Origin: a virus
Reading direction: 5' to 3' (one strand)
Length of the DNA stretch: 64,000 nt
IMG/VR virus record: IMGVR_UViG_3300000117_000009
Span: 32,001-96,000 of that record
Part shown: piece by piece, positions 1 through 64,000 of the stretch
Layout of the letters: each line of letters starts with the position of its first letter
Position numbering within the stretch: position 1 is the stretch's first letter
Translations under genes and position numbers: made by a program
The notes under the pieces: model-generated
The model's database searches: none
What the model was told of the DNA's origin: nothing
The model's input: only the letters and a program-made list of their open reading frames with translations

Positions 1-216
1 AAAGAAGTCAAACAATATATAAGATATTTAGCTGATAGGCGACTAATACAGCTTGGTTTAAAACCTAATTTTAAAGTTAAACATAATCCGCTAGACTGGT
101 TAGACTGGATTATTAATGGAGACAGTTTTAAAAACTTCTTCGAAGGTACTGTCACAGACTACAATGCTGATGGCATGAGTGGCGACAGTTGGGGTTGGGA
201 AAATATTAAAGATTAA
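1..216 (+). CDS. nrdB: Ribonucleotide reductase class Ia beta subunit, C-terminal fragment (5' end outside window)
   Basis: Frame +1 reads KEVKQYIRYLADRRLIQLGLKP...NPLDWLD...NFFEGTVTDY to TAA at 214-216; YxADRRL..LG and NFFE..V..Y are typical of the R2 C-terminus; thioredoxin follows. Confidence 0.9.
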   Translation, partial: KEVKQYIRYLADRRLIQLGLKPNFKVKHNPLDWLDWIINGDSFKNFFEGTVTDYNADGMSGDSWGWENIKD

Positions 217-224
217 GGAGATTT

Positions 225-467
225 ATGAAAACAGAACTATTATTTTTTAGTGCACCTTGGTGCAGTCCTTGCAAACAAATGAAGAGTATGATTAACGAAA
301 GCATACAGAATGAATTAAATATAAAAATAATCGATATATCAGAAGATATGGAAACAGCTGCAAAATATCAAGTTATGAATGTACCTACTTTTGTTAAAAT
401 TCAAGATGGTAAAGTTATTTCTAGAAAAATTGGATCAACAACAATAGATAGATTAAAATTATTGTAA
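225..467 (+). CDS. Thioredoxin
   Basis: FSAPWCSPCK (CxxC), VPT cis-Pro motif, AGGAG RBS, adjacent to nrdB. Confidence 0.92.
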   Translation: MKTELLFFSAPWCSPCKQMKSMINESIQNELNIKIIDISEDMETAAKYQVMNVPTFVKIQDGKVISRKIGSTTIDRLKLL

Positions 468-489
468 TAATATTAAAAGTTTATATAAT
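462..489 (+). promoter_or_regulatory. Putative sigma70-like promoter TTGTAA-N16-TATAAT upstream of clpP
   Basis: Read directly in the intergenic sequence; variant of the recurring GTGTAA motif. Confidence 0.4.
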
Positions 490-515
490 AAAAAAAACAA
501 AAGAAAGATTAACTA

Positions 516-1118
516 ATGAATTTTTTAACTGAGGTTTCTCCACTGATTAAAACTCTAGAGCTCAAGCAAGAACCTGTTATTATCACTATAAATAACTTTG
601 ACGAAGAATCAGCTTCTGCTTTTTCTGAAGCTGTTAGCATTGCACATAATACAGGACAAAAAGTTATTCCTGTTATTATTGACTCTTACGGCGGTCAAGC
701 TTACTCTTTACTCTCGATGATTTCAACTATTAAGTCTTCAACGATTCCTGTTGCAACGATCATTAGAGGTAAAGCTATGTCTTGTGGATCAATCTTAGCA
801 TGTTTTGGTGACGACGGCCTTAGATTTATGGATAAAGACGCAACACTTATGATTCACGATGTTGCATCAACAGCTTTTGGAAAAGTTGAAGAGCTTAAAG
901 CAGATGCAAGAGAAGCTGATCGACTTAATAAAAAAGTCTATAAAATGATGGCAAGAAATTGCGGCAAAGCAGATGACTACTTTTTAAATCTTATTCACGA
1001 TAAAGGTCACGCAGATTGGTTTTTAGATGCTGAAGAAGCAAAAGAACATAATTTGGTACAACATTTAAGAGTACCCAATCTAAAAGGAAAAGTTACAGTT
1101 ACAATCGATTTAGAATAA
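516..1118 (+). CDS. clpP: ClpP-family serine protease
   Basis: IDSYGG, GKAMSCGS (catalytic Ser), LMIHD (His), DWFLDAEEA (Asp). Confidence 0.88.
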   Translation: MNFLTEVSPLIKTLELKQEPVIITINNFDEESASAFSEAVSIAHNTGQKVIPVIIDSYGGQAYSLLSMISTIKSSTIPVATIIRGKAMSCGSILACFGDDGLRFMDKDATLMIHDVASTAFGKVEELKADAREADRLNKKVYKMMARNCGKADDYFLNLIHDKGHADWFLDAEEAKEHNLVQHLRVPNLKGKVTVTIDLE

Positions 1119-1150
1119 TATTTATCTATATAAAAAAGAAAGATAAACGC

Positions 1151-1630
1151 ATGACAGATCGTCTATTAAAAAAATACATTAAAAATCACATTTACTTTCA
1201 CAATAAATCAAAAAACTTATTTGAGACATTCTTTCGCAGACATAATAACTTAAACAACAGAAGTCTAATGGAAATTAGTGAAAAAACAATTTCTCAAGAC
1301 TTCCAAATCGCGAAAGAATTTATCAGTAAAGCTGTAAAAACAGAGAAGTCAGCTTTTTATTGTTTAAACTTATTAATAGAAAATCTTTCTTCCTATACAG
1401 CGTACTTAGAAATTCCTAGCAAATCATCAAATAACAACATAGAATTTGCTCTTAAAAAAAGCTTTTCAAACAAAGGAGAAGAAGAACTAACTGATGATAA
1501 TGTAAGATCTTTTATTACATTTACTCTTCAATGCCTTGAACTTCTTTTAAAGACTAAGCCAAGTATTACATCTGATTATAAGTCCCGAGAAGAAAAAATT
1601 ATTAAAAAAATAAAGCAAGAAAATACATGA
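1151..1630 (+). CDS. Hypothetical protein with N-terminal LLKKYIK tag
   Basis: 159-aa ORF beginning MTDRLLKKYIKN. Confidence 0.6.
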   Translation: MTDRLLKKYIKNHIYFHNKSKNLFETFFRRHNNLNNRSLMEISEKTISQDFQIAKEFISKAVKTEKSAFYCLNLLIENLSSYTAYLEIPSKSSNNNIEFALKKSFSNKGEEELTDDNVRSFITFTLQCLELLLKTKPSITSDYKSREEKIIKKIKQENT

Positions 1631-1682
1631 CATAATTTTATATTCTTAATAATATATATTTTTATAATAAAAGAGGTTAACT

Positions 1683-2654
1683 TTGAAAAATAAATTAGAA
1701 AATTATATATACGAGCAGATTTTGATACTAGAGCAACGCCAGCTTATTAATGAAAATAAAGTATTAAAAGGACTAACTGCAGCCGGCCTATCAGCTGCAA
1801 TTTATTTTGCAACTATTTTTTTACAGAATAATGATGTCATACCAGATGAAGTTGCAGACAAAGCTGAGCAAAGCGCAACTTTGACACAAAGTCAATTAGA
1901 TCAAATTCAAAAAGGTGCTGAAGAAGCCCAGCGATTAATAGATCAAGGTACTGATCCTAAAAACATAATTATACATCAAAAAGAACCTGGTGTAGCCATA
2001 GCTTTTAAAACTTTGTTTATGAATTCTGATCAACCAACAGACGCTGAACTAGAAAACTTAGCGCCCGGCGAAAAAATACCTATTGCAAGTGTAGAAGAAG
2101 TTACGCAAGAACACATAGAACATGTGTTCAAGTATACACCAGAACAAATAAAAGAATATTTGAATACAGAGTCTGCAAGAGATGCTTTAACTATAGACTT
2201 CGGTGAAGAAGAAATTTGTCTTTTAGATATCGGTCAAAGTGAATTATCAGAAATAATGAATAATCCAAACAGTAAAGCTTTTAAGCATGTCTCAAAAGAA
2301 GTTCTTTCTAGAAGAATACAAGCCCGCGATGCAACATGGGATGCAATTGAAGCTTTTAGTGAAGACTATGAAAATACTTGGGATCAAAACGAAGCTGTCA
2401 AAAATATTAAGAGCGGATCAAGAGATAGCATTGGTGTAGGTAAAGCAATTGAAGCTTATATGAAAAATAAAAATGCAGATGCTTATCTCGATATTGTTAT
2501 TGATGCGTTTAACAACGGTAAAGTTCAAGATCAAAGTCAAGTTGACCAGTTTATTGATAATACAGACTTAGATGACTTTTCTAGTGAAGATTCTGAAGAC
2601 GATCGTGATATTTATAGAGACACAGAAGAAGTAATAGACTTTTTGGCAAACTAA
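1683..2654 (+). CDS. Acidic hypothetical protein with N-terminal tag and one hydrophobic segment
   Basis: TTG start with GAGG RBS; KLENYIYEQILILE...LINE followed by GLTAAGLSAAIYFATIFL. Confidence 0.65.
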   Translation: MKNKLENYIYEQILILEQRQLINENKVLKGLTAAGLSAAIYFATIFLQNNDVIPDEVADKAEQSATLTQSQLDQIQKGAEEAQRLIDQGTDPKNIIIHQKEPGVAIAFKTLFMNSDQPTDAELENLAPGEKIPIASVEEVTQEHIEHVFKYTPEQIKEYLNTESARDALTIDFGEEEICLLDIGQSELSEIMNNPNSKAFKHVSKEVLSRRIQARDATWDAIEAFSEDYENTWDQNEAVKNIKSGSRDSIGVGKAIEAYMKNKNADAYLDIVIDAFNNGKVQDQSQVDQFIDNTDLDDFSSEDSEDDRDIYRDTEEVIDFLAN

Positions 2655-2676
2655 TTTTATACTATAGGATTTTATA

Positions 2677-3471
2677 ATGGAACAGTTTACAACATTAAAC
2701 AAAAACAAAGACTACGTTATCTCACTGCAACAAGAAGTTGGTGTTAAAGCTGATGGCGTTTATGGACCTAACACACATAAAGCTGTAAAAAACTATTTTG
2801 GCATGCCAATTATCATGCATATGGGTAAAGTTATTCCTATTGACTCTCCTTTAGAAATCGACTGGTCAGCACCTCTTTATGAATTAGACGACGGTACAAA
2901 AAATTGGTATAAAAGAAAAACTGATCCTTCTACTATATGTGTTCACTGGGGAGGACTTAATAGCAGACACTGTTATAATGTATTTAACATGGCAAGAGGG
3001 CGTCACGTTTCTTCTCACTTTTTAATTGGTAAAAATCATAAAACAGGCGAGTTTGAAATTTTACAGTGCCTAGATACAGGTCTGGCTGCTTATCATGCTG
3101 GCAAATTTAATAAATATTCAATAGGCATTGATATATGCATGCACCCAGATTTACGTTATTGGGACAAGACGCGAAAGTGGTACCCAGATGCTTACAGAGA
3201 AGTAATGGAAAATATTGACCCAAGAGTAGATGGTAAAGAGATAGCTATGATTGGCGACGACTTTTCAGATCTATGTCGCCAATTTTTACAATCTTTAAGA
3301 GAAGCAACTAACTTAGATGAAAAGCCTGTATGTGAATCTTTTGATGTAATGTCTGTCAAGGAAGCTTCGAAATATAGCATAGTAGGACACCACAACATAT
3401 CAGCTAAAAAATGGGATGTTATACCTTGGGCAGAAAAGCTTTATTACGGATTAGATGAAGATATTGTTTAA
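2677..3471 (+). CDS. N-acetylmuramoyl-L-alanine amidase (Amidase_2) with N-terminal peptidoglycan-binding motif; probable endolysin
   Basis: LQ..VGVKADGVYGPNT PG-binding motif; CVHW, VSSHFLI, AYHAG, SIGIDI, IVGHHNI, KWD. Confidence 0.85.
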   Translation: MEQFTTLNKNKDYVISLQQEVGVKADGVYGPNTHKAVKNYFGMPIIMHMGKVIPIDSPLEIDWSAPLYELDDGTKNWYKRKTDPSTICVHWGGLNSRHCYNVFNMARGRHVSSHFLIGKNHKTGEFEILQCLDTGLAAYHAGKFNKYSIGIDICMHPDLRYWDKTRKWYPDAYREVMENIDPRVDGKEIAMIGDDFSDLCRQFLQSLREATNLDEKPVCESFDVMSVKEASKYSIVGHHNISAKKWDVIPWAEKLYYGLDEDIV

Positions 3472-3499
3472 TTAATCTTTAAAATTATATTTATTGTAT

Positions 3500-3528
3500 G
3501 TGTAAATTTCATATATTTGTCATATAAT
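3500..3528 (+). promoter_or_regulatory. Putative promoter GTGTAA-N17-TATAAT upstream of thyX
   Basis: Motif recurs upstream of several + strand metabolism genes. Confidence 0.65.
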
Positions 3529-3552
3529 CTTAATATAAAAAAAAGGTTTTAA

Positions 3553-4266
3553 ATGACAAATATACACTATCTTTATGACGACAATATAGGTAAAGTTGAA
3601 TTGGTCCAACATATGGGCGAAGACATAACAGTTGTTAACTCTGCTAGAGTATCTTTTGGAGTGCAAAAAGACAATCTAGATATAAAAGATCAGAAACTAA
3701 TTAACTATTTAATTAAGCATAGACACACTTCTACGTTAGAACATAATATTGCAACATTTAGAATTAAAGTGCCGCTATTCGTAAGGTCACAACATCATAG
3801 ACACAGAACATGGTCTTATAATGAAATAAGTAGAAGATATACTGATTCTGATATTAAGTTTTATGAGCCCGTTAGATTTAGAACACAACATAAAAGTAAC
3901 AGACAGGCTTCAAATCTAGAAGACACAATTAATCCTTTAATTAACTATAAAACAGACTATAGCTCACAACTTTATAAAAAAACAGCTTCAGACGCTATTT
4001 GTGATCACCATAAAATCTCACTCAAGCTTTTTGATGACCTATTAGCTTCAGGTATTTGTAGAGAGCAAGCTAGAGGCATTTTACCACAGAATCTCTATAC
4101 AGAATATTATGCAACGGCTAATTTAAATAATATACTAAAGTTTATTAATTTAAGATCACATGAAGGTGCACAGTGGGAAATACAAAGACTATCTGATAGC
4201 ATGTTATCTATTGTAAAAGAACTTTGGCCTGTAACTGTTAATAGTTTTATTAATAACCATAAATAG
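3553..4266 (+). CDS. thyX: FAD-dependent thymidylate synthase ThyX
   Basis: NSARVS, HTSTLEH, canonical RHRTWSYNEISRRY, EQARGILP, LRSHEGAQWEI. Confidence 0.95.
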   Translation: MTNIHYLYDDNIGKVELVQHMGEDITVVNSARVSFGVQKDNLDIKDQKLINYLIKHRHTSTLEHNIATFRIKVPLFVRSQHHRHRTWSYNEISRRYTDSDIKFYEPVRFRTQHKSNRQASNLEDTINPLINYKTDYSSQLYKKTASDAICDHHKISLKLFDDLLASGICREQARGILPQNLYTEYYATANLNNILKFINLRSHEGAQWEIQRLSDSMLSIVKELWPVTVNSFINNHK

Positions 4267-4297
4267 ACAATAATTACTATGTTTAGAAGGAGTCAAC

Positions 4298-4660
4298 ATG
4301 AAAACAAAAATTCTCTTAGAAAGACATAATGATTTAGTTAATACTCTTATAAGATGTCGTATAAAAATTGAAGATCGAGAAGATCCAACCGTCTTAGATA
4401 TAATGACAGATATGAGAGCATTACCAGGAGTTGTAACTGTTAGACAGACAAGACCCATATCAGACACGGTTACGTCTTACGGACACAGACTAATAGAGCT
4501 TAATGTGTCTTATATTCCTGCTTTTATTGAAGATAGTGATCCTTTTATGACAATGATCAGATCTTTAAAAAAAGTTGAAGGTATTGATATGATTAAGGTA
4601 ATGGAACACGACGAACAATCAATTAATGTAAAAATACAGAAAACACCACTAATTATTTGA
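4298..4660 (+). CDS. Hypothetical protein, possibly ACT/ferredoxin-like fold
   Basis: AGGAG RBS; two repeats of a helix-PGV/EGI-strand pattern (MRALPGVVTV; LKKVEGIDMI). Confidence 0.55.
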   Translation: MKTKILLERHNDLVNTLIRCRIKIEDREDPTVLDIMTDMRALPGVVTVRQTRPISDTVTSYGHRLIELNVSYIPAFIEDSDPFMTMIRSLKKVEGIDMIKVMEHDEQSINVKIQKTPLII

Positions 4661-4670
4661 AAGGAAAAAA

Positions 4671-4895
4671 ATGAATTTAAACGATACAACAATTGCGCAA
4701 ATTGTTAGACTGATACAGATGGCACTTCTTACTGGAACTGATATTGTTGATCACTTAAGAATGTTAATGCTAGAAGTAGATGAAAACCAAAAGCTAGTAA
4801 TTAATAGTGAGTACGAAAGAGTCTTTAATGAGTCACTTGAAAAAATGATGTCTAATATAAGTGAAAGAGAAAGTGAACCTGTTGCAAAAGACTAG
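4671..4895 (+). CDS. Small hypothetical protein
   Basis: AAGGA RBS; operonic ORF. Confidence 0.6.
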   Translation: MNLNDTTIAQIVRLIQMALLTGTDIVDHLRMLMLEVDENQKLVINSEYERVFNESLEKMMSNISERESEPVAKD

Positions 4896-5268
4896 CTTAG
4901 ATAAACTTGATATTCTCTTTGATAAAAGAGAGACTTTTATGGAACTTATCAAGAAAAAATACCCAGACTCATACAAAGATTGGCCTTTAGACATTTCAGA
5001 GAAAAGTAGTCAAGTTTTACTTAGAGACACTGCGCTCAAAGGCGTCGAAGAAATGTTTGAAGCACTAGGACATTTAAAGAACTGGAAGCCTCATAGAGAT
5101 ACTGATATGCCTGAGATTGATAGAGAAGAATTCTTAGAAGAAATAGTTGATGCCTTTAATTACTTCTTTTCTTTAATAATTTTAATGGGTGTTGATGTTA
5201 ATGAATTTTATAATGCTTTTAATAAAAAAGACGAGATAATAAGAAATAGAATTAAAAGCAACTATTGA
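4861..5268 (+). CDS. All-alpha NTP pyrophosphohydrolase (dimeric dUTPase/dCTPase/MazG superfamily)
   Basis: EEMFEA...NWKPH...EEFLEEIVDAFNY...KKDEII; ExxE...EExxD metal motifs and the WKxW/H signature. Confidence 0.8.
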   Translation: MKEKVNLLQKTSLDKLDILFDKRETFMELIKKKYPDSYKDWPLDISEKSSQVLLRDTALKGVEEMFEALGHLKNWKPHRDTDMPEIDREEFLEEIVDAFNYFFSLIILMGVDVNEFYNAFNKKDEIIRNRIKSNY

Positions 5269-5277
5269 TTTATTTAC

Positions 5278-5306
5278 GTGTAAATATTAAATTTATAAAT
5301 TATAAT
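5278..5306 (+). promoter_or_regulatory. Putative promoter GTGTAA-N17-TATAAT
   Basis: Intergenic, upstream of the ThyX-like gene and its AAGGAG RBS. Confidence 0.65.
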
Positions 5307-5334
5307 AAATTGGTAATAATAAAGGAGATAAATT

Positions 5335-6306
5335 TTGCCAATTAATAATGATCTTAAACAAGTCACTCTTCCAATGGAACTTAAGTTTGACCAAGTTCCT
5401 GTAACTAACTACATTAACAATCTAGAATCACTTAACATTGAACTAATTGATGGCCCTACTAGAGAACAAGCACAAAAAATTGCTTGGCACATGACAAAAG
5501 CAACATGGGCTGATACGCCTGCAGAAACTGCATTTGAAAACTCTACACCTGAAGAGGCTTCTCTTAATCTTCAAGATGTTCTTAATTTTAGAGCTCTTCC
5601 GACGCCGATGGAATGTTTAGGTTTTACTTTTAAAATTAGCGGAATTGATACACAAACAGTAACACATTTAATTAGACATAGAGCAGGTTCTTTTGCAGCA
5701 CAATGTACTGGCGATAGAGACCTTAGAAACGATAATGTTTTAGTTCCTGAGTCTGTTGAAAATTCAGACTTTCATCATCGATTTATTGAAGTTGCTGCTG
5801 CAGCAAAACAACTTTATTCTGATATGGTTGACTCACGTGCTGTATCACTTATGGACGCAAGAGTTATTCTACCTAAAGCATTAGAAACTTTTTATGTTGC
5901 AAGATTTAATCTTAAAGACTTAATTGGTTTTATTCGTCAACGTCAAGATGTACAAATTCAGCCAGAAGTAGACAATATTATTGCAACTCGTATTGCAAAA
6001 ATTGTTTGTACATCAATTCCTGAAGTTTCTACTTGCTTAAACTTTGAAAAACCAGACATGCATTATGTTCGAACTTTCCGTGTTGAATTACCTGACGGTA
6101 CATTTACATCTCGTGGAACAAATCTTTATTATCCAGAGCCTAAAAACGACTTGTTTGAGTTTAACGAAAAAGACGCTATTTATTCATGTCGTCGTGAAGA
6201 AATTAATGGAAACAAGAAAGGTGAAGAAAAAATCTTTACTAGAATGTGGAACGATGATGTTAAAGCTGTAAGACAAATTAGACAAAATTTAGACAGCGAG
6301 TTTTAA
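5335..6306 (+). CDS. Divergent ThyX-family flavoenzyme (Cys at the position of the motif Ser)
   Basis: THLIRHRAGSFAAQCTGDRD, DARVILP, FIRQR...QPE; TTG start; N- and C-terminal extensions relative to the canonical ThyX. Confidence 0.8.
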   Translation: MPINNDLKQVTLPMELKFDQVPVTNYINNLESLNIELIDGPTREQAQKIAWHMTKATWADTPAETAFENSTPEEASLNLQDVLNFRALPTPMECLGFTFKISGIDTQTVTHLIRHRAGSFAAQCTGDRDLRNDNVLVPESVENSDFHHRFIEVAAAAKQLYSDMVDSRAVSLMDARVILPKALETFYVARFNLKDLIGFIRQRQDVQIQPEVDNIIATRIAKIVCTSIPEVSTCLNFEKPDMHYVRTFRVELPDGTFTSRGTNLYYPEPKNDLFEFNEKDAIYSCRREEINGNKKGEEKIFTRMWNDDVKAVRQIRQNLDSEF

Positions 6307-6335
6307 TATAAAACTGTTACAGAAAACAAACTTCT

Positions 6336-6364
6336 GTGTAAAACAATTAAAAACATGGTAATTT
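6336..6364 (+). promoter_or_regulatory. Putative promoter GTGTAA-N17-TAATAT
   Basis: Intergenic, upstream of the NDT-family gene. Confidence 0.55.
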
Positions 6365-6385
6365 ATTTATAAAAGGAACAATTTA

Positions 6386-6835
6386 ATGAAAAAGATTTAT
6401 CTTGCAAGTGGTTGGTTTAATCCAGTTCAAGCAGAAGAACTTACTAATTTAGAGAATATTTTTGATGCAAGATCTGATCATTTTGATCTTGCATCACCTA
6501 GAAGAATTTTTGTTTGTCCTCCTAATGCGCCAAAGGAAGTTCAGGATGAAACTTTTACTGGTAACTTGCACCATATTGAAACAGCAGACTTTTTACTAGT
6601 TAATACTCGCGACAAAGATATTGGCACAATTTGGGAGGCTGGCTATGCATTTGCATTTAAAAAGCCAATTATCTATTTTTGCGCAGGTCTTCCAGAAGGT
6701 GCTAAATTTAATCTTATGTTAGCAAGAAGTGGTATTAAGGTCTGCACATCTTTTGAGCAGCTTGAAGAATACTTGGATAGAGTAATATCTACAGGCGAGC
6801 TACCTAATGAACCTTATGCAGCCGCAATTGAATAA
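6386..6835 (+). CDS. Nucleoside 2-deoxyribosyltransferase / nucleotide N-glycosidase (NDT, MilB/Rcl-like) family
   Basis: KIYLASGWF, DIGTIWEAGYA...KPI, FNLML. Confidence 0.88.
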   Translation: MKKIYLASGWFNPVQAEELTNLENIFDARSDHFDLASPRRIFVCPPNAPKEVQDETFTGNLHHIETADFLLVNTRDKDIGTIWEAGYAFAFKKPIIYFCAGLPEGAKFNLMLARSGIKVCTSFEQLEEYLDRVISTGELPNEPYAAAIE

Positions 6836-7094
6836 AAAGTTTTGGTCTTTCAAAGACACAAAAACTCACAAAAGAGTAAAAGAAAAATACTTAATTAAGC
6901 AAGTAATAAGGCTTTTTATTTTTGACAAAAGTTTTTTATTGCAAGTAAAGTGCAAAGAAGACAGAAATAAATTACAATATGTAATACCTTATAAGTTTAT
7001 GTCAAACATATGGCCACGAGGTTTTTACTCCGGCATTTCAGACAGTGGCATTGTTCATTTTACTGACAGTGACATTATACGAGTAATAGGATAA
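6807..7094 (+). CDS. Hypothetical protein
   Basis: Operonic ORF. Confidence 0.45.
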   Translation: MNLMQPQLNKKFWSFKDTKTHKRVKEKYLIKQVIRLFIFDKSFLLQVKCKEDRNKLQYVIPYKFMSNIWPRGFYSGISDSGIVHFTDSDIIRVIG

Positions 7095-7099
7095 TATAA

Positions 7100-7315
7100 A
7101 TGGCAAAATATAAAAAAATATTTAGAACATACTTCTTTCATAACATGTTTGGACATCCAATTATGGAAATTCTAAACAGTATAGGCAAAAGAGACTGGGC
7201 AGATTATGTTCACGATTATACTTTACCTAAAGAAGGTATTGATAAAAAAAGTACAGCAAATACAAAAGATGACGCGCCAGAAGTAAATAGAACAATTCGA
7301 CCAACAAAGGATTAA
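7100..7315 (+). CDS. Small hypothetical protein with HNxxGHPxxE...HDxT motif
   Basis: His-rich pattern FFHNMFGHPIMEIL...VHDYTLP. Confidence 0.55.
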   Translation: MAKYKKIFRTYFFHNMFGHPIMEILNSIGKRDWADYVHDYTLPKEGIDKKSTANTKDDAPEVNRTIRPTKD

Positions 7316-7319
7316 CGTT

Positions 7320-8138
7320 TTGCCAGAAGGACCTGAAGTAAAACTTTTTACTGAAAGACTTAATCAAAATTTTCGATATTACATGATTAAGTCTGTTGAA
7401 GTGCTAAGTGGTAGATACATTAAAAAGCCAATACAAAATCTAGAAGCACTAAACGGAAAAGAAATCAAAAGCTTTAATTGTAAAGGAAAGTTTATCTGGT
7501 TTGATTTAGACGATGTAATTGTTTTTAATACTTTAGGAATGACAGGCAGCTGGTCTAGACACAAAACAAAACATTCAAGAATAGCAATTAAATTTTACGA
7601 AAATGATACCGTATACTTTAACGATACAAGAAGCTTTGGTACGTTTCAGATTAAGTCTAGACAAGAACTTTCAAAAAAGTTAAAAAGCTTAGGCCCCGAT
7701 ATGTTGTCTAAGCCACCTGATACTGCAGAATTTATTCCTATATTTAGAAAGAAAAACAACAAAGACATATGCAGTGTTTTAATGAATCAAAACATTATTT
7801 CTGGAGTTGGCAATTATATCAAGGCTGAGTCTTTGTGGTATTCTAAAATTAATCCTCATGCTTTGATAAAAGATTTAACAGACGAAAATTTAGAAACTCT
7901 TAGGAAAGCAATATTGTTTGTTGTAAATAAGTCGTATCAAGAACAAGGTGCTTCAATAAAAGACTATTATACGTTTGATGAAGAAGAAGGCACAGCGACT
8001 GCTGGCTTTGTTGTGTACGGTAAGTCTAAAGATTACAACGGCCACAATGTAATAAAAGAGGAAACACTTGATAAGAGAGCAACTCATTGGGTTAAAGAAA
8101 GACAGATTTATGGAGTTAATCGACCTAAAACCAGGTGA
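7320..8138 (+). CDS. mutM: Fpg/Nei-family DNA glycosylase/AP lyase, zincless-finger type
   Basis: N-terminal PEGPEV, KGK, LGMTG, NDTRSFG, LGPD, H2TH GVGNYIKAESL; C-terminal RATHW with no Cys4 finger. Confidence 0.9.
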   Translation: MPEGPEVKLFTERLNQNFRYYMIKSVEVLSGRYIKKPIQNLEALNGKEIKSFNCKGKFIWFDLDDVIVFNTLGMTGSWSRHKTKHSRIAIKFYENDTVYFNDTRSFGTFQIKSRQELSKKLKSLGPDMLSKPPDTAEFIPIFRKKNNKDICSVLMNQNIISGVGNYIKAESLWYSKINPHALIKDLTDENLETLRKAILFVVNKSYQEQGASIKDYYTFDEEEGTATAGFVVYGKSKDYNGHNVIKEETLDKRATHWVKERQIYGVNRPKTR

Positions 8139-8301
8139 CTGCATTAAATACAATTTTTTGTATTCTAATGAAGAAGAGAAAATTGGATTAGTTACAAAAA
8201 TTAAAAAAGATAATAACTTTGCTTTCATGATCTATTTAGTTGACAATAAAGGTGCTATTGATGTTATACCGTTCAATATCATGGAGTATGAAAAAATATG
8301 A
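8113..8301 (+). CDS. Small hypothetical protein (SH3/KOW-like); start approximate, likely MELIDLKPGD
   Basis: LKPGDCIK...IGLVTKI pattern inside the 8068..8301 ORF. Confidence 0.4.
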   Translation, partial: ELIDLKPGDCIKYNFLYSNEEEKIGLVTKIKKDNNFAFMIYLVDNKGAIDVIPFNIMEYEKI

Positions 8302-8846
8302 ATATATTTGTATTGGATAAATCTGCTAAAAAGGCAGCTGAGTATCATTGCGACAAGCATGTAGTCAAAATGATTCTTGAGTCTGCACAAATGAAGTCGA
8401 CTGCACACTGGCTGCACTTGTTGTGGAGCAATAATAAGAATTTAAAAGATTTTAAAAGAGTTAGAGACGCTAAATTGTGGTTGCTGGAAAATACTAATCC
8501 GGCACTTCATCCGCCATACTCAATGACACACGTTAGACATCCATGCACTATATGGGTTTCTTCAACAGTACAAAATTATATGTGGCATTATGATTTGCTG
8601 TTTTATCTTTGCAAAGAGTATACGAAAAGATATGGTAAAATACATAAAACAGCAAATTATTTAAGCTGGTTTAAAAACAATATCCCGCAAGGTATGAAAA
8701 GCAGTAGTCTGGAAGACTTTGCAATTTGCATGAGAGAAGACTTTAAAATAAACAAAGATGCTGTTGCTTCTTATAGAAACTATTACAAAAAAGATAAAGT
8801 AAGGTTTGCTAAGTGGAAACTAAACAATACACCTATATGGTTTTAA
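8298..8846 (+). CDS. Pyrimidine-dimer DNA glycosylase (DenV-like) family protein
   Basis: MNIFVLD...A..HCDKHVVKMILESAQM, HxxHPCTIW, EYTKRYGKIH, SYRNYY. Confidence 0.8.
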   Translation: MNIFVLDKSAKKAAEYHCDKHVVKMILESAQMKSTAHWLHLLWSNNKNLKDFKRVRDAKLWLLENTNPALHPPYSMTHVRHPCTIWVSSTVQNYMWHYDLLFYLCKEYTKRYGKIHKTANYLSWFKNNIPQGMKSSSLEDFAICMREDFKINKDAVASYRNYYKKDKVRFAKWKLNNTPIWF

Positions 8847-9095
8847 ATGTCTTATGTAAAAGTAAATCATAACTATTTTTTAGATGATGAAGATATAGGA
8901 AAACTTATAAGTGTAAAATTTATGAATTACTATTATAATACTAAAGAAGAAATAAAATACTCTTTAATATTATCTTTTAAATATAAAAAAAACATTAGGC
9001 CTACACATATGATAATTCTTAAACCTGACTGTAGTCTTAAAAAAATACGTTTAGACTATAGCAGTCTTAATATTGAAATAAACTTTTTAAGTTAA
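8847..9095 (+). CDS. Hypothetical protein
   Basis: Operonic ORF. Confidence 0.45.
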   Translation: MSYVKVNHNYFLDDEDIGKLISVKFMNYYYNTKEEIKYSLILSFKYKKNIRPTHMIILKPDCSLKKIRLDYSSLNIEINFLS

Positions 9096-9104
9096 GGAAT
9101 TTAA

Positions 9105-9353
9105 ATGTCATCTTACTCAAAAGGATTAGAAGTTTCTGATCTCGTAACATTTATGCACAAAATTTTTAATAACCAATTTTCAGGCCCACGCACTGCGCTA
9201 GTCTTAAATAGAGAATATCTTTTTGAAAACAAAACAGAATATGGCATTAAAAAGTTTTTTGACTATAAAATGCTAGATACACAAAGTAACAAAGTATATA
9301 ACGTTAAAACAAGAGACATAAAAGTCGTTAAAATTTTAAAAGGAAGCAATTAA
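9105..9353 (+). CDS. Hypothetical protein
   Basis: AAGGA RBS; operonic ORF. Confidence 0.5.
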   Translation: MSSYSKGLEVSDLVTFMHKIFNNQFSGPRTALVLNREYLFENKTEYGIKKFFDYKMLDTQSNKVYNVKTRDIKVVKILKGSN

Positions 9354-10339
9354 TGAGAATAGGCATCACTGGTGAAAAAGGTTTTATTGCAACTAACTTG
9401 TCGAAAGAAATTATCAATCAAGGGCATGAATTTGTATCTATTGATAAGTCAGATTACGCTAAGACTCTGATGATATACACAGAAACTGATGAAGTCTGCG
9501 TATATTCTAATAATGCTGAATCCTGGATTCAATTGTTTAAAAGCCTAAATCTTGACTGCATTGTGCATAATGCAGCTGTTGTGGGAACTGATGTTGTTGC
9601 TTTAAATCCTGAGCATTCTATCAACACGAATATTTTAGGCACACAGACAATTGTTGAAGCTGCAAATAGTTGTGACATGCTAATTGTATACACAGGCACA
9701 ACAGTTATTTATGACACGTATAAGTATCAAGAATTTGATATTTTTGAAAATAGTGAAATATTCCCCAGGACAAATTATGCTGTCCAGAAATACGCTGGTG
9801 AGATGCTAGTAAGGAATAATGCAAAAGAGTGGCTTGTTACACGACCTTTATTTGCTTACGGCGGCATTGGTGATATGAACTCTTTAATTGCGAAGTCTTT
9901 ATTTGGCGTTAAAAATGGAATAGAAAACATTGACATATTTTTAGATCCACAAAAAATTAAAGATTATATGCATGTAGAGGACTTTTGTAATAGTGTTGTA
10001 AGGCTAATCGACTCTAGTGTTAGAAATGAAGACTTTAACATTACAGCTAGCAATCCACATAATACTTTAGAAATAGTTTCTATTATAGAAGAAGTTACCG
10101 GTTCAACCTTGGAAATTGTAGTTAAGTGGCACCCAGAAACAGACTATCTAGGAAATCATAGACTGTCTAATCAAAAGTTTGTTGACTTTATGGGCTTTGC
10201 AAATGTTCGAACACTCAGGGAAGGCATTAATCAGTCATGGCAGTCAATAAAAGATGCGAGTGAAAGTTACAATCCCTTAAAATACTTAGATCAAGCTAAG
10301 GCTCAAGATGTCGACTTAAAACAATTTTTTCCTAAGTAG
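9353..10339 (+). CDS. NAD-dependent epimerase/dehydratase (extended SDR; NDP-sugar modifying)
   Basis: ITGEKGFIA glycine motif, VHNAA, YAVQK (YxxxK), KDYMHVED. Confidence 0.85.
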   Translation: MRIGITGEKGFIATNLSKEIINQGHEFVSIDKSDYAKTLMIYTETDEVCVYSNNAESWIQLFKSLNLDCIVHNAAVVGTDVVALNPEHSINTNILGTQTIVEAANSCDMLIVYTGTTVIYDTYKYQEFDIFENSEIFPRTNYAVQKYAGEMLVRNNAKEWLVTRPLFAYGGIGDMNSLIAKSLFGVKNGIENIDIFLDPQKIKDYMHVEDFCNSVVRLIDSSVRNEDFNITASNPHNTLEIVSIIEEVTGSTLEIVVKWHPETDYLGNHRLSNQKFVDFMGFANVRTLREGINQSWQSIKDASESYNPLKYLDQAKAQDVDLKQFFPK

Positions 10340-10389
10340 TTTACTCAGGGTTTCAACCCTAAGGCATACTTATTTAAAAAGGAGTAAGT

Positions 10390-11160
10390 ATGCCAAGAAC
10401 ATCAACCCAAGTGACATTAGTTTGTGAAACCTGCAACGCTGAATATAAAAAGCCTCAATCGAGAGCAAAGACTTCAAAGTATTGTTCAAAAGAATGTAAA
10501 AACAAAGCAAGCGCCAAATATGAAATTAAAAAGTGCGAAGTTTGTGGAATTGAGTTTAAGTCTAAAAGAGGAAAATCTTATTGTTCTAGAGAATGCTATT
10601 TGAAAAAGAACAAGCGCGAAAGAGTTACTCTTAAATGTGAATATTGCGGTATAGAGTATCAAAAGCCCAAAGGCAGAGAAACAAAGTATTGTAGTAAAGA
10701 CTGCCAGAATAAAGCGCAGAGTAGTGGCTTGCACGAAATACCTTCTAACGGTAGGATGGGATTTCGATATGATTTGCCTAATAACTACTTTTTTAAGTCT
10801 TCACTTGAAGCTGACTATGCTAGATGGTGTGAAGCAACAAACAAGTCATATGTATATGAGCACAAAACATTTACAGTCCAGTATGACGGAAGAGACAAGC
10901 AATACACACCTGACTTTTACCATCCTGATGAAAACAAATATGTAGAGCTTAAAGCAATACGTAGAGATAGAAAATTTAATTCAAATCTTTTAGCTGCAGA
11001 TCTTTTAAAACAACAGGGCGTCAACATCGATGTTTTGTTAATGCATGAGTTTTATACTCAGATTAAACAAAGTAATCACTATTGGAATATAGACAATATA
11101 GAAAATAAAAACTACAATGGAACAAAACATCTTATATACCTTAAAAAATCAGAAAAGTAA
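10390..11160 (+). CDS. Zinc-ribbon repeat + PD-(D/E)XK endonuclease (free-standing homing-endonuclease-like)
   Basis: Three CxxC...YCSxxC repeats, then KSSLE...YTPDF...VELK (T7 endonuclease I-like motifs). Confidence 0.75.
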   Translation: MPRTSTQVTLVCETCNAEYKKPQSRAKTSKYCSKECKNKASAKYEIKKCEVCGIEFKSKRGKSYCSRECYLKKNKRERVTLKCEYCGIEYQKPKGRETKYCSKDCQNKAQSSGLHEIPSNGRMGFRYDLPNNYFFKSSLEADYARWCEATNKSYVYEHKTFTVQYDGRDKQYTPDFYHPDENKYVELKAIRRDRKFNSNLLAADLLKQQGVNIDVLLMHEFYTQIKQSNHYWNIDNIENKNYNGTKHLIYLKKSEK

Positions 11161-12328
11161 AGGATTTGCAGCGCTGACAGTTGTTTTATTAGCAGGAGTT
11201 TTGGCTAGCATTTCCTTTATAGTAATTCAATACGGCAGAATATCTTTAAACGTAATGTATGAAAAACAACTTCTTGATACGTGTAGTATTAATGCAGGCA
11301 ATGGCATAAACTATACAAATGATATTAATACTATTTGTTCAAGCAACTATTTAAATCAATGCGGTTTGGAACTTGATTCCCCGGAGCCTAGCTTTTCTTG
11401 TGAAGACTTAGGACTCGAATGCAATGCAGAAAATCAGTGCAAGAGGAAATTTAAAATTACATCTACCTACGATCCAGGCAGAGGCCACGTTTCAAAAGAA
11501 AACTTTGTCGAAGTAAACGAGGAAGTTCATGACATACAACTTGTTGATACTGCTGTTATACTTCTGCTTGACTTTAGTGGTTCTATGCAAGGTAATAGAA
11601 TAAATCAATTAAAAACAACTGTAAGACAATTTGTAAATGCTGATTATAATCTAAGCTATTCTGTCATTCTTTACAATGATAGTGTAATAACAGAGACATC
11701 TATCGATAAAGGTCCGCAACATAAACAAAACGTTTTGTCTATTTTAAACACTCATAATGCAGGAGGAGGAACTAACTTTCTTTCTCCTCTGAGAAGTTCG
11801 CTCTCTAAGATTACGAGTTCTGACTATGAATCTTATTATATTGTTTTAATTAGCGATGGCTCGCCGAATGAAGGCATTGAACCTTCGAGAAACTTTGTTG
11901 AAAATAATATATTTAACATTAATCCAAACAACTGCAGACAAACAACTAGCCAGAATCCTTGTATAACGACTTATACATTAGGAGTAGATAATGCAAACGT
12001 AGCAGCTTTGCAAAGTGTTAGTGGTAACGTATTAAATCAAAACTCTATTGATTACAACTATATTGTTAATACACAACAAGTTAATGGTGCATTTAATGCA
12101 ATAATTGAAGAGATAATGTGCAAGATTGGTCCAGTTTTAGCAGAATATCCGGCAAACATATTTAATGGTTTAGACCTCCTTGAGGAAAACGTTGATTACA
12201 CTTACAATGATGAAGAAAAAATATTTAAGTTCTACGATGCTGCACCTTTATATGCTTGCACTGAAATGTTAAATAGTAATGCACAAATTACTTTACGTTG
12301 GGGAAAGACTAAAATAAATGTCCAGTAA
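11117..12328 (+). CDS. TadG-like membrane-anchored protein with vWA domain
   Basis: KGFAALTVVLLAGVLASISFIVI pilin-like TM segment, then QLLDTCS..A; MIDAS DFSGS, GGTNF, ISDG; Cys-rich. Confidence 0.75.
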   Translation: MEQNILYTLKNQKSKGFAALTVVLLAGVLASISFIVIQYGRISLNVMYEKQLLDTCSINAGNGINYTNDINTICSSNYLNQCGLELDSPEPSFSCEDLGLECNAENQCKRKFKITSTYDPGRGHVSKENFVEVNEEVHDIQLVDTAVILLLDFSGSMQGNRINQLKTTVRQFVNADYNLSYSVILYNDSVITETSIDKGPQHKQNVLSILNTHNAGGGTNFLSPLRSSLSKITSSDYESYYIVLISDGSPNEGIEPSRNFVENNIFNINPNNCRQTTSQNPCITTYTLGVDNANVAALQSVSGNVLNQNSIDYNYIVNTQQVNGAFNAIIEEIMCKIGPVLAEYPANIFNGLDLLEENVDYTYNDEEKIFKFYDAAPLYACTEMLNSNAQITLRWGKTKINVQ

Positions 12329-12548
12329 GCATGAAAAAGAAATAAGACTAGTTTCACAGTTAAAAGAAGGTGACATGATTGACATGTTTTATTATGGTAA
12401 AAAAATAAAGAATAACTGCTTAATTGTAGAGATTATTCAAGATCATTATTTTGTAAAAGGTTTAATCGTCTATTTAAACGGCACTTCTAGAGAAACAATA
12501 GATTTAGAAAACAATGAGGGGCTTTGGGTTGAAAAGTCTAAAACTTAG
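12318..12548 (+). CDS. Small hypothetical protein (SH3-like)
   Basis: LKEGDMI pattern; operonic. Confidence 0.45.
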   Translation: MSSKHEKEIRLVSQLKEGDMIDMFYYGKKIKNNCLIVEIIQDHYFVKGLIVYLNGTSRETIDLENNEGLWVEKSKT

Positions 12549-12559
12549 TATATTCCATG

Positions 12560-14743
12560 TTACTTTCCTGCGACAACATAATTGTATGCTCTAGATAAAT
12601 TCTTTTTTATTATATCACTCTTTGGGTGATGATTTTCTAAATAAGGCAAGCCGACTTTTATTAAATCAAACTCTTGCTCATCTTGATCTTCATCCCAGTC
12701 TTCCTCGTTCTCGCTATCCCAAGAATCTTCTATTAGATATTGAAAAATATTTACTTCTTTTTCTAATGTAACGCCTAAAACATCAAATATTTCGCGACTA
12801 AAGTTTACATTGTATACTAAACTTTTTATCGCCAATTTTGCGTAAAAACTAGACCGGCTATTATCTTCATAAGAGTTCAGGCCAAAATTAGCTAACTTAA
12901 GAACTGGTTTGATTAGTCGACAAAGCTCAATAAGTTCATCTTTACTAACAGTTCTATTATTAAAAAATTGAATTGATGAAATTATAATATTCTGAATTTC
13001 TTTCTTATCTTTCTGAAGTATGTCTTCATCGCCCAAAGAGCTTTTGATTTTCTCATGCATAATTTCACTAACAGGTGCATATACATTGTTTTTTATTTGT
13101 ATGTTTTCGTAGCCAAACTTATCAATCATTCTGTCACAAATATCTTTATCCAAAAACTTAGAGCCTGCTAGGTATAAGATTGCATTGCTGGTACCTGTCG
13201 AGATTTTTGGAACTTTAGTGTTATCTATAATGTCTAGCATTATTGATTTTGGCAAAGATGAGCTTTTTAAAAAATATGATATATTATTGTCTAAAGCAGA
13301 ATAAGTGTCAGCAAATTTTGATCCTCTCAATATCTCAGGCTTAATATTCTTTTCATAAAAACTTTCTATATATTCTTCACTGACTGTTTTGTTTTTATTA
13401 GATAACAACAAAGAAAAAATGGTACTCGAAAAGAAAGGTTTGTTTTCTAGATTGTTAAAGTTTTTGCATATAAACAAAGCTACATCTTTATTTTTAGTGC
13501 CAACAGCAGTATCTCTTACAAAACGAAGTAATTTATTGTTGTCCTTTATTTGATTTACTATAGACTTAAATGACTTTAGACTTAAGTTTTTAAAATCATA
13601 GCTATATGCTTCACTACCATATTCTGGTTGCCAATTAACTAAATCATTATCTACTAATCCTTTTAGTATTTCGTTAAATTTAGTTTTATGTTTACCTGTT
13701 TTATTCTTAAAGACATTTACGAAAGTCCCAATAGGTTTTATTGTATTACCTGAAAAGTCAAACGATACAGCCTGCTCAGGCTCGTTCCCATGAATAGTTG
13801 ACGTACCCGCGTCAGCAATACCTTGAATACCTACAGCTTTTAACAATATTGAATAATACTGTCCTCTACTTGTTTTATTTATTTCTGCGATAGCAGAAGA
13901 TATATTTCCTGCCGCTTCTTTTAAAATAACAAAAAACGAATATTGTTTGCTAACGTTTTTCGTGTGACGACCAAATCTTTTAAAACTCAATTTCATGTAT
14001 TCATACATTGCATCAGCAATTTCAAACTTATAAATATTAACTAAACTTTGTTTTTCATCAATTTTTTCTTCATCAACTTTACCGACTAAATGACTATATT
14101 TTTTAAAGATTGAGGTGAAATAATAATTGTCATATGAGGCATTGCTTTTAAGACTTTTAATGTCTTTTTCTAAGTCTTTATAGTCTTGCAAAACAGCATC
14201 TTCAGATTCTCTATGCGTAATTAAACCTGTTGAAAGTCGTATGCATTCTGCTATGTCATCAATTACAGCCTGCTTGCTTGTGTATTTGCCTGAAATTAAT
14301 TTTTGTTCTTCATTGTCTTTTGTAACATTGGCTGTTTTTGACTTGTCAATTCTGTATAAATGAAAAAAACTAGCATTAGTTGCAAAACTAGCGCTTGTTG
14401 GTGATCCAGAATTAACAAGATTTTCTAAGTTTGTCTGGTCTAAAGGGTAACCGTATATTCCATGAGGTGTATGGTATTTTACTTTTGGACTTACTTCAAA
14501 CTTTGGTATTTCAATATCACCAAACTTCTCTACGAATCTAATATATGTCGATGAATCTGCCGAAAGTATTAGCTCTTCTAAGACTCCTTCTAACGAAAGA
14601 CTTGTTTTATCTATTGTTTCAATCTTTGTCAATTCTCTTTGCTGATCAGCTGCTGATCCTTTGCGCGAGAGTCTTTCTGGCGAAGACATAATTTCTCTGC
14701 CTAGAGACTCTTTAATGTATTTTTTAAGTAGTCTAATTTTCAT
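12560..14743 (-). CDS. Tagged large protein with TPHG...IHxNEPxQAV domain (possible ADP-ribosyltransferase fold)
   Basis: N-terminus MKIRLLKKYIKES; SPKVKYHTPHGIYGYPL and DAGTSTIHGNEPEQAV shared with 54491..56266. Confidence 0.6.
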   Translation of the reverse strand: MKIRLLKKYIKESLGREIMSSPERLSRKGSAADQQRELTKIETIDKTSLSLEGVLEELILSADSSTYIRFVEKFGDIEIPKFEVSPKVKYHTPHGIYGYPLDQTNLENLVNSGSPTSASFATNASFFHLYRIDKSKTANVTKDNEEQKLISGKYTSKQAVIDDIAECIRLSTGLITHRESEDAVLQDYKDLEKDIKSLKSNASYDNYYFTSIFKKYSHLVGKVDEEKIDEKQSLVNIYKFEIADAMYEYMKLSFKRFGRHTKNVSKQYSFFVILKEAAGNISSAIAEINKTSRGQYYSILLKAVGIQGIADAGTSTIHGNEPEQAVSFDFSGNTIKPIGTFVNVFKNKTGKHKTKFNEILKGLVDNDLVNWQPEYGSEAYSYDFKNLSLKSFKSIVNQIKDNNKLLRFVRDTAVGTKNKDVALFICKNFNNLENKPFFSSTIFSLLLSNKNKTVSEEYIESFYEKNIKPEILRGSKFADTYSALDNNISYFLKSSSLPKSIMLDIIDNTKVPKISTGTSNAILYLAGSKFLDKDICDRMIDKFGYENIQIKNNVYAPVSEIMHEKIKSSLGDEDILQKDKKEIQNIIISSIQFFNNRTVSKDELIELCRLIKPVLKLANFGLNSYEDNSRSSFYAKLAIKSLVYNVNFSREIFDVLGVTLEKEVNIFQYLIEDSWDSENEEDWDEDQDEQEFDLIKVGLPYLENHHPKSDIIKKNLSRAYNYVVAGK

Positions 14744-14789
14744 TATAAACCTTGTTTGTTTTAATAAATATTTTAATCACATCTAGATT

Positions 14790-17555
14790 TTAAGAAAGCA
14801 TTAAAGAAATGTATTTTTTAATTAGCGATTCATTTGATTCTTGCGGAGATTGAGGGTTTTGTTTTTGTTGAAGTAATTGTCTAGTATCACTAATTAATTT
14901 AAGCATAGATCCTTTACTGAACATTTTTTCTATATAATCTATTACAATTTCAATACCTTCTTCGGGTAAATATAAATTGGCGTCAGGTGCAAGTGTTACT
15001 GCATAATTGACGCTTTGATGTATTCCCTTAACAATTTTAAGAACTTGCATCTGACTCATCCCACTAAAAAACAATGATAGCTGACTAGAATTATTTGCAA
15101 CCTGTTCAAATAATTCGTTGTCACCTTCTGTATAATGTATTCTACCTAGATCTAAACTATTCATGTGAGATTCTGGTATTGTTTTTAGCAGAGCAATAGT
15201 CTCAAGATATTGTTCTACACCTTTCGTAGATCTTAACAAAAGCATTAAAAGATCATTAAAATGTTTTTTGTTGTTTGGCTTAATATCAATATAGCTAAAA
15301 CAAGCTTTACATAAAGAGATGAGAGACTGGAATGGTATCTTTATGTCATAACTAATCCGTCTTAAATACATATGGAGATTGCTAATATCTGGAGGAATAT
15401 CACCTGAAATTATTCCTGAAACCAATGCTTCAGCGTACTCTTTATTTTTTGTATCAATTTTTCTATTGTTTTTTAGTATTAATCGAGTTTCTGCAGGTGT
15501 CTGAGATTGTTTGAGTTCATCAATTAAAGGACTCCAGTTGTTTGCGACTTCAAACCTTTGATTAACAAACTGATGATATTTTTGGTTTGTAATTTGACTT
15601 TTAATGTTTTCATCGTTAATGTTTAATAAATTTTGTTCAACATTCTTTCTAGCTTTTGCGCCTAATCTATCGATGTCTTCAAAAATTATATCAATTATTT
15701 TATTTAAAAGATCAATTCTAACACTACTTATTGTTTGCGGCTGAAATAAGGAAAAAACACCGCGAGACATATTATCAATAGAACCAGCAATTTGTGCTGA
15801 AGAAATCGTATCAAGCTCTTTAAACAGAAACTGCTGAATTTCAGGTAATTCTGTAAAGTATTCTCTTTCCCAAGGAAGCATGCAAATAGTTGTTTTATAG
15901 TCTCTGTTTTTTGTTGGAAAGTAAAAAGAAAGCATTTTTACTAAAACATTGAGTATATCTTGGCCAGTAAGATTATCTAAGCGACTTCGATACCTTGCTA
16001 ATTGAGAAATTTGAGTTAATCCTACATTCATCATTAAGCGGTTATTGTCAAGCCTGTTTAGCTTATCTAGAGACTTTCTAGAAAATAACATATCATTTAC
16101 AGATGAGCTGCCGCTATATTGTATGTTACCAAAAACCAGCATGCCATAACTGACTTTGTCTGCGTTTTCTATGTAAATATCAACAAACTTTTCAAAGTCT
16201 TCTTTTGTTACACTTTGTTTGTTTATTGGAGAAGTTAGTATATCCAAAAATTTTGGAAAATAATAATTGACGTCATTGTCTGCAAAATAGTTTATTTTTT
16301 TGCAAAGTTCTGTTATTAAGTCTAAACATTCTAAGTGAATATTTTCTATATTACTCTTGTCAACCCTTAAAGCAAACATTGGATTGCCAGATGCACCAAC
16401 AGCTTTATTTATTTTGTTTTTTGTATTTGAAAACAAAACGTGGTTGATAAACATATTTTCTATTTGTAAGTTATCATTAACAACTAGATCATAGACCTTC
16501 TGTACAGTTTCGTATGTTAAATCAGCAGAATCAGCAACTTTATTGATTTCATTACACCAATAAAGTGTAGGTAAAAGTCCTTCTACTTTTTGAAGTTGAT
16601 CTTGCTTGAAGTCTTCTTCGTCAACATCGTTTTCTTGTGCAATATCGTTTAATGTTTCAAAGTCTATGTCTAATGCTAACTTTTGGTCTGGAAAAAAGCT
16701 TGCAATATTTGAATGCCATTCTACATCTTTGCCTACGACTCTTCCTAGTTCTACGACTTTTGCTTTTCTCTGCGGATTGTAAACAACACAAACCGGTCCA
16801 TCATGGTCACCTCTAAATATGATACCGTCTATAACAGAAGTTAAATATTTGTGTGTATAATTCCCCATGACATATCTAGTAAAATCAAAAGCAGAACCAG
16901 AAGTTAGTTGTTTATTGCTAGGATCATCGACTAAATAACTAGTCCCAGATATTCGTTGTGTCAATGAAGTGCAATGTTGTTTTAAGTCTTCTTTTGTTTT
17001 TGCAAACAATTCGTCTTTTACAAGAGAAGAAAACTTTTCATCAAACAACTTTTCTATCTGGTCTTCTATTTTCCATTTATCACCGTGAATTTGTTTAGCC
17101 AGATCTTCAAAAAATATAATATAGTTGCTGATGTCAACTTCAAATTTAAAACATATATCCCCATACAAATGAACAATAGAAGGGTTAAAGTCATAACATG
17201 TATATAATCCTGGGCCGTACATATCTCCGTGACCAGGTGTAAACCCAGTTCCCACTGTATATGGGTCTGATAGTAGTTCTGTAATTCCTTGAAGCTCTAT
17301 GTCACTTTTACTTTGCGTGGTTGTACCACTCCTGGCTTTGTCGTAAGTAACTCTATTGATAATGTTTCTAGCACGATCTTTGACTTTTCTTGGTTTACTA
17401 GGCTTAAAGGGCTTTTCTGTATCTTTTACATAAGATGAATAATCTTTAAACTTTTTTGAACCTGTTAAGTGATAAACTGAAAGTTTGTTTCCTTTTAGTT
17501 CTATTCCTTTATTTTCTTTAATGAGAAAATTTTCTTTTAAACTATACTTCGCCAT
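14790..17555 (-). CDS. PARP-like ADP-ribosyltransferase domain protein with helical C-terminal region; start revised to MAKYSLKENF
   Basis: VYHLT, GDMYGPGLYTCY...YG, DGIIF; AAGG RBS before ATG at 17555; C-terminal NESLIKKYI tag. Confidence 0.65.
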   Translation of the reverse strand: MAKYSLKENFLIKENKGIELKGNKLSVYHLTGSKKFKDYSSYVKDTEKPFKPSKPRKVKDRARNIINRVTYDKARSGTTTQSKSDIELQGITELLSDPYTVGTGFTPGHGDMYGPGLYTCYDFNPSIVHLYGDICFKFEVDISNYIIFFEDLAKQIHGDKWKIEDQIEKLFDEKFSSLVKDELFAKTKEDLKQHCTSLTQRISGTSYLVDDPSNKQLTSGSAFDFTRYVMGNYTHKYLTSVIDGIIFRGDHDGPVCVVYNPQRKAKVVELGRVVGKDVEWHSNIASFFPDQKLALDIDFETLNDIAQENDVDEEDFKQDQLQKVEGLLPTLYWCNEINKVADSADLTYETVQKVYDLVVNDNLQIENMFINHVLFSNTKNKINKAVGASGNPMFALRVDKSNIENIHLECLDLITELCKKINYFADNDVNYYFPKFLDILTSPINKQSVTKEDFEKFVDIYIENADKVSYGMLVFGNIQYSGSSSVNDMLFSRKSLDKLNRLDNNRLMMNVGLTQISQLARYRSRLDNLTGQDILNVLVKMLSFYFPTKNRDYKTTICMLPWEREYFTELPEIQQFLFKELDTISSAQIAGSIDNMSRGVFSLFQPQTISSVRIDLLNKIIDIIFEDIDRLGAKARKNVEQNLLNINDENIKSQITNQKYHQFVNQRFEVANNWSPLIDELKQSQTPAETRLILKNNRKIDTKNKEYAEALVSGIISGDIPPDISNLHMYLRRISYDIKIPFQSLISLCKACFSYIDIKPNNKKHFNDLLMLLLRSTKGVEQYLETIALLKTIPESHMNSLDLGRIHYTEGDNELFEQVANNSSQLSLFFSGMSQMQVLKIVKGIHQSVNYAVTLAPDANLYLPEEGIEIVIDYIEKMFSKGSMLKLISDTRQLLQQKQNPQSPQESNESLIKKYISLMLS

Positions 17556-17576
17556 TATAAACCTTGTTGTATCTTT

Positions 17577-17642
17577 TATGTGTAAATATAAATATAATGT
17601 TGATATAATAAATAAAAACAAGAAAGGTATATAATTTGTCTA
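17577..17642 (+). repeat. 66-bp direct repeat copy 1 (promoter + RBS + TTG of dnaE)
   Basis: Matches 18612..18677 with 2 mismatches. Confidence 0.92.
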
Positions 17643-17683
17643 AATGTCTGATTATTATAAGATCACAGATTTAGAAAAAATAA

Positions 17684-18595
17684 TTACACTATTCCTAATG
17701 TAATTGTTTTATTTTTGCTTAAAATCTTTTTTGTCAAGATATTACAAATATGTTTGTTGATTTGCTTTATTAGTGTTACAAGACTTTCAATATTAATAAA
17801 AGTCTCTTCTTTTAAGTAGTATGGATATTCATCTTTGGTTATAAAGTCTGCTAAATTAAAATTTTGTAAATCAATTTTTAATTTTTCAATATTCTGGTTT
17901 GATTTTTCAATATCGAAGACCTTGGTTTTTTCATCAAACTCTATAATAAAAAGATATAAAAACGCAAAAAGAGAAGGCTCGCTATCTTCAAAATCAAAAT
18001 AGTGTGGGTAATCTTTTGAAGAAAGAGCTTGCATTATAAATTCATGAAATAAATAAATATCGTTTTGTTCAAATTTAGTCTGTATGTTAAATTGTATTTC
18101 TTCTTCTAAATATACATGATATAGGTCGTGTATTGACCATATTGTATTACCAACGTGATCTTTGTTTATTTTTGATGATACATCTCCGAATTCTGGTACA
18201 ATAACAATATCTACTTCTGAAGATAATACAATCTGATTGTATTTTTTACTGTCAATAAGATCTACATCATTTAACGCGTTAGCAACTTTAGCTCTATTTT
18301 CTTTGTTGTTTTGTAAAACTATCTTTAAATTGTTGTTTTTATTTTTGTTTATACTTTTCATTATGTCTTTAAATAACGTGTTTTCTTTGTTACTTTTAGT
18401 TATAACATACGTAATAGGAAAGATAACGGGTCTTCTATCTCTCAGAGAATTAAAATCTACTCTTTTAGATTTGATATGTTTGCTAATTTTTTCACTAGGC
18501 AATCCTCTTTCTAAGATTGCTTTTTTAATAAAGTTTTGTTTCCACTCGATTAATAACTCTTTAAATTCTCTTCTACGCAACTTGCTCATTTGCAA
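17684..18595 (-). CDS. Hypothetical protein located between the 66-bp repeats
   Basis: 303-aa ORF; FKELLIEWKQNF...ILE tag; HDLYH motif. Confidence 0.6.
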   Translation of the reverse strand: MQMSKLRRREFKELLIEWKQNFIKKAILERGLPSEKISKHIKSKRVDFNSLRDRRPVIFPITYVITKSNKENTLFKDIMKSINKNKNNNLKIVLQNNKENRAKVANALNDVDLIDSKKYNQIVLSSEVDIVIVPEFGDVSSKINKDHVGNTIWSIHDLYHVYLEEEIQFNIQTKFEQNDIYLFHEFIMQALSSKDYPHYFDFEDSEPSLFAFLYLFIIEFDEKTKVFDIEKSNQNIEKLKIDLQNFNLADFITKDEYPYYLKEETFINIESLVTLIKQINKHICNILTKKILSKNKTITLGIV

Positions 18596-18611
18596 TCCTT
18601 TGTAATATTAA

Positions 18612-18677
18612 TATGTGTAAATATAAATATAATATTGTTATAATAAATAAAAACAAGAAAGGTATATAATTTGTCTA
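18612..18677 (+). repeat. 66-bp direct repeat copy 2; dnaE promoter (GTGTAA-N18-TATAAT), RBS and start
   Basis: Direct sequence comparison with 17577..17642. Confidence 0.92.
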
Positions 18678-21600
18678 TTGATTTAATAACTCCACCAGAC
18701 AGGTTTGTTTCTCTTCATTCACACTCAACTTTTAGCACTTTTGATGGATTAGGATACCCATCAGATCATATAGACTTTGTTCTTTCTGAATCTCAAGGAA
18801 TGGATGCCTGGGGACTAACAGATCATGGCAATGGTAACGGTCTTGCTCATGCACATTCTCATGCTGTTAAAATGCAAAAGGCAGGCAAAAACTTTCGTCA
18901 AGTTTACGGTGTAGAGTTTTATTTTGTCCCCTCACTAGATCAATGGACTGATGATTATGCTGCACATCGTCAAGCTATTAAAGACGCAAAGACAGCTGCT
19001 GCTGCTGAAAAGAAAGGCAAAGAAAATATTGTCATTGACGCTGATGATGAAAGTGGCGGACTAGTTATAGAGGACGAAGATGAATCTAAAAAAATCGACA
19101 TTCTCAAAGACGAGTGGAAACGCCGATACCACTTAGTCATCACAGCAAGAAACAGAAAAGGCCTTAATAATCTATTTACACTTGTAAAGAAGTCGTATAA
19201 AGACGGATTCTATAGATACCCACGTGTTGACTTTAAAATGATTAAAGAACATGGAGAAGGCCTTCATATATCAACTGCATGTTTAGGCGGCATCTACAGC
19301 AACCGTATTCTTCGCGGTGTTGCACATGACAAATCACGTGACGAAATTCAAAAAGATCTACAAAACCTATCAGACAGATTTACAGACGCTGTTGGTATTG
19401 AAAACTTTAAATTAGAACTACAATTCAATAAGCTTAATAAACAGCATGTTGTTAATGACTACCTCATAGAACATCACAAACTAACTGGCATTCCTCTTAT
19501 TTCAACAGCAGATTCTCACTACCCGAGTAATGATAAGTGGCAAGCGAGAGAGTTGTATAAGAAGCTTGGATGGTTAGGCAAGAAGGATGGCATGACGCTA
19601 CCTGCTTTTGAAGATCTTAAGTGTGAGTTGTATCCTAAGAATGCTCAACAAATGTGGGATGAATTCTTAGAAGGCTATAAAGAACACGACTTCTACAAAG
19701 GGAATGAGCAACTTGTTAAAGAGTCGATAGAAAGAACACACGACATTGTCTGGAATGACTTTGAAGATACTTGGATAGATGTAAGTGCTAAACTCCCAAC
19801 AATATCAATACCTAACAAGACACCTTTCAAACACCTGTCAGATCTAGTTAAGAATGCTTTGGTTAGCGAAGGGTTGCATACTAATAAAGAGTATGTAGAT
19901 AGAGCTAAGTATGAATTGTCTGACATTAAGTATCTTGGGCACGAAGCTTACTTCATTACAATGTATGAGATCTTTAAAAAAGCAGAAACAAAGACATTAT
20001 TTGGGCCTGCGCGCGGGAGTGGCGGAGGCTCGTTAGTTAACTACTTATTAGGCATTACACAGCTTGACCCTATTCCTTATAACTTGCTTTGGAGTAGATT
20101 TTTAGGTAGGCATCGTGTTTCTTGGCCTGATATTGACACAGACGCTGGTGATCGAGATGAACTCATCAATGCAGCAAAGGAATTGTATGGCGATGATGCT
20201 GTTATTCCAGTATCAAACTTTAATACGCTTAAACTTAAATCACTTGTAAAAGACATTGCAAAGTTTTATGATATTCCGTTTGACGAAGTAAACAAAGTAA
20301 CTGGGCCTCTTCAAGATCAAGTTATGCAAAAAGCAATGGACAAGAATCAAGAAAAGTCTGTATTCGTTCTTAAACATGAAGACTGTATGAAATACTCACC
20401 AGAGTATAATGAATTTATGACAGAATATCCTGAGGTCGCTGAACATGTTGAGACTTTGTTTATGCAGAATAGAGCTATCGGTAGACACGCAGGCGGTGTA
20501 ATAATAGCTGATGCTGATTCTCTTGCAGAGTCAATGCCAATTGTTGGTGTTCGTGGAGAACTACAAACTCCCTGGACAGAAGGCATGAACTTTAGAAATC
20601 TTGAAGATAATGGTTTTCTTAAGTTTGATTTCTTAGGCTTAACATTGCTTAAAGACGTAGAAAACTGCATCTATAGGATTCTCAAAAAGCAAGGAAATAA
20701 TAATCCTACATTCACAGATGCAAGAGCATTCTTTGATAAACATTTAAACTGTAGGTTTGTTAAACAAAATGATCCTAAAGTTTGGGAACATGTATACAAA
20801 GACGGAAAGTTTTGTGGAATATTTCAATTTACAGCGCCTGGTGCTAGAAACTTTGCAAAGGAAGCAGAACCTGATTCTATTGAAGAACTAGCAGCTTTAA
20901 CAGCTATATACAGACCCGGTCCACTTAAAGCAAATGTGCATAAGAAGTATGTTAAAGCAAAAAGAAACGCTTCAGAAATTAAGTATGATCACCCTATTAT
21001 TGAAAAGATATTAGGGCCTACGTTTAACTACGTAGTTTTTCAAGAGCAGTTTATGCTACTAGCACAGGAGCTAAGTGGATTTGACCCAGGCGAAGCTGAT
21101 AAGCTTAGAAAAACTCTGGTTAAGAAGTCACTAGATACACTTCATTCTAAAGGTTCAGAAAAAGCAATTGCTAGAGAAAAGTTTATCAAGGGTGCTAAAG
21201 AATTAAACGATGTTCCGGAGTCAGTATCATCTAAGTTATGGGAAGACATAGAAAATTTTGCTGTTTACGGCTTTAACAAGTCTCACGCAGTTGCATATGC
21301 TATTGGTTCATATTACGCAGCTTGGTTGCATACGCATCACGAGACTGAGTGGCTGGCTGCAATATTACAGTCTGAAAATGGTAATCCTAAAGGCATGTCA
21401 AAAGCCATTTCAGAGATTAAGTCGTTTGGGTATGAGATTGCTGCAATAGATATAAATCACTCTGAAGCAGAATGGGAATATTCTGAAGTGTTGAAAGCTT
21501 TTGTTCCGCCACTAACATCGCTCAAAGGAGTAGGAGATAAAGCTGTTGAAGAAGTATTTGCGAATAGACCATACAAAAATTTAAATACTCTATTTTATGA

Positions 21601-22246
21601 TGCAGAAGGAGTATGGAAACATTCCAAGTTAAACAAGACAGCTTTTTCTTCGCTAGCGAAGATGGAAGCATTTAAGTCTCTTGACGAGTTTAAAACTGAC
21701 GAATTGGATAATCACAAGCAACTCCATGATTTAATACTTGATAACTATACTACTCTCAAGAAAGGTTATTGGGGAATGACAAAAACTGCAGTAAAAAGAG
21801 CAAAAAAGAATCAAGAAGAAATTGTTCCAATTGTTGAAGATTTATTGACAAAGTATCGAGTTGTTTCTGACTGGAATAGATCAGAAAAAATTAGGAATTA
21901 TTTTGATCTCAGCAATGATGCAAGTGACGACCTCCTGTTTCCACCAAGTTTAATTAAAAAGTTAAACGACAAGCAAATCAACAGCGTCTTTGATATACCT
22001 GCAGGTGAAAGAGGAATTGGCTGGTTTACAGTGACAGAAGTTATTCATAAGACAACAAAAAACAACAAGGCGTTTATGCGATGGAAGTGTGTTGACTCAG
22101 ATAATCGTAGCGGATGGTTAAGAGTTTGGGGTAGTGTTGAAGATGGTGTTGAGTTTAGTACATGGCTTGCTGACGTAAAGAATGATGCTGGATGGGGTAT
22201 GTCATCTACACTTGCTAAACTTAAAAAGATTAATGCGTTTGATTAA
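18671..22246 (+). CDS. dnaE: DNA polymerase III alpha subunit (family C)
   Basis: PHP domain HSHS/TDHG/GVE/TACLGG/DSHY; RGSGGGSLV, PDIDTD, RHAGG, KFDFLGL, RPGP, YGFNKSHA; TTG start. Confidence 0.96.
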   Translation: MSIDLITPPDRFVSLHSHSTFSTFDGLGYPSDHIDFVLSESQGMDAWGLTDHGNGNGLAHAHSHAVKMQKAGKNFRQVYGVEFYFVPSLDQWTDDYAAHRQAIKDAKTAAAAEKKGKENIVIDADDESGGLVIEDEDESKKIDILKDEWKRRYHLVITARNRKGLNNLFTLVKKSYKDGFYRYPRVDFKMIKEHGEGLHISTACLGGIYSNRILRGVAHDKSRDEIQKDLQNLSDRFTDAVGIENFKLELQFNKLNKQHVVNDYLIEHHKLTGIPLISTADSHYPSNDKWQARELYKKLGWLGKKDGMTLPAFEDLKCELYPKNAQQMWDEFLEGYKEHDFYKGNEQLVKESIERTHDIVWNDFEDTWIDVSAKLPTISIPNKTPFKHLSDLVKNALVSEGLHTNKEYVDRAKYELSDIKYLGHEAYFITMYEIFKKAETKTLFGPARGSGGGSLVNYLLGITQLDPIPYNLLWSRFLGRHRVSWPDIDTDAGDRDELINAAKELYGDDAVIPVSNFNTLKLKSLVKDIAKFYDIPFDEVNKVTGPLQDQVMQKAMDKNQEKSVFVLKHEDCMKYSPEYNEFMTEYPEVAEHVETLFMQNRAIGRHAGGVIIADADSLAESMPIVGVRGELQTPWTEGMNFRNLEDNGFLKFDFLGLTLLKDVENCIYRILKKQGNNNPTFTDARAFFDKHLNCRFVKQNDPKVWEHVYKDGKFCGIFQFTAPGARNFAKEAEPDSIEELAALTAIYRPGPLKANVHKKYVKAKRNASEIKYDHPIIEKILGPTFNYVVFQEQFMLLAQELSGFDPGEADKLRKTLVKKSLDTLHSKGSEKAIAREKFIKGAKELNDVPESVSSKLWEDIENFAVYGFNKSHAVAYAIGSYYAAWLHTHHETEWLAAILQSENGNPKGMSKAISEIKSFGYEIAAIDINHSEAEWEYSEVLKAFVPPLTSLKGVGDKAVEEVFANRPYKNLNTLFYDAEGVWKHSKLNKTAFSSLAKMEAFKSLDEFKTDELDNHKQLHDLILDNYTTLKKGYWGMTKTAVKRAKKNQEEIVPIVEDLLTKYRVVSDWNRSEKIRNYFDLSNDASDDLLFPPSLIKKLNDKQINSVFDIPAGERGIGWFTVTEVIHKTTKNNKAFMRWKCVDSDNRSGWLRVWGSVEDGVEFSTWLADVKNDAGWGMSSTLAKLKKINAFD

Positions 22247-22258
22247 ACGTATTAGATG

Positions 22259-22570
22259 CTAGAATGACATCATTTCTATAGGTGTTACTCCAAGCTTTAA
22301 TAGCTTTTCTTTATACATCGATTTAAATTTTAATTTCATCTCATGTCTTAGTTTATTGTCGTTTATTTCGTCTGCTTTTTGCATATTCAACCTGTACATT
22401 GCTAGTAAAGTTTCTTTATCTGCAGTTTCACTATTATTAGGTCCAGGCCCTAAAGCTTGAATAGGATCTGAACCCATGTGTCCATGACCACCTGACAGGT
22501 CGTCGCTATAGTGAGATTCTTTTATAGCACTTCTAATGATTGAGCGTAAACGTCTTTCTGTGATTTTCAT
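22259..22570 (-). CDS. Small tagged protein (probable internal virion protein)
   Basis: MKITERRLRSIIRSAIKES; AGGAG RBS. Confidence 0.65.
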   Translation of the reverse strand: MKITERRLRSIIRSAIKESHYSDDLSGGHGHMGSDPIQALGPGPNNSETADKETLLAMYRLNMQKADEINDNKLRHEMKLKFKSMYKEKLLKLGVTPIEMMSF

Positions 22571-22652
22571 ATTTGTTTTCTCCTAAAATATGTTTTTAAA
22601 TATGATAAAATTTTATATTTTTATTTATAATATAAAATAAAAAAGGTTTTAA

Positions 22653-23543
22653 ATGAGATTTTTCAATATTAATATCGAAGGCCCTGATTGCAGTGGCAAA
22701 ACAACTTTATACAGTCAGCTGCACAAAGAAACTAATTTTAAATATAACATTCAAGACAGAAGTTGTATGTCTATGTTTGTTTATGCAAAGATGTATGGAA
22801 GAGAAGATGCATCACTTTGGTTTGATAAAATTTTAGACGACCTTAAGCGACTAGACACACTTTACATACTTCTTTTACCTTCAGAAAAAACAATTCTTAA
22901 TAGACTACAAAAAAGAGGCGATGATTTTCAAGATAAAGACAGCATTTTAAAAGTAAGAAGTTATTTTAGAAATATTGCAAAAATGGGTTTTGGTTCCTAT
23001 CCTAACGTTTTAGTTTTAGAAGAAGATGATTTAGAAACAAATATAAACAAAACATTACAGTTTATAAACGCTCTAAACGAAATGCCTGGTCAAGAACTAA
23101 TCAAGTCTTTAGTGTTTAGCAGTGGTAGAAATGAATTGATTGATGTACAATGTAAAGAAGAAGTTAATAGAAATCATTTGGATTTAACTGTATTAGACTT
23201 TCCTCAAGAAAAAGAGTATTACGAAAAAATTGAGTTTGAGTTTTTTAATAAAATTTTTAGAGAGTTTGTTGGACTAAACGAACGCAATCAAGCACAAAAG
23301 CATGATAGCAGAAGATTTATCTATACTAGTGATAGTTGTATATCAATGATTCACGTTTTATGGCGCCAAAATAAATTAAATGTATTGGCAACCCTAAGAT
23401 CTTCAAACGTATCAAAAACTTTATGGGCTGATTATGAATTTCTTAAGATACTTAGTGTTAAAACTGCCAAAGAAATGTCTTTACCTGAAGATTGTGTTAT
23501 AAAACTTACAGTTGATATTCGATCGGCACATATAGTACCTTAG
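22653..23543 (+). CDS. Fusion of dNMP kinase (P-loop) and thymidylate-synthase (ThyA)-superfamily domain
   Basis: IEGPDCSGKTT, QDRS, RLQKRGDD; C-terminal half DSRR, SCIS (catalytic Cys), LRSSNVSKTLWAD, SAHI. Confidence 0.78.
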   Translation: MRFFNINIEGPDCSGKTTLYSQLHKETNFKYNIQDRSCMSMFVYAKMYGREDASLWFDKILDDLKRLDTLYILLLPSEKTILNRLQKRGDDFQDKDSILKVRSYFRNIAKMGFGSYPNVLVLEEDDLETNINKTLQFINALNEMPGQELIKSLVFSSGRNELIDVQCKEEVNRNHLDLTVLDFPQEKEYYEKIEFEFFNKIFREFVGLNERNQAQKHDSRRFIYTSDSCISMIHVLWRQNKLNVLATLRSSNVSKTLWADYEFLKILSVKTAKEMSLPEDCVIKLTVDIRSAHIVP

Positions 23544-23552
23544 AGAATTTTT

Positions 23553-24125
23553 ATGAACCCACAATTTATAATTTATACTGGCCCGATGTTTGGGTCAAAA
23601 ACAACAAGATTAATGTCTGATATCGATCGATCCTTATATAAAGGTCGTAAAGTAATAGCTTTCAAAGCTAAAAAAGACAATAGATATACAAAAGAAACAA
23701 TTAGTACACATACTGGTGCAACATATCCAGCATTTTGCATAAACCATGCTGAAGAGATATTGTGTTATGTAAACGAAGACATACATAATTCAAACACAAT
23801 AGTCGCTGTTGACGAAGCTTTTATGATTCAGGATATTGACTCTGTTTTGATTTCTTTATATCGTAAAGGTGTTAATATAATTGTGTCATCAATTCAATTA
23901 GACGCAAACGAGATACCTTTTGAGAACATAAAAAACATGATGCCTTGGGCGACAAAAATCGAAATTTGTCCAGCTGTCTGTACGATCTGTGACCAGGATG
24001 CATATTTTACAGAAGCTATGTTTGATATTAACAGTGCAACACAAGAAGAAAGAATTGGCTCGTTTGGAATGTATGAGCCAAGATGTGCAACCCACTACAC
24101 TAGTTTTAGAGAGACTAAAGATTGA
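23553..24125 (+). CDS. tdk: Thymidine kinase (type II)
   Basis: GPMFGSKTT, DNRY, VDEAF, CTIC...YEPRC..H. Confidence 0.92.
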   Translation: MNPQFIIYTGPMFGSKTTRLMSDIDRSLYKGRKVIAFKAKKDNRYTKETISTHTGATYPAFCINHAEEILCYVNEDIHNSNTIVAVDEAFMIQDIDSVLISLYRKGVNIIVSSIQLDANEIPFENIKNMMPWATKIEICPAVCTICDQDAYFTEAMFDINSATQEERIGSFGMYEPRCATHYTSFRETKD

Positions 24126-25015
24126 AAAAAATTAATGTACCAATTATTCCGAAAGATTTAGGCACAAGGTTCAAGTCGTCAGATATCTGGTTTGTTTGTC
24201 AAACAAACAAATTTGTAAAATCAATTAGACCGCCAAAGTATTCTAGCTTATATAACGGTAAAGCTCATCAAAGATTTGAAGAAGCTTATAGAAAGCATAT
24301 TAAAAATTATCCTGACAATATGTCATTTGTAAAAGCAAGCCTCTTTAATGCGACTAACATTGTAACGCCTAAGCAGATCTTGTTAAATCAAGGTTACACT
24401 TACTATTTTAAACTTTTACCTGAGCAAATCGAAAAATGCCTATTTTCAGTCACTATAGATGGTGAAAATGCTTTAGTAAAAGGTATTCAGGGTTTTGCAG
24501 GAGTATATAAGGTATGGAATGAGAGAAAAGACACATGTACTGAAGTAACATCTTATAGTGACAAGCCAAGTGATAATATTGAAGTTATTATTCCATTTAA
24601 AGTTAAACCTCAATATTACATACCAGAAGTCAAAAAAAGGACTTTTTATCACGGAAGTTTACAAAGATTTAGTTCTTTAAACAAGTTTTCTTACGTAACA
24701 CCTTACAAAGAAGACGCGATTAAATTTGCAATACCTTGGTCATCAGACGAGTTGCTTATAAAAGACAGAGAAATGTCAGATTTAGGTCGGCCGCCTAAGT
24801 GCCTTTACTTTAAAAGAGATATAGAAATAGAAGATAGTAAAGTTTATTTATACGCTATAAAAGGTATTGACACAATTAGCTCTGGAACAAATACAGGAAA
24901 AATCTTTCCTTGGAATAGAATAACATTAAAAGAAGCGTCTGAAGAAGATAAAAGTCTTAAACTTGAAAAGAAGATTATGTCTTGGAAAAAAGTGTTATCA
25001 GCTATTAACATTTAA
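24122..25015 (+). CDS. Two-domain protein with C-terminal Arr-like ADP-ribosyltransferase motifs
   Basis: FYHGS...SYVTP..EDAIKFA...VYLY. Confidence 0.5.
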   Translation: MKKINVPIIPKDLGTRFKSSDIWFVCQTNKFVKSIRPPKYSSLYNGKAHQRFEEAYRKHIKNYPDNMSFVKASLFNATNIVTPKQILLNQGYTYYFKLLPEQIEKCLFSVTIDGENALVKGIQGFAGVYKVWNERKDTCTEVTSYSDKPSDNIEVIIPFKVKPQYYIPEVKKRTFYHGSLQRFSSLNKFSYVTPYKEDAIKFAIPWSSDELLIKDREMSDLGRPPKCLYFKRDIEIEDSKVYLYAIKGIDTISSGTNTGKIFPWNRITLKEASEEDKSLKLEKKIMSWKKVLSAINI

Positions 25016-25469
25016 CAGGCGTATATTCTATATTACTGTCATGTTTTTTTAGATCAATTCTAACTTGCTCTAACGTATCTTCCCTGTCATCCCAAAACTT
25101 AACGTAAGTTATATTATCATTTGCACATATTTCATCTAATATTACATGAGACTTATAAATTGGTGCTCTTTCTTTTCTGTAAGCAGACTTAAAGTAACAT
25201 TGATCAAAATCGTTTAAAGACATATTGTTTTGATTTAAAAGCTCTTCTGTTGACATTATATATTCAGATTTATTTGTTCTTGCTGTGCAAAGTATTACTC
25301 TTGTTTGAGAATTACCTAGAGAGTTTTGAAGTTCAGCAACAATATTTTCTATCCAATCTTCTTTTTTATGATCGTATAACGTCATATCAAAGTCATAAAT
25401 ATGTAATGTATTTATTGGTTCTTTTTTTATAATATACTTTATGTAGTTTTCCAGTAGTAAATTAGACAT
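25005..25469 (-). CDS. HAD-family phosphatase; start revised to MSNLLLENYIK
   Basis: YDFDMTL, LCTAR, K, FWDDR motifs; GAGG RBS upstream of ATG at 25469. Confidence 0.75.
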   Translation of the reverse strand: MSNLLLENYIKYIIKKEPINTLHIYDFDMTLYDHKKEDWIENIVAELQNSLGNSQTRVILCTARTNKSEYIMSTEELLNQNNMSLNDFDQCYFKSAYRKERAPIYKSHVILDEICANDNITYVKFWDDREDTLEQVRIDLKKHDSNIEYTPVKC

Positions 25470-25488
25470 AAAACCTCGGAGTAATTTA

Positions 25489-25908
25489 ATGGTAGATATA
25501 AATAGGCCTTCATGGGACAAAATTTGGATGCAAATGGCAGAAACTATTGCTCAACGTAGCCATCACCCAACTTTTAAAGTAGGTGCACTTATAGTAACGT
25601 CAGATAATACGCAAGTTCTTTCCTTAGGATATAATGGTCGCGCAGCAGGAATGTCAAACGTACCTCAATCTGATGAACCTGGGTGTAGTGGTTTATTGCA
25701 TGCTGAAATTAATGCGTTGCTTAAACTTGACTATAATAATCCTAAAGATAAGGTAATGTACATTACACTAAGCCCTTGCGAAAATTGTGCAATGGCAATT
25801 ATAAATAGCGGCATAAAAAAAGTAGTGTACAAAGATGAGTATAGAGACATGTCAGGTGTAGATTTATTGAGAAAAGCAAATATTACTGTTAATAATATAT
25901 ATTTATAG
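25489..25908 (+). CDS. dCMP deaminase
   Basis: RPSWD, KVGA, GYNG, HAEINAL, SPCENC. Confidence 0.92.
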   Translation: MVDINRPSWDKIWMQMAETIAQRSHHPTFKVGALIVTSDNTQVLSLGYNGRAAGMSNVPQSDEPGCSGLLHAEINALLKLDYNNPKDKVMYITLSPCENCAMAIINSGIKKVVYKDEYRDMSGVDLLRKANITVNNIYL

Positions 25909-25933
25909 TAAAACAATATATAAAGAGGAAAGT

Positions 25934-28900
25934 ATGCAACATAGTTTATCAAAAATGCTTTTTGAAGATCAAGATCCTGCAAAAGATCTTATGGTTGATA
26001 TTACTAAAGCACGTGCCGTTTTAAAAGAAAATCGTCATATATTAAAAGAAAACTACGATTATTCAGATGAAGAAATTAATTGTCTAATTGAATCAGGAAG
26101 GCTTGATGAGATTGTGCCTCTTTTGGCTGCAATTCCTGGCGCGTTAGCTACTGCAGGTAGAGTAGCAGGTGCTGCTGCAAACACTGGTATTAAAATTGCA
26201 GCCAATGCAGCAAAATCAACAGCACAAGCTGCAGCTACTGGTGTTAGAATTGCTGCTCAAACTACAGTAAAAGCTGCTAAAGAAGTAGGAAAGCAGGCAG
26301 GCAAAACAATTATAAAAAAAGGTAAAAATATGGCGGTTGATGCAGCATCTAATTTAAAAGATAAAATCTCTTCTGAAGAAGAAGAAGAAGAATCAACTAG
26401 TGAGGCTATAGAAGAAGCGTTAAAAACTTTTAGTTTAAAAGGTGTAAATATTTTAAATGAAGAAAATATTTCTTCTTCTGCAAGTCAAGGTGACAAAGAA
26501 GGTGATCAAAAAGATGCTGAAGAAGGTGATCAAAAAGATGCTGAAGAAACAAAAAAGTCTGACGAAGAGAAAAAGTCTGACGAAGAGAAAAAGTCTGACG
26601 AAGAGAAAAAAGTTGGTGATACATTAGACATTAGCGATTTAATAGCAGAAAAATCCATTTCACATGCAAATATAATTAAAATAGCTAAAAGATCATTGGA
26701 AAATATTAAAAATCAACAAAACATTGTTAATATGAGAAAAGAATTTTCTCGTTATGATATTGAAAATCTAAGTGAAGAGGAAACAGAAAAACTTAAAGAA
26801 TATATTGAAAAGCTACAAGACGATCATCCAGAAGGAATGATAGATAGATCAAACTTTAAAAGCTTTTTAACTAAGCCACACCCTCAACCTGTTATTGGAA
26901 AAGCCATTATTAATCCTTTACAAATGAGATCAGGAGCAGATCAAAAAATAGCAGTTGATCCAGCAGATATTAAATTTTATCAAAAAAATAAAATTATACC
27001 TTTCATGATTAATTATCAAACGCAAGAGGGTCTGCAGACATTATCAGGACACTCACAAAAAAATGATTATGTTGTTGTTTTTATTGCACCAGCATTTGGT
27101 GCTTTATTAAATGAAAAAGATGTAGAAACATATAAAGCTTTTTTCCCAAACTATTCAGCTGAAGTTAATTTAGGTGAAGGACATGTAGTAATAGACTGTG
27201 ATGAAATTGCTTTTATGTATGTTGATCCAGTAAAAGAATTGCCAAAGCTTCAAACTTCTTTTATGTCTAAAGCACAAGAAATATTAAATAGAACTGAGAC
27301 TAGGAAAAGTGATGGTAAACCTAGTGAACAAGCCGTTAGTCAAGAAACACAAGATTCTTCTAGCGGAAAAACAAACGAAAGTATTTATAACAAGTTTATC
27401 TATCAAGGTGGAATATCACAGCTTTTAAATGAAAAAAATTCTTCGCTAGATGTTTTAAAATTTGTAAACGTAGCTAAGAACGAAAAGCCTCAGGATTTTG
27501 ATGAAGCAAGCTATCAATCTAGCTGGGAAAATTCAATGCTTGCCGAAAAATCAATTAATGTTATAAGAGACAGTTATTCTTCTTATTTACAAGTTCAAAA
27601 AGAAGAATACGAAGAAAAACAAGATAAAGACTCTCAAGAAAAAGCTGGTATGATTGGTAACTTTATACAAGCAGGCGGGAATATAACAAAAGGTTCAACA
27701 CAAGCATTTGGTTTATATGCTACAATTGGTAGCATTCCAGGTATTGGCGCTATAGGTGCAGGTGCTGCAGGTACAGCAGCACTGACTATGCTGCCTTATG
27801 TTATAGGTCTTTCTGTAGCAATGCCTGCCTTAACTAAAGGTGCATCTCTAGGTGCAAAAGCTTACACTTCATTTACATCAAGAAAAAGAGAAAAAGAGTT
27901 AAACAAATCAGAGCTAGATGATCAAATAAAAATAGTTCTTAAGCAACAAACGCAAGACGTTGGTTTCAACAGTATAGGGGACGAAGTTCAGAAGCTTGAT
28001 ACAGTTTTTAGTAGTATAAAACAAAAATTTACTAATGAAAAATATTACGCTGAAGATGGAAAAGGCGTTGACTCTGACTCTGAAGACTATCATAAGATCT
28101 CGACACGAGACTTTATGAAAGTATGTAACAAAAAACAATTATCATTTACTGAAATTAGCGACTTTTCAGGGTCAGAAAAAAAACAATCGGTGTTTACTGA
28201 CTTTTTAATTGGTTGTAACAAAGCTTTAAATGTAATTGATATTGAAATTGACGAAGTTGCAGGTATGGAAATTCAGACAAAAACAGGTAAAGATAATTTA
28301 TTGCAACGCGAAATTGATTTTGATAACAAACCTATTTTGAAAGAAGTAGTTGAGACAATGATGAAAGAGGTTGAAAAATTTCCAGCAGTTACTTTTAGAG
28401 ATCGAATGATGAAATCAGGTATTATTGCTAGACTTAAGTTAGGCGAGCTAGAGGCAGCTCAAAAAATGATAGAAGATCTTCAATCGTCTAGGTGGTCTGC
28501 AAGGTCCGAAAAGGTTTTAAAACCAAAAGAAAACGAAACAGAAGAAGAAGTATTGTCAGATATGTCTGAATTTTTAAATATACCAAAAGAAAATATTGCA
28601 AACGAATTTGAGTCTTCAAGAATAATGCCTATTACAAGCAGTATGATTGAAGCAATAATTGCTCTTCAAAGTGTTGTTTATAAAAATATGCGTTTAAGCC
28701 TTTCCAAACCCTTAGACGAACAAAATTTTAAAATTGATCAAGATATAAAGATTGTTGACTCCATTGAAAAAGAAAAGCAAAATACAGTTATGTGGAATGG
28801 TGCTGAAAAAATTGCATATATGATTTTACCTAAAAATGATTTTGAAATTCCTAAAGGTTTGAATCTCAAAGGTGATAACGCTCAATCGTTTCAAGATTTA

Positions 28901-29179
28901 TATTACGTAATGCTGCATAATGTAATCATATGTACTTTTTCTGATGGTGATCCAGATGAATTTGAAACTGTTTTAAATTTTATCATCAATGACATTGATG
29001 ATAAAACAAATTTAAAAGCAATGGAAGCATTTGTTATGAACAATTATAAAACATTAATGACTGCAGCAGCAAACGTTAAGAGTAAACTTAAAATTGAAAA
29101 TAAAGAAGTTTTTTATAAAAATAGTCTAGCAAGACTTTTGTTTGAAATGTCATGCAGTGAACTAAACTTTAATAATTAA
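25934..29179 (+). CDS. Large tagged protein with Ala/Gly-rich hydrophobic segments (possible internal/ejection protein)
   Basis: SLSKMLFE at N-terminus and SLARLLFE at C-terminus; IVPLLAAIPGALATAG and GIGAIGAGAAGTAAL segments. Confidence 0.6.
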   Translation: MQHSLSKMLFEDQDPAKDLMVDITKARAVLKENRHILKENYDYSDEEINCLIESGRLDEIVPLLAAIPGALATAGRVAGAAANTGIKIAANAAKSTAQAAATGVRIAAQTTVKAAKEVGKQAGKTIIKKGKNMAVDAASNLKDKISSEEEEEESTSEAIEEALKTFSLKGVNILNEENISSSASQGDKEGDQKDAEEGDQKDAEETKKSDEEKKSDEEKKSDEEKKVGDTLDISDLIAEKSISHANIIKIAKRSLENIKNQQNIVNMRKEFSRYDIENLSEEETEKLKEYIEKLQDDHPEGMIDRSNFKSFLTKPHPQPVIGKAIINPLQMRSGADQKIAVDPADIKFYQKNKIIPFMINYQTQEGLQTLSGHSQKNDYVVVFIAPAFGALLNEKDVETYKAFFPNYSAEVNLGEGHVVIDCDEIAFMYVDPVKELPKLQTSFMSKAQEILNRTETRKSDGKPSEQAVSQETQDSSSGKTNESIYNKFIYQGGISQLLNEKNSSLDVLKFVNVAKNEKPQDFDEASYQSSWENSMLAEKSINVIRDSYSSYLQVQKEEYEEKQDKDSQEKAGMIGNFIQAGGNITKGSTQAFGLYATIGSIPGIGAIGAGAAGTAALTMLPYVIGLSVAMPALTKGASLGAKAYTSFTSRKREKELNKSELDDQIKIVLKQQTQDVGFNSIGDEVQKLDTVFSSIKQKFTNEKYYAEDGKGVDSDSEDYHKISTRDFMKVCNKKQLSFTEISDFSGSEKKQSVFTDFLIGCNKALNVIDIEIDEVAGMEIQTKTGKDNLLQREIDFDNKPILKEVVETMMKEVEKFPAVTFRDRMMKSGIIARLKLGELEAAQKMIEDLQSSRWSARSEKVLKPKENETEEEVLSDMSEFLNIPKENIANEFESSRIMPITSSMIEAIIALQSVVYKNMRLSLSKPLDEQNFKIDQDIKIVDSIEKEKQNTVMWNGAEKIAYMILPKNDFEIPKGLNLKGDNAQSFQDLYYVMLHNVIICTFSDGDPDEFETVLNFIINDIDDKTNLKAMEAFVMNNYKTLMTAAANVKSKLKIENKEVFYKNSLARLLFEMSCSELNFNN
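26498..26605 (+). repeat. In-frame tandem repeats: 24 bp x2 (EGDQKDAE) and 18 bp x3 (KKSDEE)
   Basis: gaaggtgatcaaaaagatgctgaa x2; aaaaagtctgacgaagag x3. Confidence 0.9.
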
Positions 29180-29222
29180 ACAGTACTTCTATAATTAGTG
29201 TGTATATTAGGAGATTAAAATT

Positions 29223-29771
29223 ATGAAACTTGACAGCAAGTTAATGCTAAAGCTTTTAAAAGAAGAATACGACAAAAGAATAAACTACTATCTTGGTGAA
29301 GTTGAAACTAGAGCTAAACATAGTCAAGAAGACGGTGAATTGGTGCAAAATGCGAGTGGCTTAAAAGTTAAAGATAGAGCAGGAAACGTGTTTGTAATTG
29401 ATAGACTTGAAGAGCCAGAAGGAGGTGAAATATTAGTTTATTTAATTCCTCCAGGTAGAGAAGATTCAAACTTAAAAATACAAACACCTTCAGCGCCTAT
29501 GAATGATGTTAGAGAGGATAATCTAAGCCAAACTTATAGCTCATTAGAAGTTAATGAAAAAGAAGAAAACGAAAAAGAAGGCAAAAGAAAAATCGATGAT
29601 AAAAAGCCCGATCCTATGAAAAGCGGAGAAATAATCAAGCCAAACCCAAAAGCTAAGACTAAAAAAAGCTTTGACATAAAATCAAATGTTGAAAGCATAG
29701 ACTCTTATGAAGAGGTTAACGGGAGAATAGTTATAACATTAAAACAACTAGATAAGGACTTTACACTATGA
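29223..29771 (+). CDS. Hypothetical protein (tagged)
   Basis: AGGAG RBS; LMLKLLKEE. Confidence 0.6.
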   Translation: MKLDSKLMLKLLKEEYDKRINYYLGEVETRAKHSQEDGELVQNASGLKVKDRAGNVFVIDRLEEPEGGEILVYLIPPGREDSNLKIQTPSAPMNDVREDNLSQTYSSLEVNEKEENEKEGKRKIDDKKPDPMKSGEIIKPNPKAKTKKSFDIKSNVESIDSYEEVNGRIVITLKQLDKDFTL

Positions 29772-30484
29772 ATAAACTAGAAGATATAATCAGTAAAGCT
29801 GTGAGTGATACTTTGCAAGAAAAAGGTGTTAACAATCATCATAATAAAAAGATAGAAAACCTTAATGAATCATATGTAACGCAAGTTGGAAGCTTTAATT
29901 TGCAAACTGAACTTCTTTCTTCAAAAACTAAAAAAGCACATCAACAACTTTTAAAAGGCTATGTAGAAACATTAAACAAAATTTCAGCAAGTTTAGACGG
30001 TGTTGACAAGTCTTCAGCAAACTTAAACATGTCTGCTTTTCGATCTCTTAAGATAGATGAAACATACAATCATAATGCTGCTTTTCTTCATGGTTTGTAT
30101 TTTGAAAACATTAGCGACTTAAGCAGTAATATTTCTGTTGACTCTTTGGCTTATATGCGACTTTCAAGAGACTTTGGCAGCTTTGATGCTTGGCAAGAAG
30201 ATTTTGTTGCTTGTTGCTTGTCAGCTAGAAACGGTTGGGCAATAACTGCATATAATACTCATTTGCAAAGATTTGTTAATACAGTTGTTGACTTACATAG
30301 TTTAAATGTAATGACTGGTATTTATCCAGTTATTATTATGGATTGTTGGGAACATAGCTATTATAGAGACTATTTAAAAGATAGAAAATCATATGTTTTT
30401 GGTATGATGAAAGAATTAAACTGGGAAGTAATAGAAAATAGAATTAAAAAAGCTGATGCGATAGCAAAAATAATTAAAGGTTAA
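29768..30484 (+). CDS. Fe/Mn superoxide dismutase with N-terminal extension
   Basis: KAHQQL, NAAFLHGLYFEN, FGSFDAW, GWA, DCWEHSYYRDY, LNWEVI. Confidence 0.88.
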   Translation: MNKLEDIISKAVSDTLQEKGVNNHHNKKIENLNESYVTQVGSFNLQTELLSSKTKKAHQQLLKGYVETLNKISASLDGVDKSSANLNMSAFRSLKIDETYNHNAAFLHGLYFENISDLSSNISVDSLAYMRLSRDFGSFDAWQEDFVACCLSARNGWAITAYNTHLQRFVNTVVDLHSLNVMTGIYPVIIMDCWEHSYYRDYLKDRKSYVFGMMKELNWEVIENRIKKADAIAKIIKG

Positions 30485-30487
30485 AAA

Positions 30488-31315
30488 ATGAAGAAGTCAT
30501 ATAGTAATAAAGTAACGCAAGGACTTAGAAAAAATAAAATTAATTTATCAATTTTATTCGAAGAAGATGACAAAGACGAAAAAAAAGGTGATGACACAGG
30601 TGATCTTTTTAGTGACGACAGCTTTAAAGATGATGAAAACAAAGAAGATAGTGCTGATGATGTCTCTAAAGATGATGCTGATCCTAAAGAAAAGCCTGAA
30701 GGTGATGAAAAAGATCCAGAGCAGGATACTGCAGAGCTGGATGAAGAAAATTTAAACAATCTTAGCGATCAAGTTTCTTATATGAAAAACTTTTTTGAAA
30801 AAATAAAAAAAGACGACGGCACGTCTTCAGTTGAAAACTATATTTCTTCAGCAGTTGCTTCAAACATTAATGCATCAGCACTAGCAAAATTAACAGCAAG
30901 TTTTTTACGTAAAGGAAAAAGCATTTCAAGTTTCTTAATGTTTGAAGAAAAAGCAGACAAAGAATTAGAAAAAGTTGAAGCTGAGCTGGATGATATTGAT
31001 CGAGTCCTTACTAAGGGTAGCGAAATTGTTGATAAATTCAAAAAGGGCAAAGATATTGACATACAAGGTTATGTTGACGCTGCTGTTAATGCTTATAAAA
31101 ACTTTGACAGCTTATTTGCAAAAGAATTAATTGTCAAACAAGCAACAATCAATGTTTTAATATTGAATAGTGGCGCAAAAGCTGAAATGAACATTAGAGA
31201 ATTTGAAGAGCTTTTTCATGAGGAGTTACATAAGCAATTCAATATTGAATACGAAGAGCATGCTTTAATAACACAAAAAAATGACACAGCTGCAGGAGCC
31301 AAGTCACAATCTTAA
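30488..31315 (+). CDS. Acidic hypothetical protein
   Basis: NLSILFEE and SISSFLMFEE motifs with an acidic linker. Confidence 0.6.
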   Translation: MKKSYSNKVTQGLRKNKINLSILFEEDDKDEKKGDDTGDLFSDDSFKDDENKEDSADDVSKDDADPKEKPEGDEKDPEQDTAELDEENLNNLSDQVSYMKNFFEKIKKDDGTSSVENYISSAVASNINASALAKLTASFLRKGKSISSFLMFEEKADKELEKVEAELDDIDRVLTKGSEIVDKFKKGKDIDIQGYVDAAVNAYKNFDSLFAKELIVKQATINVLILNSGAKAEMNIREFEELFHEELHKQFNIEYEEHALITQKNDTAAGAKSQS

Positions 31316-31330
31316 TTTAGAAACTATTTT

Positions 31331-31627
31331 ATGAGAAAAAACAATAAACAAGTAAATAAAATTGTCAACAATAAAACTGTCCATGTCGAGCTACCTGGGC
31401 AAGTTCATAAAAAACTCAGAGCACTATTATTTTTAAATGAGTTGTCAATGCAGAAATTTTTTACTTTAATGGCAGAAAAATATGTTTTAAACGACAATTA
31501 TTTACATGATTTAGTCAATAAAAGAGTTGATGAAATCAAAGAAAATAATTTAAATAAACTTAGAAATATAGACGAGAAAGACTTGTATGATGCTATTGAA
31601 GAAAATTCTCCCTTTAAAAGCAATTAA
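31331..31627 (+). CDS. Possible ribbon-helix-helix DNA-binding protein
   Basis: KTVHVELPGQVHKKLR...LSMQKF pattern. Confidence 0.5.
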   Translation: MRKNNKQVNKIVNNKTVHVELPGQVHKKLRALLFLNELSMQKFFTLMAEKYVLNDNYLHDLVNKRVDEIKENNLNKLRNIDEKDLYDAIEENSPFKSN

Positions 31628-31874
31628 AAAAATAATAAATCAAAATATTGTTTTTAAAGACCAGATTGATAAACTTGAAGATGATCAAGTAAGAAGCAAT
31701 GTAGAAATTATTAATTTAAAAGAAAAAATTTTACTTCTTGAAAATCATAACAAACATGTTGTTGCAGATACTTTAATACTAGCACAAAATTTAGCAACAA
31801 TATATTCAGTACTTAACGAGCATAATGAAATCATAAAAGACACTGAAATAGTAAAAAAGATAACATATCACTAG
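31587..31874 (+). CDS. Coiled-coil hypothetical protein
   Basis: Heptad-like ORF. Confidence 0.5.
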   Translation: MMLLKKILPLKAIKKIINQNIVFKDQIDKLEDDQVRSNVEIINLKEKILLLENHNKHVVADTLILAQNLATIYSVLNEHNEIIKDTEIVKKITYH

Positions 31875-31922
31875 CTTAATTGCATTCAATATAATATTTA
31901 TAAATAAAACGTAGGCGCAATT

Positions 31923-32339
31923 ATGAAATTAGTTAAAAAAGACGATCTTAGAAGATTAGCAAAGTATTCTTTGTTTGAAAACAATATTAATGAATTAAGA
32001 CTTCCTCTTGATCATGATATGGATGCTTATAAAAATAATTCAACAGGTGCACTTGATCAACCTGGGCCTCAAATTGACGGTGACGGTAATTATAAAAATA
32101 CATGGGAGTCTGAAGAAGAACTTCCTATATCTGCTGATGAATTGGTTAATAACCAGTCACTTATTAGAGTCGATTTAAATATTGACAATTTAAATAAAAA
32201 AAATATTGTTCCTACAAATGTAACAGAACTTTCTGCTTTAATACAGACTACTTTTAGAGACCTAGGACAAAACGACTTGAGTCAAAAAGAAATAGCAGTT
32301 ATCTGGAAACTTATATCAAAAATAACAAGTAAATTGTGA
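31923..32339 (+). CDS. Hypothetical protein (tagged)
   Basis: DLRRLAKYSLFENNINE. Confidence 0.55.
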   Translation: MKLVKKDDLRRLAKYSLFENNINELRLPLDHDMDAYKNNSTGALDQPGPQIDGDGNYKNTWESEEELPISADELVNNQSLIRVDLNIDNLNKKNIVPTNVTELSALIQTTFRDLGQNDLSQKEIAVIWKLISKITSKL

Positions 32340-32345
32340 GAAATT

Positions 32346-35300
32346 ATGTCTAACAAACTATTAAAAAAAAGAGTTGAAAAACTTTTAGAGCTCAAGTCTA
32401 ATGAATATAAAAGAAAATATTTTTTATTATCAAAGTTTTCTGAAACTGATGTTAACTTTTGTAAAGAAAACTTTAATAAATTTAAATGTTACATAAAGAG
32501 TTTAAACGAGTCAGCAGGTAAATTTCCAAGTACCAAAGCAATTTTAAATCTTTATGAAAATCAAATATTTGTTGAAACAAAGTCTAAAGCAAAGTCGCAA
32601 AAAAATAGAATCAAAATTAAAAAAGAAGTTAATCTTTTTTACACTCAAGATATTGATAGCCATGAAAGTGTTTTAAATAGCTTACTTGAGGGAATAACAC
32701 TTAAAAATAAAAGGCTTGATAACAAACTAGAAGAAATAATTCTAGAGTCAAATTTAAGAAGCATAAGCTTGCTAACCGAAGCTTCGTATGCAAAAGGAAG
32801 TGTATTAGATCTTACTAATTTATTTACTGATATTAAAGATGTCCCAGCAGAAGATCTAGCTATGATTTCATCTGAAGATGATGACAGTTTTAATGATGTT
32901 GAAGATGATCAAGCAGATACTAGCGCTAGTAAGGTTGAAAGAACAACTAGTAAAGTTATTGATATATTTGCACCTATTACTGGTGGTAAAGATCCTAAAT
33001 CAGTTTCAAAAAAAGAGTTAGCTTCAATGCTAGGTTTTGAAGGAAATGGCAAATACAAGCCAGGTCAAGTAGGACCAGTGCTTTCAGGTTGGGACAAACT
33101 TGAAATGAATATTTTAAGTCAAATGTCACCTTATGGTAGAAGCAAAGGAATGTCAACTGTTGCTCAAAGAAAATTTTGGATTATAGAGTCTATTAAACTC
33201 TGTCTTATGCTTGAAAAGCAAGCTAACTATTTTTTAGGTTTATCTGATCAAGAGAAGTCTAGACTTACTCTTTCAAGCGATGAAAAAGTAAAAGTAGGAC
33301 AAGTCGTTTCAGAAATGAGACCAAGAGGAAGAAATTTAAGTGATAGTGAAATTAGAGAAATTACACAAAGACTCCAGAGCATTTTATTGCAAGGTGACTT
33401 TGACCTAGAAAGACAAGAAATTAAAGAATCAGATCTTGTTACTTTACTTAAAAAAGCATCTTACACTAAAGGAAGAAATATAGAGGCGTTAAAAGCAGAA
33501 CTTGACTTTATGTATCCTTTACATGATACAAGGCCTGACTTTGAAAAAGTACCGATGCAGTCTGATCAAGAACGAAAAGAAACACAAGACGAGGTCGAAA
33601 GTTACTTTGCACAAAAAGATGTTGAAACAAAAGAAACTTATGCCGATGAAATAGACGAAGAAACCGGTGAACCTCTTTACGCTGATGCTGAGCAGATTGA
33701 AAAGATTAAGTCACAAAATGCTGTTATTGTTAAAGACGAGTTAATTGATGAGATCATTAAGACACCAAGTATTAACATGACTGTAATAGAGTTTCAAGAA
33801 TTTATGAAGCAAGTTGACAAAGACGTCACAAGATTAAGACAGCTTTCTGATAAAACAAAAGACAAAGCAAATCCGGATATATTTAAAGAGTTTGAAACTG
33901 ATAGTGCAGGTAATATATTACCTGATATAGAAGCTATTCCTGATATTATTCCCACTGAAGGTTTAACTGAAGCTGAAAAGGAAGAAATGGCAGATATTAT
34001 TATTCGTCTAGGTCAAAAACAAAAAATATCAATTATTAATTTAGACAGACGAGGTGAAATTTACGACGAGCTCTGTGACAAAGCAGTTTCAGTAGATGAG
34101 TTTATTTCGTTTAGAAAAGGATACGGACTAGATAGTTCTGATAAGCCTATGTCTTGGGAAGACATTGCTCGAGCTTCATACGGCAAGTTTAGAGGCGGTC
34201 AAGCTAGCAGACAGTTTGGAGTTAAGACTTGGTTTAGAGGAATGTTTTATTCGCTTTCACCTGAAAGTAAGGCAAATATATATTCTTTCTTGGCAGAGAG
34301 ATGGTATGATAGACTAAAAGTTTTAGATCTTATTGATGATAAAGCTTTTGCAAGAATACCTTCGAAAACTGGAAATCCTGCAGAAGATAAAGCAGTTTCA
34401 GCTTCTAATCTTGAAAAACTTAAAGATGCAGGCAAGTATAAGAGATCAGATAAATTATCAGCCATATCAGATACATTAGAAATGGTTTCTAAATACACAC
34501 AGCCTAGATATGTTAAAAGGTATTTTGATACTGAAAGAGATGACAGCCTTGACCTTGCTATTCAAGAAAAACTTGAAAGTCTCAAACAATTAGCATCTAC
34601 AGTAGATGAGTATGATTCAGTCTTAAAACGACTTGAAGCTGAAGATCCTGACACAGCTGCATTTGCATTAATGGACACAATGTTTAACGGTAACTCAGGA
34701 TTTAGAATGTTTGCAACAGGTATGCTTAAAGAATATTATAACGATATAATTTGGCCAAGTGCTGAAGCTGAGCTTGCATATGCAGTTAAACAATACTTTG
34801 ACACACATTACAAAGGTAGTAATATTGGTAAAAGTTTAATGCAAGGCCAAAACTCTGACAGGGTTAAACCAGAAGAAGGTAAAGAGTTGTTTAATAAAAT
34901 AATATATCTTGTTATGCAAAGAACTGGTATACCTTCAACAGGCGATAGATTACCAAACGTTGGCGATGGTAGAGCATCTCAGATTGAATATTTTAAAGGC
35001 GAAGCTGATCCAAGAGGAGATTTTGCAAAAGCTGTCATGAAGTTTAATGCTAAAGGTCACACAAATAAGCTATACGGAAGAACAGGCTCTACATATAATC
35101 CACTTAATAGATCACCTTTTAGTGCAGACGACGTTGATATGCTTCTCACTGACATGTTTAATCCTAACGGAATTATTGGTCAATCTTATGAAAAGTTAAA
35201 AACATTAACAAGCGTTACAGAAGGTGATATTATTGCCTGGCTTGGTGATTATCCTGAAGCAAAAATTGATCAGGCAATAGTCTTAGGAATGTCAATGAGT

Positions 35301-35519
35301 GATTTCTATAGAAAGAATGATGTGGATCCAACAATCCTAGAAGTAATTGAAGGTTTAGGGAAAGATACTAAAAAAGCATTAGAAGATTACAAAAAACAAT
35401 TTAGAGGTTTATTGCTTGGAAAAGATTTTGCAGATTATTTAGATTATGAGTTTGGTTTTGAAACTTTAGATCCTAAATCAAAAGGCTCTTCTAATCCTGG
35501 CGGCAAGAATTTTCAGTGA
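32346..35519 (+). CDS. Large hypothetical protein (1057 aa)
   Basis: Long ORF; N-terminal 145 aa contain repeated LxE sites (LNES, LLEG, ILES, LLTEA). Confidence 0.7.
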   Translation: MSNKLLKKRVEKLLELKSNEYKRKYFLLSKFSETDVNFCKENFNKFKCYIKSLNESAGKFPSTKAILNLYENQIFVETKSKAKSQKNRIKIKKEVNLFYTQDIDSHESVLNSLLEGITLKNKRLDNKLEEIILESNLRSISLLTEASYAKGSVLDLTNLFTDIKDVPAEDLAMISSEDDDSFNDVEDDQADTSASKVERTTSKVIDIFAPITGGKDPKSVSKKELASMLGFEGNGKYKPGQVGPVLSGWDKLEMNILSQMSPYGRSKGMSTVAQRKFWIIESIKLCLMLEKQANYFLGLSDQEKSRLTLSSDEKVKVGQVVSEMRPRGRNLSDSEIREITQRLQSILLQGDFDLERQEIKESDLVTLLKKASYTKGRNIEALKAELDFMYPLHDTRPDFEKVPMQSDQERKETQDEVESYFAQKDVETKETYADEIDEETGEPLYADAEQIEKIKSQNAVIVKDELIDEIIKTPSINMTVIEFQEFMKQVDKDVTRLRQLSDKTKDKANPDIFKEFETDSAGNILPDIEAIPDIIPTEGLTEAEKEEMADIIIRLGQKQKISIINLDRRGEIYDELCDKAVSVDEFISFRKGYGLDSSDKPMSWEDIARASYGKFRGGQASRQFGVKTWFRGMFYSLSPESKANIYSFLAERWYDRLKVLDLIDDKAFARIPSKTGNPAEDKAVSASNLEKLKDAGKYKRSDKLSAISDTLEMVSKYTQPRYVKRYFDTERDDSLDLAIQEKLESLKQLASTVDEYDSVLKRLEAEDPDTAAFALMDTMFNGNSGFRMFATGMLKEYYNDIIWPSAEAELAYAVKQYFDTHYKGSNIGKSLMQGQNSDRVKPEEGKELFNKIIYLVMQRTGIPSTGDRLPNVGDGRASQIEYFKGEADPRGDFAKAVMKFNAKGHTNKLYGRTGSTYNPLNRSPFSADDVDMLLTDMFNPNGIIGQSYEKLKTLTSVTEGDIIAWLGDYPEAKIDQAIVLGMSMSDFYRKNDVDPTILEVIEGLGKDTKKALEDYKKQFRGLLLGKDFADYLDYEFGFETLDPKSKGSSNPGGKNFQ

Positions 35520-35527
35520 GATAAAAA

Positions 35528-35869
35528 ATGTATTTACAGGATATTATGACAAACTACTTAAATGAAACAAATACTTCAATAATGAACGACTTTAATCCAA
35601 TAAACCCTAAACAAAGTGACTGGTTGATTGAAGAAAAAAGAATTGTTAAAACATATACTTTTAAAGATAAAAAATTTCTTGAAGCATTTATAGTTGAACT
35701 TATTAAATATAATAGAGAAGCAAATGCTGTCATAGAGTTTAGAGTAAAAGAAAATAAGGTTGGCATAATAATTCACGCTACAGCACCCCAGTTATCAGAA
35801 ATTGAATTTGAAGCTAAGTCTGATGTTGTAAAAATTAAAAAGGATGTGATGTATTATTATGCAAAATAA
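35528..35869 (+). CDS. Pterin-4a-carbinolamine dehydratase-like fold protein, catalytic His motif degenerate
   Basis: W...IVKTYTFKD...FI.E...LSEIEFEA pattern. Confidence 0.5.
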   Translation: MYLQDIMTNYLNETNTSIMNDFNPINPKQSDWLIEEKRIVKTYTFKDKKFLEAFIVELIKYNREANAVIEFRVKENKVGIIIHATAPQLSEIEFEAKSDVVKIKKDVMYYYAK

Positions 35870-36226
35870 TAACAACTTTTTTATAAGCGAAGAACTTTTA
35901 GATGTTTTTGATGAAAAGTCATTAATAGACAAAAAAGAAATAGATGAATTAGTTTATGAAATTAAGTCAGATAACATAAAATACAAATGCAAAGTAATTA
36001 AGTTCAAATCTTTAAAAAATCATAACAGAATTACTTTAAAGTCTAATTTTGATATCTTGTCATGTCTTTATTTAAAAAAAAAGTTAGTTTTGTTATAAGT
36101 AATAAAGACAATGTAATCGAAAAAATAGATATTGATTTTAATTTAAAAGGTTTGAATATTAAACGTAACAAAGATAATATTTATATTATAAAACTAAACT
36201 TGGAGAAAGTAAGCCATGGAGTTTGA
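35859..36226 (+). CDS. Hypothetical protein apparently split by a -1 frameshift at an A9 run
   Basis: ORF 35859..36098 plus an open -1 frame 36062..36226 (KKVSFVISNKDNV...). Confidence 0.5.
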
Positions 36227-36389
36227 ATTCGATAAATTTGTCAAAGATTTAGACAAAAGACAGGCAAATGATATAGAAAGACGTCGAGTTGCACGTCACA
36301 TTCAGGAAGAAGACGAGCGTCGTAGACTTCGAAACATGAATTATAACGAGAGATGGCAGAATAGAATTGTCTGGGAGGATAAGCAATGA
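36216..36389 (+). CDS. Small hypothetical protein (57 aa, not in ORF track)
   Basis: GGAG RBS; MEFEFDKFVKDLDKRQ...WEDKQ; stop overlaps the next ATG. Confidence 0.65.
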   Translation: MEFEFDKFVKDLDKRQANDIERRRVARHIQEEDERRRLRNMNYNERWQNRIVWEDKQ

Positions 36390-37024
36390 GTCACGAAGTA
36401 ATTAGCATGTTTGAAGAAATACTATCGGAGGTTAACTGGGCTGAAGAGCGGGACGAACAAATTTCAAATGCTAGACGACTTGATCAACATGCTGCTGACA
36501 GTACTGAATCATCTGTAAAGGAAGATACAGACGAAGAAACTGGTGAAGAAGAACCTCTAGATGATAGTGAATCGGGTGATGATAAGGCAGCTCCTGGTGA
36601 ACTCAAAATAGAAGATGCTTTAGAGTATGTTAAGCTTAAAGGACTATTGAACCAATTTAGAGCATCACGATCTTTTAAAGATCCAGAAGTAAATGTTGAA
36701 CTTAAAAAATATTTTAAAAGACTTTCAAATGCAGAAAAAAAAGTTCTTTATGTACTTATAAAAGGTTTAACACAAGTAACCTTATTAGACATTTCTGGAA
36801 AAACTGCTTTTACACCAGCAGACAAATCTATTAATGTTGCAATATCAAGCTCAACGTCAGAAGAAAAAGATGCTTCTAAAGAAAGAGCACAACAGCTTAC
36901 AAAAGACGAAGAAGACGAAGAAGAAATTAACAAGATTACAAATACTCCTATAAATATTGGTGGTAACAATAGAAGCGATGAATCTTTACAGGAAATATAT
37001 AATATTGTAAAATCAAATGCCTAA
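36386..37024 (+). CDS. Acidic hypothetical protein
   Basis: GGAGG RBS; MFEEILSE tag. Confidence 0.6.
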   Translation: MSHEVISMFEEILSEVNWAEERDEQISNARRLDQHAADSTESSVKEDTDEETGEEEPLDDSESGDDKAAPGELKIEDALEYVKLKGLLNQFRASRSFKDPEVNVELKKYFKRLSNAEKKVLYVLIKGLTQVTLLDISGKTAFTPADKSINVAISSSTSEEKDASKERAQQLTKDEEDEEEINKITNTPINIGGNNRSDESLQEIYNIVKSNA

Positions 37025-37997
37025 GCTAATATCTTTAGTCCAACCTTACGAAATTAAAAATATAAAAAACTTCCACCAGTTTCTTGTTTTTGCAAAAAAC
37101 TTAATTCGAATTATATGCACAAAAGGTTGTCAAGAAAAAGTTGATGGTGTACTTGTTCCTGTTAGATGGTCAAAAGAAAAAAAAGTTTGGGTTGTAGATA
37201 GAGGAACAAACCTTTTTAGAGACAAAGTAGGCGTTGATTTAAGCAATATTAAAACATATTACAGAGAAAACAGTGTTATGTATAACGCAGTGTCTTTTAT
37301 TTTAAACGCAGTTAACAGTTTACAAAATATAAATGTAATTGGTAAAGACTACGGTTTACTTAAAAACAGCAGTAAATTTATTGCATTTGAGTATGTAAAT
37401 CACAAAACAAACATTGTTGATTATGAAAAAGAATATGCTTATATATTAGGACTTTACCAGCGACATAATAAAAATAGAGATGTTTTTTACAATAAAAAGA
37501 AAACACAATCAACGCTACTTAGTCAAGACAAAGATTTTAAAGAAAAGTTTGTGAATGAAAATATAAACACGCCAGATTTTTTTAAACTCAATGCAAACTA
37601 TAGACAAGTTTATTTAGAATTTACAAGTGAAATACTAGAAAAGTACTTCAATAAAGAAAAAATTTCTTTTTACTATAAGGAAAACTATGCTTTAGAAAGT
37701 GTGTCGTCATTAAAAAAAATAAAAAAAGCTTATAGTTCGCAAAAAGATGTTTTATGTGATAAAAAACTTAATAGTCAAATGTTGAATGTTTATTTGAGTG
37801 TTTTTTTAGGAGATTTTTTAAAGAGAAAGTTAAGCATAAGTAATCAAGAAGGTGTTGTTATATACGATAGCGTATTAAAATCAAACGTTAAAATAGTAGG
37901 AAAATCTATATTACAAGAAAAAAAACAGTTTAAAAATAATTTATCAAACAATGAAAATGACTATAGTTCTTTCTATATGATCCCGAAAGCTTTTTAA
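37017..37997 (+). CDS. KxDG-motif (ligase/nucleotidyltransferase-like) protein, paralog of the C-terminal domain of 49229..52726
   Basis: QPYE...EKVDG...FEYV...IVDY...EGVV...KIVG. Confidence 0.55.
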   Translation: MPKLISLVQPYEIKNIKNFHQFLVFAKNLIRIICTKGCQEKVDGVLVPVRWSKEKKVWVVDRGTNLFRDKVGVDLSNIKTYYRENSVMYNAVSFILNAVNSLQNINVIGKDYGLLKNSSKFIAFEYVNHKTNIVDYEKEYAYILGLYQRHNKNRDVFYNKKKTQSTLLSQDKDFKEKFVNENINTPDFFKLNANYRQVYLEFTSEILEKYFNKEKISFYYKENYALESVSSLKKIKKAYSSQKDVLCDKKLNSQMLNVYLSVFLGDFLKRKLSISNQEGVVIYDSVLKSNVKIVGKSILQEKKQFKNNLSNNENDYSSFYMIPKAF

Positions 37998-38267
37998 TTG
38001 TTTAATGATATCCACGAAGATCAGTTTCAAGAAATTACGTCTTTGGTAAAAGAGCTGACCGAGTTTTATTCAGGAGATGACTGGCTGCTTATTAAAAAGT
38101 ATATTTTAAGATATTCTAGACCTGAAACTCGTAAAAATTTTTCAACAAGAAATAGCAAAACTAAAAAGCACACGCTAAATAAATTTGAAATTAAATTAAT
38201 AAATTACTGTGAGTCTGAATATAATTTACTATTAAAGTTACATGACAAAGATAAACATTTTGAATGA
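37998..38267 (+). CDS. Hypothetical protein
   Basis: Operonic ORF. Confidence 0.5.
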   Translation: MFNDIHEDQFQEITSLVKELTEFYSGDDWLLIKKYILRYSRPETRKNFSTRNSKTKKHTLNKFEIKLINYCESEYNLLLKLHDKDKHFE

Positions 38268-48317: not shown

Positions 48318-48617
48318 ATGAAAAACAAAGGTAGAAATTTAGATTATGGCCATGTAAAGTCAGATTCCGGTGAAGGTAAAATGGCTAAAACAACTTTGTT
48401 GACTATGGGAAGAGACTTATATAACTTGTATATGTTACTTAATGATCAAGATGACTTACCACAGTGGTGTCATTATAAACTAGCAAAAAGTAGTGCAGAT
48501 TTGTCAACTGTAACAGACTACCTTACATCAAAAATAACAAAGTTATGTATCGATAGAAATATTGATGCAAATACGCTTAGGCTTCACATAAAGGAGTCTT
48601 TTAAAAATGAAGACTAA
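48318..48617 (+). CDS. Phage-type helical protein (EGxMA...DDLPxW...DYL pattern)
   Basis: EGKMAKTTL...DDLPQWCHYKL...VTDYL. Confidence 0.6.
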   Translation: MKNKGRNLDYGHVKSDSGEGKMAKTTLLTMGRDLYNLYMLLNDQDDLPQWCHYKLAKSSADLSTVTDYLTSKITKLCIDRNIDANTLRLHIKESFKNED

Positions 48618-49245
48618 CATATTAGTTGAGAGCTGGAAAAACTTTATTAAAGAGCAAGATGAATTAGACCCTATTACATTGCCAACGAGAATAGAGCCAG
48701 AAATATTTACATTTGGTTTAGTTCCAATGTCAGCGAAACCTTTCCATAAAGGACATATGTTTTTAATAAAAGCAGCTTCTGAAAGATGTAAGAAAGTAAT
48801 AGTATACGTTTCTATTTCTGATAGATCACGTAAAGGAGAAATAACTATTCACGGTGAAGATATGCAATTTATATGGGAAAGTATTATAACAAAGTATCTT
48901 CCTGAAAATGTGAAATGTATATACGGTGGCTCTCCTATAAGTAAAGTATATGAATTTTTAGGCGATATTTCTGAACATGGAGGAGGCGATCAGACATATG
49001 CAATATACACTGGCCAAGATGACGCAAAAAGATACCAAGAAAAGTATTACGAAAACATAAAAGATCAAGTCTGGATAAAAGAGTTTTTAAGAGGTAATGA
49101 TTCCCCAGACGTAAGCGGAACATTAATGAGGTCTTATTTATCAAACGCTTCTCAAGACAAGTTTTTGTTTTTAGATGGATTGCCAAATATGTCTGACTCA
49201 GATAAAGAAGAAATATTTAATATTTTATTTAGAAGATTAAATTAA
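48607..49245 (+). CDS. Cytidylyltransferase-like (HxGH) nucleotidyltransferase
   Basis: KPFHKGH, VSGTLMR (SxT/R motif); N-terminal ILVESWKNFIKE tag. Confidence 0.78.
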   Translation: MKTNILVESWKNFIKEQDELDPITLPTRIEPEIFTFGLVPMSAKPFHKGHMFLIKAASERCKKVIVYVSISDRSRKGEITIHGEDMQFIWESIITKYLPENVKCIYGGSPISKVYEFLGDISEHGGGDQTYAIYTGQDDAKRYQEKYYENIKDQVWIKEFLRGNDSPDVSGTLMRSYLSNASQDKFLFLDGLPNMSDSDKEEIFNILFRRLN

Positions 49246-52200
49246 AAATAGACTTTAAAGATCTTCTATTTGATTCCTGTTGAATAAACTTTTGTTTAAA
49301 GGTTGGAAATATGCCTTTTTTATCTCTATAAGCTGCACCTAAAATCTGATTTAACGGTGCAAACCCGCCAGTAACCTTTATTAAGTCGCCTTGATAATCA
49401 TAAACACCACCTTCAACGGTAGTTGCCACAATATCTGTAATGTCTTTGTCTATTACTTTATCTAGATGTGTTCTTAAACGATGCACTTCTGACTCCCAAT
49501 AGTTTTCTGGCTTTTCATTCATGTAATCAGTCAAGTCATTAATTGCAGTTTGAAGTTTGTCTCTAAGTAATTCGATATTCTTTTGATTTGTTTCATCTGA
49601 CATATAAGCAGACTTGACACCCTTCAATAAGTCGACGCCTAGATCAACAAAAACATCTTTAAACGGAGATATAATTCTTTGAACTTTCTTTAAAGCTTTG
49701 CTAGCGTTAGTTAGATCTAGACTTCTTAATCCTGCTGCATCACTCTTGATCAAAGAAGAAGTAAAATCTTTACTTTTAATCTTATTGCCTAGTCTGTCTT
49801 CTCCGTAAAGAACAAAGTCATATATTTTTTTCAAAGTTTCTCTGTCTAAATCAATACCTAATCCTTCGATTTCTTGCTTGATAATGTTTTCTATTCCTTC
49901 ACCTAGAGTAACATCTCCAGTTATTCCTAGTCTTAGAGTAACTTCTTTTACTCTTTCAACGTAATCTTCTATTTGAACACTTGTTAATTCATTTAGATTA
50001 ACTGTTCTATTTGATGCAAGAGTAAATCCGGCTGAAGATATTCCGCTATCCATTAGTCTTATTATTTTTTCTAATCGTTGGCCTTTGTTTGTGGAATGTA
50101 TTGTTTTTCTTCCATCAACATAATCAACAATACTGTGAAATACAATGTATTTTTCATCGTATACAATTTGATTTGGTTTGTCTGGATGCATTATTTCAAA
50201 GTTGATAAAGGATTTTGTTTCACCGTCTGGATGAAATGACTCTCTTATCTCCATTTCTGCAGCTGGACCAGCTGATTGTAACCATTGCTCAACGCCACGT
50301 TTGATTGCATTACCACCTTCAACAAAAGGTTTTTCTGCGCCGTGGCCTGTGAATTTTGCAACAAGATCATCGTGCGCCATATCTTCTTTGTTGCGAGCGA
50401 ACATAAGAGTACCGTCTTGCTCGACAGTAAAGAATAAGTTTTGGCCGTCGACTTTTTCTATAATCTTTTGTGAAGTACTATATTCTTTTATTCTGTCAAT
50501 AATTTGTCTTGGCGTCATATCTAATGCTTCATAAGGATGCATCATATGACCTGCTAAACCACCCTCACTAATTATTTTTTTTTTAAACAAATGTTTATAG
50601 GCTTCTTTTAAACTTTTGCCTGTGTATCTTTTGTGATCTTGCATACCTGCTATAGACTTATCTAAATTGCTAGAAGAAATTTCTGATAGTCTTTCATTAA
50701 AAGCTTTTAATATATTATTTTTATTTATTTTTTTTTGCGATGAAAAGTAAAAGTCTTGAGCGCTCTTTCGTTCGAGATTAGCTGCAGCTTCAAGATGTCT
50801 TAAGTTTTGTTCTTTACTTCTTCCTTCAAAAACAGACAAAAGAGATTGAGCTATATTTTTTTTGACTCTTGATTGGAGCCTCTGCGCTTGACTTTTAATA
50901 ATATCACTTATATAGTTATCTTTTAGACCCATTGATGCTTCAATACAGTCTGATATTATTTTTTTTAAGTTATAACTATTATCATTACTTATTTTACTTA
51001 TAATATTTATTATATCTAATTTGTCTTCTTCTACAATGTCACTGTTTTTAATTTCATCTATACATGAATCTAAATCATTTTTTATTTTATAGTAAGCTGC
51101 TACATGTTTTAAAGCAGCATTTAAAAATTTATTGTAGTTAACTAACTTAATATCTACTTCAAAGTTTCCGCTATAATCTAAGTTTGAAAGTTTTGTGCAT
51201 AAAAAAGAAAAATCCTTTATGTCATCTTTTATTTCACCGTATTGAACGCTTATTTCATCTGTTATATAGTCTTTGCTCTGTATCGAATTATTTCCTGGTA
51301 TATGTAATTTTTTGGCTTTAGACTTTCCATCGTCTGAAAGTATGAATTCATCATTGTTTTTTGAAAGAGTTAAAGAGCTTTGAGGTGAAGATATTTTATT
51401 TTTTGATTTATTTACATTTAAATAAAGACGACCTTCATTAGACATGTCTAATGAATATTCAATAGATGATAGTCCTAAAAATCTTAACTCAGTTGTTGCT
51501 GCTAAAGATTTAAGTGCTAAAACTGTATTAGATATATTTAGAATTGCAGAATTTTTTACGTTTGATCCAGTCTTAGACGTTATTATAGGATCAGAAGGTG
51601 TATATTGATTTGTGCACTTAAGGTCAAAAAGACCAAATTTAATTTCTTTAAAATTATTTTTTTGCCTTATAATAAAGTCAAAAGGTGACATCTTTGTCGG
51701 CAAGTATAAGTTGTGATTTGCAGCTGCACTGTATAATTCATCATCTTTTTCGTATTCAAAACATTCATAGTCACTTTTTGACACATCCAATATAGAAAGA
51801 TATTCATCTATTAAAGCGCTTACACTTGTGTCTATTATATTAGTATCAATAAGTTTTAAAGAATATAAAAATAATTGCTCCCACCAAGCATCACTTTTTT
51901 TAGTATTGTTTATTAAAATATTATACATGTAATTAGTTTGTTGCTTTAAAAGAATGTTTATTAAAATAATTGAAACTTTCTTTGAAGGCAAACTAATATC
52001 ACTACTATCTATTTCTGAAGGTATTGATTCCAAGTCACCTTCAGGTCTATCACTAATCATTTTATTTCTAACAGCATTATAAACTAAAAGTTCAAAATAA
52101 GGACCGAATGTTGTAGATAGACCTGCTTGGCCAGCTTGAAGAGCAGACTTAAAAGCGTCAATAACTTTATTTACAGCACTTGCAATCTCTAGTTCGTCAA

Positions 52201-52726
52201 TTTTATCTTGCCCGGGCTTAATTTTCATTGTTGATTTATTAACTAATTTTCTGTATAAAAACACAGTTATTGCGTTAATAAAGTCTGTTGGGTTGCTAGC
52301 ATTTACAATTGAAATTAAGAGATCGGATCCACCTCCGCGCGCTGGTGTAATATCATATTTATCGTCAAGATAATGTCCAAGTGCTTTTTTAGCTTCTGGA
52401 GGATTGACGCTACCTTTGAATTTTTTTATACCATCACTACTTAAAGCTTCATTTATAGTAATTGTCTTTTTAAGATCTTCTTCGTTTTGATTGATATGGT
52501 TATGAAAAGAAAAGTAAGCATTAACAATATCTTTTTTACTTGCAATAATGCTGATTGTTTTATTTTCATGAATTTTAAGGTCAAAACTTGTTTGTTCAGA
52601 AAGTATATTTCTTAAAGTAGTATTAATGATATTTAAGTCAGAAAACTCAGATGGTTGTGCATTTATTGTATTTAACTCTCTATATTCAAAAATATTTTTA
52701 TATTCGTTCTTAAGACTACACTTCAT
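49229..52726 (-). CDS. Large multidomain protein: possible PD-(D/E)XK domain plus C-terminal KxDG ligase-like domain
   Basis: GPYFE...SPFDF...FDLK; EGGLAGHMMHPYE...EKVDGQNL...NFEI...EGGV...KVTGGFAPLNQILG. Confidence 0.6.
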   Translation of the reverse strand: MKCSLKNEYKNIFEYRELNTINAQPSEFSDLNIINTTLRNILSEQTSFDLKIHENKTISIIASKKDIVNAYFSFHNHINQNEEDLKKTITINEALSSDGIKKFKGSVNPPEAKKALGHYLDDKYDITPARGGGSDLLISIVNASNPTDFINAITVFLYRKLVNKSTMKIKPGQDKIDELEIASAVNKVIDAFKSALQAGQAGLSTTFGPYFELLVYNAVRNKMISDRPEGDLESIPSEIDSSDISLPSKKVSIILINILLKQQTNYMYNILINNTKKSDAWWEQLFLYSLKLIDTNIIDTSVSALIDEYLSILDVSKSDYECFEYEKDDELYSAAANHNLYLPTKMSPFDFIIRQKNNFKEIKFGLFDLKCTNQYTPSDPIITSKTGSNVKNSAILNISNTVLALKSLAATTELRFLGLSSIEYSLDMSNEGRLYLNVNKSKNKISSPQSSLTLSKNNDEFILSDDGKSKAKKLHIPGNNSIQSKDYITDEISVQYGEIKDDIKDFSFLCTKLSNLDYSGNFEVDIKLVNYNKFLNAALKHVAAYYKIKNDLDSCIDEIKNSDIVEEDKLDIINIISKISNDNSYNLKKIISDCIEASMGLKDNYISDIIKSQAQRLQSRVKKNIAQSLLSVFEGRSKEQNLRHLEAAANLERKSAQDFYFSSQKKINKNNILKAFNERLSEISSSNLDKSIAGMQDHKRYTGKSLKEAYKHLFKKKIISEGGLAGHMMHPYEALDMTPRQIIDRIKEYSTSQKIIEKVDGQNLFFTVEQDGTLMFARNKEDMAHDDLVAKFTGHGAEKPFVEGGNAIKRGVEQWLQSAGPAAEMEIRESFHPDGETKSFINFEIMHPDKPNQIVYDEKYIVFHSIVDYVDGRKTIHSTNKGQRLEKIIRLMDSGISSAGFTLASNRTVNLNELTSVQIEDYVERVKEVTLRLGITGDVTLGEGIENIIKQEIEGLGIDLDRETLKKIYDFVLYGEDRLGNKIKSKDFTSSLIKSDAAGLRSLDLTNASKALKKVQRIISPFKDVFVDLGVDLLKGVKSAYMSDETNQKNIELLRDKLQTAINDLTDYMNEKPENYWESEVHRLRTHLDKVIDKDITDIVATTVEGGVYDYQGDLIKVTGGFAPLNQILGAAYRDKKGIFPTFKQKFIQQESNRRSLKSIFNLIF

Positions 52727-53088
52727 CGTTTACCACCCCAGTATTCTTTGGCAAGACCTTCGTTTATTAATTGTTTATTATAACTATTTTCGAACTCAGG
52801 TTTATCTTTTTCTAATTCCCAGATTGTTCCAAGCCACCTACCGAACTTGCCACGTTTAGCTGTATGTAATAACACCTTCTTATCAAGGATTCGCTCTCGC
52901 AACCAATCACGTGTTGCTAAACCCTTTTCTTTCTCGTCTAAGTCTTTAGTTCTAACTTCAGGTGTATCAATACCCACAAGTCTTACCTTGATTTTCACAG
53001 ATGTCTTAAACCCGAGGTCAACTACGGCAGTCACTGTGTCTCCATCATAAACTTTTACAATTTCAGCAATATAATAATATGGTTTCAT
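52723..53088 (-). CDS. Thermonuclease (SNase) family nuclease
   Basis: VYDGDT, VRLVGIDTPE, GKFGRWLG, N..LI.EGLA. Confidence 0.9.
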   Translation of the reverse strand: MKPYYYIAEIVKVYDGDTVTAVVDLGFKTSVKIKVRLVGIDTPEVRTKDLDEKEKGLATRDWLRERILDKKVLLHTAKRGKFGRWLGTIWELEKDKPEFENSYNKQLINEGLAKEYWGGKR

Positions 53089-53120
53089 TTACTATTCCTT
53101 TTAATATAAAAGTAATTATA

Positions 53121-53765
53121 TCACCACCATGTATATTTCTTTTTTCCACCTGTTAAATGTGGGTATCTTCCTGTTCTACATGCCCAATAACTTGCTGTTG
53201 TCTTGTCTTTTGTCAAATGACATCGATGACGAGCAGCAAATGATTTACGACGCTTTGGGTCACTTATACCAACAGGCATTCCTTTTGCGCCCCACTGAAC
53301 CTTTTTAATATTCCCTGTCTTGGGGTTTTTTACATATACATAAAACTTCTTAGAACCACCTCTTCTAGGCTTATTAAGATCTACTTTTTTTCCTTTATAA
53401 AGATTGCCACTCTTTTTCTTTTTTGTTGACTTCTTCTTTCTTCTTTTGCGTTTCTCTTCTAATATCTCTAAAGGAATACTTGGTTTTAAAGACTCGTCAC
53501 CTTCTAAAATTGGATAGTCTAACGGGACAAGACCACCATTGTAAAAGTCCCACTCACCAATAGATGTTTCGTTTATGTAATAACACTCAGCTGGATTTAA
53601 ATCATAAAGGCCTAGTTCACTTAAATCCCTTACTTCTCTAAATAAACTGAAGTATTTGGATGATCCAGGCCGATAAATGTTATTCTCTATTCCAATGTTT
53701 TCTATTAAATGAAACTGTAAACCTTCAGATAATATTTTTTTGTTTTCTAATAATAATTTATTCAT
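53121..53765 (-). CDS. Protein with basic C-terminal domain (KKFYVYV...RRKSFAARHRC...YWACR)
   Basis: Motif pattern; Lys-rich linker after LEILEE. Confidence 0.65.
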   Translation of the reverse strand: MNKLLLENKKILSEGLQFHLIENIGIENNIYRPGSSKYFSLFREVRDLSELGLYDLNPAECYYINETSIGEWDFYNGGLVPLDYPILEGDESLKPSIPLEILEEKRKRRKKKSTKKKKSGNLYKGKKVDLNKPRRGGSKKFYVYVKNPKTGNIKKVQWGAKGMPVGISDPKRRKSFAARHRCHLTKDKTTASYWACRTGRYPHLTGGKKKYTWW

Positions 53766-54118
53766 TTTTTCTTTTTAGCTTTTGATTTTTTAACAATAGC
53801 CCAATCCTTCGAAGGTGTTGCTGAATTGACTCTTGCATGTGCCCATTGATGTTGTGACATACCTTTACGACTGCCACTCGTTGCCCAAGCTGCTAAGCCT
53901 CTTTTATATTCAGCGTAAACAGAACCTCTTGTTAGTCCTCTTTTGTCTGCCTTTTTATTTAAAGTTTCTTTTGTAGCAGCAGATAAGCCACCTGACGATG
54001 ACTTCTTAGCAGACTTTTTCTTAGTAGTACTTTTCTTCTTACCTTTTTTTCTACCTCTTTTAGCTTCATCTAACAATGCTTCTCTAATAAATTCTTCTAA
54101 TAATATCAAATCGTTCAT
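53762..54118 (-). CDS. Basic tagged protein (RGLAAW...QWAHARVNS pattern)
   Basis: LILLEEFIREALLDEA tag followed by a Lys-rich body. Confidence 0.7.
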   Translation of the reverse strand: MNDLILLEEFIREALLDEAKRGRKKGKKKSTTKKKSAKKSSSGGLSAATKETLNKKADKRGLTRGSVYAEYKRGLAAWATSGSRKGMSQHQWAHARVNSATPSKDWAIVKKSKAKKKK

Positions 54119-54128
54119 TTATATTTTC

Positions 54129-54425
54129 CTATTTCTTGCTGTCATGCCTCGGAACGTTTTTGTAACCTTTTTTATTTCTTTCAGACTTTTCCATATTGTC
54201 TCTTATCTTGTAAGCTTTTTGTCTGTCAGAGGCTTTACTGCTTTTTGCTAGAGATGTTGCTCGGTCTAATTTTTTCTTTCTTTTACCTTTAGCTTTGTAT
54301 TGAGTTGGATATTTTTTCTTTGAAGCTTTCTTTTTTGATTTACTTTTTTTTTGCTTTCGTTTTTTTCTTGCCTCATCTAGTAAAGCTTCTTTAATAAATT
54401 CTTCTAGTATTAATAAATCTTGCAT
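54129..54425 (-). CDS. Highly basic tagged protein
   Basis: LLILEEFIKEALLDEA tag, near-identical to that of the adjacent gene. Confidence 0.7.
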   Translation of the reverse strand: MQDLLILEEFIKEALLDEARKKRKQKKSKSKKKASKKKYPTQYKAKGKRKKKLDRATSLAKSSKASDRQKAYKIRDNMEKSERNKKGYKNVPRHDSKK

Positions 54426-54490
54426 TGCTATTTCTCAAAAGTATTGTTTTATATAAAATAATTATTTCTTGCTTTTGCTTTTATTCATAC

Positions 54491-56266
54491 TTATTGATAT
54501 GAAGCTATTCCAGCTAGCTGTGATATTTCTTCGCAAATATTCATAAATACTTTAACCATTATAAAACTTGTTTTTTCTTCGTCGTCTGTAAGAGAATTCC
54601 ATTCTAAGTTTGCAGCGTAATCTTGAACTTTGTCAAGCGTTTTTATCATGTTGTTATAGGCAGATGCATCTTCAATCCTATAAATACTTTTGTTTCTATT
54701 CTTTGATAAAAACACTTGAATGTAAGTAAGACTGTTTTCAATTTTAGCTATTTTAGGCATTTCACTTTTTATTATTGTAAGTTGTTTTTTAATACTAGAA
54801 TTTAAAAATTTTTCTTTAATACCAATGTCAAATACTATTAATTTGCTACCATCTCTCTCAAGATACATGTTAAAATTAAAAATTTTGTTTGATGAGTGAA
54901 ACAATATAAAATCAAAAAATTTTGATTCTTTCTTAGTTAAATCTTTCCATGCTTTTTCTCTTAGCGCTTCTATAGAATTTTCTAATTTAACATCATCAAA
55001 AAGCTTTGTATCGAAAAGAGTCTCTAGTTGGGGATTCTTTTCAAGAATGTCAACTATTTTATTCATAGTTACAGAATTAAGTCTATTTTTCGACACATGA
55101 AAAATGTCAAAATCATTTATATTTGTTATTTTTGATTTGAAAATATTGTTATACGTGCCAATTAAAACAACATTTTCTTTTTTAGAAGAATTTAAGTAAA
55201 CTGCTTGAACAGGCTCGTTATCATGTAGTGTAGAAGAACCTTTGTCGTTTATGAATTCTATATCAATAGAATTTAGCAGCATTGTAAAAATAGGACCTTG
55301 TTGTTTTTCTCTCTGATTATTGATTTTGTTTACGTCAAAAACTTCTGAAGGCGGCTCATATGATGATGGCTCTGAAAATATGTCTGAAAGCATCCAGCAT
55401 GCAAAATATAAAATGTGAAAATCAGAAAGAGCTTTTTTCTCTCTTGCCTTGAAAAATCTATTTCTTGCTGATAAAGCTAACTCTTCTGTTAGACCTGACA
55501 CGTAATCAACAATTTTACTAACAACGCCAGCAGGGAAACTGTTACTGTTAAGACTCGTAATTAGACATAAATCTTTTATTAACTCATTTAATATTTTACC
55601 AAAAGATCCAGAATTGTCAAAAGAAATAGAACTGTTATAAGAAATTAGATTTTTATTTCGCTTAATTATTCTGTCGATTTTTTTGATTGTTTCACTTTTC
55701 CTGTAATTTGATTCTGATTTTGGAATGTTACTATCTATACTTTGTACATCACTTTGTTCTAGTCTGTTAGCAGATGAAAACATAATGTACGTATGAACAA
55801 TTGTTCTTAAGTCTTTTTTAAAATTACCTGTATAGTTGTTACTTCCATCACCTTCTATTTCTATAGATCGTACGCTGTTAGACCTTTTAAACATATGAAA
55901 ATAGGGTCTATTTAAAGCAAAGCTAGTGCCTCTTATTTTTGATTTCTCAACTATTTCTTTTAAAGATGATATGTTAAGAGGATAAGCATAATTTCCATGA
56001 GGAGTATCAAACGAAACTTTTGGACTTATTTCAAGCCTCGGGATGTTCTCGTCATATTCATCAACAAAAGATATAAAGCAGTTATCACCAACGTTTTCTA
56101 AAACTTTCAAAAGAGTTTCTTCGTGGTCTACATTCGTCATATTCAAACTATATGATGCAGCTTGTTGGTGTTGTGTCTCTCCTGTAATGTTTTGTGCAGG
56201 ATTAATGATTGCAGAAGATGCTGCTTCTTTTAGAAACTCTTTAATATACTTTTCTAACAAAATCAT
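54491..56266 (-). CDS. Tagged protein, paralog of 12560..14743 (possible ART fold)
   Basis: MILLEKYIKEFLKEA; SPKVSFDTPHGNYAYPL; DKGSSTLHDNEPVQAV. Confidence 0.6.
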   Translation of the reverse strand: MILLEKYIKEFLKEAASSAIINPAQNITGETQHQQAASYSLNMTNVDHEETLLKVLENVGDNCFISFVDEYDENIPRLEISPKVSFDTPHGNYAYPLNISSLKEIVEKSKIRGTSFALNRPYFHMFKRSNSVRSIEIEGDGSNNYTGNFKKDLRTIVHTYIMFSSANRLEQSDVQSIDSNIPKSESNYRKSETIKKIDRIIKRNKNLISYNSSISFDNSGSFGKILNELIKDLCLITSLNSNSFPAGVVSKIVDYVSGLTEELALSARNRFFKAREKKALSDFHILYFACWMLSDIFSEPSSYEPPSEVFDVNKINNQREKQQGPIFTMLLNSIDIEFINDKGSSTLHDNEPVQAVYLNSSKKENVVLIGTYNNIFKSKITNINDFDIFHVSKNRLNSVTMNKIVDILEKNPQLETLFDTKLFDDVKLENSIEALREKAWKDLTKKESKFFDFILFHSSNKIFNFNMYLERDGSKLIVFDIGIKEKFLNSSIKKQLTIIKSEMPKIAKIENSLTYIQVFLSKNRNKSIYRIEDASAYNNMIKTLDKVQDYAANLEWNSLTDDEEKTSFIMVKVFMNICEEISQLAGIASYQ

Positions 56267-56484
56267 TTTTTAACCTTACTTAAATGTTTAGACATAACTT
56301 GCGTTGTTTTTCCTTTACCACTTCTAAGCCTAATGATTGACATTGGCCCCGGACCATCAGCTTCTACTACTTTGACAATTTTGCCTTTGTATACCGCTTT
56401 TTTTGCTTTCCTAAGCCATTTAGGCGGCTTGTTGCCTTCTGAAAGTATTATTTCAAGTATAAGATCTTTAAGTAATTCATTCAT
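56263..56484 (-). CDS. Small tagged basic protein (SH3-like)
   Basis: MNELLKDLILEIILSEG. Confidence 0.55.
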   Translation of the reverse strand: MNELLKDLILEIILSEGNKPPKWLRKAKKAVYKGKIVKVVEADGPGPMSIIRLRSGKGKTTQVMSKHLSKVKK

Positions 56485-56765
56485 TTGTATTTTCTCACAT
56501 TGATTATTAGATTTGTTCCGTTTTTATTAATTATTCGATGCCATGTTTCTTTAGGTATTTTAAAAATAGATTCTTTCTGCATTAACTGAGGCAGCTCATT
56601 TTCTATCTGGAGATACCAACCGTCACCTTCAACAACAAATACATCACGGTCTTCTTCGTCCATATGCCAGTTTAGGTCTTCTTCGATGAGTGTCGACATA
56701 AAATCACGTTGAATAAGTGTATATGTTTCTGTTTCTTCGATTATTTTCTCTTTAAATGGCAACAT
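56481..56765 (-). CDS. Small cupin-like protein
   Basis: WHMDEEDR..VEGDGW...IPKETWHRI. Confidence 0.65.
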   Translation of the reverse strand: MLPFKEKIIEETETYTLIQRDFMSTLIEEDLNWHMDEEDRDVFVVEGDGWYLQIENELPQLMQKESIFKIPKETWHRIINKNGTNLIINVRKYK

Positions 56766-56774
56766 AGTCTTTCC

Positions 56775-59537
56775 TTAAAAGCTATATACTTCTTTGAGTG
56801 AATTACCAAATATCTTTCTATGACTCAAATCTAACTCAGGTTCACTAATTTCTTGATTAACATTTCTCTGTGTCATTAAAGCATCAAGCTCTTTAAATAG
56901 CTTTACTGCTTTTTTTGTTTTACCCGAGTCGGTCTTTGTTCTTATTTCTTCCATAAGATAGCTATACCATGCATTGTCATTAGGGTCAATAACTTCTGAT
57001 AGGTCTATTTTACTAATCTCTGTATATTGATAATAATTACCACGTAAAAGCTCAACTTTGTTGCCTTTAAGCGACTCAACTAATCTGTAAACTGTTTTTT
57101 TGAAAAAACCATTGCTGCTATATTGGATAAACGCATCTAAAAGTTTTTTGCTTTGATAAAGGTTTTCAAATAAGCTTGAAGATAATCGAATTGAATTTAG
57201 TGGACTTCTGGAGTTTTTTTGAAGAACATCTATTATAATATCAACGCTGACACTTTGACTTATATGTTTATATGCTAAAAGTGAAACACTACTACTTCCA
57301 GAAGAGTTTGACAAGTGTCTTTGATCTTGCTCACTTAAAACTATGTCTTTAAGATCAATTAAATAGACAATTGTTTCCAATATATTATTTTTTAAATTAG
57401 AGAATTTAGGATTAGTTTTAATATTTTCTATGATAAGGCTGATAAGTCTTTCATGCCATTCTTTTGACTGTGACTTTAAATAATTATTGTTTAGTCCGTC
57501 GTTACACATGTAGTAATAATCAAAAAAGGTGCCTTGAGGTTTTGTTTTCTTTTCGAGATTAGCTATTGCCTTGTTAAATGCGTTTTCGACTTCACGGAAC
57601 ACTTCTGACTTGACAGAATTAAATTTTTCTACAGTCTCAGGATTATTTATACCAAATTTTTCAAAATATCCAGTGAGATAAGAGATCAGTAATTTTTTAT
57701 CACTGTCAGTTTCAGGAAGAGCAATTAATTCTTCTACAGCTTTTTCAATAATAGTATCAGACAAAGGATGCTCTACATTTTTAAAAGCATAAAAAAGTTC
57801 TCGTAAAACATTCGCATTGTGTTTCTTAATCATTACGTCAACAATATTACAAAATTTATCTATTACTTCTTTTGACTTATAATAATCTGCTTGTTTAAAT
57901 TCATTAGGTTTGTGTAGACCTACTGGTATCGACATTATTTTCAATGGGTGATCTGAAATTCGGTCAGTTAGATTTGTTATTTTATCTTTAGTATCTTGAT
58001 TGCCGTTTTCGTATAAATCAATTATCTCAATCCAGCCGGCTGTTTTTAATTTAAGATCAGTGCCGTATATATTGTCTAGTTCTTGAATTAATTGAACAAA
58101 CTCTTCAGACGCATTTGTATTTCTAATGTATACACTTGCTGATTCTAAAAAGCTAGCAGCTGCTCTACTATTATACTCAAACTTATCTATTTCTTTAAAG
58201 TATATTTTAAAAGCACCATAGACACCATCAACTAAAAAGTCATTAGAGAAATTAATACTTGACATTAAGTTTAAAATGTAACCTGTATTCCTTAACATTT
58301 CAGAAACTTCATCAATATTGTTTTTGCTCTTATAAAATTGATAAGCATCTTCTAAGATTTTTCCGTATTCCTGGAGAACTTTTTGGCTCAAACTATTAAA
58401 TTCTTTGAAGCTTTGTGTAAATTTACCTGTTCCAATTTCCCTATAAAATACGCCAAGTTCATCTTCGACATTATTACTTTTAACTTCTTCATAAAATTCT
58501 ACTAGCTTTTGAATTGTTTCTTCAGTATATCGAATGTTTTCAAGAGAAGCTAGAACATACCTGTATTTGGCATCATAAAATACTCTTTCATCTTCTTTCA
58601 TCTGTTCTTTTTCTTCGAGACTAGTGTTTTCATCTGCGACAGCATTCATTGTCTGAAAATCTAATTTGTTTCTTGCACGTCCGCCTACAAAGTCATTTAG
58701 ACTGTCATACCAGTCAACTTCTGCCTTTGCTGATCTTTTACTAAGTCTTCCTAACCCTACTAATCTAGCATCGTATTTCGGGTAAAAAGAAACGCAAACA
58801 GGACCGTCTCCTCTTCCAAGAAAAATAATGCCATCATATACTGCAGTTATAAGCTCTTTACCAAAAGCTTTCATCAAGGCATAACTAATTTGAGATGAAT
58901 GCGGTCTCATTTCGTTTATTGTTTGGTTTAGCTCAAATTTGTCAAATCCAACTCTATTAATAATTTTTAAAAACTTTTCTAAGCTTTCTTCATCTCTTGA
59001 TTTTCTTTTGTAAAGTTTTAATAGCTGGTCTTTGATTCTCCAGTCTTTACCGTGAACTTGCTTAGCTAAGTCTTCAAACGTTATTACAAAGTTACTTATA
59101 TCTATTTCAAAAGCAAGACATATATCTCCATAAGTTCTAGCAATACCTGGGTTGAATTTATAGCATGTATAGAGGCCTTTACCGTGGTGATCACCAAAGC
59201 CTGGGCTAAATCCACTAGTATCTGTATATGGATCATCTAACATGTCCATAATGACTTCTTCTTCTATGTCATATGAGTCTCTTGCAGAAACTCTATTGCT
59301 GTTTTTTAGATTTTTTAATATTCTTGATGCTCTAGAATCATCTGAACTTATTTCTTGCTTTGGATGTTTAATCAATGGATTTTTCATCTTGTCTTCTATA
59401 CTTGGATTATAATTAGCCCAATTTTGATGAGAAGTCAAGTGATAACATATTAATTTTCCATTTACGTAATTAACTTTTTGCGGATCCAAACTAGATATTT
59501 TTGATTCTGTTAATAGCCATCTTATACTGTTTTTCAT
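56775..59537 (-). CDS. PARP-like ADP-ribosyltransferase domain protein (tandem paralog B)
   Basis: CYHLT, GDHHGKGLYTCY...YG, YDGIIF; C-terminal LDLSHRKIFGNSLKEVY. Confidence 0.65.
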   Translation of the reverse strand: MKNSIRWLLTESKISSLDPQKVNYVNGKLICYHLTSHQNWANYNPSIEDKMKNPLIKHPKQEISSDDSRASRILKNLKNSNRVSARDSYDIEEEVIMDMLDDPYTDTSGFSPGFGDHHGKGLYTCYKFNPGIARTYGDICLAFEIDISNFVITFEDLAKQVHGKDWRIKDQLLKLYKRKSRDEESLEKFLKIINRVGFDKFELNQTINEMRPHSSQISYALMKAFGKELITAVYDGIIFLGRGDGPVCVSFYPKYDARLVGLGRLSKRSAKAEVDWYDSLNDFVGGRARNKLDFQTMNAVADENTSLEEKEQMKEDERVFYDAKYRYVLASLENIRYTEETIQKLVEFYEEVKSNNVEDELGVFYREIGTGKFTQSFKEFNSLSQKVLQEYGKILEDAYQFYKSKNNIDEVSEMLRNTGYILNLMSSINFSNDFLVDGVYGAFKIYFKEIDKFEYNSRAAASFLESASVYIRNTNASEEFVQLIQELDNIYGTDLKLKTAGWIEIIDLYENGNQDTKDKITNLTDRISDHPLKIMSIPVGLHKPNEFKQADYYKSKEVIDKFCNIVDVMIKKHNANVLRELFYAFKNVEHPLSDTIIEKAVEELIALPETDSDKKLLISYLTGYFEKFGINNPETVEKFNSVKSEVFREVENAFNKAIANLEKKTKPQGTFFDYYYMCNDGLNNNYLKSQSKEWHERLISLIIENIKTNPKFSNLKNNILETIVYLIDLKDIVLSEQDQRHLSNSSGSSSVSLLAYKHISQSVSVDIIIDVLQKNSRSPLNSIRLSSSLFENLYQSKKLLDAFIQYSSNGFFKKTVYRLVESLKGNKVELLRGNYYQYTEISKIDLSEVIDPNDNAWYSYLMEEIRTKTDSGKTKKAVKLFKELDALMTQRNVNQEISEPELDLSHRKIFGNSLKEVYSF

Positions 59538-62371
59538 TGTATTTTATTCCTTGTAATAGAATTATAAACTTCTTTTAAAGAATTACCAAATATCTTTCTA
59601 TGACTCAAGTCCAATTGTGGGTCTAAATCAGCGCTTGCCTGATCAATTGTAGATGTTTGCATTTTTGATTTTTTATCGTTAAGGCTTTTTTCAAGAGCAA
59701 CAACGGCTCGAGCAACGCCTCTTTTAGGCGACTTTTTAGCTCTACTAATGAAATATTCAAACCAAGCAATGTCGTCCATATTGACAGCTTCTGATATTTT
59801 GATCTGGTCGTCGACTCGATCTAGGTAAGGCAAAGTATTATAGATGTAAGCAAATACACCACTCTTTAGCATGCCACTATTACCCCACGTATGTGGAGGA
59901 TTAGGATTGCCAGCAAGCTCTGCATTGAGATTTAAGACGATCATCTTCATTAATCCTGGTCTAGCTACGTCACAAAAAAGATCTACAATTTTTCTGTGTT
60001 TATATAATAACCTATAGACTCCTGGACTATATTCAAAGCCTTTAAATGATAATCCAGCACCCATACCCCCTTTTTCAAGATCAGGGCCAAGTAGTTTAAT
60101 AAAGACATCTGGATCAATGTGTTTGTAGTTAGCAATATTATTTTTGCTGTCATAGTCTGACTTGCCAAACTTTCGTGTGAAGGCAAACTGTTCCTCTTTA
60201 GTTAGAGCAATATCATGACTCATTATAATTGCTAAAAGAAATGATGTCTCTGCTCTTCCTAATACTCTAAAGTTCATAGCAATAACGTTTTCCATGACTG
60301 CGCTGAATAGTTTTTTAAACCAATCTTTTGACTGTTTATTAAGATAAGAGATATGAGGCATTTCAAATTTAAATTCATCAATTTTATTTTTGAGCTGTCT
60401 ATTTGTTACTTGACCAAGTTTTAGTTTTTCAATAAATATCTCAATATTGATGCCTGCCTGTTCTATATCTTGAGATTCAAGCTTTTCAATTTGCAATGCT
60501 ACAGGATGAGAGCTTCCTAGCTTTCGTCTAATATATTCTATTGTGTTGACAAAGAAGGTTGCGTCTGACTCCTTTTTTATTTTATCCATGTTTTTTAGAA
60601 AAGATCTAGCTATAAATTCGTCTACTTTGTTTGATAAATAGTCAATGTCAGGCAGATTATTAAATAAAAGTCTAATGAAAGCAATCTCGTAATCAAAATC
60701 AGATCTTGTCTCAGTAAGCCTATCGATTATTTTTTCTAATAATTCGTTTGCTTCTTTAAAGTTTTGAGAGGCTACATCTTCCCAATAAACTTGTGTTCTT
60801 CCAGACTGAGCTAGATTGCTAGCTATTAAGGACACTACCTTGTTTTTATTGTTTTCGTCTGCAGTTGAATAAAAATTTAATATTTTTTCTGCATTACTCT
60901 CCATTGTTACAATATTAGGGCCAAACTCATAAAGCTTTTTATCTACAAGACTCTGTATTTCAGGACTTACAGTATTTATCTTTAAATACTCATCAATGTT
61001 ATAAGTAAAACTTTTTATTGACCATGAATCTTTTTTAAAAGTTTTTTCGTTAAAGCAATAAGCTATTGCTGCTTTTAAGAAAAAGTCTGAAGTCTTTTGA
61101 TTATTTTTATTATATTCTCCAAGGACTGCATTGTAATAGCTTGAGCCTATAGGTTTATTTTTGCTGGTGTAATATTTAATAACTTCATCATTTAATTTAT
61201 TAAATTTTTCATTTTTAATTGTTTTAGAGTCAAAAGGATATCTAGAATTTTTAAAAGCTTTTAGGAAAAACTCGAGCTTGTTATTGTCACCTGAAAATTT
61301 TATGTCATCATAAAGCTTAAACAAAGTGTCAATTGCGTAGCTTTGTTTTTCTTGAGTTTCAGCAAATTCGTTGTTATTAAAAAAGCTTGTAATCTCTACA
61401 TAATCAGCATCAAAAGGTGGACGATCTTCTGATTTCATAGCAGACTTTTCAACAGAATCTGTTGTTTCTTCTGCGACAGAGTTCATTGTCTGGAAATCTA
61501 ATTTGTTTCTTGCGCGACCGCCAAGAAAACCATCTAAGCTATCATACCAATCAACAACTTCTGGTCTATCTTCGTTTAGTCTTCCTAACCCTACTAATCT
61601 AGCATCGTATTTCGGGTAAAAAGAACAACAAACAGGACCGTCTCCTCTTCCAAATAAAATTACACCGTCGTAAACAGAAGTTATGTGTATCTTGCTAAAA
61701 CTTCGCATTAATATCAAGCTTATACTTGCTGTTCTATCAGAAGAACTGTGAATGGATTTAGGCATTTTTAATTCATCGTCAGATATTTCTGATAGGATTT
61801 CTTTATACTTTTGTATACTAGAAGGACTCCGATCTTCTAATTGATAGATCTTTAATAATTGATCTTTTATTGTCCAACTATCACCATGAACTTGTTTAGC
61901 TAAATCTTCAAATGTTATTATGAAATTGCTTATATCTATTTCAAATACTAAACATATATTACCATAAGTGCTAGCAATCCTTGGATTGAACTTGTAACAA
62001 GTGTAAAGGCCTTTTCCATGATAATCTCCGTAACCTGCAGAGAACCCACTAGTATCTGTATATGGATCATCAATCATATCCATAATGACTTCTTCTTCTA
62101 CGTCATAAGAATCTCTTACAGAAACTCTATTGCTATCTTTTAGATTTTTTAATATCCTTACAGCTCTAGAATCATCTTTACTTCGTTCTTGCTTTGGATG
62201 CTTAATTAATGGATTATCAAGCTTATCAGCTATTTGTGGATTGTAAGAAGCCCATTTTTGATGTGAAGTTAAATGATAACATATTAATTTTCCATCTACA
62301 AAATTAATTTTATTTGTATCTAGGTTAGATATCTTTGATTCTGTTAATAACCATCTTATACTGTTTTTCAT
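59534..62371 (-). CDS. PARP-like ADP-ribosyltransferase domain protein (tandem paralog A)
   Basis: CYHLT, GDYHGKGLYTCY...YG, YDGVIL; C-terminal LDLSHRKIFGNSLKEVY. Confidence 0.65.
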   Translation of the reverse strand: MKNSIRWLLTESKISNLDTNKINFVDGKLICYHLTSHQKWASYNPQIADKLDNPLIKHPKQERSKDDSRAVRILKNLKDSNRVSVRDSYDVEEEVIMDMIDDPYTDTSGFSAGYGDYHGKGLYTCYKFNPRIASTYGNICLVFEIDISNFIITFEDLAKQVHGDSWTIKDQLLKIYQLEDRSPSSIQKYKEILSEISDDELKMPKSIHSSSDRTASISLILMRSFSKIHITSVYDGVILFGRGDGPVCCSFYPKYDARLVGLGRLNEDRPEVVDWYDSLDGFLGGRARNKLDFQTMNSVAEETTDSVEKSAMKSEDRPPFDADYVEITSFFNNNEFAETQEKQSYAIDTLFKLYDDIKFSGDNNKLEFFLKAFKNSRYPFDSKTIKNEKFNKLNDEVIKYYTSKNKPIGSSYYNAVLGEYNKNNQKTSDFFLKAAIAYCFNEKTFKKDSWSIKSFTYNIDEYLKINTVSPEIQSLVDKKLYEFGPNIVTMESNAEKILNFYSTADENNKNKVVSLIASNLAQSGRTQVYWEDVASQNFKEANELLEKIIDRLTETRSDFDYEIAFIRLLFNNLPDIDYLSNKVDEFIARSFLKNMDKIKKESDATFFVNTIEYIRRKLGSSHPVALQIEKLESQDIEQAGINIEIFIEKLKLGQVTNRQLKNKIDEFKFEMPHISYLNKQSKDWFKKLFSAVMENVIAMNFRVLGRAETSFLLAIIMSHDIALTKEEQFAFTRKFGKSDYDSKNNIANYKHIDPDVFIKLLGPDLEKGGMGAGLSFKGFEYSPGVYRLLYKHRKIVDLFCDVARPGLMKMIVLNLNAELAGNPNPPHTWGNSGMLKSGVFAYIYNTLPYLDRVDDQIKISEAVNMDDIAWFEYFISRAKKSPKRGVARAVVALEKSLNDKKSKMQTSTIDQASADLDPQLDLSHRKIFGNSLKEVYNSITRNKIQ

Positions 62372-62409
62372 TTATTTACAAGCCCCTGTTATAAAATTGT
62401 CGTGTATTT

Positions 62410-62439
62410 GTGTAATAAATATGAATATTATTATATAAA
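62410..62439 (+). promoter_or_regulatory. Putative promoter GTGTAA-N18-TATAAA upstream of uvsE
   Basis: Recurring motif. Confidence 0.45.
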
Positions 62440-62462
62440 ATATAATAAAAAGGTGTAATATT

Positions 62463-63383
62463 ATGAATAGATTTGGATATGCGTGCATCAATATGGAACT
62501 ACGAGAAAAAGGTATATTCAATTCTAGGACAATGCGTAAAGCTACTTTTCTATCAAAAGGCTTGCCACACGCTTCTAAGTTGGTTCTTCAAAACGTAAAA
62601 GATATGCTTCCAATATTTAACTGGAATTATAAGAACAATGTCAAGGTATTTCGTTTGTCCTCAGAAATTACTCCTTGGGCAAGTGAATATGAGCTACATG
62701 AGCTTCCAGACTACGAAGAAATATGTCACTATCTCAAAATGGCTGGCGATTATACTAAAGTTATTGGCCAGCGAATTTCTTTCCACCCAGGACAGTTTAA
62801 TTGCCTTGCGTCTGAAAAGGGTTATGTTGTAGAAAATTGTATAAAGGATCTAGAAATTCATGGAAAGTTATTTGATTTGATGGGTTTAGACCAGAATCAT
62901 TGGTCAAAGATCAATATACACTTAGGTTCTACATGCGGTGGCAATCTACAACTGGCTGCAGACAACTTTAATAAAAACTTTCAAAGACTATCACCTTCAG
63001 TCCAATCAAGATTAACTGTTGAGAATGACGATAAAGCAGCAATGTTTAGCTCAAAGTTCTTATATGAAAATATTTACAAGGTAAATAAAGTACCTATTGT
63101 ATTTGATGCACATCATTTTACTTTAGGCCCACAAGATGCACCTTACAAAGAGTCTTTTGATATGGCATATGACTCTTGGCCGTCTACAATTCGTCCAACG
63201 TGTCATCATTCTAATGGTAAAAAAGAGTTTGAAGATCCAACAATAAGGTCAGCAGCAGCACATTCAGACTATTACTACAAGCCGTTTGATAGTTGTGGTA
63301 AATCAGTTGATATTATGCTAGAAGCTAAATGCAAAGAAAAAGCTCTAATGAAATACAGAAAAGATTTTTTAAATGATAAGTAA
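62463..63383 (+). CDS. uvsE: UV damage endonuclease UvsE/UVDE
   Basis: RFGYACIN, FRLSS, SFHPGQF, INIHLG, LTVENDD, FDAHH, HSDY, IMLEAKCKE. Confidence 0.93.
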   Translation: MNRFGYACINMELREKGIFNSRTMRKATFLSKGLPHASKLVLQNVKDMLPIFNWNYKNNVKVFRLSSEITPWASEYELHELPDYEEICHYLKMAGDYTKVIGQRISFHPGQFNCLASEKGYVVENCIKDLEIHGKLFDLMGLDQNHWSKINIHLGSTCGGNLQLAADNFNKNFQRLSPSVQSRLTVENDDKAAMFSSKFLYENIYKVNKVPIVFDAHHFTLGPQDAPYKESFDMAYDSWPSTIRPTCHHSNGKKEFEDPTIRSAAAHSDYYYKPFDSCGKSVDIMLEAKCKEKALMKYRKDFLNDK

Positions 63384-63390
63384 CTCTTTG

Positions 63391-63419
63391 GTGTAAATAA
63401 AAAATTATTTTTATACACT
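63391..63419 (+). promoter_or_regulatory. Putative promoter GTGTAA-N17-TACACT upstream of the IMPDH/GMPR gene
   Basis: Recurring motif. Confidence 0.55.
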
Positions 63420-63440
63420 AATACTATAAAGAGGGATTAA

Positions 63441-64000
63441 ATGAGAATTAATAATAAAGAAGTATTAAGTTTTGATGATGTAATATTAGAACCACAATAC
63501 TCAGATCTAATAACACGAAAAGACATAAACACTTCAGTGACAGTTAGATACTCTGAAAAGAGTTTAGGATTTAAAATACCAATCATCAGTTCACCTATGT
63601 CAACAGTTACAGAAGCGCATATGTCTAACGCAATGATTAGTCAGGGCGGTTTAGGTATTATCCATAGGTATAATACAATCGACTTTCAGACAAAGCTCTT
63701 AGGATATGTCAATCATAGAGATTATAGGGCAGCTGCAATTGGCGTAACTGGAGATTATAAAGAAAGACTGTCTGAACTTGTAAATAATGATCTAAATATT
63801 GTCTGTATTGATATTGCGCATGGTGATCATATTCTTATGGAAAACGCAATAGAATTCATCAGAAATGAATATCCGCATCTATTTGTTATAGCAGGAAACG
63901 TTGCTACAGGACATGCATATAAAAGACTGGCAATGGCAGGTGCACATGCAGTCAGAACATCTGTAGGTAGCGGAAGTATTTGTACAACAAGAATACAAAC
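63441..64000 (+). CDS. IMP dehydrogenase / GMP reductase family (no CBS insert), truncated by window end
   Basis: LSFDDVILEP..S, PIISSPMSTVTE, GGLGIIHR, IDIAHG, AGNVATG, VGSGSICTTR. Confidence 0.9.
   Translation, partial: MRINNKEVLSFDDVILEPQYSDLITRKDINTSVTVRYSEKSLGFKIPIISSPMSTVTEAHMSNAMISQGGLGIIHRYNTIDFQTKLLGYVNHRDYRAAAIGVTGDYKERLSELVNNDLNIVCIDIAHGDHILMENAIEFIRNEYPHLFVIAGNVATGHAYKRLAMAGAHAVRTSVGSGSICTTRIQ

What the first reader, a model, noticed from the sequence alone, without database searches (positions are those of the whole stretch)
3553..6835. ThyX + dNTP pyrophosphatase + Cys-type ThyX paralog + NDT cluster: possible new base-modification module
Seen: two ThyX-family genes lie 1 kb apart. 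The first has the canonical RHRx7SxRY motif; the second has RHRAGSFAAQCTGDR (Ser replaced by Cys, SxRY lost) and terminal extensions. An all-alpha dNTPase lies between them and an NDT/MilB-like N-glycosidase follows. Established: phages with substituted bases pair a modifying synthase with enzymes that remove the canonical nucleotide, and MilB/Rcl-type enzymes cleave (modified) NMPs. Inference: the paralog is a neofunctionalised flavoenzyme acting on a non-dUMP substrate, possibly together with the kinase/ThyA-like fusion.
Basis: partly seen in the sequence, partly recalled or inferred. Interest (0 to 1): 0.75.

Follow-up and report, generated by a model that had tools for sequence, protein, structure and literature searches.

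The report
Rewired ThyX paralog nucleotide module
An uncultured marine giant phage has a normal flavin-type thymidylate synthase and a second, rewired copy that, in dozens of unrelated phages and a few tiny bacteria, sits with the same nucleotide-handling genes beside the DNA polymerase, so it probably makes an unusual DNA pyrimidine, but no experiment shows which.

Summary
Window 3553-6835 holds, on one strand:
- a canonical ThyX;
- two small unknown genes;
- an all-alpha NTP pyrophosphatase;
- a divergent ThyX paralog (ThyXp);
- a nucleoside 2-deoxyribosyltransferase (NDT).

ThyXp belongs to a large, deep, mostly viral clade under purifying selection. The clade keeps the flavin-binding and pyrimidine-binding arginines. 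It replaces the catalytic loop S-G-R-Y with C-[TS]-G-D, the folate-stacking His with Leu, and the arginine and serine contacts to dUMP.

Across 37 non-redundant neighbourhoods ThyXp lies near:
- an all-alpha pyrophosphatase (29);
- a small TMPK-like kinase (28);
- an NDT (23) or, never both, an FAD amine-oxidase-like protein (12);
- an HD 5'-deoxynucleotidase (14);
- a cytosine-type mini thymidylate-synthase domain (at least 12);
- a DNA polymerase gene (33).

In this phage the kinase and mini-TS are fused at 22653-23543.

Rare Patescibacteria chromosomes carry the operon with UDG-like, NUDIX, glycosyltransferase and FMN-reductase genes.

Best reading: a precursor-level pathway to a non-canonical pyrimidine. 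The chemistry is unresolved, and a divergent thymidine-producing role is not excluded.

The scan had already found this clade on other DNA.

The parts
3553..4266 (+). Canonical flavin-dependent thymidylate synthase (ThyX1)
   Evidence: Pfam Thy1 E 2.8e-46. TIGR02170 169.6 bits, cut-off 87.9. Aligns with T. maritima ThyX with H53, E58, R78-H79-R80, S88, R90, Y91, R147 and R174 conserved.
4298..4660 (+). Conserved 120-aa protein of unknown function
   Evidence: No Pfam, PHROG or NCBIfam hit. Syntenic between ThyX1 and the pyrophosphatase in 47 of 81 related loci.
4671..4895 (+). Conserved 74-aa acidic protein that always precedes the pyrophosphatase in this lineage
   Evidence: Found in 65 loci against 68 with the pyrophosphatase. 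No family hit above its threshold. Its 3' end overlaps the next ORF by 35 nt.
4861..5268 (+). All-alpha NTP pyrophosphohydrolase (MazG / dimeric-dUTPase-like); substrate unknown
   Evidence: phrog_12184 E 1.4e-16. Pfam dUTPase_2 and PRA-PH hits are below their cut-offs. A profile of the homologous domain from distant modules hits dimeric dUTPases in the PDB. A member of this family lies within 7 kb of ThyXp in 29 of 37 non-redundant loci.
5335..6306 (+). ThyX paralog of the C-[TS]-G-D clade (ThyXp), with an RBS and a TTG start
   Evidence: Thy1 E 2e-19. TIGR02170 below cut-off. AF2 mean pLDDT 95.8. Best folds are Mtb ThyX 3gwc and PolB 4p5b. Residue statistics, tree, dN/dS 0.11. AAAGGAG lies upstream of the TTG start.
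6386..6835 (+). Nucleoside 2-deoxyribosyltransferase-family protein (NDT)
   Evidence: PF05014 46.8 bits, cut-off 28.8. phrog_7995 E 1.6e-27. 6EVS NDT E 3.9e-8. The catalytic Glu and an Asp six residues before it are kept in all 24 module NDT domains aligned. Adjacent to ThyXp in 79 of 81 lineage loci.
7320..8138 (+). Fpg/Nei-family DNA glycosylase; a neighbour that is possibly linked
   Evidence: Pfam Fapy_DNA_glyco E 1e-19 and H2TH E 1.5e-14. Near the module in 44 of 81 lineage loci. The Patescibacteria operons carry a UDG-superfamily gene instead.
9353..10339 (+). NAD-dependent sugar-nucleotide epimerase/dehydratase (SDR); a loosely linked neighbour
   Evidence: PF01370 E 1e-27. Present in 64 of 81 lineage loci. 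A homologue lies directly upstream of ThyXp in the distant phage contigs L173 and L177.
22653..23543 (+). Fusion of a TMPK-like kinase and a cytosine-type mini thymidylate-synthase domain; a distal member of the same module
   Evidence: The two halves match two separate genes that directly follow ThyXp in Patescibacteria and other viral loci. A profile of the mini-TS half hits T4 dCMP hydroxymethylase 1b49 (E 0.0013) and 9iqu/9iqc, aligned at the Cys, RS-x-D, Asp and H-x-Y motifs.

Best explanation
The region is a co-directional block of deoxynucleotide-metabolism genes in an uncultured marine jumbo phage.

ThyX1 makes dTMP in the ordinary way.

ThyXp is a ThyX-fold enzyme, most likely still a flavoenzyme, that no longer does the canonical reaction. 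It keeps the arginines that hold the FAD phosphates (R78, R80) and the two that hold the pyrimidine nucleotide (R147 and R174 equivalents). The active-site loop that closes over uracil C5 and flavin N5 (S88-G-R90-Y91) has become C-[TS]-G-D-[RK]-D-x-R. The folate-stacking His53 has become Leu, and R74, Q75 and E86 are gone.

It works in a portable module that follows T4-like logic:
1. An all-alpha pyrophosphatase turns a canonical dNTP into its dNMP.
2. ThyXp, in many genomes together with a cytosine-type mini-TS enzyme encoded next to it, alters C5 of a pyrimidine by flavin chemistry. Hydroxylation or hydroxymethylation are the best guesses.
3. A dedicated small kinase re-phosphorylates the product for the DNA polymerase encoded alongside.
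4. The NDT, often with an HD 5'-deoxynucleotidase, recycles or removes the canonical deoxynucleoside.

Shown: gene identities, residue replacements, clade structure, purifying selection and gene linkage.
Inferred: flavin binding, the substrate, the reaction, and the presence of a modified base in the DNA.
For: Clade and selection:
- 718 representatives at E<=1e-3 and 140 at E<=1e-10.
- The family splits from 24 canonical ThyX sequences on one branch, SH-aLRT 93.
- dN/dS median 0.11.

Residue pattern over 78 members:
- Kept: R78 in 78, R80 in 73, R147 equivalent in 76, R174 equivalent in 77.
- Changed: H53 to L in 69; S88 to C in 59; R90 to G or A in 70; Y91 to D or E in 67.
- In canonical ThyX, S88 and Y91 are critical (a Y91 mutation slows flavin oxidation about 1000-fold) and H53 stacks on folate (PMC11940539). 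R87, S105 and R107 of Mtb ThyX bind dUMP, and Y108 forms a lid over C5/N5 (PMC6514825).

Coexistence with a canonical thymidylate synthase:
- Two complete jumbo-phage genomes.
- Five Patescibacteria or gammaproteobacterial MAG genomes.

Linkage in 37 non-redundant loci (with Pfam in 82, 83):
- pyrophosphatase 29;
- kinase 28;
- NDT 23 or FAD amine-oxidase-like protein 12, never both;
- HD nucleotidase 14;
- mini-TS at least 12;
- DNA polymerase of family C, A or B in 33.

Gene fusions tie the parts together:
- kinase-NDT, kinase-miniTS and oxidase-pyrophosphatase;
- a GT2-like domain fused to ThyXp in P0134.

Redox and glycosylation partners lie nearby:
- a nitroreductase and a glycosyltransferase next to ThyXp in phage GR1;
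- an FMN reductase, GT1/GT2, UDG-like and NUDIX genes in the Patescibacteria operons.

The window phage also has TK and dCMP deaminase. With ThyX1, this gene set parallels that of T4, which keeps thymine and replaces cytosine.
Against: - No assay and no DNA composition data exist for any carrier. The GR1 paper has none.
- Both pyrimidine-binding arginines are retained, so dUMP cannot be excluded as the substrate.
- In six complete small phage genomes and in GR1, ThyXp is the only ThyX/ThyA-family gene, which is what a plain thymidylate synthase would look like.
- The Cys is absent from 19 of 78 members, so a Cys-nucleophile mechanism cannot be general.
- The mini-TS is undetectable in eight complete small genomes, so it is not an obligatory partner.
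- NDT, HD nucleotidase and kinases are also ordinary salvage enzymes.
- Glycosyltransferase linkage rests on a few cases only.
Confidence: 0.5

Rival explanations
1. ThyXp still feeds the thymidine pool. It is either a very divergent thymidylate synthase or a uracil/deoxyuridine-level methylase. It would work in a salvage and pool-balancing route: the HD nucleotidase makes deoxynucleosides, the NDT swaps bases, and kinases re-phosphorylate. This could help AT-rich phages convert host-derived deoxynucleotides.
For: - It is the only ThyX/ThyA-family gene in GR1 and in six complete small phage genomes.
- The R147 and R174 equivalents and the FAD arginines are kept.
- Its tightest partners are salvage-type enzymes. 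The NDT is nucleoside-type, with Asp six residues before the catalytic Glu. HD YfbR-like nucleotidases occur in 14 of 37 loci, and kinase-NDT fusions exist.
- Loss of the dUMP-contacting residues R74, S88 and R90, together with an acidic protein (pI 5.16 against 9.07 for ThyX1), would fit an unphosphorylated substrate.
- The window genome has 31% G+C.
Against: - S88, Y91 and H53 are catalytic or folate-binding residues, not only dUMP contacts (PMC11940539), and they are replaced throughout the clade.
- Jumbo phages and genomes of only 0.4-1.1 Mb keep ThyXp alongside a canonical ThyX or ThyA.
- The module often includes a cytosine-type mini-TS, flavin reductases, and UDG-like and NUDIX genes, which plain dT salvage does not need.
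Confidence: 0.25
2. ThyXp is not a free-standing enzyme. It is the flavin-bearing half of a two-protein enzyme. The mini-TS binds and activates dCMP through its Cys, and ThyXp presents the flavin (or a flavin-borne one-carbon or oxygen species) to C5.
For: - The defects are complementary. The mini-TS keeps Cys, RS-x-D, Asp and H-x-Y, but only its C-terminal half aligns with thymidylate synthases; its N-terminal ~95 positions have no counterpart.
- ThyXp keeps the flavin arginines but lacks the lid and most dUMP contacts.
- When both genes are present, the mini-TS gene is the next or next-but-one gene after ThyXp, often with overlapping stop and start codons.
- Flavin reductase genes sit directly upstream in GR1 and in L096.
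Against: - The mini-TS was not found in eight complete small phage genomes that have ThyXp.
- No ThyXp-miniTS fusion was found.
- Solved relatives of the mini-TS (9iqu, 234 aa) are only about 50 residues longer and bind flavin themselves (PMC13326640), so the mini-TS may be self-sufficient.
- No complex model could be computed with these tools.
Confidence: 0.12
3. ThyXp is a non-catalytic or regulatory paralog, for example a partner that hetero-oligomerises with ThyX1, or it acts on DNA or tRNA rather than on a small molecule.
For: - Many catalytic residues of ThyX are lost.
- It lies 1 kb from ThyX1 in this phage.
- DNA glycosylase and polymerase genes are neighbours.
Against: - It occurs without any canonical ThyX in GR1 and in six complete phage genomes, and about 50 kb from ThyX1 in a 284-kb relative.
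- Purifying selection is strong, and the replacement loop is itself conserved.
- An intein interrupts one family member.
- The protein and both extensions are acidic (net charge -11, family median pI 6.0), which is unlike nucleic-acid-modifying enzymes.
- The closest partners act on free deoxynucleotides and deoxynucleosides.
Confidence: 0.08

Closest known systems
Flavin-dependent thymidylate synthase ThyX / FDTS (EC 2.1.1.148; T. maritima TM0449, M. tuberculosis ThyX)
   Same: - Same fold: Foldseek against 3gwc gives E 3.8e-12, and TM normalised to the target is 0.65-0.78.
- Pfam Thy1 is above its cut-off.
- The R-x-R flavin motif, E58, and the R147 and R174 equivalents are kept.
   Different: - Below the TIGR02170 cut-off.
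- The active-site loop S-G-R-Y is replaced by C-[TS]-G-D.
- H53, R74, Q75, N85 and E86 are replaced.
- About 130 extra residues lie in conserved terminal extensions.
- It coexists with canonical enzymes and forms a separate clade.
PolB, the ThyX paralog that methylates UMP/dUMP in polyoxin biosynthesis (PDB 4p5a, 4p5b)
   Same: It is a precedent for a neofunctionalised ThyX paralog that coexists with a housekeeping ThyX (PMC5954106). It is a good structural match: E 8.4e-11, rmsd 3.1 over 232 columns.
   Different: PolB is still a C5 methylase of uridine nucleotides, and it sits in an antibiotic gene cluster. ThyXp has lost the loop and folate residues and sits in phage replication modules. 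Whether PolB keeps the S-x-R-Y loop was not tested here.
T4-type precursor-level cytosine replacement (gp56 dCTPase, gp42 dCMP hydroxymethylase, gp1 dNMP kinase), and the flavin/O2-dependent 5-hydroxy-dCMP synthases of RB69, DLP3 and HY126
   Same: - Same gene logic: pyrophosphatase, base-modifying enzyme and dedicated kinase, with thymidylate synthase, TK and dCMP deaminase also present.
- The linked mini-TS aligns with T4 gp42 and with 9iqu/9iqc at the catalytic Cys and the cytosine-specifying Asp.
- Flavin use by a nucleotide-modifying enzyme has a precedent (PMC13326640).
   Different: Those pathways use one TS-fold enzyme and no ThyX-fold protein, NDT or amine-oxidase-like flavoprotein. 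No modified base has been shown for any ThyXp carrier.
Nucleoside 2-deoxyribosyltransferases (Lactobacillus NDT/PDT; Bacillus psychrosaccharolyticus NDT, 6EVS)
   Same: For the gene at 6386-6835: Pfam is above its cut-off, and the catalytic Glu, the N-terminal Tyr motif and the Asp six residues before the Glu are kept.
   Different: The setting is a phage module. In several lineages the NDT is fused to a P-loop kinase. The acceptor base is unknown.

Membership tests
Canonical ThyX / FDTS (TIGR02170 equivalog), tested for ThyXp 5335-6306 | Thy1 fold and Pfam PF02511 above its gathering score | tested here: met
   70.6 bits against a cut-off of 24.8. Foldseek top hits are all ThyX.
Canonical ThyX / FDTS (TIGR02170 equivalog), tested for ThyXp 5335-6306 | Score above the curated equivalog cut-off | tested here: not met
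   53.4 bits against 87.9. ThyX1 scores 169.6.
Canonical ThyX / FDTS (TIGR02170 equivalog), tested for ThyXp 5335-6306 | ThyX motif RHR-x7-S-x-R-Y (T. maritima S88, R90, Y91) | tested here: not met
   RHR and S83 are kept. S88 is Cys, R90 is Gly and Y91 is Asp. Across the clade: Cys 59 of 78, Gly or Ala 70 of 78, Asp or Glu 67 of 78.
Canonical ThyX / FDTS (TIGR02170 equivalog), tested for ThyXp 5335-6306 | Folate-stacking His53 | tested here: not met
   Leu in the window protein and in 69 of 78 members. The role of H53 is taken from PMC11940539.
Canonical ThyX / FDTS (TIGR02170 equivalog), tested for ThyXp 5335-6306 | Pyrimidine-binding arginines R147 and R174 | tested here: met
   R176 and R203 of the window protein, kept in 76 and 77 of 78 members.
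Canonical ThyX / FDTS (TIGR02170 equivalog), tested for ThyXp 5335-6306 | dUMP to dTMP activity; thyA complementation; bound FAD | not testable with these tools
   These need enzyme assays, genetics and spectroscopy.
Canonical ThyX / FDTS, tested for ThyX1 3553-4266 | Equivalog score and full motif set | tested here: met
   169.6 bits. All named residues are conserved against 1kq4.
Nucleoside 2-deoxyribosyltransferase (PF05014), tested for 6386-6835 | Pfam above cut-off; catalytic Glu nucleophile; Asp six residues before it (nucleoside-type rather than Rcl/DNPH1-type, where that position is Ser; this criterion is from my own knowledge) | tested here: met
   46.8 bits against 28.8. 6EVS E 3.9e-8, DNPH1 only E about 0.5. 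The motif KD-x-G-x-x-[WF]-E is present in all 24 module NDT domains aligned.
All-alpha NTP pyrophosphohydrolase superfamily (MazG / dimeric dUTPase / HisE), tested for 4861-5268 | Family profile match and the acidic metal-binding motifs ExxE ... ExxD | tested here: inconclusive
   - Pfam dUTPase_2 17.5 bits and PRA-PH 16.9 bits are both below their cut-offs.
- phrog_12184 E 1.4e-16.
- The motifs are present.
- The single sequence gives no PDB hit.
- A profile of distant module homologues hits dimeric dUTPases at E about 1e-3.
Precursor-level DNA base replacement pathway (T4-like) | A dNTP pyrophosphatase, a base-modifying enzyme and a dedicated dNMP kinase encoded together | tested here: met
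   In the window the kinase is at 22653-23543.
Precursor-level DNA base replacement pathway (T4-like) | A non-canonical base actually present in virion DNA | not testable with these tools
   Only assembled contigs are held for the runs that carry this DNA. The GR1 paper has no such data.

The most novel reading that the evidence does not exclude
ThyXp and the cytosine-type mini-TS are two complementary half-enzymes. One has a nucleotide site with a Cys nucleophile but lacks the N-terminal part of a full-length thymidylate synthase. The other has a flavin site but no lid and few dUMP contacts. Together they would form an undescribed heteromeric flavoenzyme that installs a C5 group on dCMP. The same pathway, extended by UDG-like, NUDIX, glycosyltransferase and FMN-reductase genes, would then give rare Patescibacteria a hypermodified cytosine in cellular DNA.
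Probability: 0.12. Interest if true: 0.88.

Novelty: new variant of a known kind. Interest (0 to 1): 0.68.

Why it matters
Known routes to modified pyrimidines in phage DNA start from ThyA-fold enzymes. A ThyX-fold enzyme with new chemistry would be a second, independent entry point.

- It is widespread in marine and other uncultured phages: hundreds of 50%-identity clusters.
- It defines a portable module that can be recognised from sequence.
- It may affect how such DNA behaves towards restriction enzymes, sequencing and cloning.
- The alternative use of either an NDT or an amine-oxidase-like flavoprotein is unexplained.
- The chromosomal copies in Patescibacteria are also unexplained.
- One cultured carrier, Geobacillus phage GR1, makes the question directly testable.

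Tried and rejected
- blastn of the region against cultured phages found no match.
- tblastn of ThyXp found only one full-length relative, in phage GR1.
- A search for longer fused forms of ThyXp found none, which is weak evidence.
- An alignment of 30 diverse clade-A members was too divergent for a locus scan. A smaller alignment worked.
- One paper search timed out. Searches for ThyX-like paralogs, for ThyX with deoxyribosyltransferase, and for GR1 found no description of this clade or module.
- Promoter-like sites are not above chance, and no terminator lies in 2600-8400. This only fits co-transcription; it does not show it.
- The FAD amine-oxidase-like partner is not found in the window's own 107-kb record, which is only 42% complete.
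- The pyrophosphatase alone gives no PDB sequence hit.
- A conserved gene of about 220 aa sits between the pyrophosphatase and ThyXp in relatives but is absent from the window. It folds confidently (pLDDT 93.5). It has no PDB sequence match, no Foldseek match, and only noise-level VIA matches (best Z 6.1).
- BFVD holds no full-length structural match to ThyXp (TM normalised to the query at most 0.56).
- No RNA holder is listed among public runs, and all holders are kept as contigs, so there are no read-level hints of base modification.
- The idea of a polynucleotide substrate was set aside, because the protein is acidic and its partners act on free nucleotides.
- An obligatory ThyXp/mini-TS pairing was downgraded, because eight complete small genomes lack a detectable mini-TS.

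Full report
WHAT IS THERE

The window is part of a 107-kb IMG/VR virus record (positions 32001-96000). It is low in G+C (about 31%). Its relatives reach 211-284 kb, so it is an uncultured marine jumbo-phage lineage.

Positions 3553-6835 hold six co-directional, closely spaced ORFs:
- ThyX1, 3553-4266;
- a 120-aa ORF and a 74-aa ORF without family assignment;
- an all-alpha NTP pyrophosphatase, 4861-5268;
- the ThyX paralog ThyXp, 5335-6306, with a TTG start behind AAAGGAG;
- an NDT, 6386-6835.

An Fpg/Nei glycosylase and an SDR epimerase/dehydratase follow. Pfam, PHROG and NCBIfam results confirm each identity. ThyX1 passes the thyX equivalog cut-off (169.6 against 87.9 bits). ThyXp does not (53.4 bits).

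THE PARALOG

I mapped ThyXp onto T. maritima ThyX through ThyX1 and onto M. tuberculosis ThyX directly.
- Kept: R78-H79-R80, S83, E58, and the R147 and R174 equivalents (R176 and R203).
- Changed: R74 to T, Q75 to H, H53 to L, N85 and E86 to A, S88 to C, G89 to T, R90 to G, Y91 to D.

Published work gives these residues clear roles in canonical ThyX. S88 and Y91 are strictly conserved and critical: a Y91 mutation slows flavin oxidation about 1000-fold. H53 stacks on the folate and hydrogen-bonds to Y91 and N85 (PMC11940539). The Mtb equivalents of R74, S88 and R90 hold dUMP, and the Tyr forms a lid over uracil C5 and flavin N5 (PMC6514825). So the methylene-transfer apparatus and most dUMP contacts are replaced, while the flavin and pyrimidine anchors remain.

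An AF2 model built from 78 family members is very confident, including both terminal extensions (mean pLDDT 95.8). Its best solved matches are ThyX enzymes and the UMP/dUMP methylase PolB. No viral model in BFVD matches it over its full length.

A CLADE, NOT AN ACCIDENT

An exhaustive HMMER search finds 718 representatives at 50% identity with E<=1e-3, and 140 with E<=1e-10.

Over 78 full-length members the new loop is itself conserved:
- Cys 59, Thr or Ser 68, Gly or Ala 70, Asp or Glu 67, followed by [RK]-D-x-R;
- Leu replaces H53 in 69.

The Cys is missing in 19 members, so 'Cys-type' holds for most of the clade but not all.

On a tree, 94 family members separate from 24 canonical ThyX sequences on one branch (SH-aLRT 93, quick search). 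They form two deep sub-clades. The canonical loop closest in sequence to the ThyXp loop reads RHRIG-x-SYSQQSQRY.

Within the window's lineage, dN/dS has a median of 0.11. The protein is acidic (pI 5.16, net charge -11), whereas ThyX1 has pI 9.07.

One family member carries an intein. Another carries an HNH insertion. One is fused to a GT2-like domain.

COMPANY IT KEEPS

In 80 IMG/VR loci of the window's lineage (58-96% identity), the order 74-aa gene, pyrophosphatase, ThyXp, NDT is kept. ThyX1 is adjacent only in the closer relatives. Both complete jumbo genomes carry ThyX1 and ThyXp, and no Pfam ThyA match.

I then collected distant members and reduced them to 37 neighbourhoods whose ThyXp proteins share at most 65% identity. 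Gene families were clustered or profiled within 7 kb, and representatives were named with Pfam. Counts out of 37:
- all-alpha pyrophosphatase, 29;
- small TMPK-like P-loop kinase, 28;
- NDT, 23;
- HD YfbR-like 5'-deoxynucleotidase, 14;
- mini-TS, 12 by profile, plus three more by BLAST clustering;
- FAD amine-oxidase/UGM-like protein, 12 (fold assignment).

NDT and the amine-oxidase-like protein never occur together. Between them they cover 35 of the 37 loci.

A replicative DNA polymerase gene lies within 7 kb in 33 of 37 loci. It is downstream in 29 of these. The polymerase family varies: DnaE-type in 19, PolA in 10, PolB in 4.

Fusions link the parts: kinase-NDT in six lineages, kinase-miniTS in this window and in L283, and oxidase-pyrophosphatase in Patescibacteria and several phage contigs.

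All module NDTs keep the catalytic Glu and an Asp six residues before it. From my own knowledge, that position distinguishes nucleoside-type NDTs from the phosphate-binding Rcl/DNPH1 type.

THE KINASE/MINI-TS LINK

The two halves of the window protein at 22653-23543 match two separate genes. In Patescibacteria MAGs, gammaproteobacterial MAG contigs and several viral contigs these genes follow ThyXp directly. In GR1 the mini-TS homologue starts where ThyXp ends, and the kinase lies upstream.

A profile of the mini-TS hits T4 dCMP hydroxymethylase (E 0.0013) and the 9iqu/9iqc thymidylate-synthase homologues. The alignment covers the catalytic Cys, the RS-x-D motif, an Asp at the position that specifies cytosine, and H-x-Y. 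This independently agrees with earlier notes of this scan.

However, eight complete small phage genomes with ThyXp have no detectable mini-TS. The pairing is therefore frequent but not obligatory.

WHERE IT STANDS ALONE AND WHERE IT DOES NOT

- Geobacillus phage GR1 and six complete small phage genomes have ThyXp as their only ThyX/ThyA-family gene.
- Jumbo phages, one 96-kb phage, and five small cellular genomes (0.4-1.1 Mb) have ThyXp together with a canonical ThyX or ThyA.

CELLULAR COPIES

Against that, three Patescibacteria contigs (up to 453 kb) carry the operon in a chromosomal setting, next to YchF, HtrA, CtpA and an aldo-keto reductase.

There the operon is extended:
- downstream by a UDG-superfamily gene and a NUDIX gene;
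- in one genome by GT1 and GT2 genes;
- in another by an NADPH-FMN reductase directly upstream.

The operon is rare. Only the seed genome among 301 evenly sampled genomes of that phylum gives a strong match.

In GR1 a nitroreductase-family gene lies directly upstream of ThyXp. A glycosyltransferase, an HD protein and the NDT lie a few kb upstream.

READING

The gene logic resembles the T4 scheme for replacing a base at the precursor level: pyrophosphatase, modifying enzyme(s), and a dedicated kinase, placed next to the polymerase.

This phage also has ThyX1, TK and dCMP deaminase. That argues that thymine is kept and that, if a base is replaced, cytosine is the better candidate. The Asp-type mini-TS points the same way.

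The catalytic Tyr/Arg lid has been replaced by Gly and Asp, and the folate-stacking His is lost. Together with the nearby flavin reductases, this fits flavin chemistry other than reductive methylation. Hydroxylation or hydroxymethylation are the obvious candidates, but this is inference.

The main rival remains open: ThyXp feeds the thymidine pool through an NDT/HD/kinase salvage route, perhaps on an unphosphorylated substrate. Its support is that ThyXp often stands alone, keeps both pyrimidine-binding arginines, and has salvage enzymes as its closest partners.

A two-component ThyXp/mini-TS enzyme is the most novel reading that is not excluded.

LITERATURE AND EARLIER NOTES

Full-text searches found no description of this clade or module. 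The GR1 paper reports no DNA chemistry. PolB is the known precedent for a repurposed ThyX paralog (PMC5954106). Flavin-dependent TS-fold 5-hydroxy-dCMP synthases are the known precedent for flavin use in phage cytosine modification (PMC13326640).

This scan had already flagged the same clade on other genomes. New here:
- the quantified neighbourhood census;
- the mutual exclusion of NDT and the oxidase-like protein;
- the polymerase adjacency across three polymerase families;
- the chromosomal Patescibacteria operons;
- the finding that the Cys is not universal.

LIMITS

- No coordinates of the model were available for pocket analysis.
- No multimer prediction could be run.
- Only contigs, not reads, are held for the runs that contain this DNA.

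Noticed in passing
L096:5714-10922 and L094:3636-11583 (Patescibacteria MAG contigs): A chromosomal operon with these genes in order: FMN reductase (L096 only), amine-oxidase-like protein fused to a pyrophosphatase, ThyXp, kinase, mini-TS, UDG-superfamily, NUDIX, and in L094 also GT1, GT2 and an APH-like kinase. Housekeeping genes (YchF, HtrA, CtpA) flank it. It is rare: 1 of 301 sampled genomes of the phylum.
   Followed up: partly
L002:3983-4636 and homologues (alignment A8); absent from the window, where a 66-nt spacer lies at 5269-5334: Most relatives carry two extra genes between the small pyrophosphatase and ThyXp: one of about 220 aa and a dimeric-dUTPase-like gene of about 307 aa. The 220-aa protein folds confidently (pLDDT 93.5) but has no sequence or fold match. 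The window phage has lost both genes.
   Followed up: partly
37 non-redundant ThyXp loci (e.g. L329, L296, L173 against L274, L314, L335): NDT and an FAD amine-oxidase/UGM-like protein of about 300 aa are mutually exclusive partners of ThyXp (23 and 12 loci, no overlap). This suggests that they supply an equivalent step. No explanation is at hand.
   Followed up: partly
window 4298-4660 and 4671-4895: Two conserved small proteins of unknown function lie between ThyX1 and the pyrophosphatase. The 74-aa one accompanies the pyrophosphatase even in the most distant relatives of the lineage, and it overlaps the next ORF by 35 nt.
   Followed up: no
window 7320-8138 and 8298-8846: An Fpg/Nei-family glycosylase with the N-terminal Pro-Glu motif, and a phrog_624 protein with a weak hit to pyrimidine-dimer glycosylase, follow the module. 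UvdE lies at 62463-63383. This is an unusually rich DNA-repair set for a phage.
   Followed up: no
window 23553-24125, 25489-25908, 29768-30484, 40015-41652, 41880-42644, 63441-63998: Thymidine kinase, dCMP deaminase, a protein with an Fe/Mn superoxide dismutase C-terminal domain, GroEL, a sigma-70-family factor, and an IMPDH/GMP-reductase fragment at the window end.
   Followed up: no
P0134 (551 aa, NCBI-sourced metagenomic protein): A GT2-like domain (DxD-type 'HDND') is fused N-terminally to a ThyXp with a C-S-A-D loop. It is the only fusion that links the clade to a glycosyltransferase. The Pfam hit is below its cut-off.
   Followed up: partly
G006 and G009 (Patescibacteria genomes): Besides ThyXp, these genomes carry ORFs of 557-721 aa with two tandem Thy1 domains. 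These look like duplicated-fused canonical ThyX.
   Followed up: no

What the first reader, a model, noticed from the sequence alone, without database searches (positions are those of the whole stretch)
22653..23543. dNMP kinase fused to a ThyA-like domain with an Asp specificity residue: candidate cytosine-modifying enzyme
Seen: the C-terminal half has ThyA landmarks (DSRR, catalytic Cys in SCIS, RS, SAH). RSSNVSKTLWADY aligns with ThyA RSCDVFLGLPFNI, placing Asp at the Asn177-equivalent position and Asn at the Asp169-equivalent position; much of the folate-binding N-terminal part appears absent. Established: Asp at this position confers dCMP specificity in T4 dCMP hydroxymethylase. Since a canonical ThyX already supplies dTMP, the inference is that this protein makes and then phosphorylates a modified dCMP, possibly by non-folate chemistry.
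Basis: partly seen in the sequence, partly recalled or inferred. Interest (0 to 1): 0.8.

Follow-up and report, generated by a model that had tools for sequence, protein, structure and literature searches.

The report
Kinase fused to mini thymidylate-synthase enzyme
An uncultured marine jumbo phage encodes one 296-residue protein joining a small thymidylate-kinase-like kinase to a half-size, cytosine-type thymidylate-synthase-fold domain; it probably makes and phosphorylates an altered dCMP (5-hydroxy-dCMP is the best guess), but no assay shows this.

Summary
ORF 22653-23543 (+) is real, and several hundred marine-metagenome proteins share its ~296-aa architecture.

- **Kinase half (residues 1-145):** a compact YorR/thymidylate-kinase-like P-loop kinase. 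The usual base-binding insert is missing.
- **TS-like half (residues 146-296):** an unambiguous but stripped thymidylate-synthase (TS) fold. VIA Z is 9.8-11.8 to seven TS-superfamily chains; the next hit is 5.5.
- **Kept:** SRR, Cys229, R249-S250, His293, Asp260 at the ThyA Asn177 site and Asn252 at the Asp169 site. That pair is the published signature of flavin/O2-dependent 5-hydroxy-dCMP synthases.
- **Lost:** about 70 residues of the folate-side helices and the C-terminal tail.

- Asn/Asp at position 252 flips at least 10 times across the family, so it is weak evidence for the chemistry.
- In the window's clade all catalytic residues are 100% conserved, and the TS core is the best-conserved part.
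- A sister lineage, including a complete 239.5-kb genome, has lost Cys, RS and His. It keeps the kinase at 88% identity, so the kinase also works on its own.
- That genome also lacks the nucleotide-sugar epimerase found in relatives with an intact domain.

The scan reached the same reading earlier on other genomes. Verdict: a new variant of a known kind, function untested.

The parts
22653..23543 (+). Whole gene: 296-aa kinase / TS-like fusion (stop codon included)
   Evidence: ORF list. 455 homologues of ~296 aa. AF2 pLDDT 97.4, pTM 0.92.
22653..23087 (+). N-terminal compact P-loop kinase domain (residues 1-145), YorR / thymidylate-kinase-like
   Evidence: Family profile vs PDB: YorR 2axp E 1.8e-15, TMK 5xbh E 1.3e-6. 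VIA: YorR Z 13.6, TMKs Z ~12 over residues 4-146. PHROG 761 'thymidylate kinase' E 5.8e-18. TIGR00041 25.9 bits, below its cut-off.
22677..22706 (+). P-loop EGPDCSGKTT (Asp12, Lys16)
   Evidence: Near-invariant in 68 diverse and 116 close homologues. The Asp in the loop is TMK-like (my knowledge of TMK motifs).
22755..22763 (+). DRS motif (Asp35-Arg36), equivalent of the TMK 'DR[YF]' motif
   Evidence: Aligned to TMK ILDRF in the profile search. D35 in 64/68 and R36 in 67/68.
22902..22922 (+). LID-like RLQKRGD (Arg84, Arg88, Asp90)
   Evidence: Conserved 62-67 of 68. Aligned to the TMK LID region.
23088..23540 (+). C-terminal minimal thymidylate-synthase-fold domain (residues 146-296)
   Evidence: Domain model pLDDT 96.9. 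VIA-wide top 7 are all TS superfamily, Z 9.8-11.8. Foldseek top hits are 9iqu and 9iqc, the phage dCMP hydroxylase. BFVD hits are all TS/dCMP-hydroxymethylase-like.
23307..23315 (+). SRR (Arg220-Arg221), equivalent of ThyA Arg126/Arg127 phosphate clamp
   Evidence: hhalign to ThyA, T4 gp42 and RB69 gp48. 66/68 and 63/68 conserved.
23334..23345 (+). SCIS with Cys229, equivalent of the ThyA Cys146 nucleophile
   Evidence: Alignments. 65/68 diverse and 116/116 close homologues.
23397..23408 (+). RSSN: Arg249-Ser250 (ThyA Arg166-Ser167) and Asn252 at the ThyA Asp169 site
   Evidence: Alignments. Asn252 is fixed in the close clade (120/120). Across the family it is N 38, D 23, H 3, E 2, with at least 10 changes on the tree.
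23430..23432 (+). Asp260 at the ThyA Asn177 / T4 Asp179 specificity site
   Evidence: Only invariant column, 68/68. Kept even in Cys-less relatives.
23523..23531 (+). SAH with His293 (ThyA His207). The protein ends three residues later
   Evidence: Alignments. 65/68 conserved.
23553..24125 (+). Context: thymidine kinase, always immediately or nearly downstream
   Evidence: Pfam TK E 3.8e-32. Found downstream of the fusion gene (adjacent, or with inserted ORFs between) in 17 of 17 related IMG/VR loci.
25489..25908 (+). Context: dCMP deaminase
   Evidence: Pfam E 7.8e-25, PHROG 174 E 1.1e-47. Syntenic in most related loci.
3553..4266 (+). Context: canonical ThyX (RHRTWSYNEISRRY)
   Evidence: Pfam Thy1 E 2.8e-46. 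TIGR02170 169.6 bits against cut-off 87.9. Motif read.
4861..5268 (+). Context: all-alpha NTP pyrophosphohydrolase-like protein (possible dCTPase-type enzyme; substrate unknown)
   Evidence: PHROG 12184 E 1.4e-16. Weak Pfam dUTPase_2 / PRA-PH hits below cut-off. Co-located with the fusion gene in the most distant relative, L022.
9353..10339 (+). Context, tentative: nucleotide-sugar epimerase that tracks relatives with an intact TS-like domain
   Evidence: Pfam Epimerase E 1e-27. PHROG 540 E 1e-43. Present in G002, G003 and G005 (intact domain). Absent from the complete G001, whose TS-like domain is dead.

Best explanation
The gene most likely encodes a bifunctional nucleotide enzyme of a marine jumbo phage.

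TS-like domain (inferred): it binds dCMP. Arg220/Arg221, Arg249 and Ser250 hold the phosphate, and Asp260 reads the cytosine N3/N4. Cys229 attacks C6, which activates C5. A substituent is then installed by chemistry that does not use methylene-tetrahydrofolate. The leading candidate is flavin/O2 hydroxylation to 5-hydroxy-dCMP, as in phage HY126 AfhB and RB69 gp48.

Kinase domain (inferred): the fused thymidylate-kinase-like domain phosphorylates the product to the diphosphate so that it can reach the DNA polymerase. The same kinase probably also serves as a general pyrimidine dNMP (dTMP) kinase. It persists unchanged in a relative whose TS-like domain is dead, and that complete genome has no other TMK.

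Shown: the fold, the motifs, their conservation pattern, the fusion and the synteny.

Not shown: substrate, cofactor, product, dimer formation, and any change to virion DNA.
For: 1. TS fold. VIA Z is 11.8 to 9iqc (flavin-dependent dCMP monooxygenase), 11.4 to ThyA, 10.3 to MilA and 9.8 to T4 dCH; the next hit is 5.5. Foldseek top hits are 9iqu and 9iqc.
2. Sequence register. hhalign gives 93.5% to T4 gp42, 88.8% to RB69 gp48 and 60.6% to ThyA.
3. Published signature. Asp at the Asn177 site plus Asn at the Asp169 site is what Lee et al. used to pick nine diverse TS homologues. All nine made 5hodC (PMC13326640).
4. Need for a kinase. In that paper 5hodC reached the DNA in amounts visible by UV only when a cognate dNMP kinase was co-expressed.
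5. Kinase as neighbour in known clusters. A YorR/TMK-like 'nucleotide kinase' sits beside the synthase in the DLP3, RB69 and RL38J1 clusters (Table 1). Here the two are one polypeptide.
6. Selection pattern. In 116 close homologues every catalytic residue of both domains is 100% conserved. The TS core is the most conserved part, 85% against 82% for the kinase. Window vs P0121: TS core 75%, kinase 49%.
7. Relaxed lineage. In the Cys-less lineage the pattern reverses: kinase 88%, TS core 67%. This is what is expected if catalysis is the selected function where the residues are kept.
8. Loss of folate elements. About 70 residues and the C-terminal tail are missing. My knowledge: Asp169Asn disables folate activation (compare the title of PDB 1bjg).
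9. Context. The gene sits in a conserved DnaE / fusion / TK / dCMP deaminase block. ThyX, an NTP pyrophosphatase-like protein, a ThyX paralogue and an NDT lie nearby, also in distant relatives.
10. A canonical TMK coexists with the fusion in G004, so there the fused kinase is not simply the phage TMK.
Against: - No biochemical or DNA-level evidence exists.
- Structure does not separate hydroxylase from classical TS: Z 11.8 vs 11.4 is a tie.
- Residue 252 switches between Asn and Asp (also His, Glu) at least 10 times on the family tree. It cannot be a strict determinant of chemistry here, unless the chemistry itself flips often.
- The domain is about 70-80 residues smaller than AfhB (217-234 aa), and where a flavin would sit is unknown.
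- The loop between Arg249 and Asp260 is not conserved between clades.
- The kinase lacks the TMK base-binding segment (54-residue gap), so its acceptor is uncertain.
- No GT1, GT2 or T4-type DNA glucosyltransferase family was detected in five related records. The only complete one is the Cys-less genome, so this weighs little.
- A sister lineage does without the catalytic residues, so the activity is dispensable.
Confidence: 0.5

Rival explanations
1. The protein is essentially the phage's pyrimidine dNMP (dTMP) kinase. The TS-derived domain is a non-catalytic nucleotide-binding, dimerisation or regulatory module that replaces the lost base-binding segment of the kinase. No base is modified.
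For: - The kinase lacks the TMK alpha2-alpha3 base-binding region.
- TK lies just downstream in 17 of 17 loci.
- The complete relative G001 has no other TMK.
- Its fusion protein has lost Glu186, Cys229, Arg249, Ser250 and His293. It keeps an open frame, Asp260 and an 88%-conserved kinase.
- P0123 and P0153 show the same loss.
Against: - Cys229, Arg220/221, Arg249/Ser250 and His293 are kept in 63-67 of 68 diverse members and in 116 of 116 of the window's clade.
- In that clade the TS core is the slowest-evolving part. A mere binding module would not need the nucleophile.
- Constraint on the domain drops once the residues are lost.
- A canonical TMK coexists with the fusion in G004.
Confidence: 0.15
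2. The TS-like domain is a folate-dependent dCMP methylase or hydroxymethylase, as in T4 gp42 or the XP12 type. It makes 5-hm-dCMP or 5-methyl-dCMP, which the kinase then phosphorylates.
For: - The best profile match is T4 gp42 (93.5%).
- Asp260 is at the dCMP-specificity site.
- An acidic residue (Asp227) lies near the ThyA Leu143 position.
- 23 of 68 family members keep Asp at the 169 site.
Against: - The window's clade has Asn252 in 120 of 120. By my knowledge of ThyA Asp169Asn this blocks opening of the folate imidazolidine ring. In Lee et al. it marks hydroxylases, not hydroxymethylases.
- The helices carrying Trp80/Trp83/Tyr94 and the folate-closing C-terminus are absent.
- Pfam's TS model fails.
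Confidence: 0.12
3. The domain uses the Cys-C6 adduct for some other, cofactor-light reaction on a cytosine nucleotide. Examples: C5 proton exchange, transfer of a different electrophile, or working with the neighbouring ThyX paralogue and NTP pyrophosphatase in an undescribed pathway.
For: - The cofactor side of the pocket is missing and is not conserved between clades.
- Asn/Asp/His/Glu are all tolerated at residue 252.
- A divergent ThyX paralogue (RHRAGSFAAQCTGDR), an NTP pyrophosphatase-like protein and an NDT co-occur with the fusion, down to 36% identity.
Against: - There is no precedent in the TS superfamily for such a reaction as the physiological role.
- The residues that are kept are those of classical C5 substitution chemistry.
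- A phage zinc dCMP deaminase already covers deamination.
Confidence: 0.15

Closest known systems
Flavin/O2-dependent 5-hydroxy-dCMP synthases of the TS superfamily: phage HY126 AfhB (PDB 9iqu, 9iqc), RB69 gp48, DLP3 gp80, RL38J1 gp216 (PMC13326640)
   Same: - TS fold and catalytic Cys.
- Asp at the Asn177 site and Asn at the Asp169 site; an SAH motif as in RB69 gp48.
- Top Foldseek and VIA hits.
- They act with a nucleotide kinase, and a YorR/TMK-like kinase is a cluster neighbour.
   Different: - Only 151 residues against 217-240; the internal helices and C-terminal part are missing.
- Fused to the kinase.
- About 15% identity.
- The Asn is not fixed across the family.
- No flavin evidence.
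- No recognisable DNA glycosyltransferase found nearby.
T4 gp42 dCMP hydroxymethylase together with T4 gp1 dNMP kinase and gp56 dCTPase
   Same: - Best profile-profile match, with Asp at the specificity site.
- Same pathway logic: NTP pyrophosphatase, then a TS homologue, then a dNMP kinase. A dCMP deaminase is also present.
   Different: - T4 keeps Asp169 and the folate site and uses CH2-THF.
- Its kinase is a separate protein of a different family (gp1 type).
- The window's pyrophosphatase-like protein has no shown dCTPase activity.
Bacillus SPbeta YorR (PDB 2axp, 3kb2) and bacterial or archaeal thymidylate kinases
   Same: - P-loop GPDxxGKTT, DR motif and LID arginines.
- Profile E 1.8e-15 to YorR. 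VIA Z 13.6 (YorR) and ~12 (TMKs).
   Different: - About 28 residues shorter than YorR and about 54 shorter than TMK between the P-loop and the DR motif, so the base-binding helices are absent.
- Below the Pfam and TIGRFAM TMK cut-offs.
- YorR's own function is unknown.
Classical ThyA and other bifunctional TS fusions (DHFR-TS)
   Same: - Same fold and ungapped alignment from Cys146 to Asn177.
- Precedent for fusing TS to the enzyme of a neighbouring pathway step.
   Different: - No folate-binding elements.
- Asp for Asn177 and Asn for Asp169.
- The fusion partner is a kinase, at the N-terminus.
- dTMP supply is already covered by ThyX.

Membership tests
Thymidylate synthase superfamily (fold level) | TS alpha/beta fold | tested here: met
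   VIA-wide: seven TS-superfamily chains at Z 9.8-11.8, 135-137 of 151 residues aligned; the next chain is Z 5.5. Foldseek PDB and BFVD lists are all TS-like.
Thymidylate synthase superfamily (fold level) | Catalytic Cys (ThyA Cys146) plus phosphate-binding Arg126/Arg127, Arg166/Ser167 and His207 | tested here: met
   Cys229, Arg220/221, Arg249/Ser250 and His293 are aligned by hhalign and MAFFT. They are conserved in 63-67 of 68 members.
Thymidylate synthase superfamily (fold level) | Match to the curated family model (Pfam PF00303) | tested here: not met
   No PF00303 hit at E <= 1 for the protein, nor at E <= 0.1 in five related records. Only PHROG 160 at E 0.04.
Folate-dependent TS / dCMP hydroxymethylase (ThyA, T4 gp42) | Folate-binding elements (Trp80/Trp83 helix region, C-terminal closing segment) and Asp169 | tested here: not met
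   The domain spans ThyA 3-210 with only 137 aligned residues and ends 3 residues after His207. Asn252 replaces Asp169.
5-hydroxy-dCMP synthase (AfhB / RB69 gp48 type) | Asp at the ThyA Asn177 site | tested here: met
   Asp260, invariant in 68 of 68.
5-hydroxy-dCMP synthase (AfhB / RB69 gp48 type) | Asn at the ThyA Asp169 site (diagnostic in PMC13326640) | tested here: met
   Asn252 in the window and in 120 of 120 close homologues. Across the family it is N 38, D 23, H 3, E 2, with at least 10 changes on the tree, so its diagnostic value here is doubtful.
5-hydroxy-dCMP synthase (AfhB / RB69 gp48 type) | Acidic residue at the ThyA Leu143 site | tested here: inconclusive
   Asp227 lies two residues, not three, before Cys229, next to a deletion. 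The alignment is off by one.
5-hydroxy-dCMP synthase (AfhB / RB69 gp48 type) | Bound flavin and O2-dependent formation of 5hodCMP | not testable with these tools
   Needs purified protein.
5-hydroxy-dCMP synthase (AfhB / RB69 gp48 type) | Full-size TS body of about 217-240 residues | tested here: not met
   151 residues; aligned to 9iqc 18-227 with 135 residues.
Thymidylate kinase / dNMP kinase | P-loop with Asp, DR motif, LID arginines | tested here: met
   EGPDCSGKTT, DRS and RLQKRGD, aligned to the TMK motifs and conserved.
Thymidylate kinase / dNMP kinase | NMP (base)-binding helices between the P-loop and the DR motif | tested here: not met
   54-residue gap against Aquifex TMK and 28-residue gap against YorR in the profile alignments.
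Thymidylate kinase / dNMP kinase | Score above the curated family cut-offs | tested here: not met
   Pfam PF02223: 20.2 bits against cut-off 27. TIGR00041: 25.9 against 83.25.
YorR-like phage kinases (PDB 2axp/3kb2) | Sequence-profile and structural match over the whole domain | tested here: met
   hmmsearch E 1.8e-15, profile 7-139 vs chain 3-164. VIA Z 13.6, rmsd 2.8, 139 aligned.

The most novel reading that the evidence does not exclude
This abundant clade of ocean jumbo phages replaces (some) cytosine with a 5-hydroxycytosine-derived base, possibly sugar-decorated. A half-size TS fold with no cofactor pocket of its own makes the base. Its cofactor or acceptor site is completed by the fused kinase, so synthesis and phosphorylation are channelled within one 296-residue protein.

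The nucleotide-sugar epimerase at 9353-10339 would belong to the same pathway. It is present in relatives with an intact TS-like domain and absent from the complete genome whose domain is dead.
Probability: 0.25. Interest if true: 0.8.

Novelty: new variant of a known kind. Interest (0 to 1): 0.62.

Why it matters
**If the domain is active:**
- It would be the smallest known working thymidylate-synthase-fold enzyme, and the first fused to the kinase that takes its product onward.
- It would show which parts of this heavily studied fold are needed for Cys-C6 activation of a pyrimidine once folate chemistry is given up.
- It would imply that a widespread group of marine jumbo phages carries non-canonical cytosine. 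The group was seen in at least eight marine sequencing studies from 2012 to 2024, and several hundred homologues are known. That bears on host defence evasion, on sequencing and quantification biases in ocean viromics, and on sources of new DNA-modifying enzymes.

**A natural control exists.** The lineage with a dead TS-like domain and an intact kinase offers a ready comparison for experiments.

**If the domain only binds nucleotides:** it is still an unusual case of an enzyme fold recruited as the substrate module of a kinase.

Tried and rejected
- **Cultured relatives.** GenBank phage tblastn with the window protein found only a weak kinase-domain match. P0230 gave only kinase-domain matches, and P0234 gave none. 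DnaE has no close cultured relative.
- **Other architectures.** Shorter forms are 20 singletons, nearly all on contigs under 6 kb, and are probably fragments.
- **Glycosyltransferases.** Pfam GT2, GT1 and T4 beta-glucosyltransferase models found nothing in G000-G004. The T4 model also found nothing in the control genomes. The only complete record (G001) is the lineage with the dead domain. So this neither supports nor excludes glycosylation.
- **Palindrome and restriction-site avoidance** in G000 and G001: only mild effects (O/E mostly 0.8-1.1; GTAC 0.66-0.79). This does not discriminate.
- **Sequencing runs.** 20 marine DNA holders from 8 studies, all kept as assembled contigs. No raw or long reads were available to look for modification signals, and no RNA holder is listed.
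- **S-CBWM1.** A 151-aa protein of Synechococcus phage S-CBWM1 (A0A3G1L3Q7) resembles the domain structurally (TM 0.60). The family profile finds nothing in that genome, so homology is not established.
- **RB69 gp45 vs the window kinase.** Only P-loop-level similarity (hhalign 24 columns; blastp E 0.002). There is no specific kinship beyond the YorR/TMK type.
- **The NTP pyrophosphatase-like protein** had no meaningful hit in the PDB sequence search.
- **ESM Atlas.** Nearest clusters are unnamed viral proteins of 144-195 aa, plus one cluster in which 12% of members carry PF00303. This is a lead only.
- **Glu186/Tyr189/Tyr190.** I first took these as ThyA Glu58/Trp61/Phe62, but MAFFT places that helix on ThyA helix G. 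Without coordinates the equivalence is unresolved.
Full report
**What is there.** ORF 22653-23543 (+) encodes 296 residues. The window is bases 32001-96000 of a 107.3-kb IMG/VR viral contig, about 42% complete, with about 31% G+C.

It belongs to an uncultured marine jumbo-phage lineage. The genome carries DnaE, RecA, a gp32-like protein, DnaB, RNR, GroEL, a sigma-70 factor and a very rich nucleotide-metabolism set. No close cultured relative was found. The protein has 455 homologues of about 296 aa in marine metagenomes. A search of 1.8 billion cluster representatives with the C-terminal half found 119 clusters. Where full length, nearly all have the domain at the C-terminus of a ~300-aa protein.

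**The N-terminal half.** A profile of 68 diverse homologues (A1) matches Bacillus SPbeta YorR (2axp/3kb2) at E 1.8e-15 and thymidylate kinases at E 1e-6 and weaker.
- The AlphaFold model (pLDDT 97.4, pTM 0.92) aligns residues 4-146 to YorR at Z 13.6 and to many TMKs at Z ~12.
- The P-loop EGPDCSGKTT, the DRS motif and the LID-like RLQKRGD are near-invariant.
- The domain is stripped. Against TMK, 54 residues between the P-loop and the DR motif are missing (28 against YorR). In TMK these are the helices that hold the base.
- It scores below the Pfam and TIGRFAM TMK cut-offs.
- So 'dNMP kinase' is a reasonable family-level call, but the acceptor is not established.

**The C-terminal half.** Folded alone (pLDDT 96.9) and compared with 48,161 PDB representatives without Foldseek pre-filtering, the only hits above Z 5.5 are seven TS-superfamily chains:
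- the flavin-dependent dCMP monooxygenase 9iqc (Z 11.8, 135 residues aligned);
- three ThyA chains (Z 10.8-11.4);
- MilA (Z 10.3);
- a plant DHFR-TS (Z 10.3);
- T4 dCMP hydroxymethylase (Z 9.8).

Foldseek ranks the phage HY126 dCMP hydroxylase AfhB first, both for the whole protein and for the domain. BFVD hits are all TS or dCMP-hydroxymethylase-like.

Profile-profile alignment gives 93.5% to T4 gp42, 88.8% to RB69 gp48 and 60.6% to E. coli ThyA. The alignment to ThyA is ungapped from Cys146 to Asn177. The equivalences are:
- SRR = Arg126/127
- Cys229 = Cys146
- Arg249-Ser250 = Arg166-Ser167
- Asn252 = Asp169
- Asp260 = Asn177
- His293 = His207

The 151 residues span ThyA 3-210. About 70 internal residues are gone (the region that in ThyA carries Trp80, Trp83 and Tyr94), as is everything after His207. 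Pfam's TS model does not see the domain.

**Link to the literature.** Lee et al. (NAR 2026, PMC13326640) show the following:
- RB69 gp48 and DLP3 gp80, both TS homologues, make 5-hydroxy-dCMP with a flavin and O2.
- Asn177Asp plus Asp169Asn is a diagnostic signature. Nine diverse homologues chosen by it all made 5hodC.
- Incorporation into DNA was visible by UV only when a cognate dNMP kinase was co-expressed.

Their Table 1 lists a YorR/TMK-like 'nucleotide kinase' next to the synthase in the DLP3, RB69 and RL38J1 clusters. The window protein carries both signature residues and is a physical fusion of these two kinds of protein. Direct similarity of its kinase to RB69 gp45 is weak and limited to the shared motifs. 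No paper describing such a fusion was found.

1. *The Asn is labile.* Residue 252 is Asn in all 120 close homologues. Across the family it is Asn 38, Asp 23, His 3, Glu 2. On a maximum-likelihood tree built without those columns it changes at least 10 times, 7-9 of them forced by well-supported branches. Either the site does not decide the chemistry in this minimal fold, or the chemistry changes often. Asn252 is thus weaker evidence for hydroxylation than it is in full-size TS homologues.

2. *Catalysis is under selection in the window's clade.* In 116 full-length close homologues every catalytic residue of both domains is 100% conserved. The TS core (216-296) is the best-conserved part: 85% mean identity against 82% for the kinase. 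Against the next cluster, P0121, the TS core is 75% identical and the kinase only 49%.

3. *A sister lineage has a dead TS-like domain.* The protein of the complete, terminally redundant 239,550-bp genome G001 (L016) is the main example. P0123 and, separately, P0153 are further ones. Between them these proteins have lost Glu186, Arg220, Cys229, Ser231, Arg249, Ser250 and His293 (P0153 keeps Ser250). All keep an open frame, Asp260 and all the kinase motifs. Between the two Cys-less proteins L016 and P0123 the kinase is 88% identical, but the TS-like parts only 59-67%. This is the reverse of the pattern in the intact clade. It is what one expects if catalysis is the selected function where the residues are present. 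It also shows that the kinase has a role of its own.

4. *TMK distribution.* G001 has no other TMK-like gene. The distant relative G004 has a canonical TMK (211-aa ORF, E 2e-13) beside its fusion gene. So the fused kinase may double as the phage dTMP kinase in some lineages, but it is not simply that.

5. *Synteny.* DnaE / fusion / TK / (variable genes) / dCMP deaminase is conserved in 17 IMG/VR loci, down to 36% identity. In the most distant one the NTP pyrophosphatase-like gene, the ThyX paralogue and the NDT lie alongside. G001 keeps the whole neighbourhood at about 75-88% identity, while the fusion protein is only 60% identical.

6. *Epimerase.* The nucleotide-sugar epimerase at 9353-10339 is present in the three fragmentary relatives with an intact Asn-type domain (G002, G003, G005). 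It is absent from the complete G001. This is one loss event: a lead, not a correlation.

**Mechanism proposed.**
- Shown: fold, motifs, conservation pattern, fusion and synteny.
- Inferred: dCMP binds with its phosphate held by Arg249/Ser250 and Arg220/Arg221, the latter probably from a second subunit as in all TS enzymes (not testable here). Asp260 pairs with N3/N4 of cytosine. Cys229 adds to C6. The activated C5 attacks an electrophile that is not methylene-tetrahydrofolate, most plausibly a flavin hydroperoxide. Elimination releases 5-hydroxy-dCMP. The fused kinase makes the diphosphate.
- An NTP pyrophosphatase-like protein (4861-5268) could feed dCMP from dCTP, as T4 gp56 does. Its substrate is unknown.
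- I put 0.5 on 'modifies dCMP at C5 by non-folate chemistry and phosphorylates the product'. Hydroxylation specifically is about 0.3.

**Rivals.**
- *A kinase with a non-catalytic TS-derived substrate or dimerisation module (0.15).* This is evidently true of the G001 lineage. It fits poorly in the window's clade, where the nucleophile and its partners are fixed.
- *Folate-dependent methylation or hydroxymethylation (0.12).* This fits poorly with Asn252 and the missing folate elements.
- *Some other Cys-C6 chemistry, perhaps tied to the ThyX paralogue (0.15).*

**Limits.**
- No coordinates were available, so the interdomain geometry, the fate of Glu186/Tyr189/Tyr190 and a possible cofactor site could not be examined.
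- Public runs holding this DNA are stored only as contigs, so no read-level modification signal could be sought.
- Glycosyltransferase searches were negative but uninformative.
- Restriction-site statistics do not discriminate.

**Earlier notes of this scan.** First readers flagged this same stretch in overlapping windows. Follow-up agents reached the same reading for homologues in other genomes: kinase plus mini TS fold, closest to 5hodCMP synthases. That is not independent evidence.

**Verdict.** This is a new architectural variant of a known kind of enzyme. Its function is untested, and it is directly testable by standard expression and LC-MS.

Noticed in passing
window 5335-6306 (+): A second, divergent ThyX-family protein (323 aa; Pfam Thy1 E 2e-19; TIGR02170 53 bits, below the 87.9 cut-off). 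The canonical RHRxxSxxxxSxRY motif reads RHRAGSFAAQCTGDR. It is 84% conserved in the complete relative G001 and sits near the fusion gene in the most distant relative. Function unknown.
   Followed up: partly
window 63441-64000 and beyond; L007:1442-4917: Three consecutive purine-interconversion genes: GMP reductase/IMPDH-family (E 1e-97), adenylosuccinate synthetase-like (E 2e-94) and a fumarate-lyase-family (adenylosuccinate lyase-like) gene (E 2e-28). Together they could convert GMP to AMP in this AT-rich phage. Whether the PurA homologue is a PurZ-type enzyme (2-aminoadenine) was not tested.
   Followed up: no
window 9353-10339 (+): A nucleotide-sugar epimerase is present in G000, G002, G003 and G005, all with an intact TS-like domain. 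It is missing from the complete genome G001, whose TS-like domain has lost its catalytic residues. In G001 the Fpg and HNH genes flank a 720-bp gap there. This is a single loss event.
   Followed up: partly
window 48607-49245 (+): A nucleotidyltransferase-like protein (Pfam Citrate_ly_lig E 4e-5; PHROG 3462 NMN adenylyltransferase E 5e-6). It is absent from G001, present in G005 (75%), and part of a 558-aa ORF near the nucleotide module in G004.
   Followed up: partly
L009, L016, L018-L021 (relatives), DnaE gene; window 18671-22246: In several relatives the DnaE gene is interrupted by extra ORFs of ~316-329 aa or HNH-like ORFs, or is split into two or more pieces. This suggests inteins or homing elements. 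The window's copy is one 1191-aa ORF.
   Followed up: no
window 24122-25015 (+): A 297-aa ORF overlapping the TK stop has no Pfam, PHROG or NCBIfam match. It is present in only some relatives (55-76% identity), including G001.
   Followed up: partly
window 6386-6835 (+) and 25005-25520 (-): A nucleoside 2-deoxyribosyltransferase-family protein (PHROG 7995 E 1.6e-27) and a small HAD phosphatase of the PNKP/Swiss-army-knife type (Pfam E 2.5e-6) add to the unusually large nucleotide-metabolism set.
   Followed up: no
BFVD entry A0A3G1L3Q7, Synechococcus phage S-CBWM1 (MG450654): A 151-aa uncharacterised protein of a cultured cyanophage resembles the minimal TS-like domain structurally (TM 0.60 both ways). 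The family profile found no sequence match in that genome.
   Followed up: partly
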